Shown here: one piece after another, positions 1 to 43,082 of the stretch
Position numbering within the stretch: position 1 is the stretch's first letter
How the letters are laid out: the number at the start of each line of letters is the position of its first letter
Made by a program: the position numbers and the translations under genes
The notes under the pieces: model-generated
What the model saw: only the letters and a program-made list of their open reading frames with translations
Databases searched by the model: none
What the model was told of the DNA's origin: nothing
Source of the DNA: Nitrospinae bacterium RIFCSPLOWO2_12_39_16
Lineage (GTDB): Bacteria > Nitrospinota > Nitrospinia > UBA9942
NCBI GenBank assembly: GCA_001805005.1
Contig: MHDO01000021.1
Span: 1 to 43,082 of the forward strand
Reading direction: 5' to 3'
Length of the DNA stretch: 43,082 nt

Positions 1-648
1 TAACCTAACTGTATCAAGACTTGCCTCGCTCTGCTTTACCTGTGCCAGAGAGGTTTTATATTGGGCTTCTGCGGCATTTAACTGGGCAATGTTTGAATCG
101 TGCATTGCCTCCAGAGACTTAAGCTGGGCAACCTGTGAGTCGTAACTGTACTGACTGCTATCCATATCCTTTTGGCTGGCAAGCCCTTCTTCCCAGAGTC
201 TTTTAATCCTGTCAAGGTTTATCCTGACATCTGCTACGGCAATCCGTGCCTTGTCTATATCTGCCTTTGAGGCATTAAGCCGTGCCCTGAGGTTTTCTAT
301 ATTTGCCCTTGCATTCTCAACACTTGCCTTTGCAGACTCAAGGTTTGCCTCTGCATGTCTCACTTTGGTTGTGAATTGTGCAGGGTCTATCTCTGCTATT
401 ATCTGACCCTTTTTAACAGGTGAGTTGAAGTCCACATAAATGTTTTTAATAGTCCCTGATACCTGAGTTCCCACTAAAACTGTGGTTACCGCATTTACGG
501 TGCCTGTGGCAGTAACAGTTGCCTCAATATCCCCTCTCGTGACCTTGTCGGTTTTGAATTTTGGCTCATTATTTTTATCTTTGAATGAGACAAACGCAAT
601 TGTGCCGCTTATCAATATAATTACAATAACAATAAGTAATTTCTTCAT
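1..648 (-). CDS. HlyD/MacA-family efflux periplasmic adaptor subunit, N-terminal 216 aa (rest of gene lies left of the window)
   Basis: Absent from the ORF track because it runs off the window. Own translation of the minus strand from ATG 648-646: MKKLLIVIVIILISGTIAFVSFKDKNNEPKFKTDKVTRGDIEATVTATGTVNAVTTVLVGTQVSGTIKNIYVDFNSPVKKGQIIAEIDP, followed by an Ala/Asn-rich coiled coil. Membrane anchor + lipoyl-like hairpin + coiled coil is the membrane-fusion-protein layout. Confidence 0.85.
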   Translation of the reverse strand, partial: MKKLLIVIVIILISGTIAFVSFKDKNNEPKFKTDKVTRGDIEATVTATGTVNAVTTVLVGTQVSGTIKNIYVDFNSPVKKGQIIAEIDPAQFTTKVRHAEANLESAKASVENARANIENLRARLNASKADIDKARIAVADVRINLDRIKRLWEEGLASQKDMDSSQYSYDSQVAQLKSLEAMHDSNIAQLNAAEAQYKTSLAQVKQSEASLDTVRL

Positions 649-679
649 ATCATGAAAGGGTCTGCCCTTGTGTAGGCGG

Positions 680-1159
680 CTATTTATTTATGTCTTTATC
701 ACGATTTCCCTTAAATCTCTCCTTCATCATCTCTGTAAACTTTTTGTACTGCTCAGGGGTGAGAATCTTTCGCATCCCGATGATACCTTCCAGACGGTTT
801 TCTTCTTCTTTCATTCTCAGGGTTTTGATATCGCTGTGTATCGCCCTAACCTTGCCTTCGTCAAAATCGGCTTTCTGCAGTTCTTTACGCAGTTCTTCCA
901 TCTTTCCGCGAATTTGCTCGTGTAATTCCTTTGTTTCGGCAAAGTGCTTTTTGCGATGCTCTTTAATTTTTGCCCTCTGCTCCTCGCTTAGACCAAGCTG
1001 CTCTTGAATCTTTTCCATCCTTTTTTCCATCATAGCATGGCGATCAGGGTCGGCGTCATCATGTGGGCCGTGAGCCAAAGCTTTTGTCTGCAGGACAAAA
1101 ACAGCAGTTACTATAACCACTGCCATGAGCAAATGGTTTTGAATATATTTCATTTCCAC
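680..1159 (-). CDS. Periplasmic Spy/CpxP-family (LTxxQ motif) stress protein
   Basis: Signal peptide MEMKYIQNHLLMAVVIVTAVFVLQTKALA. His-rich mature N-terminus HGPHDDADPDRH. Helical Lys/Glu-rich body with LSEEQ and ILTPEQYKKF (LTxxQ-type) motifs. SD AAGGAGGTG lies 7 nt upstream of GTG 1159. Confidence 0.7.
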   Translation of the reverse strand: MEMKYIQNHLLMAVVIVTAVFVLQTKALAHGPHDDADPDRHAMMEKRMEKIQEQLGLSEEQRAKIKEHRKKHFAETKELHEQIRGKMEELRKELQKADFDEGKVRAIHSDIKTLRMKEEENRLEGIIGMRKILTPEQYKKFTEMMKERFKGNRDKDINK

Positions 1160-1249
1160 CTTATTTCACCTCCTTTTACTTAAGGGCATTGACTACAGAT
1201 TTACCTGACAAAAAAATCAAAAAAACTTAAACAAACAACTCTATAAATT

Positions 1250-1594
1250 TTAAAAAATTTCCTTGTTAATCCATACTTTCTCTAAACTTACCTTCCCTCC
1301 CCCTTTTGCAAGAATGAAGATAAATGATGCAAAATACACCAATGCCAACTCTCCTTTATTCATTATGGGTATCCATCCATGGGGGAGATGTGCGGTGATG
1401 AAGGCACCTGCCATTACAATACTGCTTGCAAACGCAGCAAGTCGGGTCAATAGTCCAGCAGCTATCAAAAGCCCGCCGAAAAACTCGATTATTCCGACAA
1501 ACCACATTAGAGAAAACATTGATACCGATGCCTTTGCACCAAACAGCCCAAACAGTTTTTGTGCCCCATGCTCAAAAAAGAGCAATCCTACCAT
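1250..1594 (-). CDS. DoxX-family membrane protein (5' end apparently displaced by a -1 frameshift; full gene probably 1250..1653)
   Basis: FFRIMVGLLFFEHGAQKLFGLFG plus three further TM helices is the DoxX signature. The in-frame upstream sequence YFYVFFRI continues the first helix but has no start codon. A strong SD (GGAGGTGA) + ATG at 1653 is in the +1 register and joins through an A7 tract (1625-1631). Confidence 0.8.
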   Translation of the reverse strand: MVGLLFFEHGAQKLFGLFGAKASVSMFSLMWFVGIIEFFGGLLIAAGLLTRLAAFASSIVMAGAFITAHLPHGWIPIMNKGELALVYFASFIFILAKGGGKVSLEKVWINKEIF

Positions 1595-1710
1595 AATGCG
1601 AAAAAAGACATAGAAGTACTCATGTTTTTTTCTAACAAGTTATAGTATATCATTTTAAAATCACCTCCTTAATTTTAGTTTCAATTAAAAAAATGGCTTT
1701 CTTCTCATTT

Positions 1711-1737
1711 TAGACAAAAGAAAATGCAAAAAGTTCC
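1711..1737 (-). promoter_or_regulatory. Candidate ECF-sigma-dependent promoter upstream of DoxX
   Basis: Minus strand reads GGAACTT-TTTGCATTTTCTTTT-GTCTA (AAC-N17-GTC). Nearly identical to the site in front of the ECF sigma gene. About 50 nt upstream of SD+ATG 1653. Confidence 0.55.
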
Positions 1738-1741
1738 CCTC

Positions 1742-2245
1742 TCATAAAAAATACTTCTCGATCTCCGTTCCGTAACCTTCCTCTTCCTCTGTTGTTGTGC
1801 TGGATAACTCATCTATGATAGAGGCAAGATATTGTATTGACTCATCGGATGTTGTATTTTTGACTGTCTGATTTTGACCGACGGGATTAAGAAACACAAC
1901 TGCAGCCACAACGATAACGGCAACTATAGCTGATGCTAAAGCCATCCTGACCGCAAAGATATTTTTAAATGAAGAAGCTAATTCAGACAAAAAACCTGCT
2001 CCGGCTGCTGTTTTTTCTTCAGAAATAATCTCTTCTTTTATCCTCTGCCAGATCTTCTCATGGGAAAGGGATAGTTTTGGTGCATTTTTAAATGGCTCAA
2101 CCGTGCTTTCCATGGCAATCTCCATAAACTCTTTACAGTAAACACAAGAGGATAAATGAGCTTCTGCTTCCCTCCTGTTTTGTTCATTCATCATACCGTC
2201 TAAATAATCGGTCAATAAAACTTCCTGTATTTCTTTACATTTCAT
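1742..2245 (-). CDS. Anti-sigma factor, zf-HC2 type, single-pass membrane protein
   Basis: N-terminal MKCKEIQEVLLTDYLDG...AHLSSCVYCKEF (H-x3-C-x2-C zinc motif). Central TM ALASAIVAVIVVAAVVFL. Sits immediately downstream of the ECF sigma gene. Confidence 0.8.
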   Translation of the reverse strand: MKCKEIQEVLLTDYLDGMMNEQNRREAEAHLSSCVYCKEFMEIAMESTVEPFKNAPKLSLSHEKIWQRIKEEIISEEKTAAGAGFLSELASSFKNIFAVRMALASAIVAVIVVAAVVFLNPVGQNQTVKNTTSDESIQYLASIIDELSSTTTEEEEGYGTEIEKYFL

Positions 2246-2260
2246 ATTGAGCCACCTCTT

Positions 2261-2313
2261 TACCCCGTTACACCCAGAATGCCCCGCACTTCAGGACAGG
2301 GTGTAACGGGGTA
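2261..2313 (-). promoter_or_regulatory. Perfect 15-bp inverted repeat spanning the sigma stop codon, just upstream of the anti-sigma SD
   Basis: TACCCCGTTACACCC (2261-2275) and GGGTGTAACGGGGTA (2299-2313) are exact reverse complements separated by 23 nt. The sigma stop (2291-2293) lies in the loop. Confidence 0.6.
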
Positions 2314-2848
2314 TACTTAATGACATCATTGCTTCCCTTGCACGTTTAATGCGGCTGCGAACTGTGTTAATGGGAATATTCAGATTTTCAGCGATCTCCT
2401 GATAACTCAAGCCCTCAAGATTTCTAAGAACGATACATGCCCTCTGGTCGGGATTCAGGGCATCTAAAAGTCTGGCTATCATTTTTTTATTTTCCTGGTT
2501 TTTGATTGCATCTTCATCCTCCGGAGGAGAATGTGCAACCGCTTTATCATTGCCATGCTCAAGTATCTGTCTGAACTCTCTTGATAGCTTTTTTGCATGG
2601 TTAATCGCGGTATTGATAGCAATTCGGTAAATCCATGTTTTTAATGCTGATTCACCGCGAAAGGTTTTAAGGTTCCTGTAGATGGTCATAAAGACCTCCT
2701 GTGCCACATCTTCGGCATCGTCGGTATGCTTGACAATACGAAGCACCACATTAGCCACAAATTCAAAATATTCTCTATATATGGACTCAAAGGCTTTAAT
2801 ATCACCTTTGGCTGCCTTATTGACTATATCCCCGGATATTTCACTCAT
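2291..2848 (-). CDS. ECF-type RNA polymerase sigma-70 family factor
   Basis: 185 aa. Region 2 (DAEDVAQEVFMTIYRNLKTFRGESALKTWIYRIAINTAINHAKK) and region 4 (ACIVLRNLEGLSYQEIAENLNIPINTVRSRIKRAREAM) are typical ECF sigma. Confidence 0.9.
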   Translation of the reverse strand: MSEISGDIVNKAAKGDIKAFESIYREYFEFVANVVLRIVKHTDDAEDVAQEVFMTIYRNLKTFRGESALKTWIYRIAINTAINHAKKLSREFRQILEHGNDKAVAHSPPEDEDAIKNQENKKMIARLLDALNPDQRACIVLRNLEGLSYQEIAENLNIPINTVRSRIKRAREAMMSLSIPRYTLS

Positions 2849-2862
2849 GGCTCATTATTTAT

Positions 2863-2890
2863 TAGACAACAAACAAAATCAAAAAGTTCC
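2863..2890 (-). promoter_or_regulatory. Candidate autoregulatory ECF-sigma promoter
   Basis: Minus strand reads GGAACTT-TTTGATTTTGTTTGTT-GTCTA (AAC-N18-GTC), 15 nt upstream of the sigma start codon. Shares GGAACTTTTTG and TTGTCTAA with the site at 1711-1737. Confidence 0.5.
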
Positions 2891-2894
2891 AAAA

Positions 2895-3004
2895 GGATAT
2901 TATAAAACCACAGAAAACACTGAAGGCACAGAAAAAACCGGTTAAAAATAAATATTTTAATTCAGTGTCTTCAGTGCTTCAGTGGTTTAAATCAGGTCTT
3001 TGTT
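2895..3004 (+). repeat. Gene-boundary hairpin element, copy 1 (CACTGAAG-type arms)
   Basis: 5' GGATATTATAAAACCAC. Left arm 2905-2933 and right arm 2961-2988 match 24/29 as reverse complements. 3' GTGGTTTAAATCAGGTCTTTGTT abuts the antiporter stop. Confidence 0.75.
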
Positions 3005-4145
3005 ATTCCGAATCTAAGATATCTTCCGAGTGAAGAGGCATAAACCATTTCTGTGCAACGAAGGTTGGAATCACCGCACTCGCAATAAGCACACCTGTCA
3101 AAACAGAATACTGCACCTGATTTATAAAACCTGAATTTAAGCCGAATACACTTGCGATTAACCCGAATGTTAAGCCTGTGCTCATTAAAAGTGTTGTATA
3201 AATATTTCCACTGGGAATATATCTCTTTGCAAGGAAGTAAACACCAATAAATTTCATCAATTGTTTTATTACAAAAAAGGCAATGAAAAGCCCGAAAGCT
3301 GACATAATCAATGGAAATGAGACCTTTAAGCCCCCGACAATGAAAAAGAGGGGGGTGATAATTGCAAAGGAAACAGTTCTTAACCTGTTCTTTACGACCT
3401 TCGTCCCGGATGTCTCAGTAAAATGTTTTGACATCATTAGTCCCAAAACGAATGCCGGCAGTATTGCATGCCCCTCTCCTAAATTTGCGAAATAGATGAA
3501 TATCAGTAACAGGAGAAAAATATATTTTATCTCAGGCTCAATTACCTTGTTTTTTAATTTCGGGTTATCAAAGACCTGATGGGAAAATCGGGTTGCCAGT
3601 ATTATTACAAATATGGAAATTATAATAAAGATGAATGTAAATAAGTTTGGTTTTATAAATATGACACTCAATGTAAGTGCAACCCACATATTTGTTATAA
3701 AGGTAGATGCCATGATCAATTTGCCAATCTCTGTTTTTGAAAGATTCGTTTCTATAAGAACTGAGTAAACTACGGCGATAGAGGTTTCTGATAGGGCGGT
3801 AGCGACAATCAAAGATGCAGGAAGGCTCCAGCCTATAACATAGTATGTGTAAAGGAATGCCCCGATAAAAGGAATTAAAAAGGAAAATGCACCAATAAGA
3901 AAGCTCTCTTTAAATTTATCCCTCATTAATCGTGTGTCAATCTCGGCACCTGCCAAAAAGGTTAAAATAATTCCGCCGAAGTTTGCCAGATATAGCATCC
4001 ACTCTTCAGTCTTAAGCCCCAGATTTCCAGAGACAGCCCCTAAAAGAATCTCTATTATTGCTACTGATATACCAATTCTTAATGAAATAAGGCTTGAGAA
4101 AAAGACTAATAAGCCAACAATTAGTGGGGTAAAATCCGCCTTCAA
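3003..4145 (-). CDS. Cation:proton antiporter (Na+/H+ exchanger family, CPA2-like)
   Basis: 380 aa, about 11-12 TM helices, FLAGAEID motif. TTG start at 4145 is supported by SD GGGAGG 6 nt upstream. Confidence 0.85.
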   Translation of the reverse strand: MKADFTPLIVGLLVFFSSLISLRIGISVAIIEILLGAVSGNLGLKTEEWMLYLANFGGIILTFLAGAEIDTRLMRDKFKESFLIGAFSFLIPFIGAFLYTYYVIGWSLPASLIVATALSETSIAVVYSVLIETNLSKTEIGKLIMASTFITNMWVALTLSVIFIKPNLFTFIFIIISIFVIILATRFSHQVFDNPKLKNKVIEPEIKYIFLLLLIFIYFANLGEGHAILPAFVLGLMMSKHFTETSGTKVVKNRLRTVSFAIITPLFFIVGGLKVSFPLIMSAFGLFIAFFVIKQLMKFIGVYFLAKRYIPSGNIYTTLLMSTGLTFGLIASVFGLNSGFINQVQYSVLTGVLIASAVIPTFVAQKWFMPLHSEDILDSE

Positions 4146-4238
4146 GATTAACCTCCCTTTTTTGAAATTTGTAGGAGTTATCAGCCATTAAGGCGGTTAA
4201 AGGTGAACTCCATCACCTCCTTTTAAGAAAGGGGCTTT

Positions 4239-4790
4239 TTAAAGTATCATTGCTAACTTTTTGGATATTTCCTCTTTTGTCAGCATACCTATGAAACTGT
4301 CTTTCACAAGGCCGTTTCTATCTATGAAGAAGCTCATTGGTATTCCAAATACCCTATAGGCATCGCTGGTAGTTCCGTCAATATCCAGTAAGATTGGGTA
4401 TGTCATCTTATAATCCTTTGCAAATTTAGATACCTTTGATTCATTTTCCTTTATGTTGACCCCGAGGATTACAAGCCCATTATCCTTATTTTCATCATAA
4501 CCTTTCTGGAGGTCGGGTATCTCCTCTCTGCAGGGGTGGCACCATGTTGCCCAGAAATTAATTATAACCGCCTTCCCCTTAAAACTGCTTAACTTTACAT
4601 CATTGCCGTTTAAGTCCTTCAATGTGAAATCCTGTGCAGGTTTTGGTTCGGAGGCTTGAGATTTTTTTTCTTCCTGTGAAATATCTGCTGATTTATTGCT
4701 ATCACAATTAAACGGCATGATAATCAATAATAGAAAGGCAAGAATTAATTTTAAACTTTGAATTTTGAACTTTGAGCTTTTATTATTCAT
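4239..4790 (-). CDS. TlpA/ResA-like periplasmic thiol:disulfide oxidoreductase (canonical WCHPC)
   Basis: FWATWCHPCREEIPDL thioredoxin-fold CXXC, signal anchor LILAFLLLIIMPF. ATG at 4790 overlaps the upstream stop (ATGA, 4787-4790) and has SD GGAGGG 6 nt upstream. The track start at 4823 is less likely. Confidence 0.85.
   Translation of the reverse strand: MNNKSSKFKIQSLKLILAFLLLIIMPFNCDSNKSADISQEEKKSQASEPKPAQDFTLKDLNGNDVKLSSFKGKAVIINFWATWCHPCREEIPDLQKGYDENKDNGLVILGVNIKENESKVSKFAKDYKMTYPILLDIDGTTSDAYRVFGIPMSFFIDRNGLVKDSFIGMLTKEEISKKLAMIL
4747..4781. repeat. Heptanucleotide array AATTTTG/AACTTTG x5
   Basis: AATTTTA AACTTTG AATTTTG AACTTTG AGCTTTT. Encodes SSKFKIQSLKLI of TlpA. Confidence 0.85.
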
Positions 4791-5608
4791 ATTCCCTCCG
4801 GATATACAATGGGTAAATCCCACCTGAATATTCTATCATCTTTTGTAGCCAGATTTCTTATTATCAGCTCAAAATATTCTGCCTTATCATCGAGTATCTC
4901 TTTTTTAAATTTTACTATCCCCTCCCTGTGATGCTTATCCCATGCCTCAAACCTCAGCTCCCATCCTTTATTTGCAGGATATTCTTTATTATTTACCCTC
5001 AGGTAGGATAATTCATCCAGAGGATAATTCTCAAGCCTGCCGTCATGAACATTTAAACTTATTATAAATACTATGTTATTTTCAACATCATATTTTTTTA
5101 TCAGGTCAGGTGCACCTATAGATTTAAGGTATTCGGATGTGGTGTATGTAATATCAGCATATACATCTCCATATCCCATATCATTCCTCCATAAGAGCCT
5201 TTGAATCTGTTTTACTATTCTATAAGGCAGATTAGACTGCGGGACTGGATAGGTTTCTTTTAAATAATTTGTTATAACATCTGCCTCTTTACTGGTCATC
5301 TCAACCCCTTTTTCCGCCCTCATCCTGTCCACTACCTCTATCCACCCTGCAGGGGGGAGAAGGACCATTTTTATAACCTCATCCCCGTGGCATTTGCGGT
5401 AACATTTTTGCTGATACAATACCCTCGCCTCTTTTTCGCTCAAATTTTTTATTATGGAGTGTTTGAACATAAATAGCTTTGTTAAACTGTAAACATAATC
5501 AATATCATCCTTAATGCCAGAACCTTCGGAGATTGCAAATAGGATTGCCGGTATGGAAATGGAGGTGGCTATAAGAAAAACAATAGAAATTTTTTTAAAT
5601 AATTTCAT
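4787..5608 (-). CDS. Secreted hypothetical protein with a CX3CH (CYRKCH) putative haem c-type site
   Basis: Signal/anchor MKLFKKISIVFLIATSISIPAILFA. QQKCYRKCHGDEVIKMVLLPPAGWIEVVDRMRAEKGVEMTSKEADVITNYLKETY resembles single-haem binding domains followed by a W..v.RM...g..ls..ea..i..YL helix pair. The motif was verified codon by codon at 5387-5404. Confidence 0.6.
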   Translation of the reverse strand: MKLFKKISIVFLIATSISIPAILFAISEGSGIKDDIDYVYSLTKLFMFKHSIIKNLSEKEARVLYQQKCYRKCHGDEVIKMVLLPPAGWIEVVDRMRAEKGVEMTSKEADVITNYLKETYPVPQSNLPYRIVKQIQRLLWRNDMGYGDVYADITYTTSEYLKSIGAPDLIKKYDVENNIVFIISLNVHDGRLENYPLDELSYLRVNNKEYPANKGWELRFEAWDKHHREGIVKFKKEILDDKAEYFELIIRNLATKDDRIFRWDLPIVYPEGI

Positions 5609-5650
5609 TAATAAAAATCTGTGAAAATCTGTGGTTAAGTTATGTTTTTA
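5609..5650 (+). repeat. Gene-boundary element, right half only
   Basis: AAAATCTGTG x2 then GTGGTTAAGTTATGTTTTTATTC. Lies between the FGE-fold stop and the start of the next gene. Confidence 0.55.
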
Positions 5651-6466
5651 TTCTTTGTAGTCCATCACACATCTGAATCCGTAATCATTAGACTCCATAT
5701 CAGGGCTTTCACCGAGTCTTACAGCGCTTCGGGTGCTGACTGCCGGGCTTAACCATGAGCCCCCTTTAATAACCCTAAGCTCTTTTTCCTTGTCATACCA
5801 TGTATCTGTCCATTCCCAAACATTCCCTGCCATATCATGGACACCATAAGGACTCTTACCCTCTTTATATTTATCCACCTCTGTTGTGCCTCCAAATGTT
5901 ATAGAACCTGATGTCTCCTGTGCAAACTGTCCTACCCTGGCACTCCCGCCCAATCCAGATTCATATGAGTTGCACATTAATGTATCAAATTCATTGCCCC
6001 ACGGATATATCCTTCCATCTGTCCCCCTCGCAGCCTTTTCCCACTCTTCCTCGGTTGGGAGTCTCTTTCCTGCAGATTTGCAGTATTCATTTGACTTATC
6101 CCATTTTATGTTTACTACAGGGTGTCTTGCCCTGTCTGATGGAAAACTATGGTTTGGGTCAAATTTTTTATAGTCAGCATTTGTTACCTCATGGATGTCT
6201 ATATAGAATGGTGGAAGGTTAATTTTCTTCTTAGGTTCTTCATCAGAATACCACTTTGACTTACCGCCTAACTTTTTGACTGTATCTTCTATTTCTGAAG
6301 TATCACTCCCCATTATAAACTCACCGGCAGGTATCAGAACCATCCCTTCCTGGGTTAAGGGAGATTCTGCCGATATTGCAAATTGCAAATTGCAAATTGC
6401 AAAAGTCAAAGTTATACCTAAAAAATATTTTGCTTTAAGTATTTTTCTGTGTAAATCTGTGTTCAT
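5648..6466 (-). CDS. FGE-sulfatase (SUMF1/EgtB/PvdO) fold protein, secreted, lacking the FGE catalytic Cys pair
   Basis: MVLIPAGEFIMGS, YIDIHEVTNADYKKF, AGKRLPTEEEWEKAARGTDGRIYPWGN, GNVWEWT, RVIKGGSWLS, GFRCV. No Cys between GGSW and GFRC. The N-terminus is encoded by repeat DNA, so the start is uncertain. Confidence 0.85.
   Translation of the reverse strand: MNTDLHRKILKAKYFLGITLTFAICNLQFAISAESPLTQEGMVLIPAGEFIMGSDTSEIEDTVKKLGGKSKWYSDEEPKKKINLPPFYIDIHEVTNADYKKFDPNHSFPSDRARHPVVNIKWDKSNEYCKSAGKRLPTEEEWEKAARGTDGRIYPWGNEFDTLMCNSYESGLGGSARVGQFAQETSGSITFGGTTEVDKYKEGKSPYGVHDMAGNVWEWTDTWYDKEKELRVIKGGSWLSPAVSTRSAVRLGESPDMESNDYGFRCVMDYKE
6375..6402. repeat. Heptanucleotide array ATTGCAA x4
   Basis: Exact 4 x 7 nt. 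Encodes FAICNLQFAI in the FGE-fold protein N-terminus. Confidence 0.9.
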
Positions 6467-6497
6467 CTGTGGTTAATTAGGTTTTTGTTTTTCCTTT
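6444..6497 (+). repeat. Gene-boundary element, right half only; 3' terminus forms the CcmH-like C-terminus
   Basis: TTTCTGTG TAAATCTGTG TTCATCTGTG GTTAATTAGGTTTTTGTTTTTCCT. The last 21 nt are identical to 41498-41518. Confidence 0.7.
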
Positions 6498-6950
6498 TTC
6501 TAAAAAATCCAGCACCCCTGTTATTATTAGATATAATACACCTGACCATACGAAGACAAGGGCAATGAAAAGGGCTATATCACTTATCGGATAGCCCCCC
6601 CTTGTGATTTGATACCATTTTCCATGTATTCTCTGCAGTGGTGTAAGCATTGACTCTTTTCCAAACCGCTTAAAAAAGTATCCCTCAATCTCATCCTTGC
6701 CTGCACCTGCCATCAGCCTTTTTCCTATCATATCCTTCCATTCCATTCCGCAGCTCATATGACAGTCTTCAAGGACCATCGGGCATTCACACGGGCAGGC
6801 AATGTTATGGGATATGCCCATCACAGTATCCGCAGCAGCAGAAGGCCAGAAGACATATTTTATAACAGAGAAGATAATTATAATTGATAAAGATAGAAGG
6901 AATATTTTTATTTTCATCTTGAAATTAATGAAATTATAAAATTTAGCCAC
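6477..6950 (-). CDS. CcmH/NrfF-like membrane-anchored protein with atypical Cys cluster
   Basis: IACPCECPMVLEDCHMSCGMEWKDMIGKRLMAGAGKDEIEGYFFKRFGKESMLTP followed by a TM helix. The layout matches CcmH (Cys motif, then an i..mv..G.sd.eI..yfv.rYG..vl..P helix), but the usual LRCxxC is replaced. The start may be ATG 6917 (MKIKIFLL) rather than GTG 6950. Confidence 0.55.
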   Translation of the reverse strand: MAKFYNFINFKMKIKIFLLSLSIIIIFSVIKYVFWPSAAADTVMGISHNIACPCECPMVLEDCHMSCGMEWKDMIGKRLMAGAGKDEIEGYFFKRFGKESMLTPLQRIHGKWYQITRGGYPISDIALFIALVFVWSGVLYLIITGVLDFLEKGKTKT

Positions 6951-7094
6951 AGACTTTCACGGACTAAAATATTAAAAAAACAATAATTAGGAGAAAGGGG
7001 GCATTTTCTTTTTTTCCTAATTTCTCCATTTCTCCTTAATCTTTTTATTTGTTTTTGGTCTGTGCGAGTCTGTGGCTAATCAATCTTTGTTCTT
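6921..7094 (+). repeat. Gene-boundary hairpin element with G5/C5 core
   Basis: 5' GAAATTATAAAATTTAGCCACAGACTTTCACGGACT. Core AGGAGAAAGGGGG...TTCTCCTTAATCTTTT. Right arm GGTCTGTGCGAGTCTGTGGCTAATCAATCTTTGTTCTT. Confidence 0.8.
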
Positions 7095-7882
7095 AATCTG
7101 CGTATAATTACAAATGCAATTAATATTACAATGCCTATACCGAGCAGCCATATCCCTTTTCTCCTTTCAATCAAGTCCTGTTTTGACATTGCAGAGAATT
7201 TTATATCTACGGAAGGCATAGTATCATCTTTAGCATATTTAATCTTAAATCTTACATCCTGTCCACCTTTTATATCCTTGAAAGTATAGTTATAATAATT
7301 TAAATCCTTCTTATTGACCTTGCTCATTGGCTCTGGTGAAAGCTTAAATTCTGTTGACCTCAGTGGCTCCTGAATGCTTACCTCAAGTGTATCTATCGGG
7401 TATATTAGTTTTATAATATATTCAAAGTCCCTAAGAAATCTGCCCGATTTTATATTAAACGGAGAGTATTTAAAATCTATGAAGAAATCGGCGTATGGAA
7501 GCTTTACGGATGTCTCGTTGTATTCGCCCTTATTAACAATATTATATAGCTGGCAAAAGTGCTGTCCCCCAGGAGAGAGGCTGCATACATCTGTTAGTTT
7601 TGTTACACCCTTTGGCAATGTAAATGTCACCTGATTTGGAAAGGCATCTTTATCGGCAAATTTCCCTTCATATACCACAAGGACATCAGATGATTCATAT
7701 TCAGGCATTATTGAAACCTTCATTCTACCTATTTTAAGGTCAGAAGCATTAGAAACAGTGACGAGTGACAAGTGACAAGTGACCAGTAAAAATAAAAAAC
7801 CACTGATTGCTGACCACTGACCACTGACCACTCTCTTCTGTCCTCTGTCTTCTGTCTTCTGTCTTCTGTCTTCAGTGTTCAT
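7076..7882 (-). CDS. Hypothetical exported protein with C-terminal membrane anchor
   Basis: Long ORF in an operonic position. N-terminal region RRQKTEDRGQKR + FLFLLVTCHLSLVTVSNA-SD resembles a signal peptide, but it is encoded by heptamer arrays. Beta-rich body, C-terminal TM IWLLGIGIVILIAFVII + RRLR. ATG 7882 is preceded by GGGGTGG. Confidence 0.6.
   Translation of the reverse strand: MNTEDRRQKTEDRGQKRVVSGQWSAISGFLFLLVTCHLSLVTVSNASDLKIGRMKVSIMPEYESSDVLVVYEGKFADKDAFPNQVTFTLPKGVTKLTDVCSLSPGGQHFCQLYNIVNKGEYNETSVKLPYADFFIDFKYSPFNIKSGRFLRDFEYIIKLIYPIDTLEVSIQEPLRSTEFKLSPEPMSKVNKKDLNYYNYTFKDIKGGQDVRFKIKYAKDDTMPSVDIKFSAMSKQDLIERRKGIWLLGIGIVILIAFVIIRRLRTKID
7757..7876. repeat. Three adjacent heptanucleotide tandem arrays
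   Basis: AGTGACN x4 (7757-7787), CACTGAC-type x4 (7801-7832), CTTCTGT-type x6 (7835-7876). Confidence 0.9.
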
Positions 7883-8567
7883 GTAATAACCACCCCACAA
7901 GGTAACTTTTATATATTGTCATCCAGTTTGCCAATATCAGGATTGACATGGTGATAAGTAGCCCGCCGCTGATACGCTGGACTATATTTCTAATATTTTT
8001 TAAGCCGTCAACAGATAAGGTTTTTGAAATTGTAAGTCCTGCAATACTAAATGCAGTGGAGATGCCGAGAGAATAAAAACTGAGCATCACTGTCCCCCTA
8101 TATACTGTTTCAGATGACTTGGTAAGGTTGTAAATAGATGTCAGGGTTGGTGTTACACAGGGTTGATACGCCATTGCAAAGGAAAATCCAATTAAAAGCC
8201 CGCCAAATCTCCTATAGTATTTCCCTTTGTCTTCAGCTATACGAAATAGTCCGATAAAGTAAAGACCCATTAACAAGAGAAATACACCGCCAAATTGATT
8301 TAAGATAGTTAAATATCCGAAAATTATATTACTGATGGATGTAGCAGAAGCACCCAAAATTATATAACCTGCCATAAATCCTATAAGACACAATATACCC
8401 CCTGTAATTATATCTGATAACGCCTCTACCCATTTTCTATCCCCGATTTCTATCATTGTCAGCCCTATGATATAAGCCAAGAAAAATGGTGTCACCTGAA
8501 AGAGACAGAAAAACCAAATAGAGAAGAAGTTATGCAGACCGCCTATATATGCTTCAAAAATAGTCAT
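7872..8567 (-). CDS. CcdA/DsbD-family cytochrome c biogenesis thiol-reductant transporter
   Basis: 231 aa, six TM helices, with Cys in TM1 (FFCLFQVTPFF) and TM4 (YQPCVTPTL), as in the CcdA C..P pattern. Confidence 0.75.
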   Translation of the reverse strand: MTIFEAYIGGLHNFFSIWFFCLFQVTPFFLAYIIGLTMIEIGDRKWVEALSDIITGGILCLIGFMAGYIILGASATSISNIIFGYLTILNQFGGVFLLLMGLYFIGLFRIAEDKGKYYRRFGGLLIGFSFAMAYQPCVTPTLTSIYNLTKSSETVYRGTVMLSFYSLGISTAFSIAGLTISKTLSVDGLKNIRNIVQRISGGLLITMSILILANWMTIYKSYLVGWLLHEH

Positions 8568-8571
8568 AAAA

Positions 8572-8613
8572 GTCAGAAGTCAGAAGACAGATTTTCTGTT
8601 CTCTGTCCTCTGA
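8572..8613. repeat. Inverted heptamer arrays forming an intercistronic hairpin
   Basis: GTCAGAA GTCAGAA GACAGA - ttt - TCTGTTC TCTGTCC TCTGA. Spans the thioredoxin-fold stop, 5 nt from the CcdA start. Confidence 0.75.
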
Positions 8614-9241
8614 TTTTTTCTATCCTTTCCGAGATTTCTTCATATTTTTTTAATTTACCAACAAAGATAGAATCTATCTTTCCTTCTTTATTGATAAAAA
8701 TCGTAGTTGGAGTCGTTGCCACTCCATAGCCCCTTGCGACTTCCTGTTTTAAGTCAAACCCTGCAGGGAATTTGAGTTTATGCTTGTCTAAAAATTTAGA
8801 CAGGTCTGTTTCATTATCCTGAATACCTATGCCTATTAAGTTAACTCCGCTGAATTCTTCAGATGCCTGTTTCAGAAATTGTGCAGATGCATTGGAGCAT
8901 GGGCACCAGTTTGCATAGAAAAACATTACCATTGGCTTCCCATCCCCGCCTGAACCCTCGTGATGATGGGCATGGTTAGGGGAAAAGTTGAATGTTTTGC
9001 CATCTACCAATTTTAGGGAAAAATTTGGGGCTTTATCTCCTACCTTGAGGAGCGTTATTGGAGGGGTATAATTTAATATACCCCTTAAAACAAGGGCAAC
9101 AGCAACAAGGATTACAATTTTGTTAATCTGAAATGATTCACTTATTGGTGCCCCTCTTTCAATGGAGGTGTCCACTTTCTGCTCCAAGTCCTTCACTCTG
9201 GTATGTTCCTTTAACTTTAGTTCCGCTCTTTCTAAGGGCAT
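8573..9241 (-). CDS. Thioredoxin-fold (TlpA/redoxin-like) protein with CXC active site (WCPC) and His-rich insert
   Basis: VMFFYANWCPCSNASAQF read directly from the DNA (tgg tgc cca tgc). HAHHHEGSGGDGK lies just upstream. TM anchor IVILVAVALVL. cis-Pro region GVATTPTTIFI. The 5' end overlaps the upstream ORF by 83 nt, so the start is uncertain. Confidence 0.8.
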   Translation of the reverse strand: MPLERAELKLKEHTRVKDLEQKVDTSIERGAPISESFQINKIVILVAVALVLRGILNYTPPITLLKVGDKAPNFSLKLVDGKTFNFSPNHAHHHEGSGGDGKPMVMFFYANWCPCSNASAQFLKQASEEFSGVNLIGIGIQDNETDLSKFLDKHKLKFPAGFDLKQEVARGYGVATTPTTIFINKEGKIDSIFVGKLKKYEEISERIEKIRGQRTENLSSDF

Positions 9242-9710
9242 ATTCTATTTTCCTTTTTTCTATTGGTGTATTAGAGAGGTCAATCAAAATTTTGTTATTA
9301 CCAATCAGTTTTAACAGGTCATCTTTTCTGAAATCCCCTTCCCAGTTTCCAACCCATGCATTCCATGTCTGAACAATAGCAGATGCCTGATAATCTGTAA
9401 TATCAAAAAATTTCTTGTGAGGCTCCCTTGCCCTGTACTCTTCAAGGAATTTTCGCATGTGCGGGACTACTGCTATAAAGGGTGGTCCGCACCTGTGGCA
9501 ATATTTTAAAATCCTTTCCGTGTCATGGCACTGCGTGCATTTCTCTGTAGCCAATGCCTTTGCATCATCAGGGGAGTATTCCATATACCCCCTTGCCTTT
9601 ATCTCTTCGGTTATCTTTTTGCCAATACTATTGGGAACAGCCATCACCAGTGTGAACCCTGCAAGGATTACAACAAATATACTTATAAAAATTATAGTTT
9701 TCTTTTTCAT
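9159..9710 (-). CDS. Membrane-anchored c-type cytochrome (one CXXCH)
   Basis: Signal anchor MKKKTIIFISIFVVILAGFTLVMA. CTQCHD haem motif, plus a second Cys pair KYCHRCGPP. Confidence 0.7.
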   Translation of the reverse strand: MKKKTIIFISIFVVILAGFTLVMAVPNSIGKKITEEIKARGYMEYSPDDAKALATEKCTQCHDTERILKYCHRCGPPFIAVVPHMRKFLEEYRAREPHKKFFDITDYQASAIVQTWNAWVGNWEGDFRKDDLLKLIGNNKILIDLSNTPIEKRKIEYALRKSGTKVKGTYQSEGLGAESGHLH

Positions 9711-9753
9711 GTTATACCCCCCTTTAAACCTGACTTATTGTTTACTATAATAT

Positions 9754-9762
9754 ATTATAACA
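9754..9762 (-). promoter_or_regulatory. Candidate extended -10 promoter (TGTTATAAT) for the minus-strand redox/cytochrome cluster
   Basis: Plus-strand ATTATAACA is TGnTATAAT on the minus strand, about 45 nt upstream of ATG 9710. RBS AAAGGGGGG lies in between. Confidence 0.35.
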
Positions 9763-9866
9763 GAATGATATGTGAATTTAACAGATTATTTAGCTGCTGC
9801 CCCTCCCCTTATTTAAGGAGAGGCAGCAACTTGTTGAGGGAAGGAGGGAAAAAGACTAATTAACTC

Positions 9867-9898
9867 GTTTAAATATTTAAACAAATAATTATTTGTTT
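9867..9898. promoter_or_regulatory. Two overlapping perfect palindromes in the divergent control region
   Basis: GTTTAAATATTTAAAC (9867-9882, 16 bp) and AAACAAATAATTATTTGTTT (9879-9898, 20 bp) are each exactly self-complementary. Confidence 0.4.
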
Positions 9899-9936
9899 TT
9901 ATTCCCAAAGATGTTATTTTTCTTATATATTAAATT

Positions 9937-9951
9937 TGGTATGTAGTTTGC
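9937..9951 (+). promoter_or_regulatory. Sigma-54-like -24/-12 motif (TGGTAT-N5-TTGC), doubtful
   Basis: TGGTATGTAGTTTGC has correct GG-N10-GC spacing. However, the GC is only 21 nt from ATG 9972, so the predicted TSS would remove the SD. Confidence 0.25.
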
Positions 9952-9971
9952 TTTTCTAAAGGAGAAAAAAG

Positions 9972-11408
9972 ATGGATGAGGATATGAATAAAATTATTAT
10001 CATAGATGATGATGAGTCTATCTGTAAGACATTGGAGCTCCATCTAAAGAGAAACGGATACGATGTCAGTTTTGCACATACAGGTGGTGAGGGGATAAAG
10101 ATGGTAAGCGAGAATGAACCCCAGATTGTCATACTTGATATAAGGCTTCCTGATACAGATGGGATTGAGGTTTTAAGGCAGCTTAAATCTATAGACAATA
10201 ATAAATATATAATCATGATTACAGCATTTCAGGATATGGAGACTACAATAAAGGCTATGCAGGAAGGGGCTTTTGAGTATATCCATAAGCCCATAAGCAT
10301 AGATGAATTGGACAGGGCAGTGGATAATGCAGTGAGGAGCCTTAAGATACTTACAGGGGAAAGGGAAGAGACCATAAAGATACCGAAGATGAATGTTGGC
10401 GAGGGGAAGATAATCGGAAAGAGCAAGATTATGAAAGAGATATTCAAGACAATCGGTGTTGTCTCTCAGAGCAGGACAACTGTCCTGATTGAAGGGGAGA
10501 GCGGGACAGGGAAGGAGTTAATAGCGAAGGCTATCCATTTTAATAGTCCGTATAAGGGGTATCCGTTTATATCCATCAATTGTTCCGCCCTTGTAGAGAC
10601 ACTCCTTGAGAGCGAGCTTTTCGGGCATGAAAAGGGGGCGTTTACAGGGGCTTTATACCGTAAAGACGGAAAATTTACACTTGCCAATAACGGCACGCTT
10701 TTCATGGATGAGATTGGAGAGATGAGTTTAAATCTACAGACAAAACTTCTAAGAGTCCTGCAGGAGAGGGAGTTTGAGAGGGTGGGGGGGAAGGAGAAGA
10801 TAAAGACAAATGTGAGGGTCATAACAGCCACGAATAAAAAACTTGATAATCTGGTGAAACAGGGAAAATTCAGGGAAGACCTTTATTACAGGCTGAAGGT
10901 GGTAACTATTGATGTCCCCCCGTTGAGGGAGAGAAAGGAAGATATACCGTTGCTTGTGGAATATATGATTAACAAAGTGAATAATGACCTTAGTAGAAAT
11001 GTGAGGAAAATATCAAATAAGGCACTTGAACTTTTACTGAATAATCCGTGGGTTGGAAATGTCAGGGAGCTTGAAAATGTAATTACAAGGGCTATTCTTC
11101 TTTCAAGAGAGGATAGGCTCGGCGAAGAGCATTTTACCCTGTTTTTAAAGGGGGATACAGGCAAACCAATAGAACATAAATTAGTGGTGGATGCTAATGG
11201 AGTGCGTGGGCATGAAATAAAAGATGATTCGTTAAATGACATTGAGAAGATACACATAGCGAAGGTGTTGAATTTTACAAACTGGCATAAGGGGAAGGCT
11301 TGTGAAATTCTTGGAATAACAAGGCCAAGATTGGAGAGGAAGATAAGAAAATATGACATTAAATCAGTGGAAAAAATATCAGAAAAAATATCAGAAAAAA
11401 TAACTTGA
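9972..11408 (+). CDS. Sigma-54-dependent response regulator (REC - AAA+ - Fis-type HTH), NtrC family
   Basis: REC (IIIIDDDES...ILDIRLPDTDG). Walker [15 protein letters not shown] loop in [16 protein letters not shown]-terminal HTH KACEILGITRPRLERKIRKY. SD AAGGAG 7 nt upstream of the ATG. Confidence 0.95.
   Translation: MDEDMNKIIIIDDDESICKTLELHLKRNGYDVSFAHTGGEGIKMVSENEPQIVILDIRLPDTDGIEVLRQLKSIDNNKYIIMITAFQDMETTIKAMQEGAFEYIHKPISIDELDRAVDNAVRSLKILTGEREETIKIPKMNVGEGKIIGKSKIMKEIFKTIGVVSQSRTTVLIEGESGTGKELIAKAIHFNSPYKGYPFISINCSALVETLLESELFGHEKGAFTGALYRKDGKFTLANNGTLFMDEIGEMSLNLQTKLLRVLQEREFERVGGKEKIKTNVRVITATNKKLDNLVKQGKFREDLYYRLKVVTIDVPPLRERKEDIPLLVEYMINKVNNDLSRNVRKISNKALELLLNNPWVGNVRELENVITRAILLSREDRLGEEHFTLFLKGDTGKPIEHKLVVDANGVRGHEIKDDSLNDIEKIHIAKVLNFTNWHKGKACEILGITRPRLERKIRKYDIKSVEKISEKISEKIT
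11364..11402 (+). repeat. 12-nt tandem repeat TCAGAAAAAATA x2 plus one 15-nt variant unit (3 units)
   Basis: Encodes the C-terminal SVEKISEKISEKIT tail of the sigma-54 activator. Confidence 0.85.
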
Positions 11409-11514
11409 CTTTTATTTTGAGTGTGGATAGTATTACCACTCATTGGCAGAGCTATAAAATTTTACTAATAACAAATTTCAAAAGGCGGGATAGATTTAAA
11501 ATACCGTCAAAGTA

Positions 11515-11562
11515 TTGAACATTTTGTTTGAATGAAATATAGCATATAAATAAAATGTTCAA
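11515..11562. promoter_or_regulatory. 11-bp perfect inverted repeat, candidate enhancer (UAS) for the sigma-54 activator
   Basis: TTGAACATTTT (11515-11525) and AAAATGTTCAA (11552-11562) are separated by 26 nt. The centre lies about 105 nt upstream of the -24 element. Confidence 0.35.
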
Positions 11563-11644
11563 GCAAAAAGGTGCTCTTTGGTTTTGTAAGTAAGTATATA
11601 GTTGATTTTTCAAATAGAAAAATGGCTTTATATAGTAAGTATTG

Positions 11645-11660
11645 TGGTATAAGGATTGCA
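11645..11660 (+). promoter_or_regulatory. Candidate sigma-54 promoter for the secreted cytochrome c gene
   Basis: TGGTATAAGGATTGCA has GG (11646-11647) and GC (11658-11659) separated by 10 nt with a TTGCA -12 box. It lies 157 nt upstream of ATG 11817 and directly downstream of a sigma-54 activator gene. Confidence 0.5.
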
Positions 11661-11816
11661 ATTATTCCACTTAATGTTGAATTATACAATAATTAAGGTT
11701 GTCATAATATAAAAATTCAAATAGAAAGGAGGTGAATGTTGGTTAGTTAGTTGTTAAATGAGGATGTTTTAGTTAATTAGGTTGGGGGAAATTATTTGAA
11801 GAGGAGGATAAAAAAT

Positions 11817-12944
11817 ATGGGCAAAGGGAAATGGATAATGTTGTTAATAGCAATTTTTACAATCAGCGTCTCTGTGGAAACGGCTATCTCTACAAAGGCA
11901 TTCGCAGCAAAGATATCTAAAGAAGAGTTGGAAAAGGCTAAGAAAGAAGGGGATCAGTCTGATGCAGCATTGGAAAAGGCGAGAGAGAGTTACGGAAGAG
12001 AGGCTGATGAGGCAAATGTTGAGTCCTTTGAGACAAAGACAACTGTAAAAGGGTCAGGTAAGTCCGTTTACGGTGTAACAGGTTTTGATTATCTAACAGG
12101 TATTGGTAAGATGGCGTCTACAGTTGAAGGGACAGAAAGTGCAAAGAACAATCCATTGGTAGGTCAGATTAACAAGAGATGGGCAACTAAATGGACTGCC
12201 AAGAGTAAGGACTTAAGTAAAGTGGGCGAATCTCGTTCTGGTTGGGCAAAAGAGACAGGAGTTACAGAGGCATGGGATAGAAAGGTAAAAGGAGCATCAA
12301 CATTGGGTGGTGATTATAACGAATGGGTAAATCAATGGAACAGCCTGACAAGACCGGAATCAGCAACAGGAGAAACCACTGTTGCAGGTGCTGACCCTGC
12401 ACAGGGTGCCCACTGGTTCAGCTTTTTCTGTGTTCACTGCCATGGATGGAGCGGAAAGGGAGATGGTCCTACAGCAGCAATGTTAGACCCAAGGCCAAGG
12501 AACCAGACCAATGGAAAATATATGAACCATGTCAGTAATCTTGAGATCTTTGCAGTTATAAAGGGTGGTGGTCCTGCAAGGAACCTTTCAGAGGCAATGC
12601 CTGCATGGGGCAATGTCCTTCAGGATCAGGACATCTGGAATGTAGTAGCATTCATGCGATCCATTGCAAAACCAACATATAATGCAAAATCAGAAGAGGG
12701 CAATGTTACAGCAGCCAATGCAAAGGATAGTTCTGAATTTAAAGACCTCAATGAACAGCTTGAACTTGAGGGCACAATGGGTGGAAGAGGCTCAGGAATG
12801 GCTGGAGGGTATAGTTCTCCTGGCGGCGGCAGATTGGCAAGCAGGCTGGTAGGAGTGAGGACAAAGGGTAGCGCAAAGGATGAATCTGCAAGGATTGGTG
12901 ATAGTGAGTTTACAAGGACTTCTGTAAAGGAGACTGATAAGTAA
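11817..12944 (+). CDS. Secreted protein with C-terminal class I c-type cytochrome domain
   Basis: Signal peptide MGKGKWIMLLIAIFTISVSVETAISTKAFA. FCVHCHGWSGKGDGP haem site and AMPAWG distal Met. SD GAGGAGG 9 nt upstream of ATG 11817 (the track TTG 11796 is less likely). Confidence 0.85.
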   Translation: MGKGKWIMLLIAIFTISVSVETAISTKAFAAKISKEELEKAKKEGDQSDAALEKARESYGREADEANVESFETKTTVKGSGKSVYGVTGFDYLTGIGKMASTVEGTESAKNNPLVGQINKRWATKWTAKSKDLSKVGESRSGWAKETGVTEAWDRKVKGASTLGGDYNEWVNQWNSLTRPESATGETTVAGADPAQGAHWFSFFCVHCHGWSGKGDGPTAAMLDPRPRNQTNGKYMNHVSNLEIFAVIKGGGPARNLSEAMPAWGNVLQDQDIWNVVAFMRSIAKPTYNAKSEEGNVTAANAKDSSEFKDLNEQLELEGTMGGRGSGMAGGYSSPGGGRLASRLVGVRTKGSAKDESARIGDSEFTRTSVKETDK

Positions 12945-12965
12945 GTAGTACTGGTTAATTAAAAA

Positions 12966-13013
12966 AACGACCACCTGGAAGCAAATAAGCGTTCAGGTGG
13001 TCGTTCTTTTTTT
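12966..13013 (+). terminator. Rho-independent terminator after the cytochrome c gene
   Basis: 12-bp perfect stem AACGACCACCTG (12966-12977) / CAGGTGGTCGTT (12994-13005), followed by CTTTTTTT. An A-run upstream makes it potentially bidirectional. Confidence 0.85.
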
Positions 13014-13024
13014 GTTTGTACCTA

Positions 13025-13053
13025 TTGACTAAGTTAAGAATATATATTATAGT
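13025..13053 (+). promoter_or_regulatory. Candidate sigma-70 promoter of the ABC-2 operon
   Basis: TTGACT (13025-13030) - 17 nt - TATAGT (13048-13053). Confidence 0.45.
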
Positions 13054-13090
13054 AAATTTAATACCCAGTTTATGGGTATTTTTTATTTTT

Positions 13091-13211
13091 ATATAGGAAA
13101 TTATAAAATTAACCACAGGTAAACACAGATGAACACTGATAGAATAAAGAAAAAAAGTTTTTATCTGTGTTAATCTGTGTCCATCTGTGGTTTCATTAGG
13201 TCTTTGTTCTT
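13091..13211 (+). repeat. Gene-boundary hairpin element (CACAGAT decamer arms), reference copy
   Basis: ATATAGGAAATTATAAAAT-TAACCACAGGTAAACACAGATGAACACTGATAG ... TTATCTGTGTTAATCTGTGTCCATCTGTGGTTTCATTAGGTCTTTGTTCTT. The arms are about 26/32 complementary. Confidence 0.85.
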
Positions 13212-13213
13212 AT

Positions 13214-14158
13214 ATGATAGAAGTAGAAAATCTTACAAAAAAATATGGCAATGCGAGGGGAATTAATGATGTCACCTTTACTGTAGAGAAGGGTGAAATC
13301 CTTGGATTTCTTGGTCCGAATGGTGCCGGCAAGACAACCACTATGAGGATTATCACCTGCTTTATGCCTGCAACAAGCGGAAAGGCGAGGGTTGCGGGTT
13401 TTGATGTCTTTGAGGATTCCCTTGAGGTTAGAAAAAGGATAGGGTATCTTCCAGAGAGTGTTCCCCTTTACACTGATATGCAGGTGCCGGTTTATCTTGA
13501 ATTTGTTGGGGGGTTAAAAGGTGTTGACAGGAGGGATATAAAGAGAAGGGTAGCTCAGGTGATGGATGACTGCGGTTTAAATGCAGTGGCAAAGAAATAT
13601 ATTGCTGAACTTTCCAAGGGTTACAGACAGAGGGTTGGGTTGGCACAGGCACTTATAAATGACCCGGAAGTTCTTATCCTTGATGAACCGACTATTGGAC
13701 TTGACCCAAAGCAGATTATAGAGATAAGGAGTCTTATAAAGGGACTTGGCGGCAAAAGGACAGTTATATTAAGCACACATATCCTGCCAGAGGTTAGTAT
13801 GACCTGTCAGAGGGTCATAATAATAAATGAAGGAAGGCTGGTGGCAGTAGATACACCACAAAACCTTACTGCCCAGCTTCAGAAATCACAGCAGTTTATA
13901 GTGAGGATTGACGGTCCGGAACAAGAGGTCCTATCGGAGATTGGAAAAATAAATACTGTATCAAGGGTTGCAGTTAAAGAGAGCGGGGCAGACGGGATTA
14001 ATTCCTATCTGGTGGAATTTAAGAAAGATTCAGATGGCGGTAAAGATATAGCTCCTGTCATTGTCAGAAAAAATTGGGCATTATATGAGATGCGTCCTAT
14101 AGGGATGAGTCTTGAGGATATATTTATTAAGCTTGTAACAGAAGAGAAGATACACTGA
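13214..14158 (+). CDS. ABC transporter ATP-binding protein (ABC-2 / GldA-like)
   Basis: Walker [10 protein letters not shown], signature LSKGYRQRV, Walker B VLILDEPT. The conventional N-terminus [12 protein letters not shown] begins at ATG 13214. The track extension is repeat-encoded. Confidence 0.95.
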
Positions 14159-14220
14159 TAACTTGCAACTTACAATCTATAACTTAGTTGTCAGTTGTCA
14201 GTTAATAGTTATTATTAATA

Positions 14221-15000
14221 ATGAAAAATTTTTATCTTATATTTCAAAAAGAACTCAGGTCATATTTTAATTCACCAATCGCCTTTGTCGTTATCACCAT
14301 ATTTCTTATAATCTCAGGGTATTTCTTTTATACTATATTTGCCACATTCAGCACCATCAGTTTCCAGGTAATGACCAATCCCATAATGGCGCAGCAGTAT
14401 AATCAGTTAAATATAACAGAGATGGTTGTCAGGCCGTTCTTTGCCAATATAAGCCTCTTCATGCTCATAATGCTGCCAATGCTTACAATGAGGATATTTT
14501 CTGAAGAGAAGAAGAGTGGAACGATAGAACTCCTGCTGACATACCCTGTAAAAGACTCTGAGGTTATACTTGGTAAATTTGCCGGTTGTATGGGGATATT
14601 TACTATAATGATTCTCCTCACCCTGCCATGTATATTTCTCATAGAATTGTTTGGTGAGCCTGAGATGGGTGTTGTATTAAGCGGCTATGTGGGGCTGTTT
14701 TTAATGGGGGCAGCGTTTATATCACTTGGGATATTTGCCTCATCCGTTACTGAGAACCAGATTGTGGCTGCCGTTGTATCCTTTGGCTTTCTGCTTATAT
14801 TCTTCATGATGGGCTATTCGGCGGGTTTTGCCAGTGAGACCATAGGAGGTATTTTAAAATATCTGTCTTTTACGCCTCACCTCTACAATTTCGCAAAAGG
14901 TGTCCTTGATACAGAGGATATCATGTATTATTTATTATTTACTCTCTTCTGCATCTTCCTGAATATGAGGTCATTGGAGTCAAAGAGATGGAGAGGATGA
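14221..15000 (+). CDS. ABC-2 type transporter permease (GldF-like)
   Basis: 259 aa, six TM helices. EEKKSGTIELLLTYPV motif typical of ABC-2 permeases. Adjacent to the ATPase. Confidence 0.85.
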   Translation: MKNFYLIFQKELRSYFNSPIAFVVITIFLIISGYFFYTIFATFSTISFQVMTNPIMAQQYNQLNITEMVVRPFFANISLFMLIMLPMLTMRIFSEEKKSGTIELLLTYPVKDSEVILGKFAGCMGIFTIMILLTLPCIFLIELFGEPEMGVVLSGYVGLFLMGAAFISLGIFASSVTENQIVAAVVSFGFLLIFFMMGYSAGFASETIGGILKYLSFTPHLYNFAKGVLDTEDIMYYLLFTLFCIFLNMRSLESKRWRG

Positions 15001-15001
15001 T

Positions 15002-16591
15002 ATGAAAACGATTACTTATATACTCGGTATTATCGGTTTAATCCTGATTTTTGCTGGCGGTATTATATATGCCATTCAGTCAACCCTTAGTATAACTGCT
15101 GCTGTTTTCCTCTGGGTGGGGCTTCTGCTCGTCCTCTTCTTTCTTTATGTAAACTTCTCTGATATAAGGAACTTTATCCTCAAGAGGTCAACCCGCTATG
15201 GGGCAAATATGGCGGTGGTCATAGTGATATTTCTGTGTGTGATTGTCCTCCTCGGTTTTATGTCTGTAAACCGCAAGAAAAGGGTTGACCTTACAAAGAC
15301 AGGCAGATATACCCTGTCAGAGCAGACAATAAAGATTTTAAAATCCCTTAAAAAAGATGTGAAGGCAGTGGCATTTTATAGAAGCGAGGAAGAAACCTAT
15401 CATGCCATGCTGAGACAGAACGCTGAGGACCTGCTCCAGGAATATTCATATCATATACCTAAATTTACCTTTAGATTCATAGACCCCGACAGGAACCCCG
15501 GGCTTGCAATGAAATATGGTGTATCTGAATACAGGATAATTCTCCTGATGGCAGGTGGTAAGCAGGAGAAGATAGGATTTGAGAGTGAGGAGAAGCTTAC
15601 AAATGCCCTTATTAAGGTAACAAGGGATGAGGTTAAAACAATATATTTTGTAAAGGGGCATGGGGAAAATGATATCTCAAGTATTCAGAAACTGGGCTAT
15701 AAGGCGGCGAAGGATGCTGTAGAAAAAGAGAATTATCTTGTAAAGGAACTGCTCCTTATGAATGAGGAGAGGGTGCCGGCGGGTGCATCAGTTGTCATTA
15801 TCTCAGGGCCAAAGAGAGATTTTTTACAGGATGAGTTAGACAAACTAAAAAAATATGTAGAAAATGGCGGGAGCCTATTGGCTATGGTTGACCCCGGGCA
15901 TCCGCTTACAATAAAAAACTTCCTTGCAGGATATGGATTTAAGGTGGGCGACGATGTAATCTTTGATACTCAGAGCCGCGTGTATGGTGCTAATGAATTA
16001 ACCCCTGTTGTATATCAATATGACAAAGACCATCCATTGACATCAGAATTTAATCTTGCAACATATTTTTATCTTGTAGGTACTGTTGATATTGAAAAGG
16101 ATAAAAAGAAAGGTCAATATCAGCTTGCCATGACAGGCCCAAACAGCTGGGCTGAAAAGGATTTAAAAAAGTGGAGCGAAACCGGAGAGGCATCTTTTGA
16201 TGAAGGTAAGGAGAAGAGGGGGCCTTTATCCATTGCTGCAGTAACAACTGTTCCTGTAAAGGGTTCATCTGACGCCGGTGTTGACGAGAGTGGAAAGCTC
16301 AAAGAAGGGAGATTTAAATTCGGCAAAATTATAGCTTTTGGTGATTCCGATTTTGCGAATAATACTAATATCAATCTTGCAGGAAATGGAGAGCTTTTTT
16401 TAAACACTATAGGATGGCTTGCCGAAGAGGCCGACCTTATATCCATAAGAAAAAGAGATGCCAAAAACACACCTGTAACCCTCACAGTTGCACAGGGAAG
16501 GGCAATTTTCTGGATACCTGTAATTGTTATACCTTCTCTGGTGCTTATCTCAGGCATTGGTATATACAGCAGAAGAAGATGGATGAGATGA
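15002..16591 (+). CDS. GldG-like ABC-transporter auxiliary protein
   Basis: N-terminal TM pair and a C-terminal TM. IIAFGDSDFANNTNINLAGNGELFLNTIGWL matches the GldG family signature region. Start is 1 nt after the permease stop. Confidence 0.8.
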   Translation: MKTITYILGIIGLILIFAGGIIYAIQSTLSITAAVFLWVGLLLVLFFLYVNFSDIRNFILKRSTRYGANMAVVIVIFLCVIVLLGFMSVNRKKRVDLTKTGRYTLSEQTIKILKSLKKDVKAVAFYRSEEETYHAMLRQNAEDLLQEYSYHIPKFTFRFIDPDRNPGLAMKYGVSEYRIILLMAGGKQEKIGFESEEKLTNALIKVTRDEVKTIYFVKGHGENDISSIQKLGYKAAKDAVEKENYLVKELLLMNEERVPAGASVVIISGPKRDFLQDELDKLKKYVENGGSLLAMVDPGHPLTIKNFLAGYGFKVGDDVIFDTQSRVYGANELTPVVYQYDKDHPLTSEFNLATYFYLVGTVDIEKDKKKGQYQLAMTGPNSWAEKDLKKWSETGEASFDEGKEKRGPLSIAAVTTVPVKGSSDAGVDESGKLKEGRFKFGKIIAFGDSDFANNTNINLAGNGELFLNTIGWLAEEADLISIRKRDAKNTPVTLTVAQGRAIFWIPVIVIPSLVLISGIGIYSRRRWMR

Positions 16592-16596
16592 AAGAG

Positions 16597-16670
16597 TTTC
16601 AAGCTTCAAGTTTCATGTTATAAATCACGATTTTCAAATCTTGCAACTTGCATCTTGCAACCTGCAACTT
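16597..16670. repeat. Heptamer arrays TTTCAAG x3 and CTTGCAA x4
   Basis: 16597-16617 and 16640-16670, between GldG-like and DUF4340-like genes. Confidence 0.8.
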
Positions 16671-16675
16671 TCGTT

Positions 16676-18040
16676 ATGAAATATTTCAAAAAAACATTTC
16701 TCTGGATAATAATCCTTGCAGCCCTTGCGGGGTATTTCTATCTCGATGTGGAGACCACAAAGAAAAAGGAGATAGAAAAAGAAGAGGCAACGAGGCTCCT
16801 TCCATTTAAACCTTCAGAGGTTTTGGAATTGGAATTGAAGAAGGATGGTAACCTAATACTCCTTCAGAGGTGGGAAGATGGATGGCGTATAGAAAAACCT
16901 ATTAAGGCAAAGGCAGACAACAAGGCGGTTGAGAAGGCATTAGACTATATAACCCAGTCAAAGAATGATGCGGAGTATGTGATGGATGAAAATCCGACAC
17001 AGGAGAGGCTTGCTGAATTTGGCCTTATAAATCCTCAGCTGGAGGTTACTTTAAGGGTTGGTAAGACTTTGAAACCCTATACACTTATATTCGGAGAGAG
17101 GGCACCGACAAAGGGAGTTGCATTTGCAATATTAAAGGGAAGCCCGAAGGTCTATAGAGTATTGGCAGATGCGAGGGCAGAGGCAGACCAGAGCTTGTAT
17201 TATTTTAGGGATAAGACAATATTTAGAACCGAACCTAACATGGTGGATAAAGTAGAAATAGTAAAAGATAATAAAAAGATTAAATGTGAACTTCCGATGG
17301 AAGAAAAAGGAAAGTGGGAAATTGTATCACCAGTAAAGGCAAGGGCGGATATGATTAAAATCATAGAAATAGTTTCAAAATTCAAGGATAGTGAAATAAA
17401 GGAGTTCATAGATGAAGAACCTAAGGACCTAAAGGCATACGGGTTGTATCCTGTTAAAACAAAGCTGTCAATTTGGCTAAGCGGAGATGAAACACCTACA
17501 GAGACAATATTTATTGGCGATAGGGATAAAAAAAAGAGGGGTTATTTTGCTAAGCTGGAGAAGAAGGACAATATATTCCTCATAGAAGAGAATATGATTG
17601 ACCTTCTGCCGGATGATGCAGAGGTATTAAGGGAAAGAAGCATACTGTTCTTTGAGGAAGAGAAGGTAAATAAGATAGAGGTAAAATATCCAGACAGAGA
17701 AATGGTTGTTGCAAAGACCCCGGATTTTGAATGGAAGGTAATAAAACCAAGAGAGGCAGATTTTGATTTTAATGTGGTTAAGGACTTTTTACAGAGAATA
17801 GGGGGCTTTAAGATAAAAGAATTTATATCAGAGGGGCATGAAGGATTAAAGACATACGGGCTTGATAGTCCTGCTATAAAACTTCTGATATGGGAAGAGG
17901 GAAATAAGACACCGCATGAGTTAAATATAGGGAGTATAAGCAGTAAAGGAGATGGGATATATGTATGGACAGGTGAGCAGGATACTGTTGTTCTTATAGA
18001 TGAGAAGATAAAGGGGGTGGTAAAAGAGAGTTTTATTTAG
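16676..18040 (+). CDS. DUF4340-like protein (usual partner of ABC-2/GldG systems)
   Basis: N-terminal anchor MKYFKKTFLWIIILAALAGYF and repeated beta-rich modules. The position directly after GldG-like is the usual synteny. The track start at 16655 is repeat-encoded. Confidence 0.65.
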   Translation: MKYFKKTFLWIIILAALAGYFYLDVETTKKKEIEKEEATRLLPFKPSEVLELELKKDGNLILLQRWEDGWRIEKPIKAKADNKAVEKALDYITQSKNDAEYVMDENPTQERLAEFGLINPQLEVTLRVGKTLKPYTLIFGERAPTKGVAFAILKGSPKVYRVLADARAEADQSLYYFRDKTIFRTEPNMVDKVEIVKDNKKIKCELPMEEKGKWEIVSPVKARADMIKIIEIVSKFKDSEIKEFIDEEPKDLKAYGLYPVKTKLSIWLSGDETPTETIFIGDRDKKKRGYFAKLEKKDNIFLIEENMIDLLPDDAEVLRERSILFFEEEKVNKIEVKYPDREMVVAKTPDFEWKVIKPREADFDFNVVKDFLQRIGGFKIKEFISEGHEGLKTYGLDSPAIKLLIWEEGNKTPHELNIGSISSKGDGIYVWTGEQDTVVLIDEKIKGVVKESFI

Positions 18041-18068
18041 TATTTTAAATTTAATTTAAAAATGTATG

Positions 18069-18203
18069 AAACCACAGATGGACACAGATTTACACAGACA
18101 AAAAATCATATAAGGGGAAAGGGGGGGGAATTTTTCTCCCCTATTCTCCAAATCCCCCTTTTCTCCTTAATCTTTTAGTTTCTGTGTTTATCTGTGGCTA
18201 ATA
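18069..18203 (+). repeat. Gene-boundary hairpin element with G8/C5 core
   Basis: AAACCACAGATGGACACAGATTTACACAGAC ... TAAGGGGAAAGGGGGGGG ... TCCCCCTTTTCTCCTTAATCTTTTAGTTTCTGTGTTTATCTGTGGCTAAT. Shares TTCTCCTTAATCTTTT and TCTGTGGCTAAT with 6921-7094. Confidence 0.8.
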
Positions 18204-18252
18204 AATAATTGGGGTTGAAAGTTTCATCAAGGCGAGACTTTAAGGAGCTAAA

Positions 18253-18897
18253 ATGAAAATTAAAAAAGTTTTTAGGGTATTGGCAGTATTTTTTTTGGCA
18301 TTAGTATTTTCAGGAATAAGCAGCATATCATCTGCCGAGGAGGCAGGCATTGGAGAAAAGTTTATAGATGCCCTTGAATCAAATAATGAACCAGAGATGA
18401 AGGCAATAGTAAAGAACAATAAAGATGATATACCCGGAGAGGTGAAGGCATTGGTTGAATATGCAATGGCGGGTGAGGCAGAACCAGACAAAAGGGACTA
18501 TTTTTTAAATATAGCCGGGGTTATGGCAACTATATATGATAAAGAGTTTAAAGATGACAGACTGCAAAAATTTGTTATTGCCAATATAAATTCCATGGAG
18601 AAGAAGGCGGAAAAGAAGACAGAAAAAAAGGCATCTTCTGCTGATAAGATAAAGGAAGAACTTGTTAATCTTGGCAAGGGTGAATGGATAGTAACGAATT
18701 TTAAGGTTGACAATGTAAACGATATAAAGGTAGAGATAGGTTTTAAGGTAAGCGGTGATTCAGCTTCAGCCAAGAATGTCTCTTTTGCAGATAGCAAGAA
18801 GGCAAAGGAGATTATATTGAAATATATACCAAATGCAAAGGGGAGGATTGACTGGATGAGCGGAGGCATGGGTATGAAGGCGGTATTGCTTGAATAA
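18253..18897 (+). CDS. Secreted hypothetical protein
   Basis: Signal peptide MKIKKVFRVLAVFFLALVFSGISSISSA. SD AAGGAG upstream. No recognisable domain. Confidence 0.6.
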   Translation: MKIKKVFRVLAVFFLALVFSGISSISSAEEAGIGEKFIDALESNNEPEMKAIVKNNKDDIPGEVKALVEYAMAGEAEPDKRDYFLNIAGVMATIYDKEFKDDRLQKFVIANINSMEKKAEKKTEKKASSADKIKEELVNLGKGEWIVTNFKVDNVNDIKVEIGFKVSGDSASAKNVSFADSKKAKEIILKYIPNAKGRIDWMSGGMGMKAVLLE

Positions 18898-19276
18898 AAG
18901 TCGTTCAGAAAAAGGTTTTTGCCATACTGTCAGAACTTTATCATTTCCCCTTTTTCTCACCTATGGATTGATATTTCCATTATTATCCTATGCTGGTGAT
19001 GCCATGTTGGGTGAAGAGTTGTTTAAAAAGAAATGTCGGCAATGCCATAAGACAACGGAGCAGGTTTTAATTGGTCCTGGCTTAAAGGATGTAACAAAAC
19101 GGAGAAGTATAGAATGGATTGAGAAATGGCTCATAGACCCTAAAAAGATACTGAATAGCGACGACCCTATAGCACAGGAACTTAAGAAAAATTTTAAGAG
19201 GGATATGCCCAAGATTCCTGAGATGTCCATTGATGAAAACAGGAAAGATATTATTGAATATTTAAAAACCCTGTAA
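18890..19276 (+). CDS. Small class I c-type cytochrome
   Basis: GEELFKKKCRQCHKTTEQVLIGPGLKDV haem site and a distal RDMPKIP Met. Signal-like LSFPLFLTYGLIFPLLSYA. The TTG start overlaps the upstream stop, so the exact start is uncertain. Confidence 0.8.
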   Translation: MNKSRSEKGFCHTVRTLSFPLFLTYGLIFPLLSYAGDAMLGEELFKKKCRQCHKTTEQVLIGPGLKDVTKRRSIEWIEKWLIDPKKILNSDDPIAQELKKNFKRDMPKIPEMSIDENRKDIIEYLKTL

Positions 19277-19278
19277 AA

Positions 19279-19390
19279 CCAGAAGAACAAAGACTTAATG
19301 AAACCACAGATTACACAGATTTTCACAGATTTCTAAAAAAATATTTTGTTTTAATCTGCGGCAATCTGCGAATATATAATTTCCTATACA
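19279..19390 (-). repeat. Gene-boundary hairpin element, inverted orientation
   Basis: The reverse complement reads TGTATAGGAAATTATATA-TTCGCAGATTGCCGCAGATT...ATCTGTGAAAATCTGTGTAATCTGTGGTTTCATTAAGTCTTTGTTCTTCTGG. It is collinear with 13091-13211. Confidence 0.8.
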
Positions 19391-19398
19391 TTCAAATA

Positions 19399-19866
19399 TC
19401 ATTCTGGTTTTGTCATTGAAGGAAGTTGTGTGTCAGGAGAATAATTATCTTTACTTGGCCAGCCGGGGTTTTTTGCTGCAGATACAGTGTGAATTGCAGC
19501 CATCTCTATTTGACGGTACTTGGTCATTAGTTCCAGTCTCTTTGATTTAATATCATTTAAGTTAGCCCCTTCTATTTTTACTTGATAAAGATTGTACCCC
19601 TTGTCGTAACCTATTATCTTTCCATTAATATTCTTAATAATATCATCAATTGTAGATTGATCTGTGCCGCCTGTAAATGTAATCATTATTACATCCTTAA
19701 CAGCCAGAAGTCCTGTCTCCTCATCTTTAATAAGGTCTTGCGGGGATGGCAGTGCAAAACTTTTTACTTCTTTATTAGGGCTTGGTGAATGCGGCTTAAA
19801 AACATAAATAGAAAGGGCGATAATCACCACACCGATGATGCTTGAAATGATGGATATTTTTTTCAT
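19399..19866 (-). CDS. Membrane-anchored hypothetical protein (small alpha/beta domain, propeptide-like)
   Basis: Anchor MKKISIISSIIGVVIIALSIYVF. VIMITFTGGTDQSTIDDIIKNINGKIIGYDKGYNLYQVKIEG resembles a beta-alpha-beta-beta prodomain fold. Weak call. Confidence 0.5.
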   Translation of the reverse strand: MKKISIISSIIGVVIIALSIYVFKPHSPSPNKEVKSFALPSPQDLIKDEETGLLAVKDVIMITFTGGTDQSTIDDIIKNINGKIIGYDKGYNLYQVKIEGANLNDIKSKRLELMTKYRQIEMAAIHTVSAAKNPGWPSKDNYSPDTQLPSMTKPE

Positions 19867-19873
19867 ACATGGT

Positions 19874-19922
19874 GGTTAAGGCCAAGGATAAGATTTATAT
19901 TCTCTTACCCTCAACCTTAACC
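19874..19922. repeat. Heptamer-based inverted repeat
   Basis: GGTTAAGGCCAAGGATAAG versus the reverse complement of CTTACCCTCAACCTTAACC (15/19 match). Confidence 0.65.
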
Positions 19923-19931
19923 TCGGTATAT

Positions 19932-20564
19932 TTATTTATCCTTTGCACATCTAAAACCAATATATTCATGCATATCGTCGGGTATACTCATAAGGGTAGA
20001 GGTTGTCTTATTTAAATCCTCACCCTCAAAATAAGAACCTCCTCTTACGATTCTGTATTGTTTTTTACTCTCCCATGCATCTACCCACTCCCATACATTA
20101 CCCGACATGTCATAAACCCCATAAGGGCTCTTCCCTTTTTCAAATGACCCAACCTTTACAGGTCCGTTCCTTCCTGCCTCGCTTGTGTTTGCCTTTTTAC
20201 CATCTAATTTATCTCCCCACGGATATATCCTTCCATCTGTCCCCCTTGCAGCCTTCTCCCACTCCTCCGCCTTAGGAATCCTCTTCCCTGCACCTTTGCA
20301 GTATTCCTCAGCATCAAAGTAAGAAATCTCAACTACAGGAAAATCCTCTTTTCCTGCAGGAAAAGTATGCTCAGATTTAAATTTCTTGAGCTGGGCATTT
20401 GTTACCTCGTATTTATCAATATAAAAATCACCTACTTCTATCTTTTTCTTATCCTCTCCATATAAAAATTTGCCCCCCGGTATTAGAACCATATCATCAG
20501 CGGCATTTGAGATTGATACAATTGCAAATACTGCAACTGCTACTAAAAAAGAAAAAAACTTCAT
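19932..20564 (-). CDS. FGE-sulfatase fold protein, secreted, Cys-less paralogue 2
   Basis: MVLIPGGKFLYGE, YIDKYEVTNAQLKKF, AGKRIPKAEEWEKAARGTDGRIYPWGD, GNVWEWV, RIVRGGSYFE, GFRCA. Confidence 0.85.
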   Translation of the reverse strand: MKFFSFLVAVAVFAIVSISNAADDMVLIPGGKFLYGEDKKKIEVGDFYIDKYEVTNAQLKKFKSEHTFPAGKEDFPVVEISYFDAEEYCKGAGKRIPKAEEWEKAARGTDGRIYPWGDKLDGKKANTSEAGRNGPVKVGSFEKGKSPYGVYDMSGNVWEWVDAWESKKQYRIVRGGSYFEGEDLNKTTSTLMSIPDDMHEYIGFRCAKDK

Positions 20565-20611
20565 ATATACACCTCCTTAAGTTTAGGGAGTTACGAAATA
20601 CCCGTTTTGTC

Positions 20612-20690
20612 ACCCTGAATTCATTTCAGGGTCTCTGATCCTGAACTTGATTCAGGATGTTATTACGAGATGCTGAAACAAGTTCAGCAT
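20612..20690 (+). repeat. Three consecutive 8-bp-stem hairpins sharing a CTGAA/TTCAG core
   Basis: ACCCTGAA-ttcat-TTCAGGGT (20612-20632), ATCCTGAA-cttga-TTCAGGAT (20638-20658), ATGCTGAA-acaag-TTCAGCAT (20670-20690). All stems are perfect. Confidence 0.8.
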
Positions 20691-20740
20691 GACATTTCAA
20701 CTTTTGGCTATTTCACAACTGCCTATAAGTTTAAATTATG

Positions 20741-20766
20741 TTGACAGTTTAAAATTGTGATATAAT
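20741..20766 (+). promoter_or_regulatory. Candidate extended -10 promoter for the binding-protein / FGE-fold / kinase operon
   Basis: TGATATAAT (20758-20766) is a perfect TGnTATAAT. TTGACA at 20741 is only 14 nt away, so it is probably not the functional -35. Confidence 0.5.
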
Positions 20767-20812
20767 ATCCAAATTAAATTCAGATTTGAGAAATATAACA
20801 CAAGGGGATAAA

Positions 20813-22129
20813 ATGTTGCAAGGAAATTATAAAAAATTTTTAATTTTTTCATTATTTATCGTTTTAATATTATCTGGCTGTAAAAAGGAAGAGGAAAAGA
20901 GTGAGATAGATTTAAAGAGGGAGCAGAGGGAAAGGGAATGGGCTGTATCTGGAGAGAAGGTTGCTACCAAGGATGTAAGTGAGAAGGTATCAGCAGAGGT
21001 TGATTTTGAAAAGAAAAGTGAGGCTCAGATTTCTGCAGAGCCTCTTAGAAAAATGAAGGTAGGTGTACTGGGGGCTGAAACAGGTGAGCTATCTGAATAT
21101 GGTCTAAAAACACTTAAGGGTGCCCAGCTTGCAGTTGATGAGATAAATACTTCAGGCGGTATTAATGGGCAGTCTGTGGAACTTGTTCATTATGATACAG
21201 GCAGCACCATGAATGGAACCCTTAGTGCGGTTGATAATCTTATAGGGGAGGGTGTAGCGGCTATTATCGGCAGCGCTACGAATGAGGTTACATTCGGTGC
21301 AACCAAGATATTGAATGACAAGCAGACTATCCTTGTCTCTGCCGGAACAAGGAGGAGGATAGGGGATTCAGGTCCGTATATGTTCAGGACTACGCTCCCT
21401 GATGATACTGCTGTTGATGAGCTTATTGCTTATTGCATTAGTAAACTTGGCATAAAAAAGTTTGCACTTTTTTCATCAGTGACCAATGATTATTCTATAA
21501 CCCTTACAGCGCTATTCAAGGGGTCAATATTAAACAAAGGAGGTGAAATAGTGGAAGATTGCTTTCTTTGGTCTGAAACTACTGCGAACATCTCCAAAGA
21601 AGACTCAAGCATAGAATCCCAGATTGGAAAGATAAAATCAAAATCTCCTGAAGCAGTTGTTTATACAGGTGACCCGGTGGAAGGAATAAAGATAATCAGA
21701 GAGATGAGAAAACAAGGCATTAAGGTGCCTTTAATAGGAGGAGAGGACCTTTACATTGATAATTTTCTGAAAGAGGGTAAGGATGCTGTTCTTGGAACGA
21801 TAGTTTATTCAGGTTTCTATGGCAATTCTAATTCTCCGCATATTAAAAAATTTGTTGAATCTTACAAGAAAAAGACAGGGGAAAATCCTAACAGGATAGC
21901 AGCTCTGGGTTATGAGGCAGTGATGATAGTGGCTGAAGCATTACAGAAAACAAAATCCATGAGGCCGTCGCATATAAGGGATTCACTGTCAGGTATAAGA
22001 GATTTTAAGGGTATAACAGGTGAGGTAAGTTTTACTGATAAAAGAGAGGTAAAAAAACATGCTTATATCTTTAAGGCTGAAAAGGAAGGGGAAAAGATTA
22101 GGTTTAATTTAATAGGAGGTGAGGGATAA
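20813..22129 (+). CDS. Periplasmic binding protein, LivJ/type-1 PBP family lipoprotein
   Basis: Lipobox LILSGC. KVGVLGAETGELSEYGLKTLKGAQLAVDEINTSGGINGQSVELVHYDT is the branched-chain amino-acid-binding family N-terminus. SD AAGGGG 6 nt before ATG 20813. Confidence 0.85.
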   Translation: MLQGNYKKFLIFSLFIVLILSGCKKEEEKSEIDLKREQREREWAVSGEKVATKDVSEKVSAEVDFEKKSEAQISAEPLRKMKVGVLGAETGELSEYGLKTLKGAQLAVDEINTSGGINGQSVELVHYDTGSTMNGTLSAVDNLIGEGVAAIIGSATNEVTFGATKILNDKQTILVSAGTRRRIGDSGPYMFRTTLPDDTAVDELIAYCISKLGIKKFALFSSVTNDYSITLTALFKGSILNKGGEIVEDCFLWSETTANISKEDSSIESQIGKIKSKSPEAVVYTGDPVEGIKIIREMRKQGIKVPLIGGEDLYIDNFLKEGKDAVLGTIVYSGFYGNSNSPHIKKFVESYKKKTGENPNRIAALGYEAVMIVAEALQKTKSMRPSHIRDSLSGIRDFKGITGEVSFTDKREVKKHAYIFKAEKEGEKIRFNLIGGEG

Positions 22130-23052
22130 TGAATAAAAAGGTTCAAGATTCAAAATTCAAGATTCAAGATGTAAGAATTTCCTTAATTTTGACTTCTTGC
22201 TTCTTACTTCTGACTTCTGTCTTCTGTCTTCTGTCCTCTGCATATTCCCATGGAGGGCATGGAGGCGGTGAAGGCAAGTCAATAGATACAGAGGCAATGG
22301 TTTATATACCCGAGGGAGAATTTATAATGGGGAGTAACGAGGATGAGCTAATGGAAATAAAGAAGGTTTATGGGAAGAGAGGCGGAATTGAGGGGTATTT
22401 ATTTGAAAAGGAAAAACCAAAAAGGAAAGTCTTTGTTAAATCCTTCTATATTGATAAATACGAAGTAACGAATGCCCAGTATAAAAAATTTATAGATGTC
22501 ACAGGACACCCTGTCCCGAGGGGATGGAATAAAGGCAAGTATCCGCCGGGAAAGGCTAATAACCCTGTCCTGTATGTGAGCTGGTATGATGCTAAGGCAT
22601 ACGCAAAATGGGCAGGAAAAAGGCTCCCAACCGAGGAGGAATGGGAGAAGGCCGCAAGAGGGACTGACGGAAGGATTTTTCCGTGGGGGAATAAATATGA
22701 CCCTGCACTTACCAGTACAGCAGAATCTATTATGGAAAATATAGAGGATGGGATCTGCAATGTAACGACAGGAATTCCTGTTGGCACTGCTAAGGGGGAT
22801 GTGAGCCCATATGGTGTCCATGACATGGGCGGCAATGTGAGAGAGTGGACAGATAGCTGGTTTATAGCTGAAAAGGGGGAGAAGGTAGTAAAGGGAGGCT
22901 CATGGGTTGACCTTTCACCTAAGGCGCGAAGTGCAAGCAGGGATGGTGTTAATCCAAAAGGGGTTAGCCATATAATAGGATTCAGGTGTGTTAGGGATTA
23001 TGAAATGACCGCCACAAATAGTGTCAGTGACAGTGTCAGAAGGCAGGGTTAG
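22129..23052 (+). CDS. FGE-sulfatase fold protein, secreted, Cys-less paralogue 3 with HGGHGGGEG motif
   Basis: MVYIPEGEFIMGS, YIDKYEVTNAQYKKF, AGKRLPTEEEWEKAARGTDGRIFPWGN, GNVREWT, KVVKGGSWVD, GFRCV. Start overlaps the binding-protein stop (TAATG). Confidence 0.85.
   Translation: MNKKVQDSKFKIQDVRISLILTSCFLLLTSVFCLLSSAYSHGGHGGGEGKSIDTEAMVYIPEGEFIMGSNEDELMEIKKVYGKRGGIEGYLFEKEKPKRKVFVKSFYIDKYEVTNAQYKKFIDVTGHPVPRGWNKGKYPPGKANNPVLYVSWYDAKAYAKWAGKRLPTEEEWEKAARGTDGRIFPWGNKYDPALTSTAESIMENIEDGICNVTTGIPVGTAKGDVSPYGVHDMGGNVREWTDSWFIAEKGEKVVKGGSWVDLSPKARSASRDGVNPKGVSHIIGFRCVRDYEMTATNSVSDSVRRQG
22142..22240. repeat. Heptamer arrays TTCAAGA x4 and CTTCTGT-type x7
   Basis: 22142-22169 and 22193-22240. 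The second array has the same unit as 7835-7876 but is read on the opposite coding strand. Confidence 0.9.
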
Positions 23053-23116
23053 TAACCAGCAATCGGTAATTTAATGACTGATACTAACAGATGACAATGA
23101 CACTAATCACTGAATT
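23052..23116 (+). repeat. Low-complexity leader ending in GACACTAATCACTGAATT-ATG
   Basis: Shares TGACACTAATCACT...GAATT(T)ATG with 35781-35809 upstream of nadD. Confidence 0.6.
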
Positions 23117-25108
23117 ATGAAAATCAATTTCCTTTCCAGAATCCAGAACAAGATATTCCTTTCCCTGATGTTAGCAGCAATCCTGCCCATCGGATACTTT
23201 GGTTACAATAGCATAAAATCCACAAGAAACTCCCTTATAGATGATACCTTAAGAAAGATGTATCTAAATGTGTTTGCTATGGGTAAGGATATGGATAATC
23301 ATTTAAAAAATGCGAAGGGTGATCTCCTTTATCTGAAATCTTCAGCACCACTGGAGTATCTTCTGGACGCTATGGAGTTTAATGACATTGCCTCTTTTAC
23401 CTACTGGAGGACCCTTCTTGAGAAAGAATTTTCCAACCTCATAGAGCAGAAGAATGTCTATTTACAGGCAGGTTTTTTGTCGCGGGATGGGGACGAGATT
23501 GTTCTTGTGGTATATGACATGAGCCGCCCTATTATACTCCCTTGGAAGAGTCTGCATAACCAGAGGGAGAGCGGGTATTTCAGGATGGCAGCCGAATTAT
23601 CCAATGGTGAGATTGCCTCTCTGCCTTTAAGGAGTTATGTGGTCAAGGGCTTAAATCTTTCAAATATTGCACTGATGCGTTATATTACACCTGTATATAA
23701 CAGGAATGGGAAATGGATGGGGATGATATATATTGATGTGATGGGGAAGCATATCTACAATACTGTGAAGATGTCTATAATGGACAGGGCATTCAAGGTT
23801 TTTCTTGTCAATAATAAAGGTTTTTATTTCTTCAATCCCGAATGGGAGGTTGAGGAGAATCTGCTGACTCCAAGTGATACACCTGAAAATATAGGTGAGG
23901 TGTATTCCAAGGAGGTTGTCTCTCAGATATTATCAGGGAAAGCAGGTGTGATTATGGATGATGATAAGAATATGTTTGCATATATGCCTGTTTTCCCAAG
24001 CGAGATGGACAAAAATTTTTACTATACGATTATTCAGATGTATCCTAAGAATCTCATCTCTGGAGGGGCAAAGGATTTTGAAAAGCTATTTTTAATTACC
24101 GTCCTTTCATCAATATTGCTGACTGTGCTCATGGGGATTATCATTTCAAAGATGCTTACAAATCCCCTCTCAAGACTCAAGAGGGGAGTTCAGTTGATTG
24201 GCAAAGGCAATTTAGACTATAGATTGGATATTAAAAGTGGAGATGAGGTTGAAGATGTAGCCGTTGAATTTAACAACATGGCAGAAAAACTTAAAAAATA
24301 CAGCCGCACTCTTGAGGAGAAGGTGGAGGAGAAGACAAAGAAGATGGAGGATTACGAAAAACAGTTGATTCACTCCGAGAAGATGGCATCACTCGGACTT
24401 CTGGCGGCGGGGGTTGCACATGAAATAAATAATCCGATAGGCATCATAGTCAACAGGATAGAGTGTTTAAAGATGGAAAATAAGAATGGTGATATTCCGG
24501 AAAAGATTGTTAAGGATCTGGACACAATGATGCACCATGCCATGAGGGTCTCAAAGATAACAGGAAACCTCCTTTCATTCTCACGGGAGTCATCGCATGA
24601 GTTTAAATCTCAGGATATAAATAAAATTTTGGAAAAGGTTTTGATGTTTGTGGAGGCTTCTATAACAGCGAAGGGCATAACTATGGAGAAATATCTTGCC
24701 ATGAGATTGCCCTTTGTATTTGGCAGCAGCGGGGGGCTGGAGCAGGTATTCTTAAATATTGTTCATAATGCAATGGATGCAACAAAAAGCGGTGGGAAAA
24801 TCAAGATTGAGACAAGATATAATGTTCAAAATTCAGAAGCAGATGGCTATTATCCAACAGGAAATGGACAAGGTAACGGAAAGTGTTTAAGTATTAACAT
24901 TTCAGATACAGGCGATGGGATACCCCATGAATACATAGGAAAAATATTTGACCCGTTCTTTACCACAAAAGAGATTGGAAAGGGGACAGGTCTTGGGCTG
25001 TCTATAAGCTACGGTATAATAAAGGAGCATGGAGGTGAGATAAGGGTAGATAGCGAGGTATCAAAGGGGACTACCTTTACAGTGTTATTACCTGTCATGG
25101 CAGAGTAG
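23117..25108 (+). CDS. Sensor histidine kinase (periplasmic Cache-like domain - TM - HAMP - HisKA - HATPase)
   Basis: TM1 IFLSLMLAAILPIGYF, about 300-aa extracytoplasmic domain, TM2, HAMP (PLSRLKRGVQLIGKGNLDYRL), H-box GVAHEINNP, N/G boxes (HNAMDAT, DTGDGI, GKGTGLGLS). Confidence 0.95.
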   Translation: MKINFLSRIQNKIFLSLMLAAILPIGYFGYNSIKSTRNSLIDDTLRKMYLNVFAMGKDMDNHLKNAKGDLLYLKSSAPLEYLLDAMEFNDIASFTYWRTLLEKEFSNLIEQKNVYLQAGFLSRDGDEIVLVVYDMSRPIILPWKSLHNQRESGYFRMAAELSNGEIASLPLRSYVVKGLNLSNIALMRYITPVYNRNGKWMGMIYIDVMGKHIYNTVKMSIMDRAFKVFLVNNKGFYFFNPEWEVEENLLTPSDTPENIGEVYSKEVVSQILSGKAGVIMDDDKNMFAYMPVFPSEMDKNFYYTIIQMYPKNLISGGAKDFEKLFLITVLSSILLTVLMGIIISKMLTNPLSRLKRGVQLIGKGNLDYRLDIKSGDEVEDVAVEFNNMAEKLKKYSRTLEEKVEEKTKKMEDYEKQLIHSEKMASLGLLAAGVAHEINNPIGIIVNRIECLKMENKNGDIPEKIVKDLDTMMHHAMRVSKITGNLLSFSRESSHEFKSQDINKILEKVLMFVEASITAKGITMEKYLAMRLPFVFGSSGGLEQVFLNIVHNAMDATKSGGKIKIETRYNVQNSEADGYYPTGNGQGNGKCLSINISDTGDGIPHEYIGKIFDPFFTTKEIGKGTGLGLSISYGIIKEHGGEIRVDSEVSKGTTFTVLLPVMAE

Positions 25109-25114
25109 ACTTTT

Positions 25115-25233
25115 TATAATTAAAATTTTAGCCACAGACTTTCACTGACTCATAAAAATCTCAAATCTCAAATTTAAAATTTCAAATCTTTTTAAGGTCT
25201 TTGTAAATCTGTGGCAAAAAGGATTTATTTTCC
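25115..25233 (+). repeat. Gene-boundary hairpin element between convergent kinase and REC genes
   Basis: TATAATTAAAATTTTAGCCACAGACTTTCACTGACT ... AAGGTCTTTGTAAATCTGTGGCAAAAAGGATTTATTTTCC. The left arm is nearly identical to that of 6944-6965. Confidence 0.75.
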
Positions 25234-25701
25234 TGAGTCATTTATAGCCCTCAAAAATTCGGCAATATTGAGTGGTTTAGATAACCACCTTGCACCTGTT
25301 TCTTGTATAAACTTTTCTGTTTCGGGTTCCATATTGCCTGTGATGAATATAACCCTACCTTTCATAGATGGGGTCTTATTGATAAGTTCCCTGTAAAACT
25401 CTATCCCATCCATTACAGGCATATTTATATCGCTTATTATCAGATCATATCGGGCACTCTCTATCATCTTTAAGCCCTCAAGACCATTTGTGGCTGTTTT
25501 GACTTCATAGTCATAGTCGGTCAGCATGTTTGCAATGAAACCAAGGATAGAAGTATCGTCATCAATTGCGAGTATGGTTCTTTTCATCTTTCTTTCCTCC
25601 TTATAAAAGACAAACCCGCAGTATGGACATGGAGATGGTTCATGAATGCTTGCTGTATATGAAGGCTTCTTACATTCCGGACATACCACTTCTTCTGCCA
25701 T
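25225..25701 (-). CDS. Single-domain response regulator (REC) with N-terminal C4 zinc ribbon
   Basis: CPECKK-x16-CPYCG, then REC (ILAIDDD...LIISDINMPVMDG...SKP). There is also an internal SD AAGGAGG + ATG (25587). Confidence 0.85.
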   Translation of the reverse strand: MAEEVVCPECKKPSYTASIHEPSPCPYCGFVFYKEERKMKRTILAIDDDTSILGFIANMLTDYDYEVKTATNGLEGLKMIESARYDLIISDINMPVMDGIEFYRELINKTPSMKGRVIFITGNMEPETEKFIQETGARWLSKPLNIAEFLRAINDSGK

Positions 25702-25725
25702 TTTATCCTCTTCTATCTATGTTTG

Positions 25726-26028
25726 TTATACGAAGACAGGCCTTTGTAGTCTGAATATCATTTTACCATTCTTACCACCATGCCCCTCTATAATCCCATC
25801 CATGATGGCAAGCCCATATCTTTCAAGAGAATTCATCATGGACTTTAGTTCAGCAGAATCAAGACTTTTTCCATTTGCCCTCTCTATCTGCTCAAGCTCT
25901 ATTCTTTCAGGCGCATCTGTGTCTGTAGAGTTTACAAGGAGCAGAATATATAATTTTAGCTCACTATTCTTTAGAAGGGAAAAATATTTTGAGGTGCTGA
26001 GTCCTCTTAGAAACCCTATTTTGTCCAT
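25726..26028 (-). CDS. Hypothetical small protein, possibly winged-helix
   Basis: MDKIGFLRGLSTSKYFSLLKNSELKLYILLLVNS...LEQIERANGKSLDSAELKSMMNSLERYGLA. Sits 24 nt upstream of the REC gene. The track N-terminus (MSWWLFNFLY) is repeat-encoded. Confidence 0.5.
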   Translation of the reverse strand: MDKIGFLRGLSTSKYFSLLKNSELKLYILLLVNSTDTDAPERIELEQIERANGKSLDSAELKSMMNSLERYGLAIMDGIIEGHGGKNGKMIFRLQRPVFV

Positions 26029-26126
26029 GTATAGAAAATTAAATAGCCACCAAGACACAAAGGCGCAAAGGAATAAAGAATAATTTTTTCTTTGAGTCTT
26101 CGAGTCTTTGAGGCAGGTATTTGTCC
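26024..26126 (+). repeat. Gene-boundary hairpin element, AAGACACAAAGG subfamily, copy 1
   Basis: TCCATGTATAGAAAATTAAATAGCCACCAAGACACAAAGGCGCAAAGGAATAAAGAATAATTTTTTCTTTGAGTCTTCGAGTCTTTGAGGCAGGTATTTGTCC. Confidence 0.8.
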
Positions 26127-26142
26127 ATATTTATTATTGGTT

Positions 26143-26171
26143 AAAATAGGACAAATATTCTATATTGTCAA
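26143..26171 (-). promoter_or_regulatory. Candidate sigma-70 promoter for the small-protein / Zn-ribbon-REC operon
   Basis: Minus strand reads TTGACA-N17-TATTTT. The spacer contains one arm of the 9-bp inverted repeat TATTTGTCC / GGACAAATA (26118-26126 / 26149-26157). Confidence 0.4.
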
Positions 26172-26207
26172 GCAAAAAAGGATAATATTATTTTGCCTAT
26201 CTTCTCA

Positions 26208-26236
26208 TTGACAATGAAATAGAAAAGGGATATTTT
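26208..26236 (+). promoter_or_regulatory. Candidate sigma-70 promoter for the XRE regulator gene
   Basis: TTGACA (26208-26213) - 17 nt - TATTTT (26231-26236). A mirror image of the divergent promoter 37 nt away. Confidence 0.4.
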
Positions 26237-26271
26237 GAATTGTGCTAAGAGCAGTTCCTGATGTAAAAGAA

Positions 26272-26709
26272 ATGATAAAAAAACAGATAGGAAAAAGGTT
26301 GCGGGATTTGAGGCAGAGGAAGGGGCTTACCCAGAAGGGCATGGCTAAAATGGCAGGAGTGGACTACACCTATATAGGGAAGATAGAACGGGGTGAACAA
26401 CTCCCCTCCTTAAATGTTCTTATTAGATTTGCCGAGTGTCTTTCTTTGCCACTTGACCGCTTCTTTATGGATGAAGCCACATGGAGATTGGTCAGCCTTG
26501 CACCAAAAGATGTTTATGAAAGTATGCAGAGAGAAAATCTCTGGGAGTTGTTAAGGTTATTGGAAGGAGTTCCAGAGGAGGATATCTCTCTCTTGACAGA
26601 AATATCGCGTGTCTTAAGAAGACACAGGGAAGTCAGTGTGACAAGAAAAGAAGGTCTGCCAATGGTGGCAGAATCACAGGCGGGATATAAAAAGAGGAAT
26701 AAAAAGTAA
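26272..26709 (+). CDS. XRE-family helix-turn-helix transcriptional regulator
   Basis: IGKRLRDLRQRKGLTQKGMAKMAGVDYTYIGKIERGEQLPSLNVLIRFAECL is a classic HTH_3 domain. ATG 26272 is preferred because the predicted promoter would place the TSS at about 26243. Confidence 0.85.
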   Translation: MIKKQIGKRLRDLRQRKGLTQKGMAKMAGVDYTYIGKIERGEQLPSLNVLIRFAECLSLPLDRFFMDEATWRLVSLAPKDVYESMQRENLWELLRLLEGVPEEDISLLTEISRVLRRHREVSVTRKEGLPMVAESQAGYKKRNKK

Positions 26710-26888
26710 GCGTAAAATACTAATTTCCATTTATCCGACAAATCTGCCACACTTCCCGAAGAGCGCTCACCATCAGTTAAATTTCGCTGGATGTGAAAGT
26801 TATTGACGCCACATTTTAAATTTCCTGCTTCCACCCTCACCATCTCTTGGGTTATACTATAAAATCATAATTCAATTTAGAAAAGGTG

Positions 26889-29633
26889 ATGAGAAAATTA
26901 ATCCTATTCCTCTTTTTTGCCTCAGGCATAAGCGGGCTTATTTATGAGATAGTCTGGACAAGGGTTTTTACCCTTCTTTTCGGCAATACAACCTATGCCA
27001 TAAGTACCGTCCTTACCACCTTTATGGCAGGGCTTGCCGCAGGGAGTTTTATATTCGGGAGGATTGCAGATAAAATTCAGAATTCAGATTCCGCAATCCG
27101 CAATCCACAATCCGCAATCTTAATCAAATCCCCTCTCATGCTTTATGCGATCCTTGAACTGTGCATAGGCATCTCTGCCCTTGGTGTCCCGTTTTTAATA
27201 AATATATCAGACAGTTTTTACATTTCAATTCTTGGAAATATTACACCCTCAGCTTTTTCTTCTAACGTTATAAGATTTTTTATCTCTTTTTTTATACTCT
27301 TTGTCCCTACCACACTTATGGGAGGGACACTCCCTATATTGAGCAGATTTTTTATTCATAAAATAGAGGAATTGGGATGGAATGTAGCCATTATCTATGC
27401 TGTCAATACATTGGGGGCAGTTATTGGATGCTTCATAACAGGCTATATGTTAATAGCAACTATTGGTGTTAAAAATACAACCCTATTGGCTGTGTTTATA
27501 AATATTGCAGTAGGGATTGTGGCATTAATAGTCAGCAGTCGTCAGTCAGCAGTCAGCAGCCAGGAATTAGAAGCAAGAAGCAAGAAGCAAGAAGACAAAA
27601 GACAAAAGACAAAAACTCCTGAACCCCTGAACTCTTCAACTCCAAAACTCCTGTTACTTTTCTTCTTCGGCCTCTCAGGATTTACATCGCTATCTTATGA
27701 AATACTATGGACAAGGGCATTTTCTCTTATATTTTATTCAACAGTATATCTATTCAGCAATATATTGACTGTGTTTTTAATTGGCATAGCCATAGGGAGT
27801 CTTATCTTTACAAAACTTTTAAAGTGGCGGCAGGATATGGACTTGATAAGGGTATTCGGCATTATAGAATTTTTAATAGGAGCATGTGCCTTATTGAGTA
27901 TAATATTTTTCCAGTGGCTGTCATCTGGTATTAATAATATCAGCTCATTATTTAATGATATGACATGGCAGAAGAATATACTTATAACCTTCGTTATTAA
28001 TCTGATAGTAATGATAATACCAACACTTCTTATGGGGCTGACCTTTCCCCTTATTGGAAGGCTCTACACAGATAATTTGAATTTTTTGGGGAGAAAGATA
28101 GGGGATGTATATTCTGTAAATACCATAGGGAGTATTATTGGTTCTTTTATGGCAGGTTTTATACTCATTCCATTTCTTGGTGTGCAAAAAAGCATTTTGT
28201 TTGTTTCATTTATAAATCTAATAATAGGAATTATTATTATTTCTAAGAGTCCTACCGGGATAAATGGGCTTAAATGGTCAGGCATGGTTTCTGCTATTAT
28301 GATTTTAGCCGTATTCGGAAAGATTGCAACGGCAGGTGTCAATATGGGGATTGGCTATAGTATTAATGGGAATATAATTTTTTCAAAAGAGGATGTAAGC
28401 GGAACAGTAAAGGTAATAGAAGATGACATCACCCGTTTTCGGACACTGATGGTAAATAACTATTCCCTTGCCACAAGCGGCGATGTAGCTGTGAGATTTG
28501 GTCATATACCATTGCTCCTCCATAATAAACCTGATGATGTCCTTGTTATATCACTCGGTTCAGGTATAACAGTCGGTGCCGTTGGACAGCATCCTGTTAA
28601 GAATATTGAGTGTGTTGAGATAGTCCCGGGTGTTGTGGATGCGGCAGGGCTTTTTGAGAAGGAAAATCATAATATATTAAAAGACCCGAGACTTAGGCTT
28701 ACTATATGGGATGGGAGAAACTATATACTCATGACAAAGAATAAATACGATATAATCATATCAGACCTCTTTCAGCCTGACAGTGCAGGGACAGGCAATC
28801 TCTATTCAAAGGAGCATTATCAGAATAGCAAGGACAGATTGAAAGATGGTGGTTTAATGGCACAGTGGCTTCCGCTATACCAGCTTTCAACAGAAGATTT
28901 GAAGGTCATAATGGCTACATTTTCAAAAGTTTTCCCTCATGTTACTGTCTGGTATGGAGATATAAACAGCGTTAAGCCGACACTCCTCCTCCTTGGCTCA
29001 GAGTCCCCTTTGAAGATAGATATGGAACAATTGCAGGATAAGATGAGGCAGGAAGGTGTGATTTCTGATATTGTAGAGAGAGATAACCCATTTGCCTTTA
29101 TGAGTTTTTTTATAATGGATGAGAAAGGTGTTTCAAAATTTACAGAAGGAGCAGAATTAAATATAGATGATAAGCCGTATATTGAATTCTCGGCACCCAA
29201 ATATATATGGAGGCGCTCAGAGTCTGCAGTTCAGAACTTCAGAGAATTGAGTAAGTTCAGGGAATTACCCACTTCAATCCTCCCAACTCCCAACTCCCAA
29301 CTCCTAACTTATTTTAAAGGGAGAGGGCATATAATAGAAGGCAGGTTGTATCACTCTGAGAATTTATTTGATAGAGAGATTGAGGAATATAGAATGGCAG
29401 AGATGGAGAACCCATTTGACCCATATCTTGGATTTGCCTATTTTGAGGCTGGATATGAATATTATGTAAAGGGGATGTATAAAGATGCAGTATCTATTTT
29501 TGAAAGGGGAAGGGCTATAAACAGGGATTTAAAAGAGATGCAATTCTATCTTGCAAAGTCCTATTATAAACTTGGGATGCAGAGAGAATATGAGGAGATA
29601 TTGAGACAGAATCCAGATTTTATCAAAAAATAA
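26889..29633 (+). CDS. Fused polytopic membrane / spermidine-synthase-like (aminopropyl- or methyltransferase fold) / TPR protein
   Basis: About 14 TM helices in two blocks. VISLGSGITVGA (GxGxG) and YDIIISDLFQPDSAGTGNLYSKEHYQ resemble spermidine synthase motifs. The C-terminal helical repeats are TPR-like. Confidence 0.8.
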   Translation: MRKLILFLFFASGISGLIYEIVWTRVFTLLFGNTTYAISTVLTTFMAGLAAGSFIFGRIADKIQNSDSAIRNPQSAILIKSPLMLYAILELCIGISALGVPFLINISDSFYISILGNITPSAFSSNVIRFFISFFILFVPTTLMGGTLPILSRFFIHKIEELGWNVAIIYAVNTLGAVIGCFITGYMLIATIGVKNTTLLAVFINIAVGIVALIVSSRQSAVSSQELEARSKKQEDKRQKTKTPEPLNSSTPKLLLLFFFGLSGFTSLSYEILWTRAFSLIFYSTVYLFSNILTVFLIGIAIGSLIFTKLLKWRQDMDLIRVFGIIEFLIGACALLSIIFFQWLSSGINNISSLFNDMTWQKNILITFVINLIVMIIPTLLMGLTFPLIGRLYTDNLNFLGRKIGDVYSVNTIGSIIGSFMAGFILIPFLGVQKSILFVSFINLIIGIIIISKSPTGINGLKWSGMVSAIMILAVFGKIATAGVNMGIGYSINGNIIFSKEDVSGTVKVIEDDITRFRTLMVNNYSLATSGDVAVRFGHIPLLLHNKPDDVLVISLGSGITVGAVGQHPVKNIECVEIVPGVVDAAGLFEKENHNILKDPRLRLTIWDGRNYILMTKNKYDIIISDLFQPDSAGTGNLYSKEHYQNSKDRLKDGGLMAQWLPLYQLSTEDLKVIMATFSKVFPHVTVWYGDINSVKPTLLLLGSESPLKIDMEQLQDKMRQEGVISDIVERDNPFAFMSFFIMDEKGVSKFTEGAELNIDDKPYIEFSAPKYIWRRSESAVQNFRELSKFRELPTSILPTPNSQLLTYFKGRGHIIEGRLYHSENLFDREIEEYRMAEMENPFDPYLGFAYFEAGYEYYVKGMYKDAVSIFERGRAINRDLKEMQFYLAKSYYKLGMQREYEEILRQNPDFIKK
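27075..27116. repeat. Six heptamers (ATTCAGA x2, ATCCGCA-type x4) inside the fusion-protein CDS
   Basis: 42 nt = 14 codons, encoding IQNSDSAIRNPQSAI. Confidence 0.85.
27530..27650. repeat. About 120-nt run with 7-nt periodicity inside the fusion-protein CDS
   Basis: AGTCAGC-type x5, AAGCAAG x3, AAGACAA x3, then degenerate CTGAACC-type units. Encodes SSRQSAVSSQELEARSKKQEDKRQKTKTPEPLNSSTPK. Confidence 0.85.
29275..29309. repeat. Heptamer array CCCAACT x3 plus variants
   Basis: CAATCCT CCCAACT CCCAACT CCCAACT CCTAACT. Encodes ILPTPNSQLLT. Confidence 0.85.
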
Positions 29634-29694
29634 ACTTATAACTAACGACAAATAATAGTTGTAAGTTGTTAGTTGTCCGTTGTATGTTAATTTT

Positions 29695-31098
29695 ATGTCG
29701 GATACAATTCTCGTAATAGATGATGAGATGGATATGCTTGAGAACTGCTCCAGGATTTTGAAAAATCTTGGGTGTGAGTGTATTACTGCCTCAAACGGTG
29801 AGGAGGCTATAAAGATTGTAAGAGAGAAACTGCCTGATTTGATTATAACAGACCTAAAGATGCCGGGTAAAAGCGGTCTTGAATTACTAAAGGAGATAAA
29901 GGGTGAGAATCCCGACGGTATTGTAGTTTTATTTACTGCCTTTGCAACCATAGAATCCGCAGTTGATGCAGTAAAGAGCGGTGCCTTTGATTATCTGCAA
30001 AAACCCTTTACTGCAGACCAGTTGAAGATTACAGTAGAAAGGGCTCTTACACAGAAGAGGCTTGCAGAGGAGAATAAAAATTTAAAAAAGCAGCTATATG
30101 ACCATTTCAAGTTTGATAATATCATCGGGCAGAGTCAGAAAATTAAGGATGTCCTCGATATGGTCAGGAGGGTGTCAAAGACAGAATCCAATATCCTATT
30201 ATTGGGTGAGAGCGGAACAGGGAAGGAATTGATTGCACGTTCTATTCATGCAAATAGCGAGCGGGCAGGGATGCCTTTTGTCCCTGTAGATTGTGCATCT
30301 CTGCCGGAGAATCTGCTTGAGTCTGAACTGTTCGGCCATGAAAAGGGTTCATTTACAGGTGCCCATGCATCAAGGCAGGGTATGTTTGAGACTGCAAATG
30401 GCGGGACAATATTCCTTGATGAGATAGGCGAGCTTACACCAAATCTTCAGGCAAAGCTTCTAAGGGTATTGCAGGAGAGGCAGGTCAGGAGGGTTGGGGG
30501 CAGGAACCTCATAGATATTGATATAAGGGTAATATCCGCTACAAATAAAGACCTTGAAGGTGCTATAAAAGAAAAGGAGTTCAGGGAGGACCTGTTTTTC
30601 AGGTTGAATGTCATTTCCATTACACTCCCCCCTTTAAGGGAAAGGATAGATGATATACCGCTTCTCTGTAATTTCTTTATAAAAAATGACCAAGTTGCCG
30701 GTAAAAAGCATATTAAAGAAATATCTCAGGCTGCAATAGAAATACTAAAAAAGTATAGCTGGCCCGGAAATATAAGGGAATTACAGAATGTTATTGAAAG
30801 GGGAGTCTCCCTTTCTGATGGAGGTTATATAACCGCTAATGACCTTCCTGATAATATTAAGGCTCAGGGACATCTCCCTCAATCTCTCATACCTGCACAA
30901 GCAGACTTTGTTAAGGGGGAACAGGGTCTTTCTTTTAAAGATGCAAAGAAGGAATGGCTCTCATCTTTTGAGAAGGATTATCTTATTGAACTTTTAAAGA
31001 AAAATAGCAATAATATAACAAAGGCAGCGGAGAAGGCAGGTATTCCAAGAATGACAATCTACAGGATGATGAAAAAGTATAATTTGAAGGTTGATTGA
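29695..31098 (+). CDS. Sigma-54-dependent response regulator, NtrC family (no adjacent kinase)
   Basis: REC (ILVIDDE...[12 protein letters not shown]), [24 protein letters not shown]-terminal [23 protein letters not shown]. Confidence 0.95.
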
Positions 31099-31190
31099 GT
31101 TTGTTTAGGGACAATTTTTTATACTATCATTTTTCAGAAAATAATGTCAGAAAATAGTGTTGTCAGCCGAAAAAGTCTGCCGAAAAAGTC

Positions 31191-31220
31191 TTGACATATA
31201 AATAAAAATCATGATATTTT
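31191..31220 (+). promoter_or_regulatory. Candidate sigma-70 promoter of rplU-rpmA
   Basis: TTGACA (31191-31196) - 18 nt - TATTTT with TG at 31212-31213 (TGaTATTTT). Preceded by direct repeats GCCGAAAAAGTCT x2 and TCAGAAAATA x2 (31134-31191). Confidence 0.5.
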
Positions 31221-31228
31221 ATACATAA

Positions 31229-31247
31229 GCCCACGAAAATCGTGGGC
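31229..31247 (+). promoter_or_regulatory. 5' leader hairpin of the rplU transcript
   Basis: GCCCACGA-AAA-TCGTGGGC is an 8-bp perfect stem, about 5 nt after the predicted TSS and 90 nt before ATG 31337. Confidence 0.4.
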
Positions 31248-31336
31248 ATTGTAGTTTATAGCAAAATAGACCTCCACACTCACCTGTCTCGTTAGGGGAG
31301 GAAGGAGGTTTTTAATTATGGATGGAGGATTATATC

Positions 31337-31837
31337 ATGTATGCAGTAGTTAAGACAGGCGGTAAACAGTATAAGGTATCATTAGGAGAGACTGTAAGGT
31401 TTGAAAAGGTAAAAGGGGGTAAAGGGGATAGGGTCAGTTTTGATAATGTCCTCATGGTTAATGATAAAGAGGCTAACTTTGGAAAGCCCGAAATAAAAGG
31501 GATGCCGGTTATCGGTGAGATAGTTGAGCAGGGCAATTCAAAGAAGATTCGTATTGTTAAGAAGAAAAGGAGAAAAAATTACAGGAAGACACAGGGGCAC
31601 AGGCAGCCATTTACCTCTGTAAAGATAATCTCAATTGGCGGAAATGCTGCAGTATCAGGGGCTGTAACTTATGCAGCTTCAGGAACGATTACTAATGCTG
31701 CTTCCGGGACAATCAGCGGAGCTGCTTCCGGTGCAATCACCGGTGCAACTTCAGGGACAGTAACAAAGACAGCGAAAAAGAAGACAACAAAGACTACTAA
31801 AACTGCTAAAACTGCAAAAACTAAAGGTTCTAAATAG
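31337..31837 (+). CDS. rplU: 50S ribosomal protein L21 with about 66-aa repetitive Lys-rich C-terminal extension
   Basis: MYAVVKTGGKQYKVSLGETVRFEKV...GHRQPFTSVKIISI is a complete L21 (about 100 aa). The ORF then continues through 4 x 24-nt repeats (AASGTITN) and KTAKT repeats to the stop at 31837. Confidence 0.9.
   Translation: MYAVVKTGGKQYKVSLGETVRFEKVKGGKGDRVSFDNVLMVNDKEANFGKPEIKGMPVIGEIVEQGNSKKIRIVKKKRRKNYRKTQGHRQPFTSVKIISIGGNAAVSGAVTYAASGTITNAASGTISGAASGAITGATSGTVTKTAKKKTTKTTKTAKTAKTKGSK
31646..31768 (+). repeat. 24-nt tandem repeats (x4, plus a 27-nt variant) in the rplU extension
   Basis: Units at 31673, 31697, 31721 and 31745 encode AASGTITN / AASGTISG / AASGAITG / ATSGTVTK. Confidence 0.85.
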
Positions 31838-31863
31838 TGTATTAAATTTTTTGGAGGTAGATT

Positions 31864-32116
31864 ATGGCACATAAAAAGGGTCAGGGCAGCACATCTAATG
31901 GAAGAGACAGTATTGGAAAAAGGCTTGGCGTTAAGAGATACGGGGGTCAGATAGTTTCTGCCGGCAGCATTATTGTAAGACAGAGAGGAACAAAGTTTTA
32001 TCCCGGAGAGAATGTCGGGCTTGGTGTAGACTACACTATATTTGCAAAGATAGATGGTGTTGTGAAGTTTGAGAGAAAGGGCAGAGACAAGAAGCTGGTA
32101 AGTGTATATGCAGTAT

Positions 32117-32118
<2 letters not shown>
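31864..32118 (+). CDS. rpmA: 50S ribosomal protein L27
   Basis: [29 protein letters not shown]...[15 protein letters not shown] is a near-consensus L27. Confidence 0.95.
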
Positions 32119-33206
<1,088 letters not shown>

Positions 33207-33207
33207 G

Positions 33208-34335
33208 GTGAATAGAAAAAAAGTATTAAAAAAAGTCAGTAGGATTGTAATTAAGATTGGAAGCGGGGTTCTTACCACTCCTGACAGAAGTGGACTTGAT
33301 GATACTGTCATAGAAGAAATTACCCGGCAGGTTTCAACCCTCCATAAATCAGGACATGAAACGATTCTTGTTTCATCAGGTGCTATTGCTGCAGGGGTGA
33401 AGGAATTAAACCTTAAAAAAACTCCAGTGGATATACCTCACAAGCAGGCTGCAGCAGCAATCGGTCAAAGCCATCTGATTGGAAAATATGAAAGGTATTT
33501 CAAGAGGGAAGGGCTTAATGTAGCCCAGATTCTCCTTACCCATGATGATTTAAGCAATAGGATAAGATACCTTAATGCAAAAAACACAATTCTTACTATT
33601 CTCTCTTACAAGGTTATACCAATAATAAATGAAAATGATACTGTAGCTGTTGATGAGATAAAGTTTGGTGATAATGATACACTGTCTGCCATGGTGGCAA
33701 ACTTAATAGAGGCAGATTTGCTGATAATACTTTCAGATGTGAAGGGGTTATACAGTGCTGACCCTAAGTTAGACCCAACAGCAGAATTGATACCTGTTGT
33801 AGAGAAAATAACCAATGAGATTGAGGTAATGGCAGGCGACAGCAGATCTGCTACTGGTGTAGGCGGGATGGTGACAAAGATTCAGGCTGCAAAGAGGTTG
33901 TCTCATTCTGGAATACCAACTGTTATAGTTGATGGAAAGGTGAATGGTATAATAGAGGCTGTAATAAAAGGAGAAGAGGTTGGGACATTATTTCTGCCTG
34001 AGGAGGATAAACTTGGCAGTAAGAAATACTGGATTGCCTATACCCTTAAATCTAAGGGAAAGGTAAGGGTGGATAACGGTGCGAAGAATGTTCTTATTGC
34101 AGATGGTAAGAGCCTTTTGCCGTCAGGTATTTTAGAGATAGAAGGTAAGTTTAAGAGCGGTGATATGGTTAGCTGTATTGACAGCCGCAATAGGGAGTTT
34201 GCAAGGGGACTTGTAAATTATAGTTCAAATGAGCTAAAAAAAATTAAGGGTAAGCGCAGTTCAGAGATTGAAGAAATACTTGGATATAAGATGGTTGATG
34301 AGGCTATACACAGGGACAATCTCGTGATTCTATGA
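33208..34335 (+). CDS. proB: Glutamate 5-kinase with C-terminal PUA domain
   Basis: RIVIKIGSGVLT, VSSGAIAAG, FGDNDTLSA, and a PUA-like C-terminus (LPSGILEIEGKFKSGDMV). GTG 33208 starts 2 nt after the obg stop. The track ATG 33175 would overlap obg by 32 nt. Confidence 0.9.
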   Translation: MNRKKVLKKVSRIVIKIGSGVLTTPDRSGLDDTVIEEITRQVSTLHKSGHETILVSSGAIAAGVKELNLKKTPVDIPHKQAAAAIGQSHLIGKYERYFKREGLNVAQILLTHDDLSNRIRYLNAKNTILTILSYKVIPIINENDTVAVDEIKFGDNDTLSAMVANLIEADLLIILSDVKGLYSADPKLDPTAELIPVVEKITNEIEVMAGDSRSATGVGGMVTKIQAAKRLSHSGIPTVIVDGKVNGIIEAVIKGEEVGTLFLPEEDKLGSKKYWIAYTLKSKGKVRVDNGAKNVLIADGKSLLPSGILEIEGKFKSGDMVSCIDSRNREFARGLVNYSSNELKKIKGKRSSEIEEILGYKMVDEAIHRDNLVIL

Positions 34336-34348
34336 AAGTATAAAATCT

Positions 34349-34455
34349 CTGGAACACTAATTACACGAATATACGAATGGCACGAATAAAAACTAAAATT
34401 TTTTCTGTTATCAACTATTGGTGTAATTAGTCCATTCGTGTTATTCGTGTTCAGG
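34349..34455 (+). repeat. Inverted arrays of ACGAAT-type units between proB and proA
   Basis: GAACAC..CACGAATATACGAATGG (left) versus CCATTCGTGTTATTCGTGTTC (right). Also TAATTACAC / GTGTAATTA. Confidence 0.6.
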
Positions 34456-34475
34456 TTTTTGTTTATTTTAATTCT

Positions 34476-35726
34476 ATGAAAGAGAAAATTTTAAAAATTG
34501 CACAGAAGGCAAAGGCTGCTTCAAGGAAGCTGTCCAACATTTCTACAAAGATTAAAAATGATTCTCTGATAGCAATGGCAGATTTGTTGGAGGAGAGAAC
34601 CAGTTTTATTGTTGAAGCCAATTTAAAAGACATAAAATATGCAAAGGGAAAAAAGCTCTCTCCAGCAATGATAGACCGTCTTACTTTGAATGCTGCGAGG
34701 ATAAAGGATATGTCAAAGGGTTTAAGGGAGATAGTGGCGCTACCTGACCCTGTAGGTGAGGTTGTCAGGATGTGGAGGAGGCCTAATGGCCTTCAGATAG
34801 GTAAGATACGGACACCGCTTGGTGTTATAGGAATAATATATGAATCAAGACCAAATGTAACTGCAGATGCCGCATCACTATGTATAAAATCAGGTAATGC
34901 AGTGATTTTAAGGGGTGGCTCAGAGGCAATAAACTCAAATATAGCAATTGCAAAGGTTCTCTCAGAGGGAGGGAGTTCTAAGGGACTGCCTGATAATTCC
35001 ATTCAGCTTATTGATGTCCCTGAGAGAGAGGCAATATTTGAGATGCTTAAGCTGGATGCCTATATTGACCTTATCATACCGAGGGGGGGGCATAGCCTTA
35101 TCAGGAGTGTAGTTGAGAATTCTACAATACCGGTTATAAAACATGATAAAGGGTTATGCCATGTTTACATAGATAGTGAGGCGGATTTAGAAATAGGAGA
35201 GAAAATAGCCTTTAATGCTAAGGTTCAACGTCCGAGTGTGTGTAATGCGATGGAGACCCTTCTTGTCCACAAGGATGTTGCCGGTTCATTTCTGCCGTCT
35301 ATGATAAAGAGATTTAAAGATGCAAATGTTGAGATAAGGGGATGCCAGAGGACAAAGGCAATAGTTTCTGATATTAAGGATGCAACTGATGATGATTGGG
35401 ATACAGAATATTTGGATTTGATACTCTCTGTAAAGGTTGTAGATAGTATTGATGATGCAATAGAGCATATAACACGGCACGGCTCAATGCTTTCAGAGGC
35501 GATTGTAACAAAGAATTATAATAATGCATGGAAATTTTTAAGAGAGGTTGATGCAGCATCGGTCTTTGTAAATGCATCTACAAGGTTTACAGACGGCGGA
35601 CAGTTCGGGCTTGGGGCAGAGATGGGGATTAGCACGCAGAAGCTCCACTGCCGAGGTCCTATGGGATTAGAGGAACTGACATCAACCAAGTATATTGTCT
35701 TTGGAGACGGACAGATAAGGGAATAA
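34476..35726 (+). CDS. proA: Gamma-glutamyl phosphate reductase
   Basis: GVIGIIYESRPNVTADA, ILRGGSEA, catalytic Cys in PSVCNAMETLLVH. Confidence 0.95.
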   Translation: MKEKILKIAQKAKAASRKLSNISTKIKNDSLIAMADLLEERTSFIVEANLKDIKYAKGKKLSPAMIDRLTLNAARIKDMSKGLREIVALPDPVGEVVRMWRRPNGLQIGKIRTPLGVIGIIYESRPNVTADAASLCIKSGNAVILRGGSEAINSNIAIAKVLSEGGSSKGLPDNSIQLIDVPEREAIFEMLKLDAYIDLIIPRGGHSLIRSVVENSTIPVIKHDKGLCHVYIDSEADLEIGEKIAFNAKVQRPSVCNAMETLLVHKDVAGSFLPSMIKRFKDANVEIRGCQRTKAIVSDIKDATDDDWDTEYLDLILSVKVVDSIDDAIEHITRHGSMLSEAIVTKNYNNAWKFLREVDAASVFVNASTRFTDGGQFGLGAEMGISTQKLHCRGPMGLEELTSTKYIVFGDGQIRE

Positions 35727-35727
35727 A

Positions 35728-35806
35728 ACAGTGTCAGTGTCAGTGAACAGTGTCAGCAAGAATACTATCGATACTGATACTGACACTAATCACTAACACT
35801 GAATTT
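35728..35806 (+). repeat. Hexa/heptamer arrays (CAGTGT, GATACT) between proA and nadD
   Basis: CAGTGTCAGTGTCAGTGAACAGTGTCAG ... GATACTGATACTGACACTAATCACTAACACTGAATTT-ATG. Confidence 0.75.
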
Positions 35807-36493
35807 ATGCGTATAGGAATAATGGGTGGGACATTTGACCCGATACATTATGGTCATCTGAACTCTGCAGAGGAGATTGCAGAGGTTTTTAAAATGAATA
35901 GGGTGATATTTATGCCCACATTTATTCCACCCCATAAGAAGAAAGAAAAGATAACAAATGTGTATCATAGGCTGATAATGACAATGCTTGCAACACTCTC
36001 AAATCCGAGGTTTACAGTGTCGACTATTGAAATTGAAAGGGATGGATACTCATACACAATTGATACAGTAAACGAACTGAGAAATAGTTTTAATAAGGGT
36101 TCAGTAAAAAATAAGTTTTATTTTATTGTAGGGGTTGATGCATTTAAAGAGATATTTACATGGAAGGATGCTGTCAGACTGCTAAAAAATTGCGATTTTA
36201 TTGTTACTACACGTCCTGGTTATATAGTGGATGACCTTTTTAATGTACTTAATGATACTGCTGCTAAAAAATATAAAAATGTAAAATTTAAGATAGACAG
36301 AAAAAATCCCTTTGGAAAATCTCCGAGATTATATATAATCGGTTCTAAACATTTTATATATCCTGTTGAAACGACTGCACTGGATATATCGTCAACAGAT
36401 ATTAGGAGAAGGGTTAAAAATGGCATGACTGTAAAATACCTCTTACCAGAATTTGTAGAGGAGTATATTAATAAAAACAGGCTTTATAAGTAA
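35807..36493 (+). CDS. nadD: Nicotinate-nucleotide adenylyltransferase
   Basis: MRIGIMGGTFDPIHYGHL (GxFxPxHxGH) and a C-terminal ISSTDIR motif. The track extension (MSARILSILILTLITNTEF) is repeat-encoded. Confidence 0.9.
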   Translation: MRIGIMGGTFDPIHYGHLNSAEEIAEVFKMNRVIFMPTFIPPHKKKEKITNVYHRLIMTMLATLSNPRFTVSTIEIERDGYSYTIDTVNELRNSFNKGSVKNKFYFIVGVDAFKEIFTWKDAVRLLKNCDFIVTTRPGYIVDDLFNVLNDTAAKKYKNVKFKIDRKNPFGKSPRLYIIGSKHFIYPVETTALDISSTDIRRRVKNGMTVKYLLPEFVEEYINKNRLYK

Positions 36494-36504
36494 GGAGACA
36501 AAAA

Positions 36505-36882
36505 CTGAAATTAAAAGATAAGGCATTTTTAAGTTATAGTGCTGCGGTTAATAAAAAGGCTTTGGATATTGTTGTCTATGATATAAGGGGATTATCTTCT
36601 ATTGCCGATATATTTATGATATGCAGCGGCACATCGTCCCGTCAGGTTCAGGCAATTGCCGATGCCATAATGGAGGAGATGGATAATAGGGGCATCAGGT
36701 GTCATCATATAGAGGGTTATGAAAGCGGGAGATGGGTTCTTTTGGATTATAACGATGTAATTATCCATATTTTTTATGAGGAGACACGAAGGTTTTATGG
36801 TCTTGAGAGATTGTGGGGTGATGCCCCTGCTATAGTTTTTGATTCATCAATTAAGAAGGTTCATGATGCGGCGAAAAATTGA
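36505..36882 (+). CDS. rsfS: Ribosomal silencing factor RsfS (Iojap family); probable non-ATG start
   Basis: KKALDIVVYDIRGLSSIADIFMICSGTSSRQVQAIADAI...WVLLDYNDVIIHIF...YGLERLWGDA. The family alignment needs about 19 residues upstream of TTG 36562. SD AAGGAG (36492-36497) sits 7 nt before CTG 36505. Confidence 0.8.
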   Translation: MKLKDKAFLSYSAAVNKKALDIVVYDIRGLSSIADIFMICSGTSSRQVQAIADAIMEEMDNRGIRCHHIEGYESGRWVLLDYNDVIIHIFYEETRRFYGLERLWGDAPAIVFDSSIKKVHDAAKN

Positions 36883-36910
36883 GCTTAAAGAAAGGAGTTA
36901 AAAGGGAGAT

Positions 36911-37279
36911 ATGAAAAAGGATAGGTTAAAATATTTTAAGAAAAAGCTGTTGGATATAAGAAAGGAATTGGTTGGAGAGGTGGAAAAGAGTAGGCAGTAT
37001 AGCCATGAAGAGGTTGATGGTGATGTGCCTGATATAAATGATGATGCCAGCAGAACCTATTCCCGTCAGGTGATATTGGAGCTTGGTGAAAGGGAGAGGG
37101 AGCAGATAAAAGAGGTTGATGAGGCGATTGAGAGGATTGAGAATGGAGAATATGGTTTTTGTATTGAATGCGGTGAAGAGATATCTGAGAAACGATTAGA
37201 GTTGATTCCTTATGCGAAGTGGTGTGTTGACTGTAAGGAAAAGCTGGAATCAAAAGGGAAAAATCAGCAATCAATGTGA
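36911..37279 (+). CDS. DksA/TraR-family C4 zinc-finger protein
   Basis: Coiled-coil N-terminus, then CIECGEEISEKRLELIPYAKWCVDCKE (C-x2-C-x17-C-x2-C). Confidence 0.85.
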   Translation: MKKDRLKYFKKKLLDIRKELVGEVEKSRQYSHEEVDGDVPDINDDASRTYSRQVILELGEREREQIKEVDEAIERIENGEYGFCIECGEEISEKRLELIPYAKWCVDCKEKLESKGKNQQSM

Positions 37280-37301
37280 CAGCAGAAGATTAATTTGATT
37301 A

Positions 37302-38669
37302 TTATTCTTCGTTTTTAGATACGATATTGTAAGCCTTAAGTTTTTCCCAGAGATTTTTTCTGCTTATACCCAATATTTTGGCAGCCTTTATCCTGTTCCA
37401 GTTCGTCTTTTCCAATACCTTCATGAGGTGGGTCATTTCAGTTTTTGATATGACCTCTTTTAATGAAGGTATATCTTCATTCCTGAGCGAGATAAACCCG
37501 TCCTTTTCTACCGCCATCACAATATCATATGCATTAATTGTATCACCTGCAGAGAGCGCCACTGACCTCTCAATGATATTTTCTAATTCCCTGACATTTC
37601 CCGGGAAATCGTAGTCCATCAGACATTTTAATGCCTCTGGTGTGATTTCTACGAGCTTGCCCAGCTTTTCATTAAACCTTTTTATAAAATAATCTACGAG
37701 GAGCGGGATATCCTCTTTTCTCTCTCTCAATGGTGGTATATGGATTGGTATGACCTTTAATCGGTAATAAAGGTCTTCACGAAATTCTCCGTCCTCAATC
37801 GCTTTTTCAAGATTCTTTCTGGCTGCCGATATTATGCGTACATCTACCTTAATTGTCTCCTCGCCGCCAACCCTTTCAAATTCACTCTCCTGTATAGCCC
37901 TCAGAAGTTTTACCTGTATGGACATAGGGATTTCTCCAATTTCGTCAAGGAATATAGTTCCGTCTTTTGCCATCTCAAACCTTCCATACCTTCTCTTTAT
38001 GGCACCTGTGAAAGACCCCTTCTCATGGCCAAAGAGCTCGCTTTCAAGGAGCGTCTCAGGGAGTGCAGCACAGCTAACCTTTATAAATGGGTTCTTTGCC
38101 CTCTTACTTTTAAGGTGGATTATATTTGCAACAAGCCCCTTACCTGTTCCGCTCTCTCCTGTGATTAGTATATTTGAATCTACCTTGGATACCCTTTCTA
38201 TTAAATCAAACACCCCCTGCATCATATTACTTTTGCCGATTATATTTAGGAGAGAGTGGTCATCGCACTGATTTTTAAGTGCAGCATAATCATTCTTCAG
38301 TATTTGATAGTCTATTATCTTTTTTATTCTAAAAATCAGGTCATCTGTATGGAAGGGCTTTGTTATGTAGTCATAGGCACCAAATTTTATTATCCCTACT
38401 GCATCCTCTATGTTGCCAAAGGCTGTTATCATTATTACCTCCGTATTGGGATAATAATTCTTTACCTCTTTAAGCACATCAATGCCGTTAATTTTTGGCA
38501 GCCTTATATCAGATATGACAATATCAAAATTGTTTTTTTTAATGAGATTTAATCCCTCCTGGCCGTCTTCGGCTGCGGTCACAGGCCAGCCCATCTTCTT
38601 AAGGCTGTCAGATATGGTGATTCTGAGTATCTCATCGTCTTCTATTAATAGTATGTTTGGATTGAACAT
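37302..38669 (-). CDS. Sigma-54-dependent response regulator, NtrC family
   Basis: REC (ILLIEDDE...VISDIRLPKINGI), [45 protein letters not shown]. Lies 10 nt downstream of the kinase gene. Confidence 0.95.
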   Translation of the reverse strand: MFNPNILLIEDDEILRITISDSLKKMGWPVTAAEDGQEGLNLIKKNNFDIVISDIRLPKINGIDVLKEVKNYYPNTEVIMITAFGNIEDAVGIIKFGAYDYITKPFHTDDLIFRIKKIIDYQILKNDYAALKNQCDDHSLLNIIGKSNMMQGVFDLIERVSKVDSNILITGESGTGKGLVANIIHLKSKRAKNPFIKVSCAALPETLLESELFGHEKGSFTGAIKRRYGRFEMAKDGTIFLDEIGEIPMSIQVKLLRAIQESEFERVGGEETIKVDVRIISAARKNLEKAIEDGEFREDLYYRLKVIPIHIPPLRERKEDIPLLVDYFIKRFNEKLGKLVEITPEALKCLMDYDFPGNVRELENIIERSVALSAGDTINAYDIVMAVEKDGFISLRNEDIPSLKEVISKTEMTHLMKVLEKTNWNRIKAAKILGISRKNLWEKLKAYNIVSKNEE

Positions 38670-38679
38670 ATAAAAACTG

Positions 38680-41307
38680 TCAATTGACTGATGGTATTTG
38701 TTTTTTTGGTATAGTAATAGTAAAAGTAGTCCCTCTGTTTATCTCACTCTGAACCTCTATTCTTCCCCCAAGCCTTTCTATTATGCCATAGCTGACAGAC
38801 AGACCGAGCCCTGTTCCTGTCCCAACATCTTTAGTTGTAAAGAACGGGTCAAATATCCTGCTCAAGTTCTCTTGCGGGATGCCTATTCCGGTATCCGATA
38901 TAGCCACAACAAGCTCATCTCTTTCTTCCATACTTTTTATTGTCAGGATGCCGCCGCTGTCAGTAATTGCCTGTATTGCATTGATAATTACATTAAGAAT
39001 GACCTGCTGTAAATGGTTATAATCCAGTATAAATTTTTTGCTGTTCGTATTTAAGTCAAGTTTTAATTCTAAATTTCTCTCCTTTATTTTATATTCAACC
39101 AGTTTCAGAGTTTCTGTAATTATCTCGTCAAGGTTGTGCGGGGAGAATTCAAATTGGTGCTCCTTTGCAAAATCAAGCAGATTTCTTATAACAGATTCTA
39201 TTCTATTTAGCCCCTTTTCCAAAAGGGGGATGTATTTCTTTCTGACATCCTCATCATTTCCATCAGTATTTAGCGTCCTTACACAATTTTGCATTCCCCC
39301 CAATGGATTATTTATTTCATGGGCTATTCCTGTTGCCAGCTGTCCTATTGCAGCGAGCTTCTCTGTCCTGTTCATCTGATGTTGTATCCTCTTCTGTTCT
39401 GTAATATCCCTTGCGATTCCAAGCAGGTCTGTTATATTGCCACTTTCATCTTTTAGGGGTGACGAGCTTATAACTACATTCCTTATTTCACCCTTCTTAT
39501 TTGAAATTTCAACCTCGTATATCTGTTTTATGCCGTCTTTTATTGACCTATTGAACCTTTTACCTTCATGTCTTGGTGCGAGGATACTGAATATTGACTG
39601 CCCTATAAGTTCATCCTTTTTATAGCCCCAGTCTTCAATCTTCTGATTCAGGTAAGTGAATGTTCCATCCCTGTTTACTATATATATGACATCATTGGCA
39701 TTCTCTAAAAGGTTCTGCAGGTAATCCTTTGTCTCTTTAATCTCCTTTGTCCTGTCTTCAATCATTTTCTCCAGATGCTCACTGTATTCCTTTAATTCTT
39801 TCTCCATCTTCTTTTTGACTGTAACATCCCTTACGACCATTACTGAGCCTATAGTTTTTTCTCCTGACTTTATAGATGTGGCAACTATCTCAGCTGTCTT
39901 TTCGCCTATTGTGGATGTTGTAAACCAAGGCATCTTATCAGGTTGTTTTATTAATTCTCCCACCCTCTCAGGTTTCCCGTGACAGGGGAATATACTCTTT
40001 CCAAGGATATGTTTTTTGTTTACATCAAGTATTTCCTCAGCAGTAGGATTTACAATTATGACCTTATTTTCCTCATCTGCCACAATAATCCCATCCCCTA
40101 CACTAAGCAGTATGCTTTCTAATGTATTCTTTTCCTCTGACAATTCGCTGTAAAGCCCTGTCAATCTTCCAGCCATCTTGTTAAATTCTATTGCCAGAGA
40201 GGAAATTTCATCACCGGTATCTATGCTCAGCCTGTGCTCAAAATTCCCCTTTCCTATGAGTTCTGCCCCCTCTTTAAGGAGGAGTATAGGCTTTCCGATT
40301 TTATTCGCCGCATATATGCCGAGTGTAGAAAGGATTGCCACCATAATAATGCCGCTTAATAAGACAAGGAGTAAGAGTCTGTTAATAGGAGAGTAGGTTT
40401 CATCAGGGTGCTGCCTCACGAAGATAAACCATTTCTTCTTGCCAAAACTCATGTCAAAATCGTATGTAAGTTTGACAGGTGCAAAACCGATTATAGAATC
40501 TATTCCGCCGTGTGCATCATCCGCCGCCACTGCCCACCCAGGCTCATTGCTGATTATCAAATTCATCAGGGACTTGTCAATTGAGTGGCTCCTTGGCGGG
40601 AATATGGGGCACATTATAATTGACCCTTCAGAATCCACTAAATTAGCATGTCCGGTTTCATCAATCTGGACATCTGATATTATCTTATAAAGAGTATCTA
40701 TCTTTAAAATTGCTTTAATAATGCCAGTCGTGTTTCCATCTTCTATTAGCGGGATAACCATAGTGATTAGAGGCTTTCCATCTTTATCATCAAAATAGAC
40801 ATCACTTAAATATACTTTATTACTTTTGCCGGAAAGTATATCTTTAACCACATCTTCATCATCTTGAAATATGGGTTTGTTCTGGTTTTTAGTATCGGAA
40901 GTAGCTACTAGAATTCCATTTTTATCGGTTACATAAATTACTATGTATTCTTCCTTATTATGGTTTTTAAACTGCCTTAGATGTTCAGATGCCTGATTGC
41001 CCATAATCCCCTCTTGCCCCCCTTTATCAAAGGGGGGTTGGGGGGATTTAACTGCATCTCTTATATCAGGAGAAAATGTAAGATTGTGAAGCTCATCTAT
41101 CTCCCTATGTAATATGATATTGACCTTATCAGCAGTCTCTTTTGCAATCTCTTTAAAGTTTGCACCTATGGAATTTCTTATAACCTTAGTGCTGCCGATT
41201 GATATTAGAAATATTCCGAGGACTAAGGGGAGAAGCCCCACTATAACCATTGTGGAGACAAGGTTTCGCCTGATACTCTTTTTTCTGAAATTTTCTAATA
41301 TGTTCAT
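38680..41307 (-). CDS. Sensor histidine kinase (Cache-like periplasmic domain - HAMP - 2 x PAS - HisKA - HATPase)
   Basis: TM1 VIVGLLPLVLGIFLISIG, about 290-aa external domain, TM2, HAMP (PILLLKEGAELIGKGNFEHRL), two PAS-like modules, H-box GIAHEINNPL, G boxes DTGIGI / GTGLGLS. Confidence 0.95.
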   Translation of the reverse strand: MNILENFRKKSIRRNLVSTMVIVGLLPLVLGIFLISIGSTKVIRNSIGANFKEIAKETADKVNIILHREIDELHNLTFSPDIRDAVKSPQPPFDKGGQEGIMGNQASEHLRQFKNHNKEEYIVIYVTDKNGILVATSDTKNQNKPIFQDDEDVVKDILSGKSNKVYLSDVYFDDKDGKPLITMVIPLIEDGNTTGIIKAILKIDTLYKIISDVQIDETGHANLVDSEGSIIMCPIFPPRSHSIDKSLMNLIISNEPGWAVAADDAHGGIDSIIGFAPVKLTYDFDMSFGKKKWFIFVRQHPDETYSPINRLLLLVLLSGIIMVAILSTLGIYAANKIGKPILLLKEGAELIGKGNFEHRLSIDTGDEISSLAIEFNKMAGRLTGLYSELSEEKNTLESILLSVGDGIIVADEENKVIIVNPTAEEILDVNKKHILGKSIFPCHGKPERVGELIKQPDKMPWFTTSTIGEKTAEIVATSIKSGEKTIGSVMVVRDVTVKKKMEKELKEYSEHLEKMIEDRTKEIKETKDYLQNLLENANDVIYIVNRDGTFTYLNQKIEDWGYKKDELIGQSIFSILAPRHEGKRFNRSIKDGIKQIYEVEISNKKGEIRNVVISSSPLKDESGNITDLLGIARDITEQKRIQHQMNRTEKLAAIGQLATGIAHEINNPLGGMQNCVRTLNTDGNDEDVRKKYIPLLEKGLNRIESVIRNLLDFAKEHQFEFSPHNLDEIITETLKLVEYKIKERNLELKLDLNTNSKKFILDYNHLQQVILNVIINAIQAITDSGGILTIKSMEERDELVVAISDTGIGIPQENLSRIFDPFFTTKDVGTGTGLGLSVSYGIIERLGGRIEVQSEINRGTTFTITIPKKQIPSVN
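41005..41048. repeat. G/C-tract nested palindromic element inside the kinase CDS
   Basis: AATCCCCTCTTGCCCCCCTTTATCAAAGGGGGGTTGGGGGGATT. Inner stem CCCCCCTTT/AAAGGGGGG. Encodes SPQPPFDKGGQEGI. Confidence 0.8.
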
Positions 41308-41399
41308 GAAATTATATAGCCGCTAAGACACAAAGGCACAAACTAATAAAGAATAATTTTTTCTTAGGGTCTTCGAGTCTTAGTGGCATGTTTTTGTTC
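41303..41399 (+). repeat. Gene-boundary hairpin element, AAGACACAAAGG subfamily, copy 2
   Basis: TTCATGAAATTATATAGCCGCTAAGACACAAAGGCACAAACTAATAAAGAATAATTTTTTCTTAGGGTCTTCGAGTCTTAGTGGCATGTTTTTGTTC. The CAT at 41305-41307 is the kinase start codon. Confidence 0.8.
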
Positions 41400-41520
41400 A
41401 TGTATAGGAAATTATAAAATCTTTAGCCACCAAGACACAAAGGCTCAAAGAAATAGGGAATAATTTTTACTTAGTGTCTTCGTGTCTTTGTGGCAAAAAT
41501 TAGGTTTTTGTTTTTCCTAT
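41397..41520 (+). repeat. Gene-boundary hairpin element, AAGACACAAAGG subfamily, copy 3 (head-to-tail with copy 2)
   Basis: TTCATGTATAGGAAATTATAAAATCTTTAGCCACCAAGACACAAAGGCTCAAAG...CTTAGTGTCTTCGTGTCTTTGTGGCAAAAATTAGGTTTTTGTTTTTCCT. The 3' terminus encodes the deacetylase C-terminus. Confidence 0.85.
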
Positions 41521-42546
41521 AAGGCTTTTTAAATGAAATACTACCGACTCCCCTAATGCCTCAAGGTTATATCCACCCTCAAGAACAGATACAATTCTCC
41601 CTTTACAGACCTTATCTGAAGCCTCACAAATAATATCTGTTAGTTTGCCGAATCCTTCGGATGTAATATTCATTGAACCAAGGGGGTCGTTTATATGTGC
41701 ATCAAAACCTGCAGAAATCATAATCAAATCCGGTTTATAATTGATTATCTTAGGATAAATCCTTTTTTTAAAGAGAGAAATATATTCCTTATCACCCTGC
41801 CCATGAGGCAGAGGTAAATTCATTGTAAAACCTTTTCCATCTCCATTTCCAGTCTCGTCAGACCTGCCAGTGCCTGGAAATAGGTATTCCTGATGAAGGC
41901 TTACATAAAAGACAGCAGGATCATTATAGAATGCGTTCTGTGTGCCGTTGCCATGATGAACATCCCAGTCTATGATAAAGACCCTTTTTACATTATACAT
42001 TTTTTGGGCATACTTTGCACCGATTGCAATATTATTAAAAAGGCAGAATCCCATTGCCCTGTCCCTTTCAGCATGGTGTCCGGGCGGCCTTACAGCACAA
42101 AAGACATTATTTACCCCGTTAGAAAGCCCCACCCCTTGTGGGGTGGGGACTAAAGCCCCGTCCTTTCTAACGGGGTTTATCTTTCCTTCAAATACAGCAT
42201 CTACTCCTGTTATAACCCCTCCTGCTGCGAGAAGGGCTGCATCATAAGAGTCTTCTGAAATAACAGTATCTGCATCCAATTCCCCCCTGCCCCCCTTTTC
42301 TAAAGGGGGGAGTGGGGGGATTAACTTTTCACAAGCCTCTTTAACATTGTGAATGTATTCCCTATCATGGATTAATGAAATCTGTTCAACTGTTGCAGGA
42401 ATCGGGGTGAGATTTATCAGTTTTTTTGTCAGATTCTCATTTTCTATCCACTTAATGATTGTTGTAAGACGGTTGGAATTTTCAGGATGATTGCCGGTAT
42501 TATGTTTCAGATATACAGGTGAATACACAAAACCTGTCTTTTTCAT
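41500..42546 (-). CDS. Histone deacetylase-family (AcuC/HDAH-like) zinc amidohydrolase carrying two in-frame palindromic insertions
   Basis: MKKTGFVYSPVYLKH, RPPGHHAERDRAMGFCLFNN, IDWDVHHGNGTQ, ISAGFDAH, LEGGY. ATG 42546 gives the conventional N-terminus. Confidence 0.9.
   Translation of the reverse strand: MKKTGFVYSPVYLKHNTGNHPENSNRLTTIIKWIENENLTKKLINLTPIPATVEQISLIHDREYIHNVKEACEKLIPPLPPLEKGGRGELDADTVISEDSYDAALLAAGGVITGVDAVFEGKINPVRKDGALVPTPQGVGLSNGVNNVFCAVRPPGHHAERDRAMGFCLFNNIAIGAKYAQKMYNVKRVFIIDWDVHHGNGTQNAFYNDPAVFYVSLHQEYLFPGTGRSDETGNGDGKGFTMNLPLPHGQGDKEYISLFKKRIYPKIINYKPDLIMISAGFDAHINDPLGSMNITSEGFGKLTDIICEASDKVCKGRIVSVLEGGYNLEALGESVVFHLKSLIGKTKT
42114..42175. repeat. 62-nt nested perfect palindrome inside the deacetylase CDS
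   Basis: Outer stem CCCCGTTAGAAAG / CTTTCTAACGGGG (13 bp). Inner stem CCCCACCCC / GGGGTGGGG (9 bp), loop TTGT. Confidence 0.85.
42278..42322. repeat. Second copy of the G/C-tract palindromic element, inside the deacetylase CDS
   Basis: AATTCCCCCCTGCCCCCCTTTTCTAAAGGGGGGAGTGGGGGGATT. Encodes IPPLPPLEKGGRGE in the same element frame as the kinase copy. Confidence 0.8.
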
Positions 42547-42622
42547 ATTTAAAGAGTAGCAAATGACATATAGAATCGTCAATTGTAGAACTGATTGAGG
42601 ATTAGTATAGCAGTAAATTAAA

Positions 42623-43082
42623 TCAATGCCTAAATTTCTGATGGCATGTGTTGCAATTGGTTATTAATTCTGACAGCAATACGAGTGCCTTATCACGATT
42701 GCCTGCCTTTGCAGTATCTGCAAGCTCATCAGCCTTTAAGTGAACTGCCTTGCCAAGCGGGACAAAGTCTGCCTCTCCAGCCATTTGTCCGACCAGTGAG
42801 CAGCGTTTCTCCTCTTCCTGAGTCCAGCCAAGCTTTGTCCTTGCAATAGTTGAAGCCTTGTTTAGATCATTTTGTGCAAGGGCAGCAGTTATCTCGCTTA
42901 TGGTGTCAAGGTGCTGTCTCATCATCCCTTTCTGCATGACCTTCATTGGTGCAGGTATCTTAAGCTCTGTCCTGTCATCAGTCTTTGGTCCGCCCTTTTT
43001 CATCATCATTTCATGCATCTGTGCATGTTCATCAGCAAGAGAGACTCCTGCAGTTAAAAATGTGATAGCTGCTGCAATAGAA
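42623..43082 (-). CDS. Class II (four-helix-bundle, cytochrome c'/c556-like) c-type cytochrome; N-terminus lies beyond the window end
   Basis: Single haem motif CNTCHQKFRH at the extreme C-terminus of a helical protein. The reading frame stays open to the window edge (..IAAAITFLTAGVSLADEHAQMHEMMMKK), which looks like a signal peptide. Confidence 0.7.
   Translation of the reverse strand, partial: SIAAAITFLTAGVSLADEHAQMHEMMMKKGGPKTDDRTELKIPAPMKVMQKGMMRQHLDTISEITAALAQNDLNKASTIARTKLGWTQEEEKRCSLVGQMAGEADFVPLGKAVHLKADELADTAKAGNRDKALVLLSELITNCNTCHQKFRH

Follow-up and report, generated by a model that had tools for sequence, protein, structure and literature searches.

The window analysed here, a stretch of DNA of 43,082 nt in total, comes from a Nitrospinota MAG of the Rifle aquifer (groundwater). 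A gene for a deacetylase of the HDAC family in this window contains a nested palindrome that keeps the reading frame open, which raises a key question: is the palindrome a native part of the gene or a foreign element and, if foreign, is it translated together with the enzyme or handled at the RNA level? The original prediction considered it to be an in-frame insert of about 20-22 residues next to the catalytic His-His loop, analogous to the Rickettsia palindromic elements (RPEs) but with another sequence and another host. The reading that we favor, with a probability of roughly 85%, is that the palindrome is a non-autonomous hairpin MITE that was inserted in frame and is translated through, and that the tract carrying it was spread by recombination.

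An intact deacetylase gene with a nested palindrome

The deacetylase ORF matches PF00850 with E = 2e-102 in a profile search and shows the features of this family, namely the domain itself, the catalytic His-His pair, the Asp/His zinc ligands and the EGGY tyrosine. In an alignment with 119 homologues, the catalytic and zinc-binding residues H157, H158, D193, D195, H197, D282 and Y326 are all invariant. The gene and the parts of the palindrome are as follows.

41500-42546, minus strand: host gene, class II HDAC-like deacetylase (AcuC/HDAH type), 348 aa from ATG, intact
42114-42175: 62-nt hairpin element (putative MITE) with the termini CCCCGTTAGAAAG ... CTTTCTAACGGGG; absent in the orthologous loci L001 and L002, 62/62 identical in L003-L006
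42114-42126: left terminal inverted repeat and outer stem arm, 13 bp; 10 conserved bases CCCCGTTAGA followed by 3 variable, covarying bases (AAG)
42127-42148: inner perfect 9-bp hairpin CCCCACCCC-TTGT-GGGGTGGGG; variable core, found in the HDAC alleles only
42149-42162: unpaired asymmetric segment ACTAAAGCCCCGTC; its AAAGCCCCGTC part is common to relatives at locus L208
42163-42175: right terminal inverted repeat and outer stem arm, 13 bp
42110-42113: left copy of the target-site duplication, TTTA on the plus strand (TAAA on the coding strand), from the comparison of empty and occupied alleles
42176-42179: right copy of the target-site duplication, TTTA, from the same comparison
42112-42177, minus strand: 22 inserted codons, residues 124-145, NPVRKDGALVPTPQGVGLSNGV

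On the plus strand, the whole element thus reads CCCCGTTAGAAAG-CCCCACCCC-TTGT-GGGGTGGGG-ACTAAAGCCCCGTC-CTTTCTAACGGGG. The repeat search bore out the nested architecture, with both the outer and the inner stem perfect: the inner pair comprises 9 nt (42127-42135 / 42140-42148), and the outer pair reaches 14 nt when the flanking A/T is counted (42113-42126 / 42163-42176). The folding energy is -42.5 kcal/mol for the mRNA strand (z = -6.3) and -25.3 kcal/mol for DNA (z = -7.5), and none of 200 shuffles equalled either value. Two matches to the pattern CCCCGTTA-N(20-50)-TAACGGGG were found in the window, against none in 100 shuffles of it. As predicted, the 62 nt contain no stop codon in the minus-strand frame, and the ORF runs open through the insert.

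Empty and occupied alleles

The alignment of the 119 homologues gave exactly 22 extra residues in the window protein, at the upper end of the predicted range. The peptide is present in the window protein, P0001, P0003 and P0004, and absent in P0002 and 115 others, which include P0005-P0014 and all distant homologues. P0002 is 98% identical to the window protein elsewhere, yet its flank is of the empty-allele type. The same contrast was found in orthologue DNA, where the empty alleles L001 and L002 read GGAAAGA-TAAA-TAATG and the occupied alleles (the window and L003-L006) read GGAAAGA-TAAA-[62 nt]-TAAA-TAATG. The insertion therefore consists of the 62-nt element plus a 4-bp duplication, i.e., 66 nt or 22 codons.

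Could the 22 residues instead represent a native, lineage-specific loop that is palindromic by chance, or an artefact of the assembly process? Loop lengths do vary within the deacetylase family. However, the nearly identical P0002 does without the loop, and no other homologue has one at that position; perfect stems of 14 and 9 bp were never seen in shuffles; and the same termini recur at hundreds of unrelated loci (see below). Moreover, an assembly artefact is excluded by four further independent assemblies from different projects (three from ENA and one from NCBI; L003-L006), all of which carry the identical insertion. The empty-site alleles and the family membership refute this explanation, and virtually no weight can be given to it. 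Orthologues with an equivalent loop in place of the palindrome, or an assembly error, were the two outcomes that would have spoken against the original prediction, and it has withstood both.

Comparison of the occupied alleles also provides information on the later history of the insertion. All five share the same 62 nt, the next 100 nt are 95-100% identical, and the genes overall are 83-96% identical, while synonymous divergence between alleles with the identical element amounts to 0.4-0.6. In genes that are otherwise only 83-87% identical, the tract surrounding the element still reaches 95-100%. Complete identity of the element at such divergence requires either recombination or strong constraint. 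Along the deacetylase gene, identity of L001-L006 to the window is strongly mosaic (46% to 100% in 60-nt blocks), a sign of frequent homologous recombination between the Nitrospinota strains concerned. The simplest reading of these sequence comparisons is that homologous recombination has spread the insertion-bearing tract among strains; strong constraint on the element, or more than one insertion into this site, is a possible alternative.

A dispersed family of hairpins with 13-bp ends

Another important question is whether the palindrome has relatives elsewhere. The original prediction had proposed a search for further copies, and this search yielded two copies in the window and a large family outside it. 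The scan of one genome per species listed at least 120 matches. The phyla and lineages among the matches listed are Omnitrophota, many CPR lineages, Planctomycetota, Bacteroidota, Cloacimonadota, WOR-3, Nitrospirota and Desulfobacterota, together with one Methanosarcinales MAG, and family copies were found in at least 10 phyla. An unbiased metagenome scan using the pattern CCCCGTTAGA-N(24-54)-TCTAACGGGG contained 143 distinct copies among the matches listed, and a few predicted viral contigs also carry family members. Combined, the genome and metagenome samples comprise at least 277 distinct copies with stems of at least 10 bp.

The family terminus is CCCCGTTAGAnnn (13 bp). The elements are approximately 30 to 75 nt long, with nested forms of up to ~190 nt, and have no transposase gene inside. 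Throughout the family, the perfect stem has a sharply defined length of 13 bp: complementarity at stem positions 11, 12 and 13 is 94%, 88% and 79%, respectively, and falls to 22% at position 14. Positions 11-13 differ between copies and nevertheless pair. Identical 4-bp direct repeats flank 92 of the 143 unbiased copies, and inverted flanks were found in 6. The most frequent duplicated targets in this sample are TTTA/TAAA (44), TTCA/TGAA (17), TTGA/TCAA (11) and CTTG/CAAG (6), while TTAA is rare. In two loci, L083 (TTTA) and L122 (TAAG), a nested insertion has a duplication of its own.

The closest relatives of the window element, both in L208, have the GAAAG stem and the AAAGCCCCGTC segment in common with it. 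One of them (L208 1245-1277, 33 nt) has no core hairpin, and the core hairpin of the other (L208 2363-2421) differs from that of the HDAC element; the inner 9-bp hairpin is thus an exchangeable, variable core.

Two groups of loci deserve separate mention. In the CCCCGTTAAAT subfamily (L030, L031, L037, L063, L065, L078, L080, L085, L106, L115, L117 and L119), the two flanks are TTTA and TGAA instead of an identical 4-bp repeat, and its true ends or insertion chemistry may differ from those of the main family. In the second group, 16 of 285 copies lie exactly at the prepilin cleavage motif, where the insert falls within the leader peptide and G/FTLIE is regenerated: the right terminus with the TTTA duplication reads CTA ACG GGG TTT ACC, i.e., LTG/FT. 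These loci include L082 (1654-2238, minus-strand ORF), L053, L060, L068, L072, L099, L109 and L120, as well as L149, L178, L191, L192, L218, L221 and L243. The pilin-like genes of Planctomycetota and Omnitrophota look like a tolerated insertion hot spot. The idea that the entire family is merely a conserved prepilin-leader motif (LTG/FTLIE) was rejected, since only these 16 of 285 copies are found there.

Rfam searches of the window and eight family loci gave no match at the elements, the matches being confined to a fluoride riboswitch and tRNAs, and full-text literature searches with the terminus sequence returned chance primer matches only. The family and its breadth across phyla therefore appear to be undescribed so far.

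Further copies in the same lineage

Two further sites in the window bear on the activity of the family in this lineage.

2263-2311: second family copy, 49 nt, CACCC subfamily; flanks TTTA and TATA; homologous to copies in L116 and L057
36843-36846: empty target site TTCA in the rsfS-dksA spacer, occupied in L003 and L004 according to the alignment

The first overlaps the 3' end of an ECF sigma-factor ORF (2291-2848, minus strand), whose last codons it replaces, providing a new C-terminus, IPRYTLS, together with the stop codon; the match to the sigma-factor model stops near residue 175 of 185. The rsfS-dksA spacer of L003 and L004 contains a 61-nt family member and a duplicated TTCA, whereas in the window the site is unoccupied. 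This spacer is the second presence/absence site within the lineage that carries the HDAC element.

Several other observations were made in the vicinity. The ribosome-binding site of the anti-sigma factor gene (1742-2245, minus strand) lies directly after the 2263-2311 element, and without this element the overlapping stop/start layout of the sigma and anti-sigma genes would return. A third palindrome, of the same CCCCCC-TTT...AAA-GGGGGG type as the second palindrome of the HDAC gene (42278-42322, see below), is found at 41004-41050 in a histidine kinase ORF (38680-41307, minus strand), where it encodes SPQPPFDKGGQEG and is shared by L006; its interpretation as a simple insertion was rejected, since in L003 and L005 its place is taken by an unrelated stretch of almost equal length. 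A fluoride riboswitch (RF01734, 63 bits; 4165-4226, minus strand) is situated upstream of a gene of the Na+/H+-exchanger family (3003-4145). Long, imperfect, AT-rich inverted repeats occupy intergenic positions at 2906-2979, 13111-13201, 18083-18196, 25126-25220, 32111-32196, 34332-34472, 35734-35802 and 41422-41498, one of them directly downstream of the HDAC gene. They contain reiterated CACAGA/TCTGTG-like or CACGAAT-like motifs and may represent a further repeat family or bidirectional terminators.

Frame preservation inside genes

Is the element translated or removed? The gene-internal copies of the family make it possible to address this issue. Stop-free spans of at least 150 codons harbor 98 of the 277 copies (~35%). 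The length of 97 of these 98 is 3n+2, which together with the 4-bp duplication gives a multiple of three, while clearly non-coding copies show no such bias (3n+2 in 22 of 61). The gene-internal copies are read in one of two frames, xPVR...SNGV (57 copies) or (T/A)PLE...LTG (41 copies); in the third frame, the two termini contain TAG and TAA stops. The encoded peptides are hydrophilic. A frame that is kept inside genes and is unbiased outside them argues for translation and against RNA excision, and a filter limited to genes is what is expected of selection on the translated product.

The opposite view would be that the 66 nt are cut from the mRNA, or that the hairpin serves as a processing, pausing or stability signal, and that what matters is not the added peptide. 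The great stability of the hairpin in the mRNA strand is consistent with this view, as are the covariation at stem positions 11-13, which shows selection for pairing and not for sequence alone, and the complete conservation of the element across diverged alleles. However, excision would make the keeping of the frame needless, the gene-internal copies avoid stops in the frame that they use, and the element has no counterpart in Rfam. In addition, we know of no bacterial mechanism by which a hairpin of 66 nt could be removed from within a coding sequence and the ends rejoined. RNA-level handling in place of translation is therefore quite improbable, while a regulatory side effect of the hairpin, such as ribosome pausing, is possible. 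Between the surface loop and the RNA-level handling that the original prediction had set side by side, a translated loop in the deacetylase is the favored option, to which the structural model described below also points.

The gene-internal copies represent a large natural data set on the protein positions that tolerate 10-25 extra residues. They also call for caution in annotation and in structure-based calls of "novel loops" in metagenomic proteins.

The insert in the enzyme

An AlphaFold2 model of the deacetylase based on a 120-sequence alignment has a mean pLDDT of 89 and a pTM of 0.91. Outside the inserts, pLDDT exceeds 90 and the full fold is kept; the best structural matches in Foldseek are the bacterial enzymes Kdac1 and HDAH (TM 0.87). 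At residues 122-130 and 136-142, pLDDT is below 50, and the insert is modelled as a low-confidence loop. It is positioned between helix 100-119 and strand 147-150, the strand that leads to His157/His158; in HDAC6, the corresponding helix passes straight into the strand without a loop between them. In the arginase/deacetylase fold, the parallel sheet carries the active site at its C-terminal edge; judged from this fold topology, the insert would lie at the far end of the strand, away from the catalytic His157/His158. The predicted proximity to the catalytic loop thus holds along the sequence, where the insert ends 12 residues before the His-His pair, but not in the structure, where it lies at the N-terminal end of the His-bearing beta-strand and not in the loop itself.

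The short distance along the sequence makes it necessary to consider that the insertion inactivated the enzyme, in which case the gene would be a young pseudogene or dispensable and its open frame incidental. The presence of a second palindromic insert in the same gene could be read in the same way. Against this, five insert-bearing alleles with DNA differences of up to 17% have all kept an intact ORF, and dN/dS between these alleles (0.16-0.23) is the same as that in comparisons with empty alleles (0.17-0.20). All catalytic and zinc-binding residues are retained, and the fold is modelled with confidence around the inserts. Inactivation is thus very improbable, and we infer that the deacetylase retains its enzyme activity with the insert in place.

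The second palindrome (42278-42322, residues ~75-90) is also in frame and belongs to a different family; it reads AATTCCCCCCTGCCCCCCTTT-TCT-AAAGGGGGGAGTGGGGGGATT on the plus strand and encodes PPLPPLEKGGRGE. It is absent in P0007-P0010, doubled in P0006 and present as the variant PTPPLLKGGKGG in P0004 and P0011. The pLDDT here is 61-70, and the site appears to be a variable loop and a hot spot for insertions.

Search for the mobilising enzyme

Which enzyme could move such small elements? Neither long CCCCGTTA end pairs nor generic inverted repeats with duplications revealed a convincing autonomous partner among 252 loci (1.7 Mb), and a Pfam scan of ten large ORFs of the window revealed no transposase. 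To our knowledge, no parent insertion sequence of the hairpin family has been described. Transposition is thus inferred from footprints only, and these footprints suggest mobilisation in trans by a DDE-type transposase that makes 4-bp staggered cuts. By analogy of ends and targets, this transposase may be IS1380/piggyBac-like, which we offer as a lead only. Recognition of a 13-bp hairpin end, together with 4-bp target duplication, defines a transposase that can realistically be searched for.

Strand-specific mobilisation of the IS200/IS605 or REP type had also been considered, since the biased sample of genomes contained asymmetric flanks (TTTA...TGAA). It was dropped for the main family, since 64% of the unbiased copies have identical 4-bp direct repeats; the REP/RAYT and IS200/IS605 mechanisms fit poorly because they make no target duplication.

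Proposed mechanism

Taken as a mechanism, the favored reading would run as follows. A very small MITE, with 13-bp perfect terminal inverted repeats (CCCCGTTAGA plus three covarying bases) flanking a variable core, was inserted at TAAA in the deacetylase gene, with duplication of this tetranucleotide. A 3n+2 length, a 4-nt duplication and a stop-free frame result in 22 extra codons without a frameshift. Ribosomes would read straight through, and the peptide NPVR...SNGV would form a flexible surface loop between helix 100-119 and strand 147-150. Since this loop would lie at the strand end opposite the catalytic His157/His158, the enzyme would remain functional and the allele would persist. The insertion-bearing tract would later have been exchanged between diverged strains via homologous recombination.

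A more far-reaching proposal is that the CCCCGTTAGA hairpins are undescribed pan-phylum bacterial, possibly archaeal, mini-transposons that are moved by a seamlessly excising IS1380/piggyBac-like transposase, and that their architecture favors in-frame survival and makes them a reversible source of surface loops. The 3n+2 length with the 4-bp duplication and the confinement of both terminal stops to one frame would then be the basis of this survival, and presence and absence would be exchanged by recombination, possibly also by precise excision. In this extended form, the proposal is speculative, and we regard it as unlikely.

Comparison with known systems

At the foot of the hairpin, REP and REPIN sequences carry an unpaired tag, GTAG or CGTC; they make no target duplication and are linked to RAYT tyrosine transposases, and REPs inside ORFs that encode 20-30 residues are reported from Opitutus terrae and R. 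conorii (PMC3733652, PMC3116915). The HDAC element resembles them as a small, GC-rich hairpin repeat of a kind that is sometimes intragenic, but its hairpin foot is flanked by TTTA on both sides without a tag, and a 4-bp duplication is present.

A different resemblance is that to the piggyBac superfamily, whose prokaryotic relatives are the IS1380 family; piggyBac has a 13-bp terminal repeat in IFP2, and TAAA or TCAA variants of its duplication have been reported (PMC5381638, PMC10813416). The hairpin family shares the 5'-CCC start and the 13-bp terminal repeat, and its 4-bp duplication at T-rich, TTNA-type targets (TTTA, TTCA, TTGA and, rarely, TTAA) may be a further likeness. It differs in that the dominant target is TTTA instead of TTAA and that CTTG and CTCG targets are also used, and the likeness is one of footprints alone, no transposase having been found in the loci searched.

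Bacterial MITEs, such as Correia/NEMIS, ERIC, RUP and the Coxiella QMITE, have been reviewed (PMC10969869, PMC3184786). Like them, the HDAC element is short and non-coding and has terminal inverted repeats, a target duplication (TAAA in the HDAC gene and TTCA in the rsfS-dksA spacer of the related strains) and dispersed, polymorphic copies, some of them in frame within genes. The differences are that the element is far smaller than most MITEs, that it consists essentially of a single hairpin, that its termini are conserved across phyla and that a gene-internal share of ~35% is unusually high.

The closest parallel is provided by the RPEs (RPE-1 to RPE-10; Ogata et al. 2000, 2002), which a review (PMC10969869) describes as elements of ~100-150 bp that are inserted in frame in unrelated genes and are restricted to Rickettsia and relatives. 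Both groups are palindromic and lie in frame in unrelated protein genes, both have a large gene-internal share, and the extra peptide is thought to be surface-exposed. In-frame placement inside ORFs, with probable translation into an added peptide, applies to the window element and to 97 of the 98 gene-internal copies. Nevertheless, the HDAC element is not an RPE by sequence or by host: it comes from a Nitrospinota MAG and not from Rickettsiales, and the Pfam and NCBIfam searches gave no match to any RPE-domain model. The window element is 62 nt long (family ~30-75 nt), has other termini and shows a clear 4-bp duplication, and its relatives occur in free-living environmental hosts of at least 10 phyla. 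The analogy drawn in the original prediction, a foreign element comparable to RPEs in another host and with another sequence, is thus supported by the empty and occupied alleles, the duplication, the dispersed family and the Nitrospinota host. Protein-coding palindromes have been treated mainly as a peculiarity of Rickettsia, apart from scattered REPs within genes of other bacteria, and here one is found in a free-living groundwater Nitrospinota; the phenomenon itself is of a known kind, that of protein-coding palindromic MITEs such as the RPEs.
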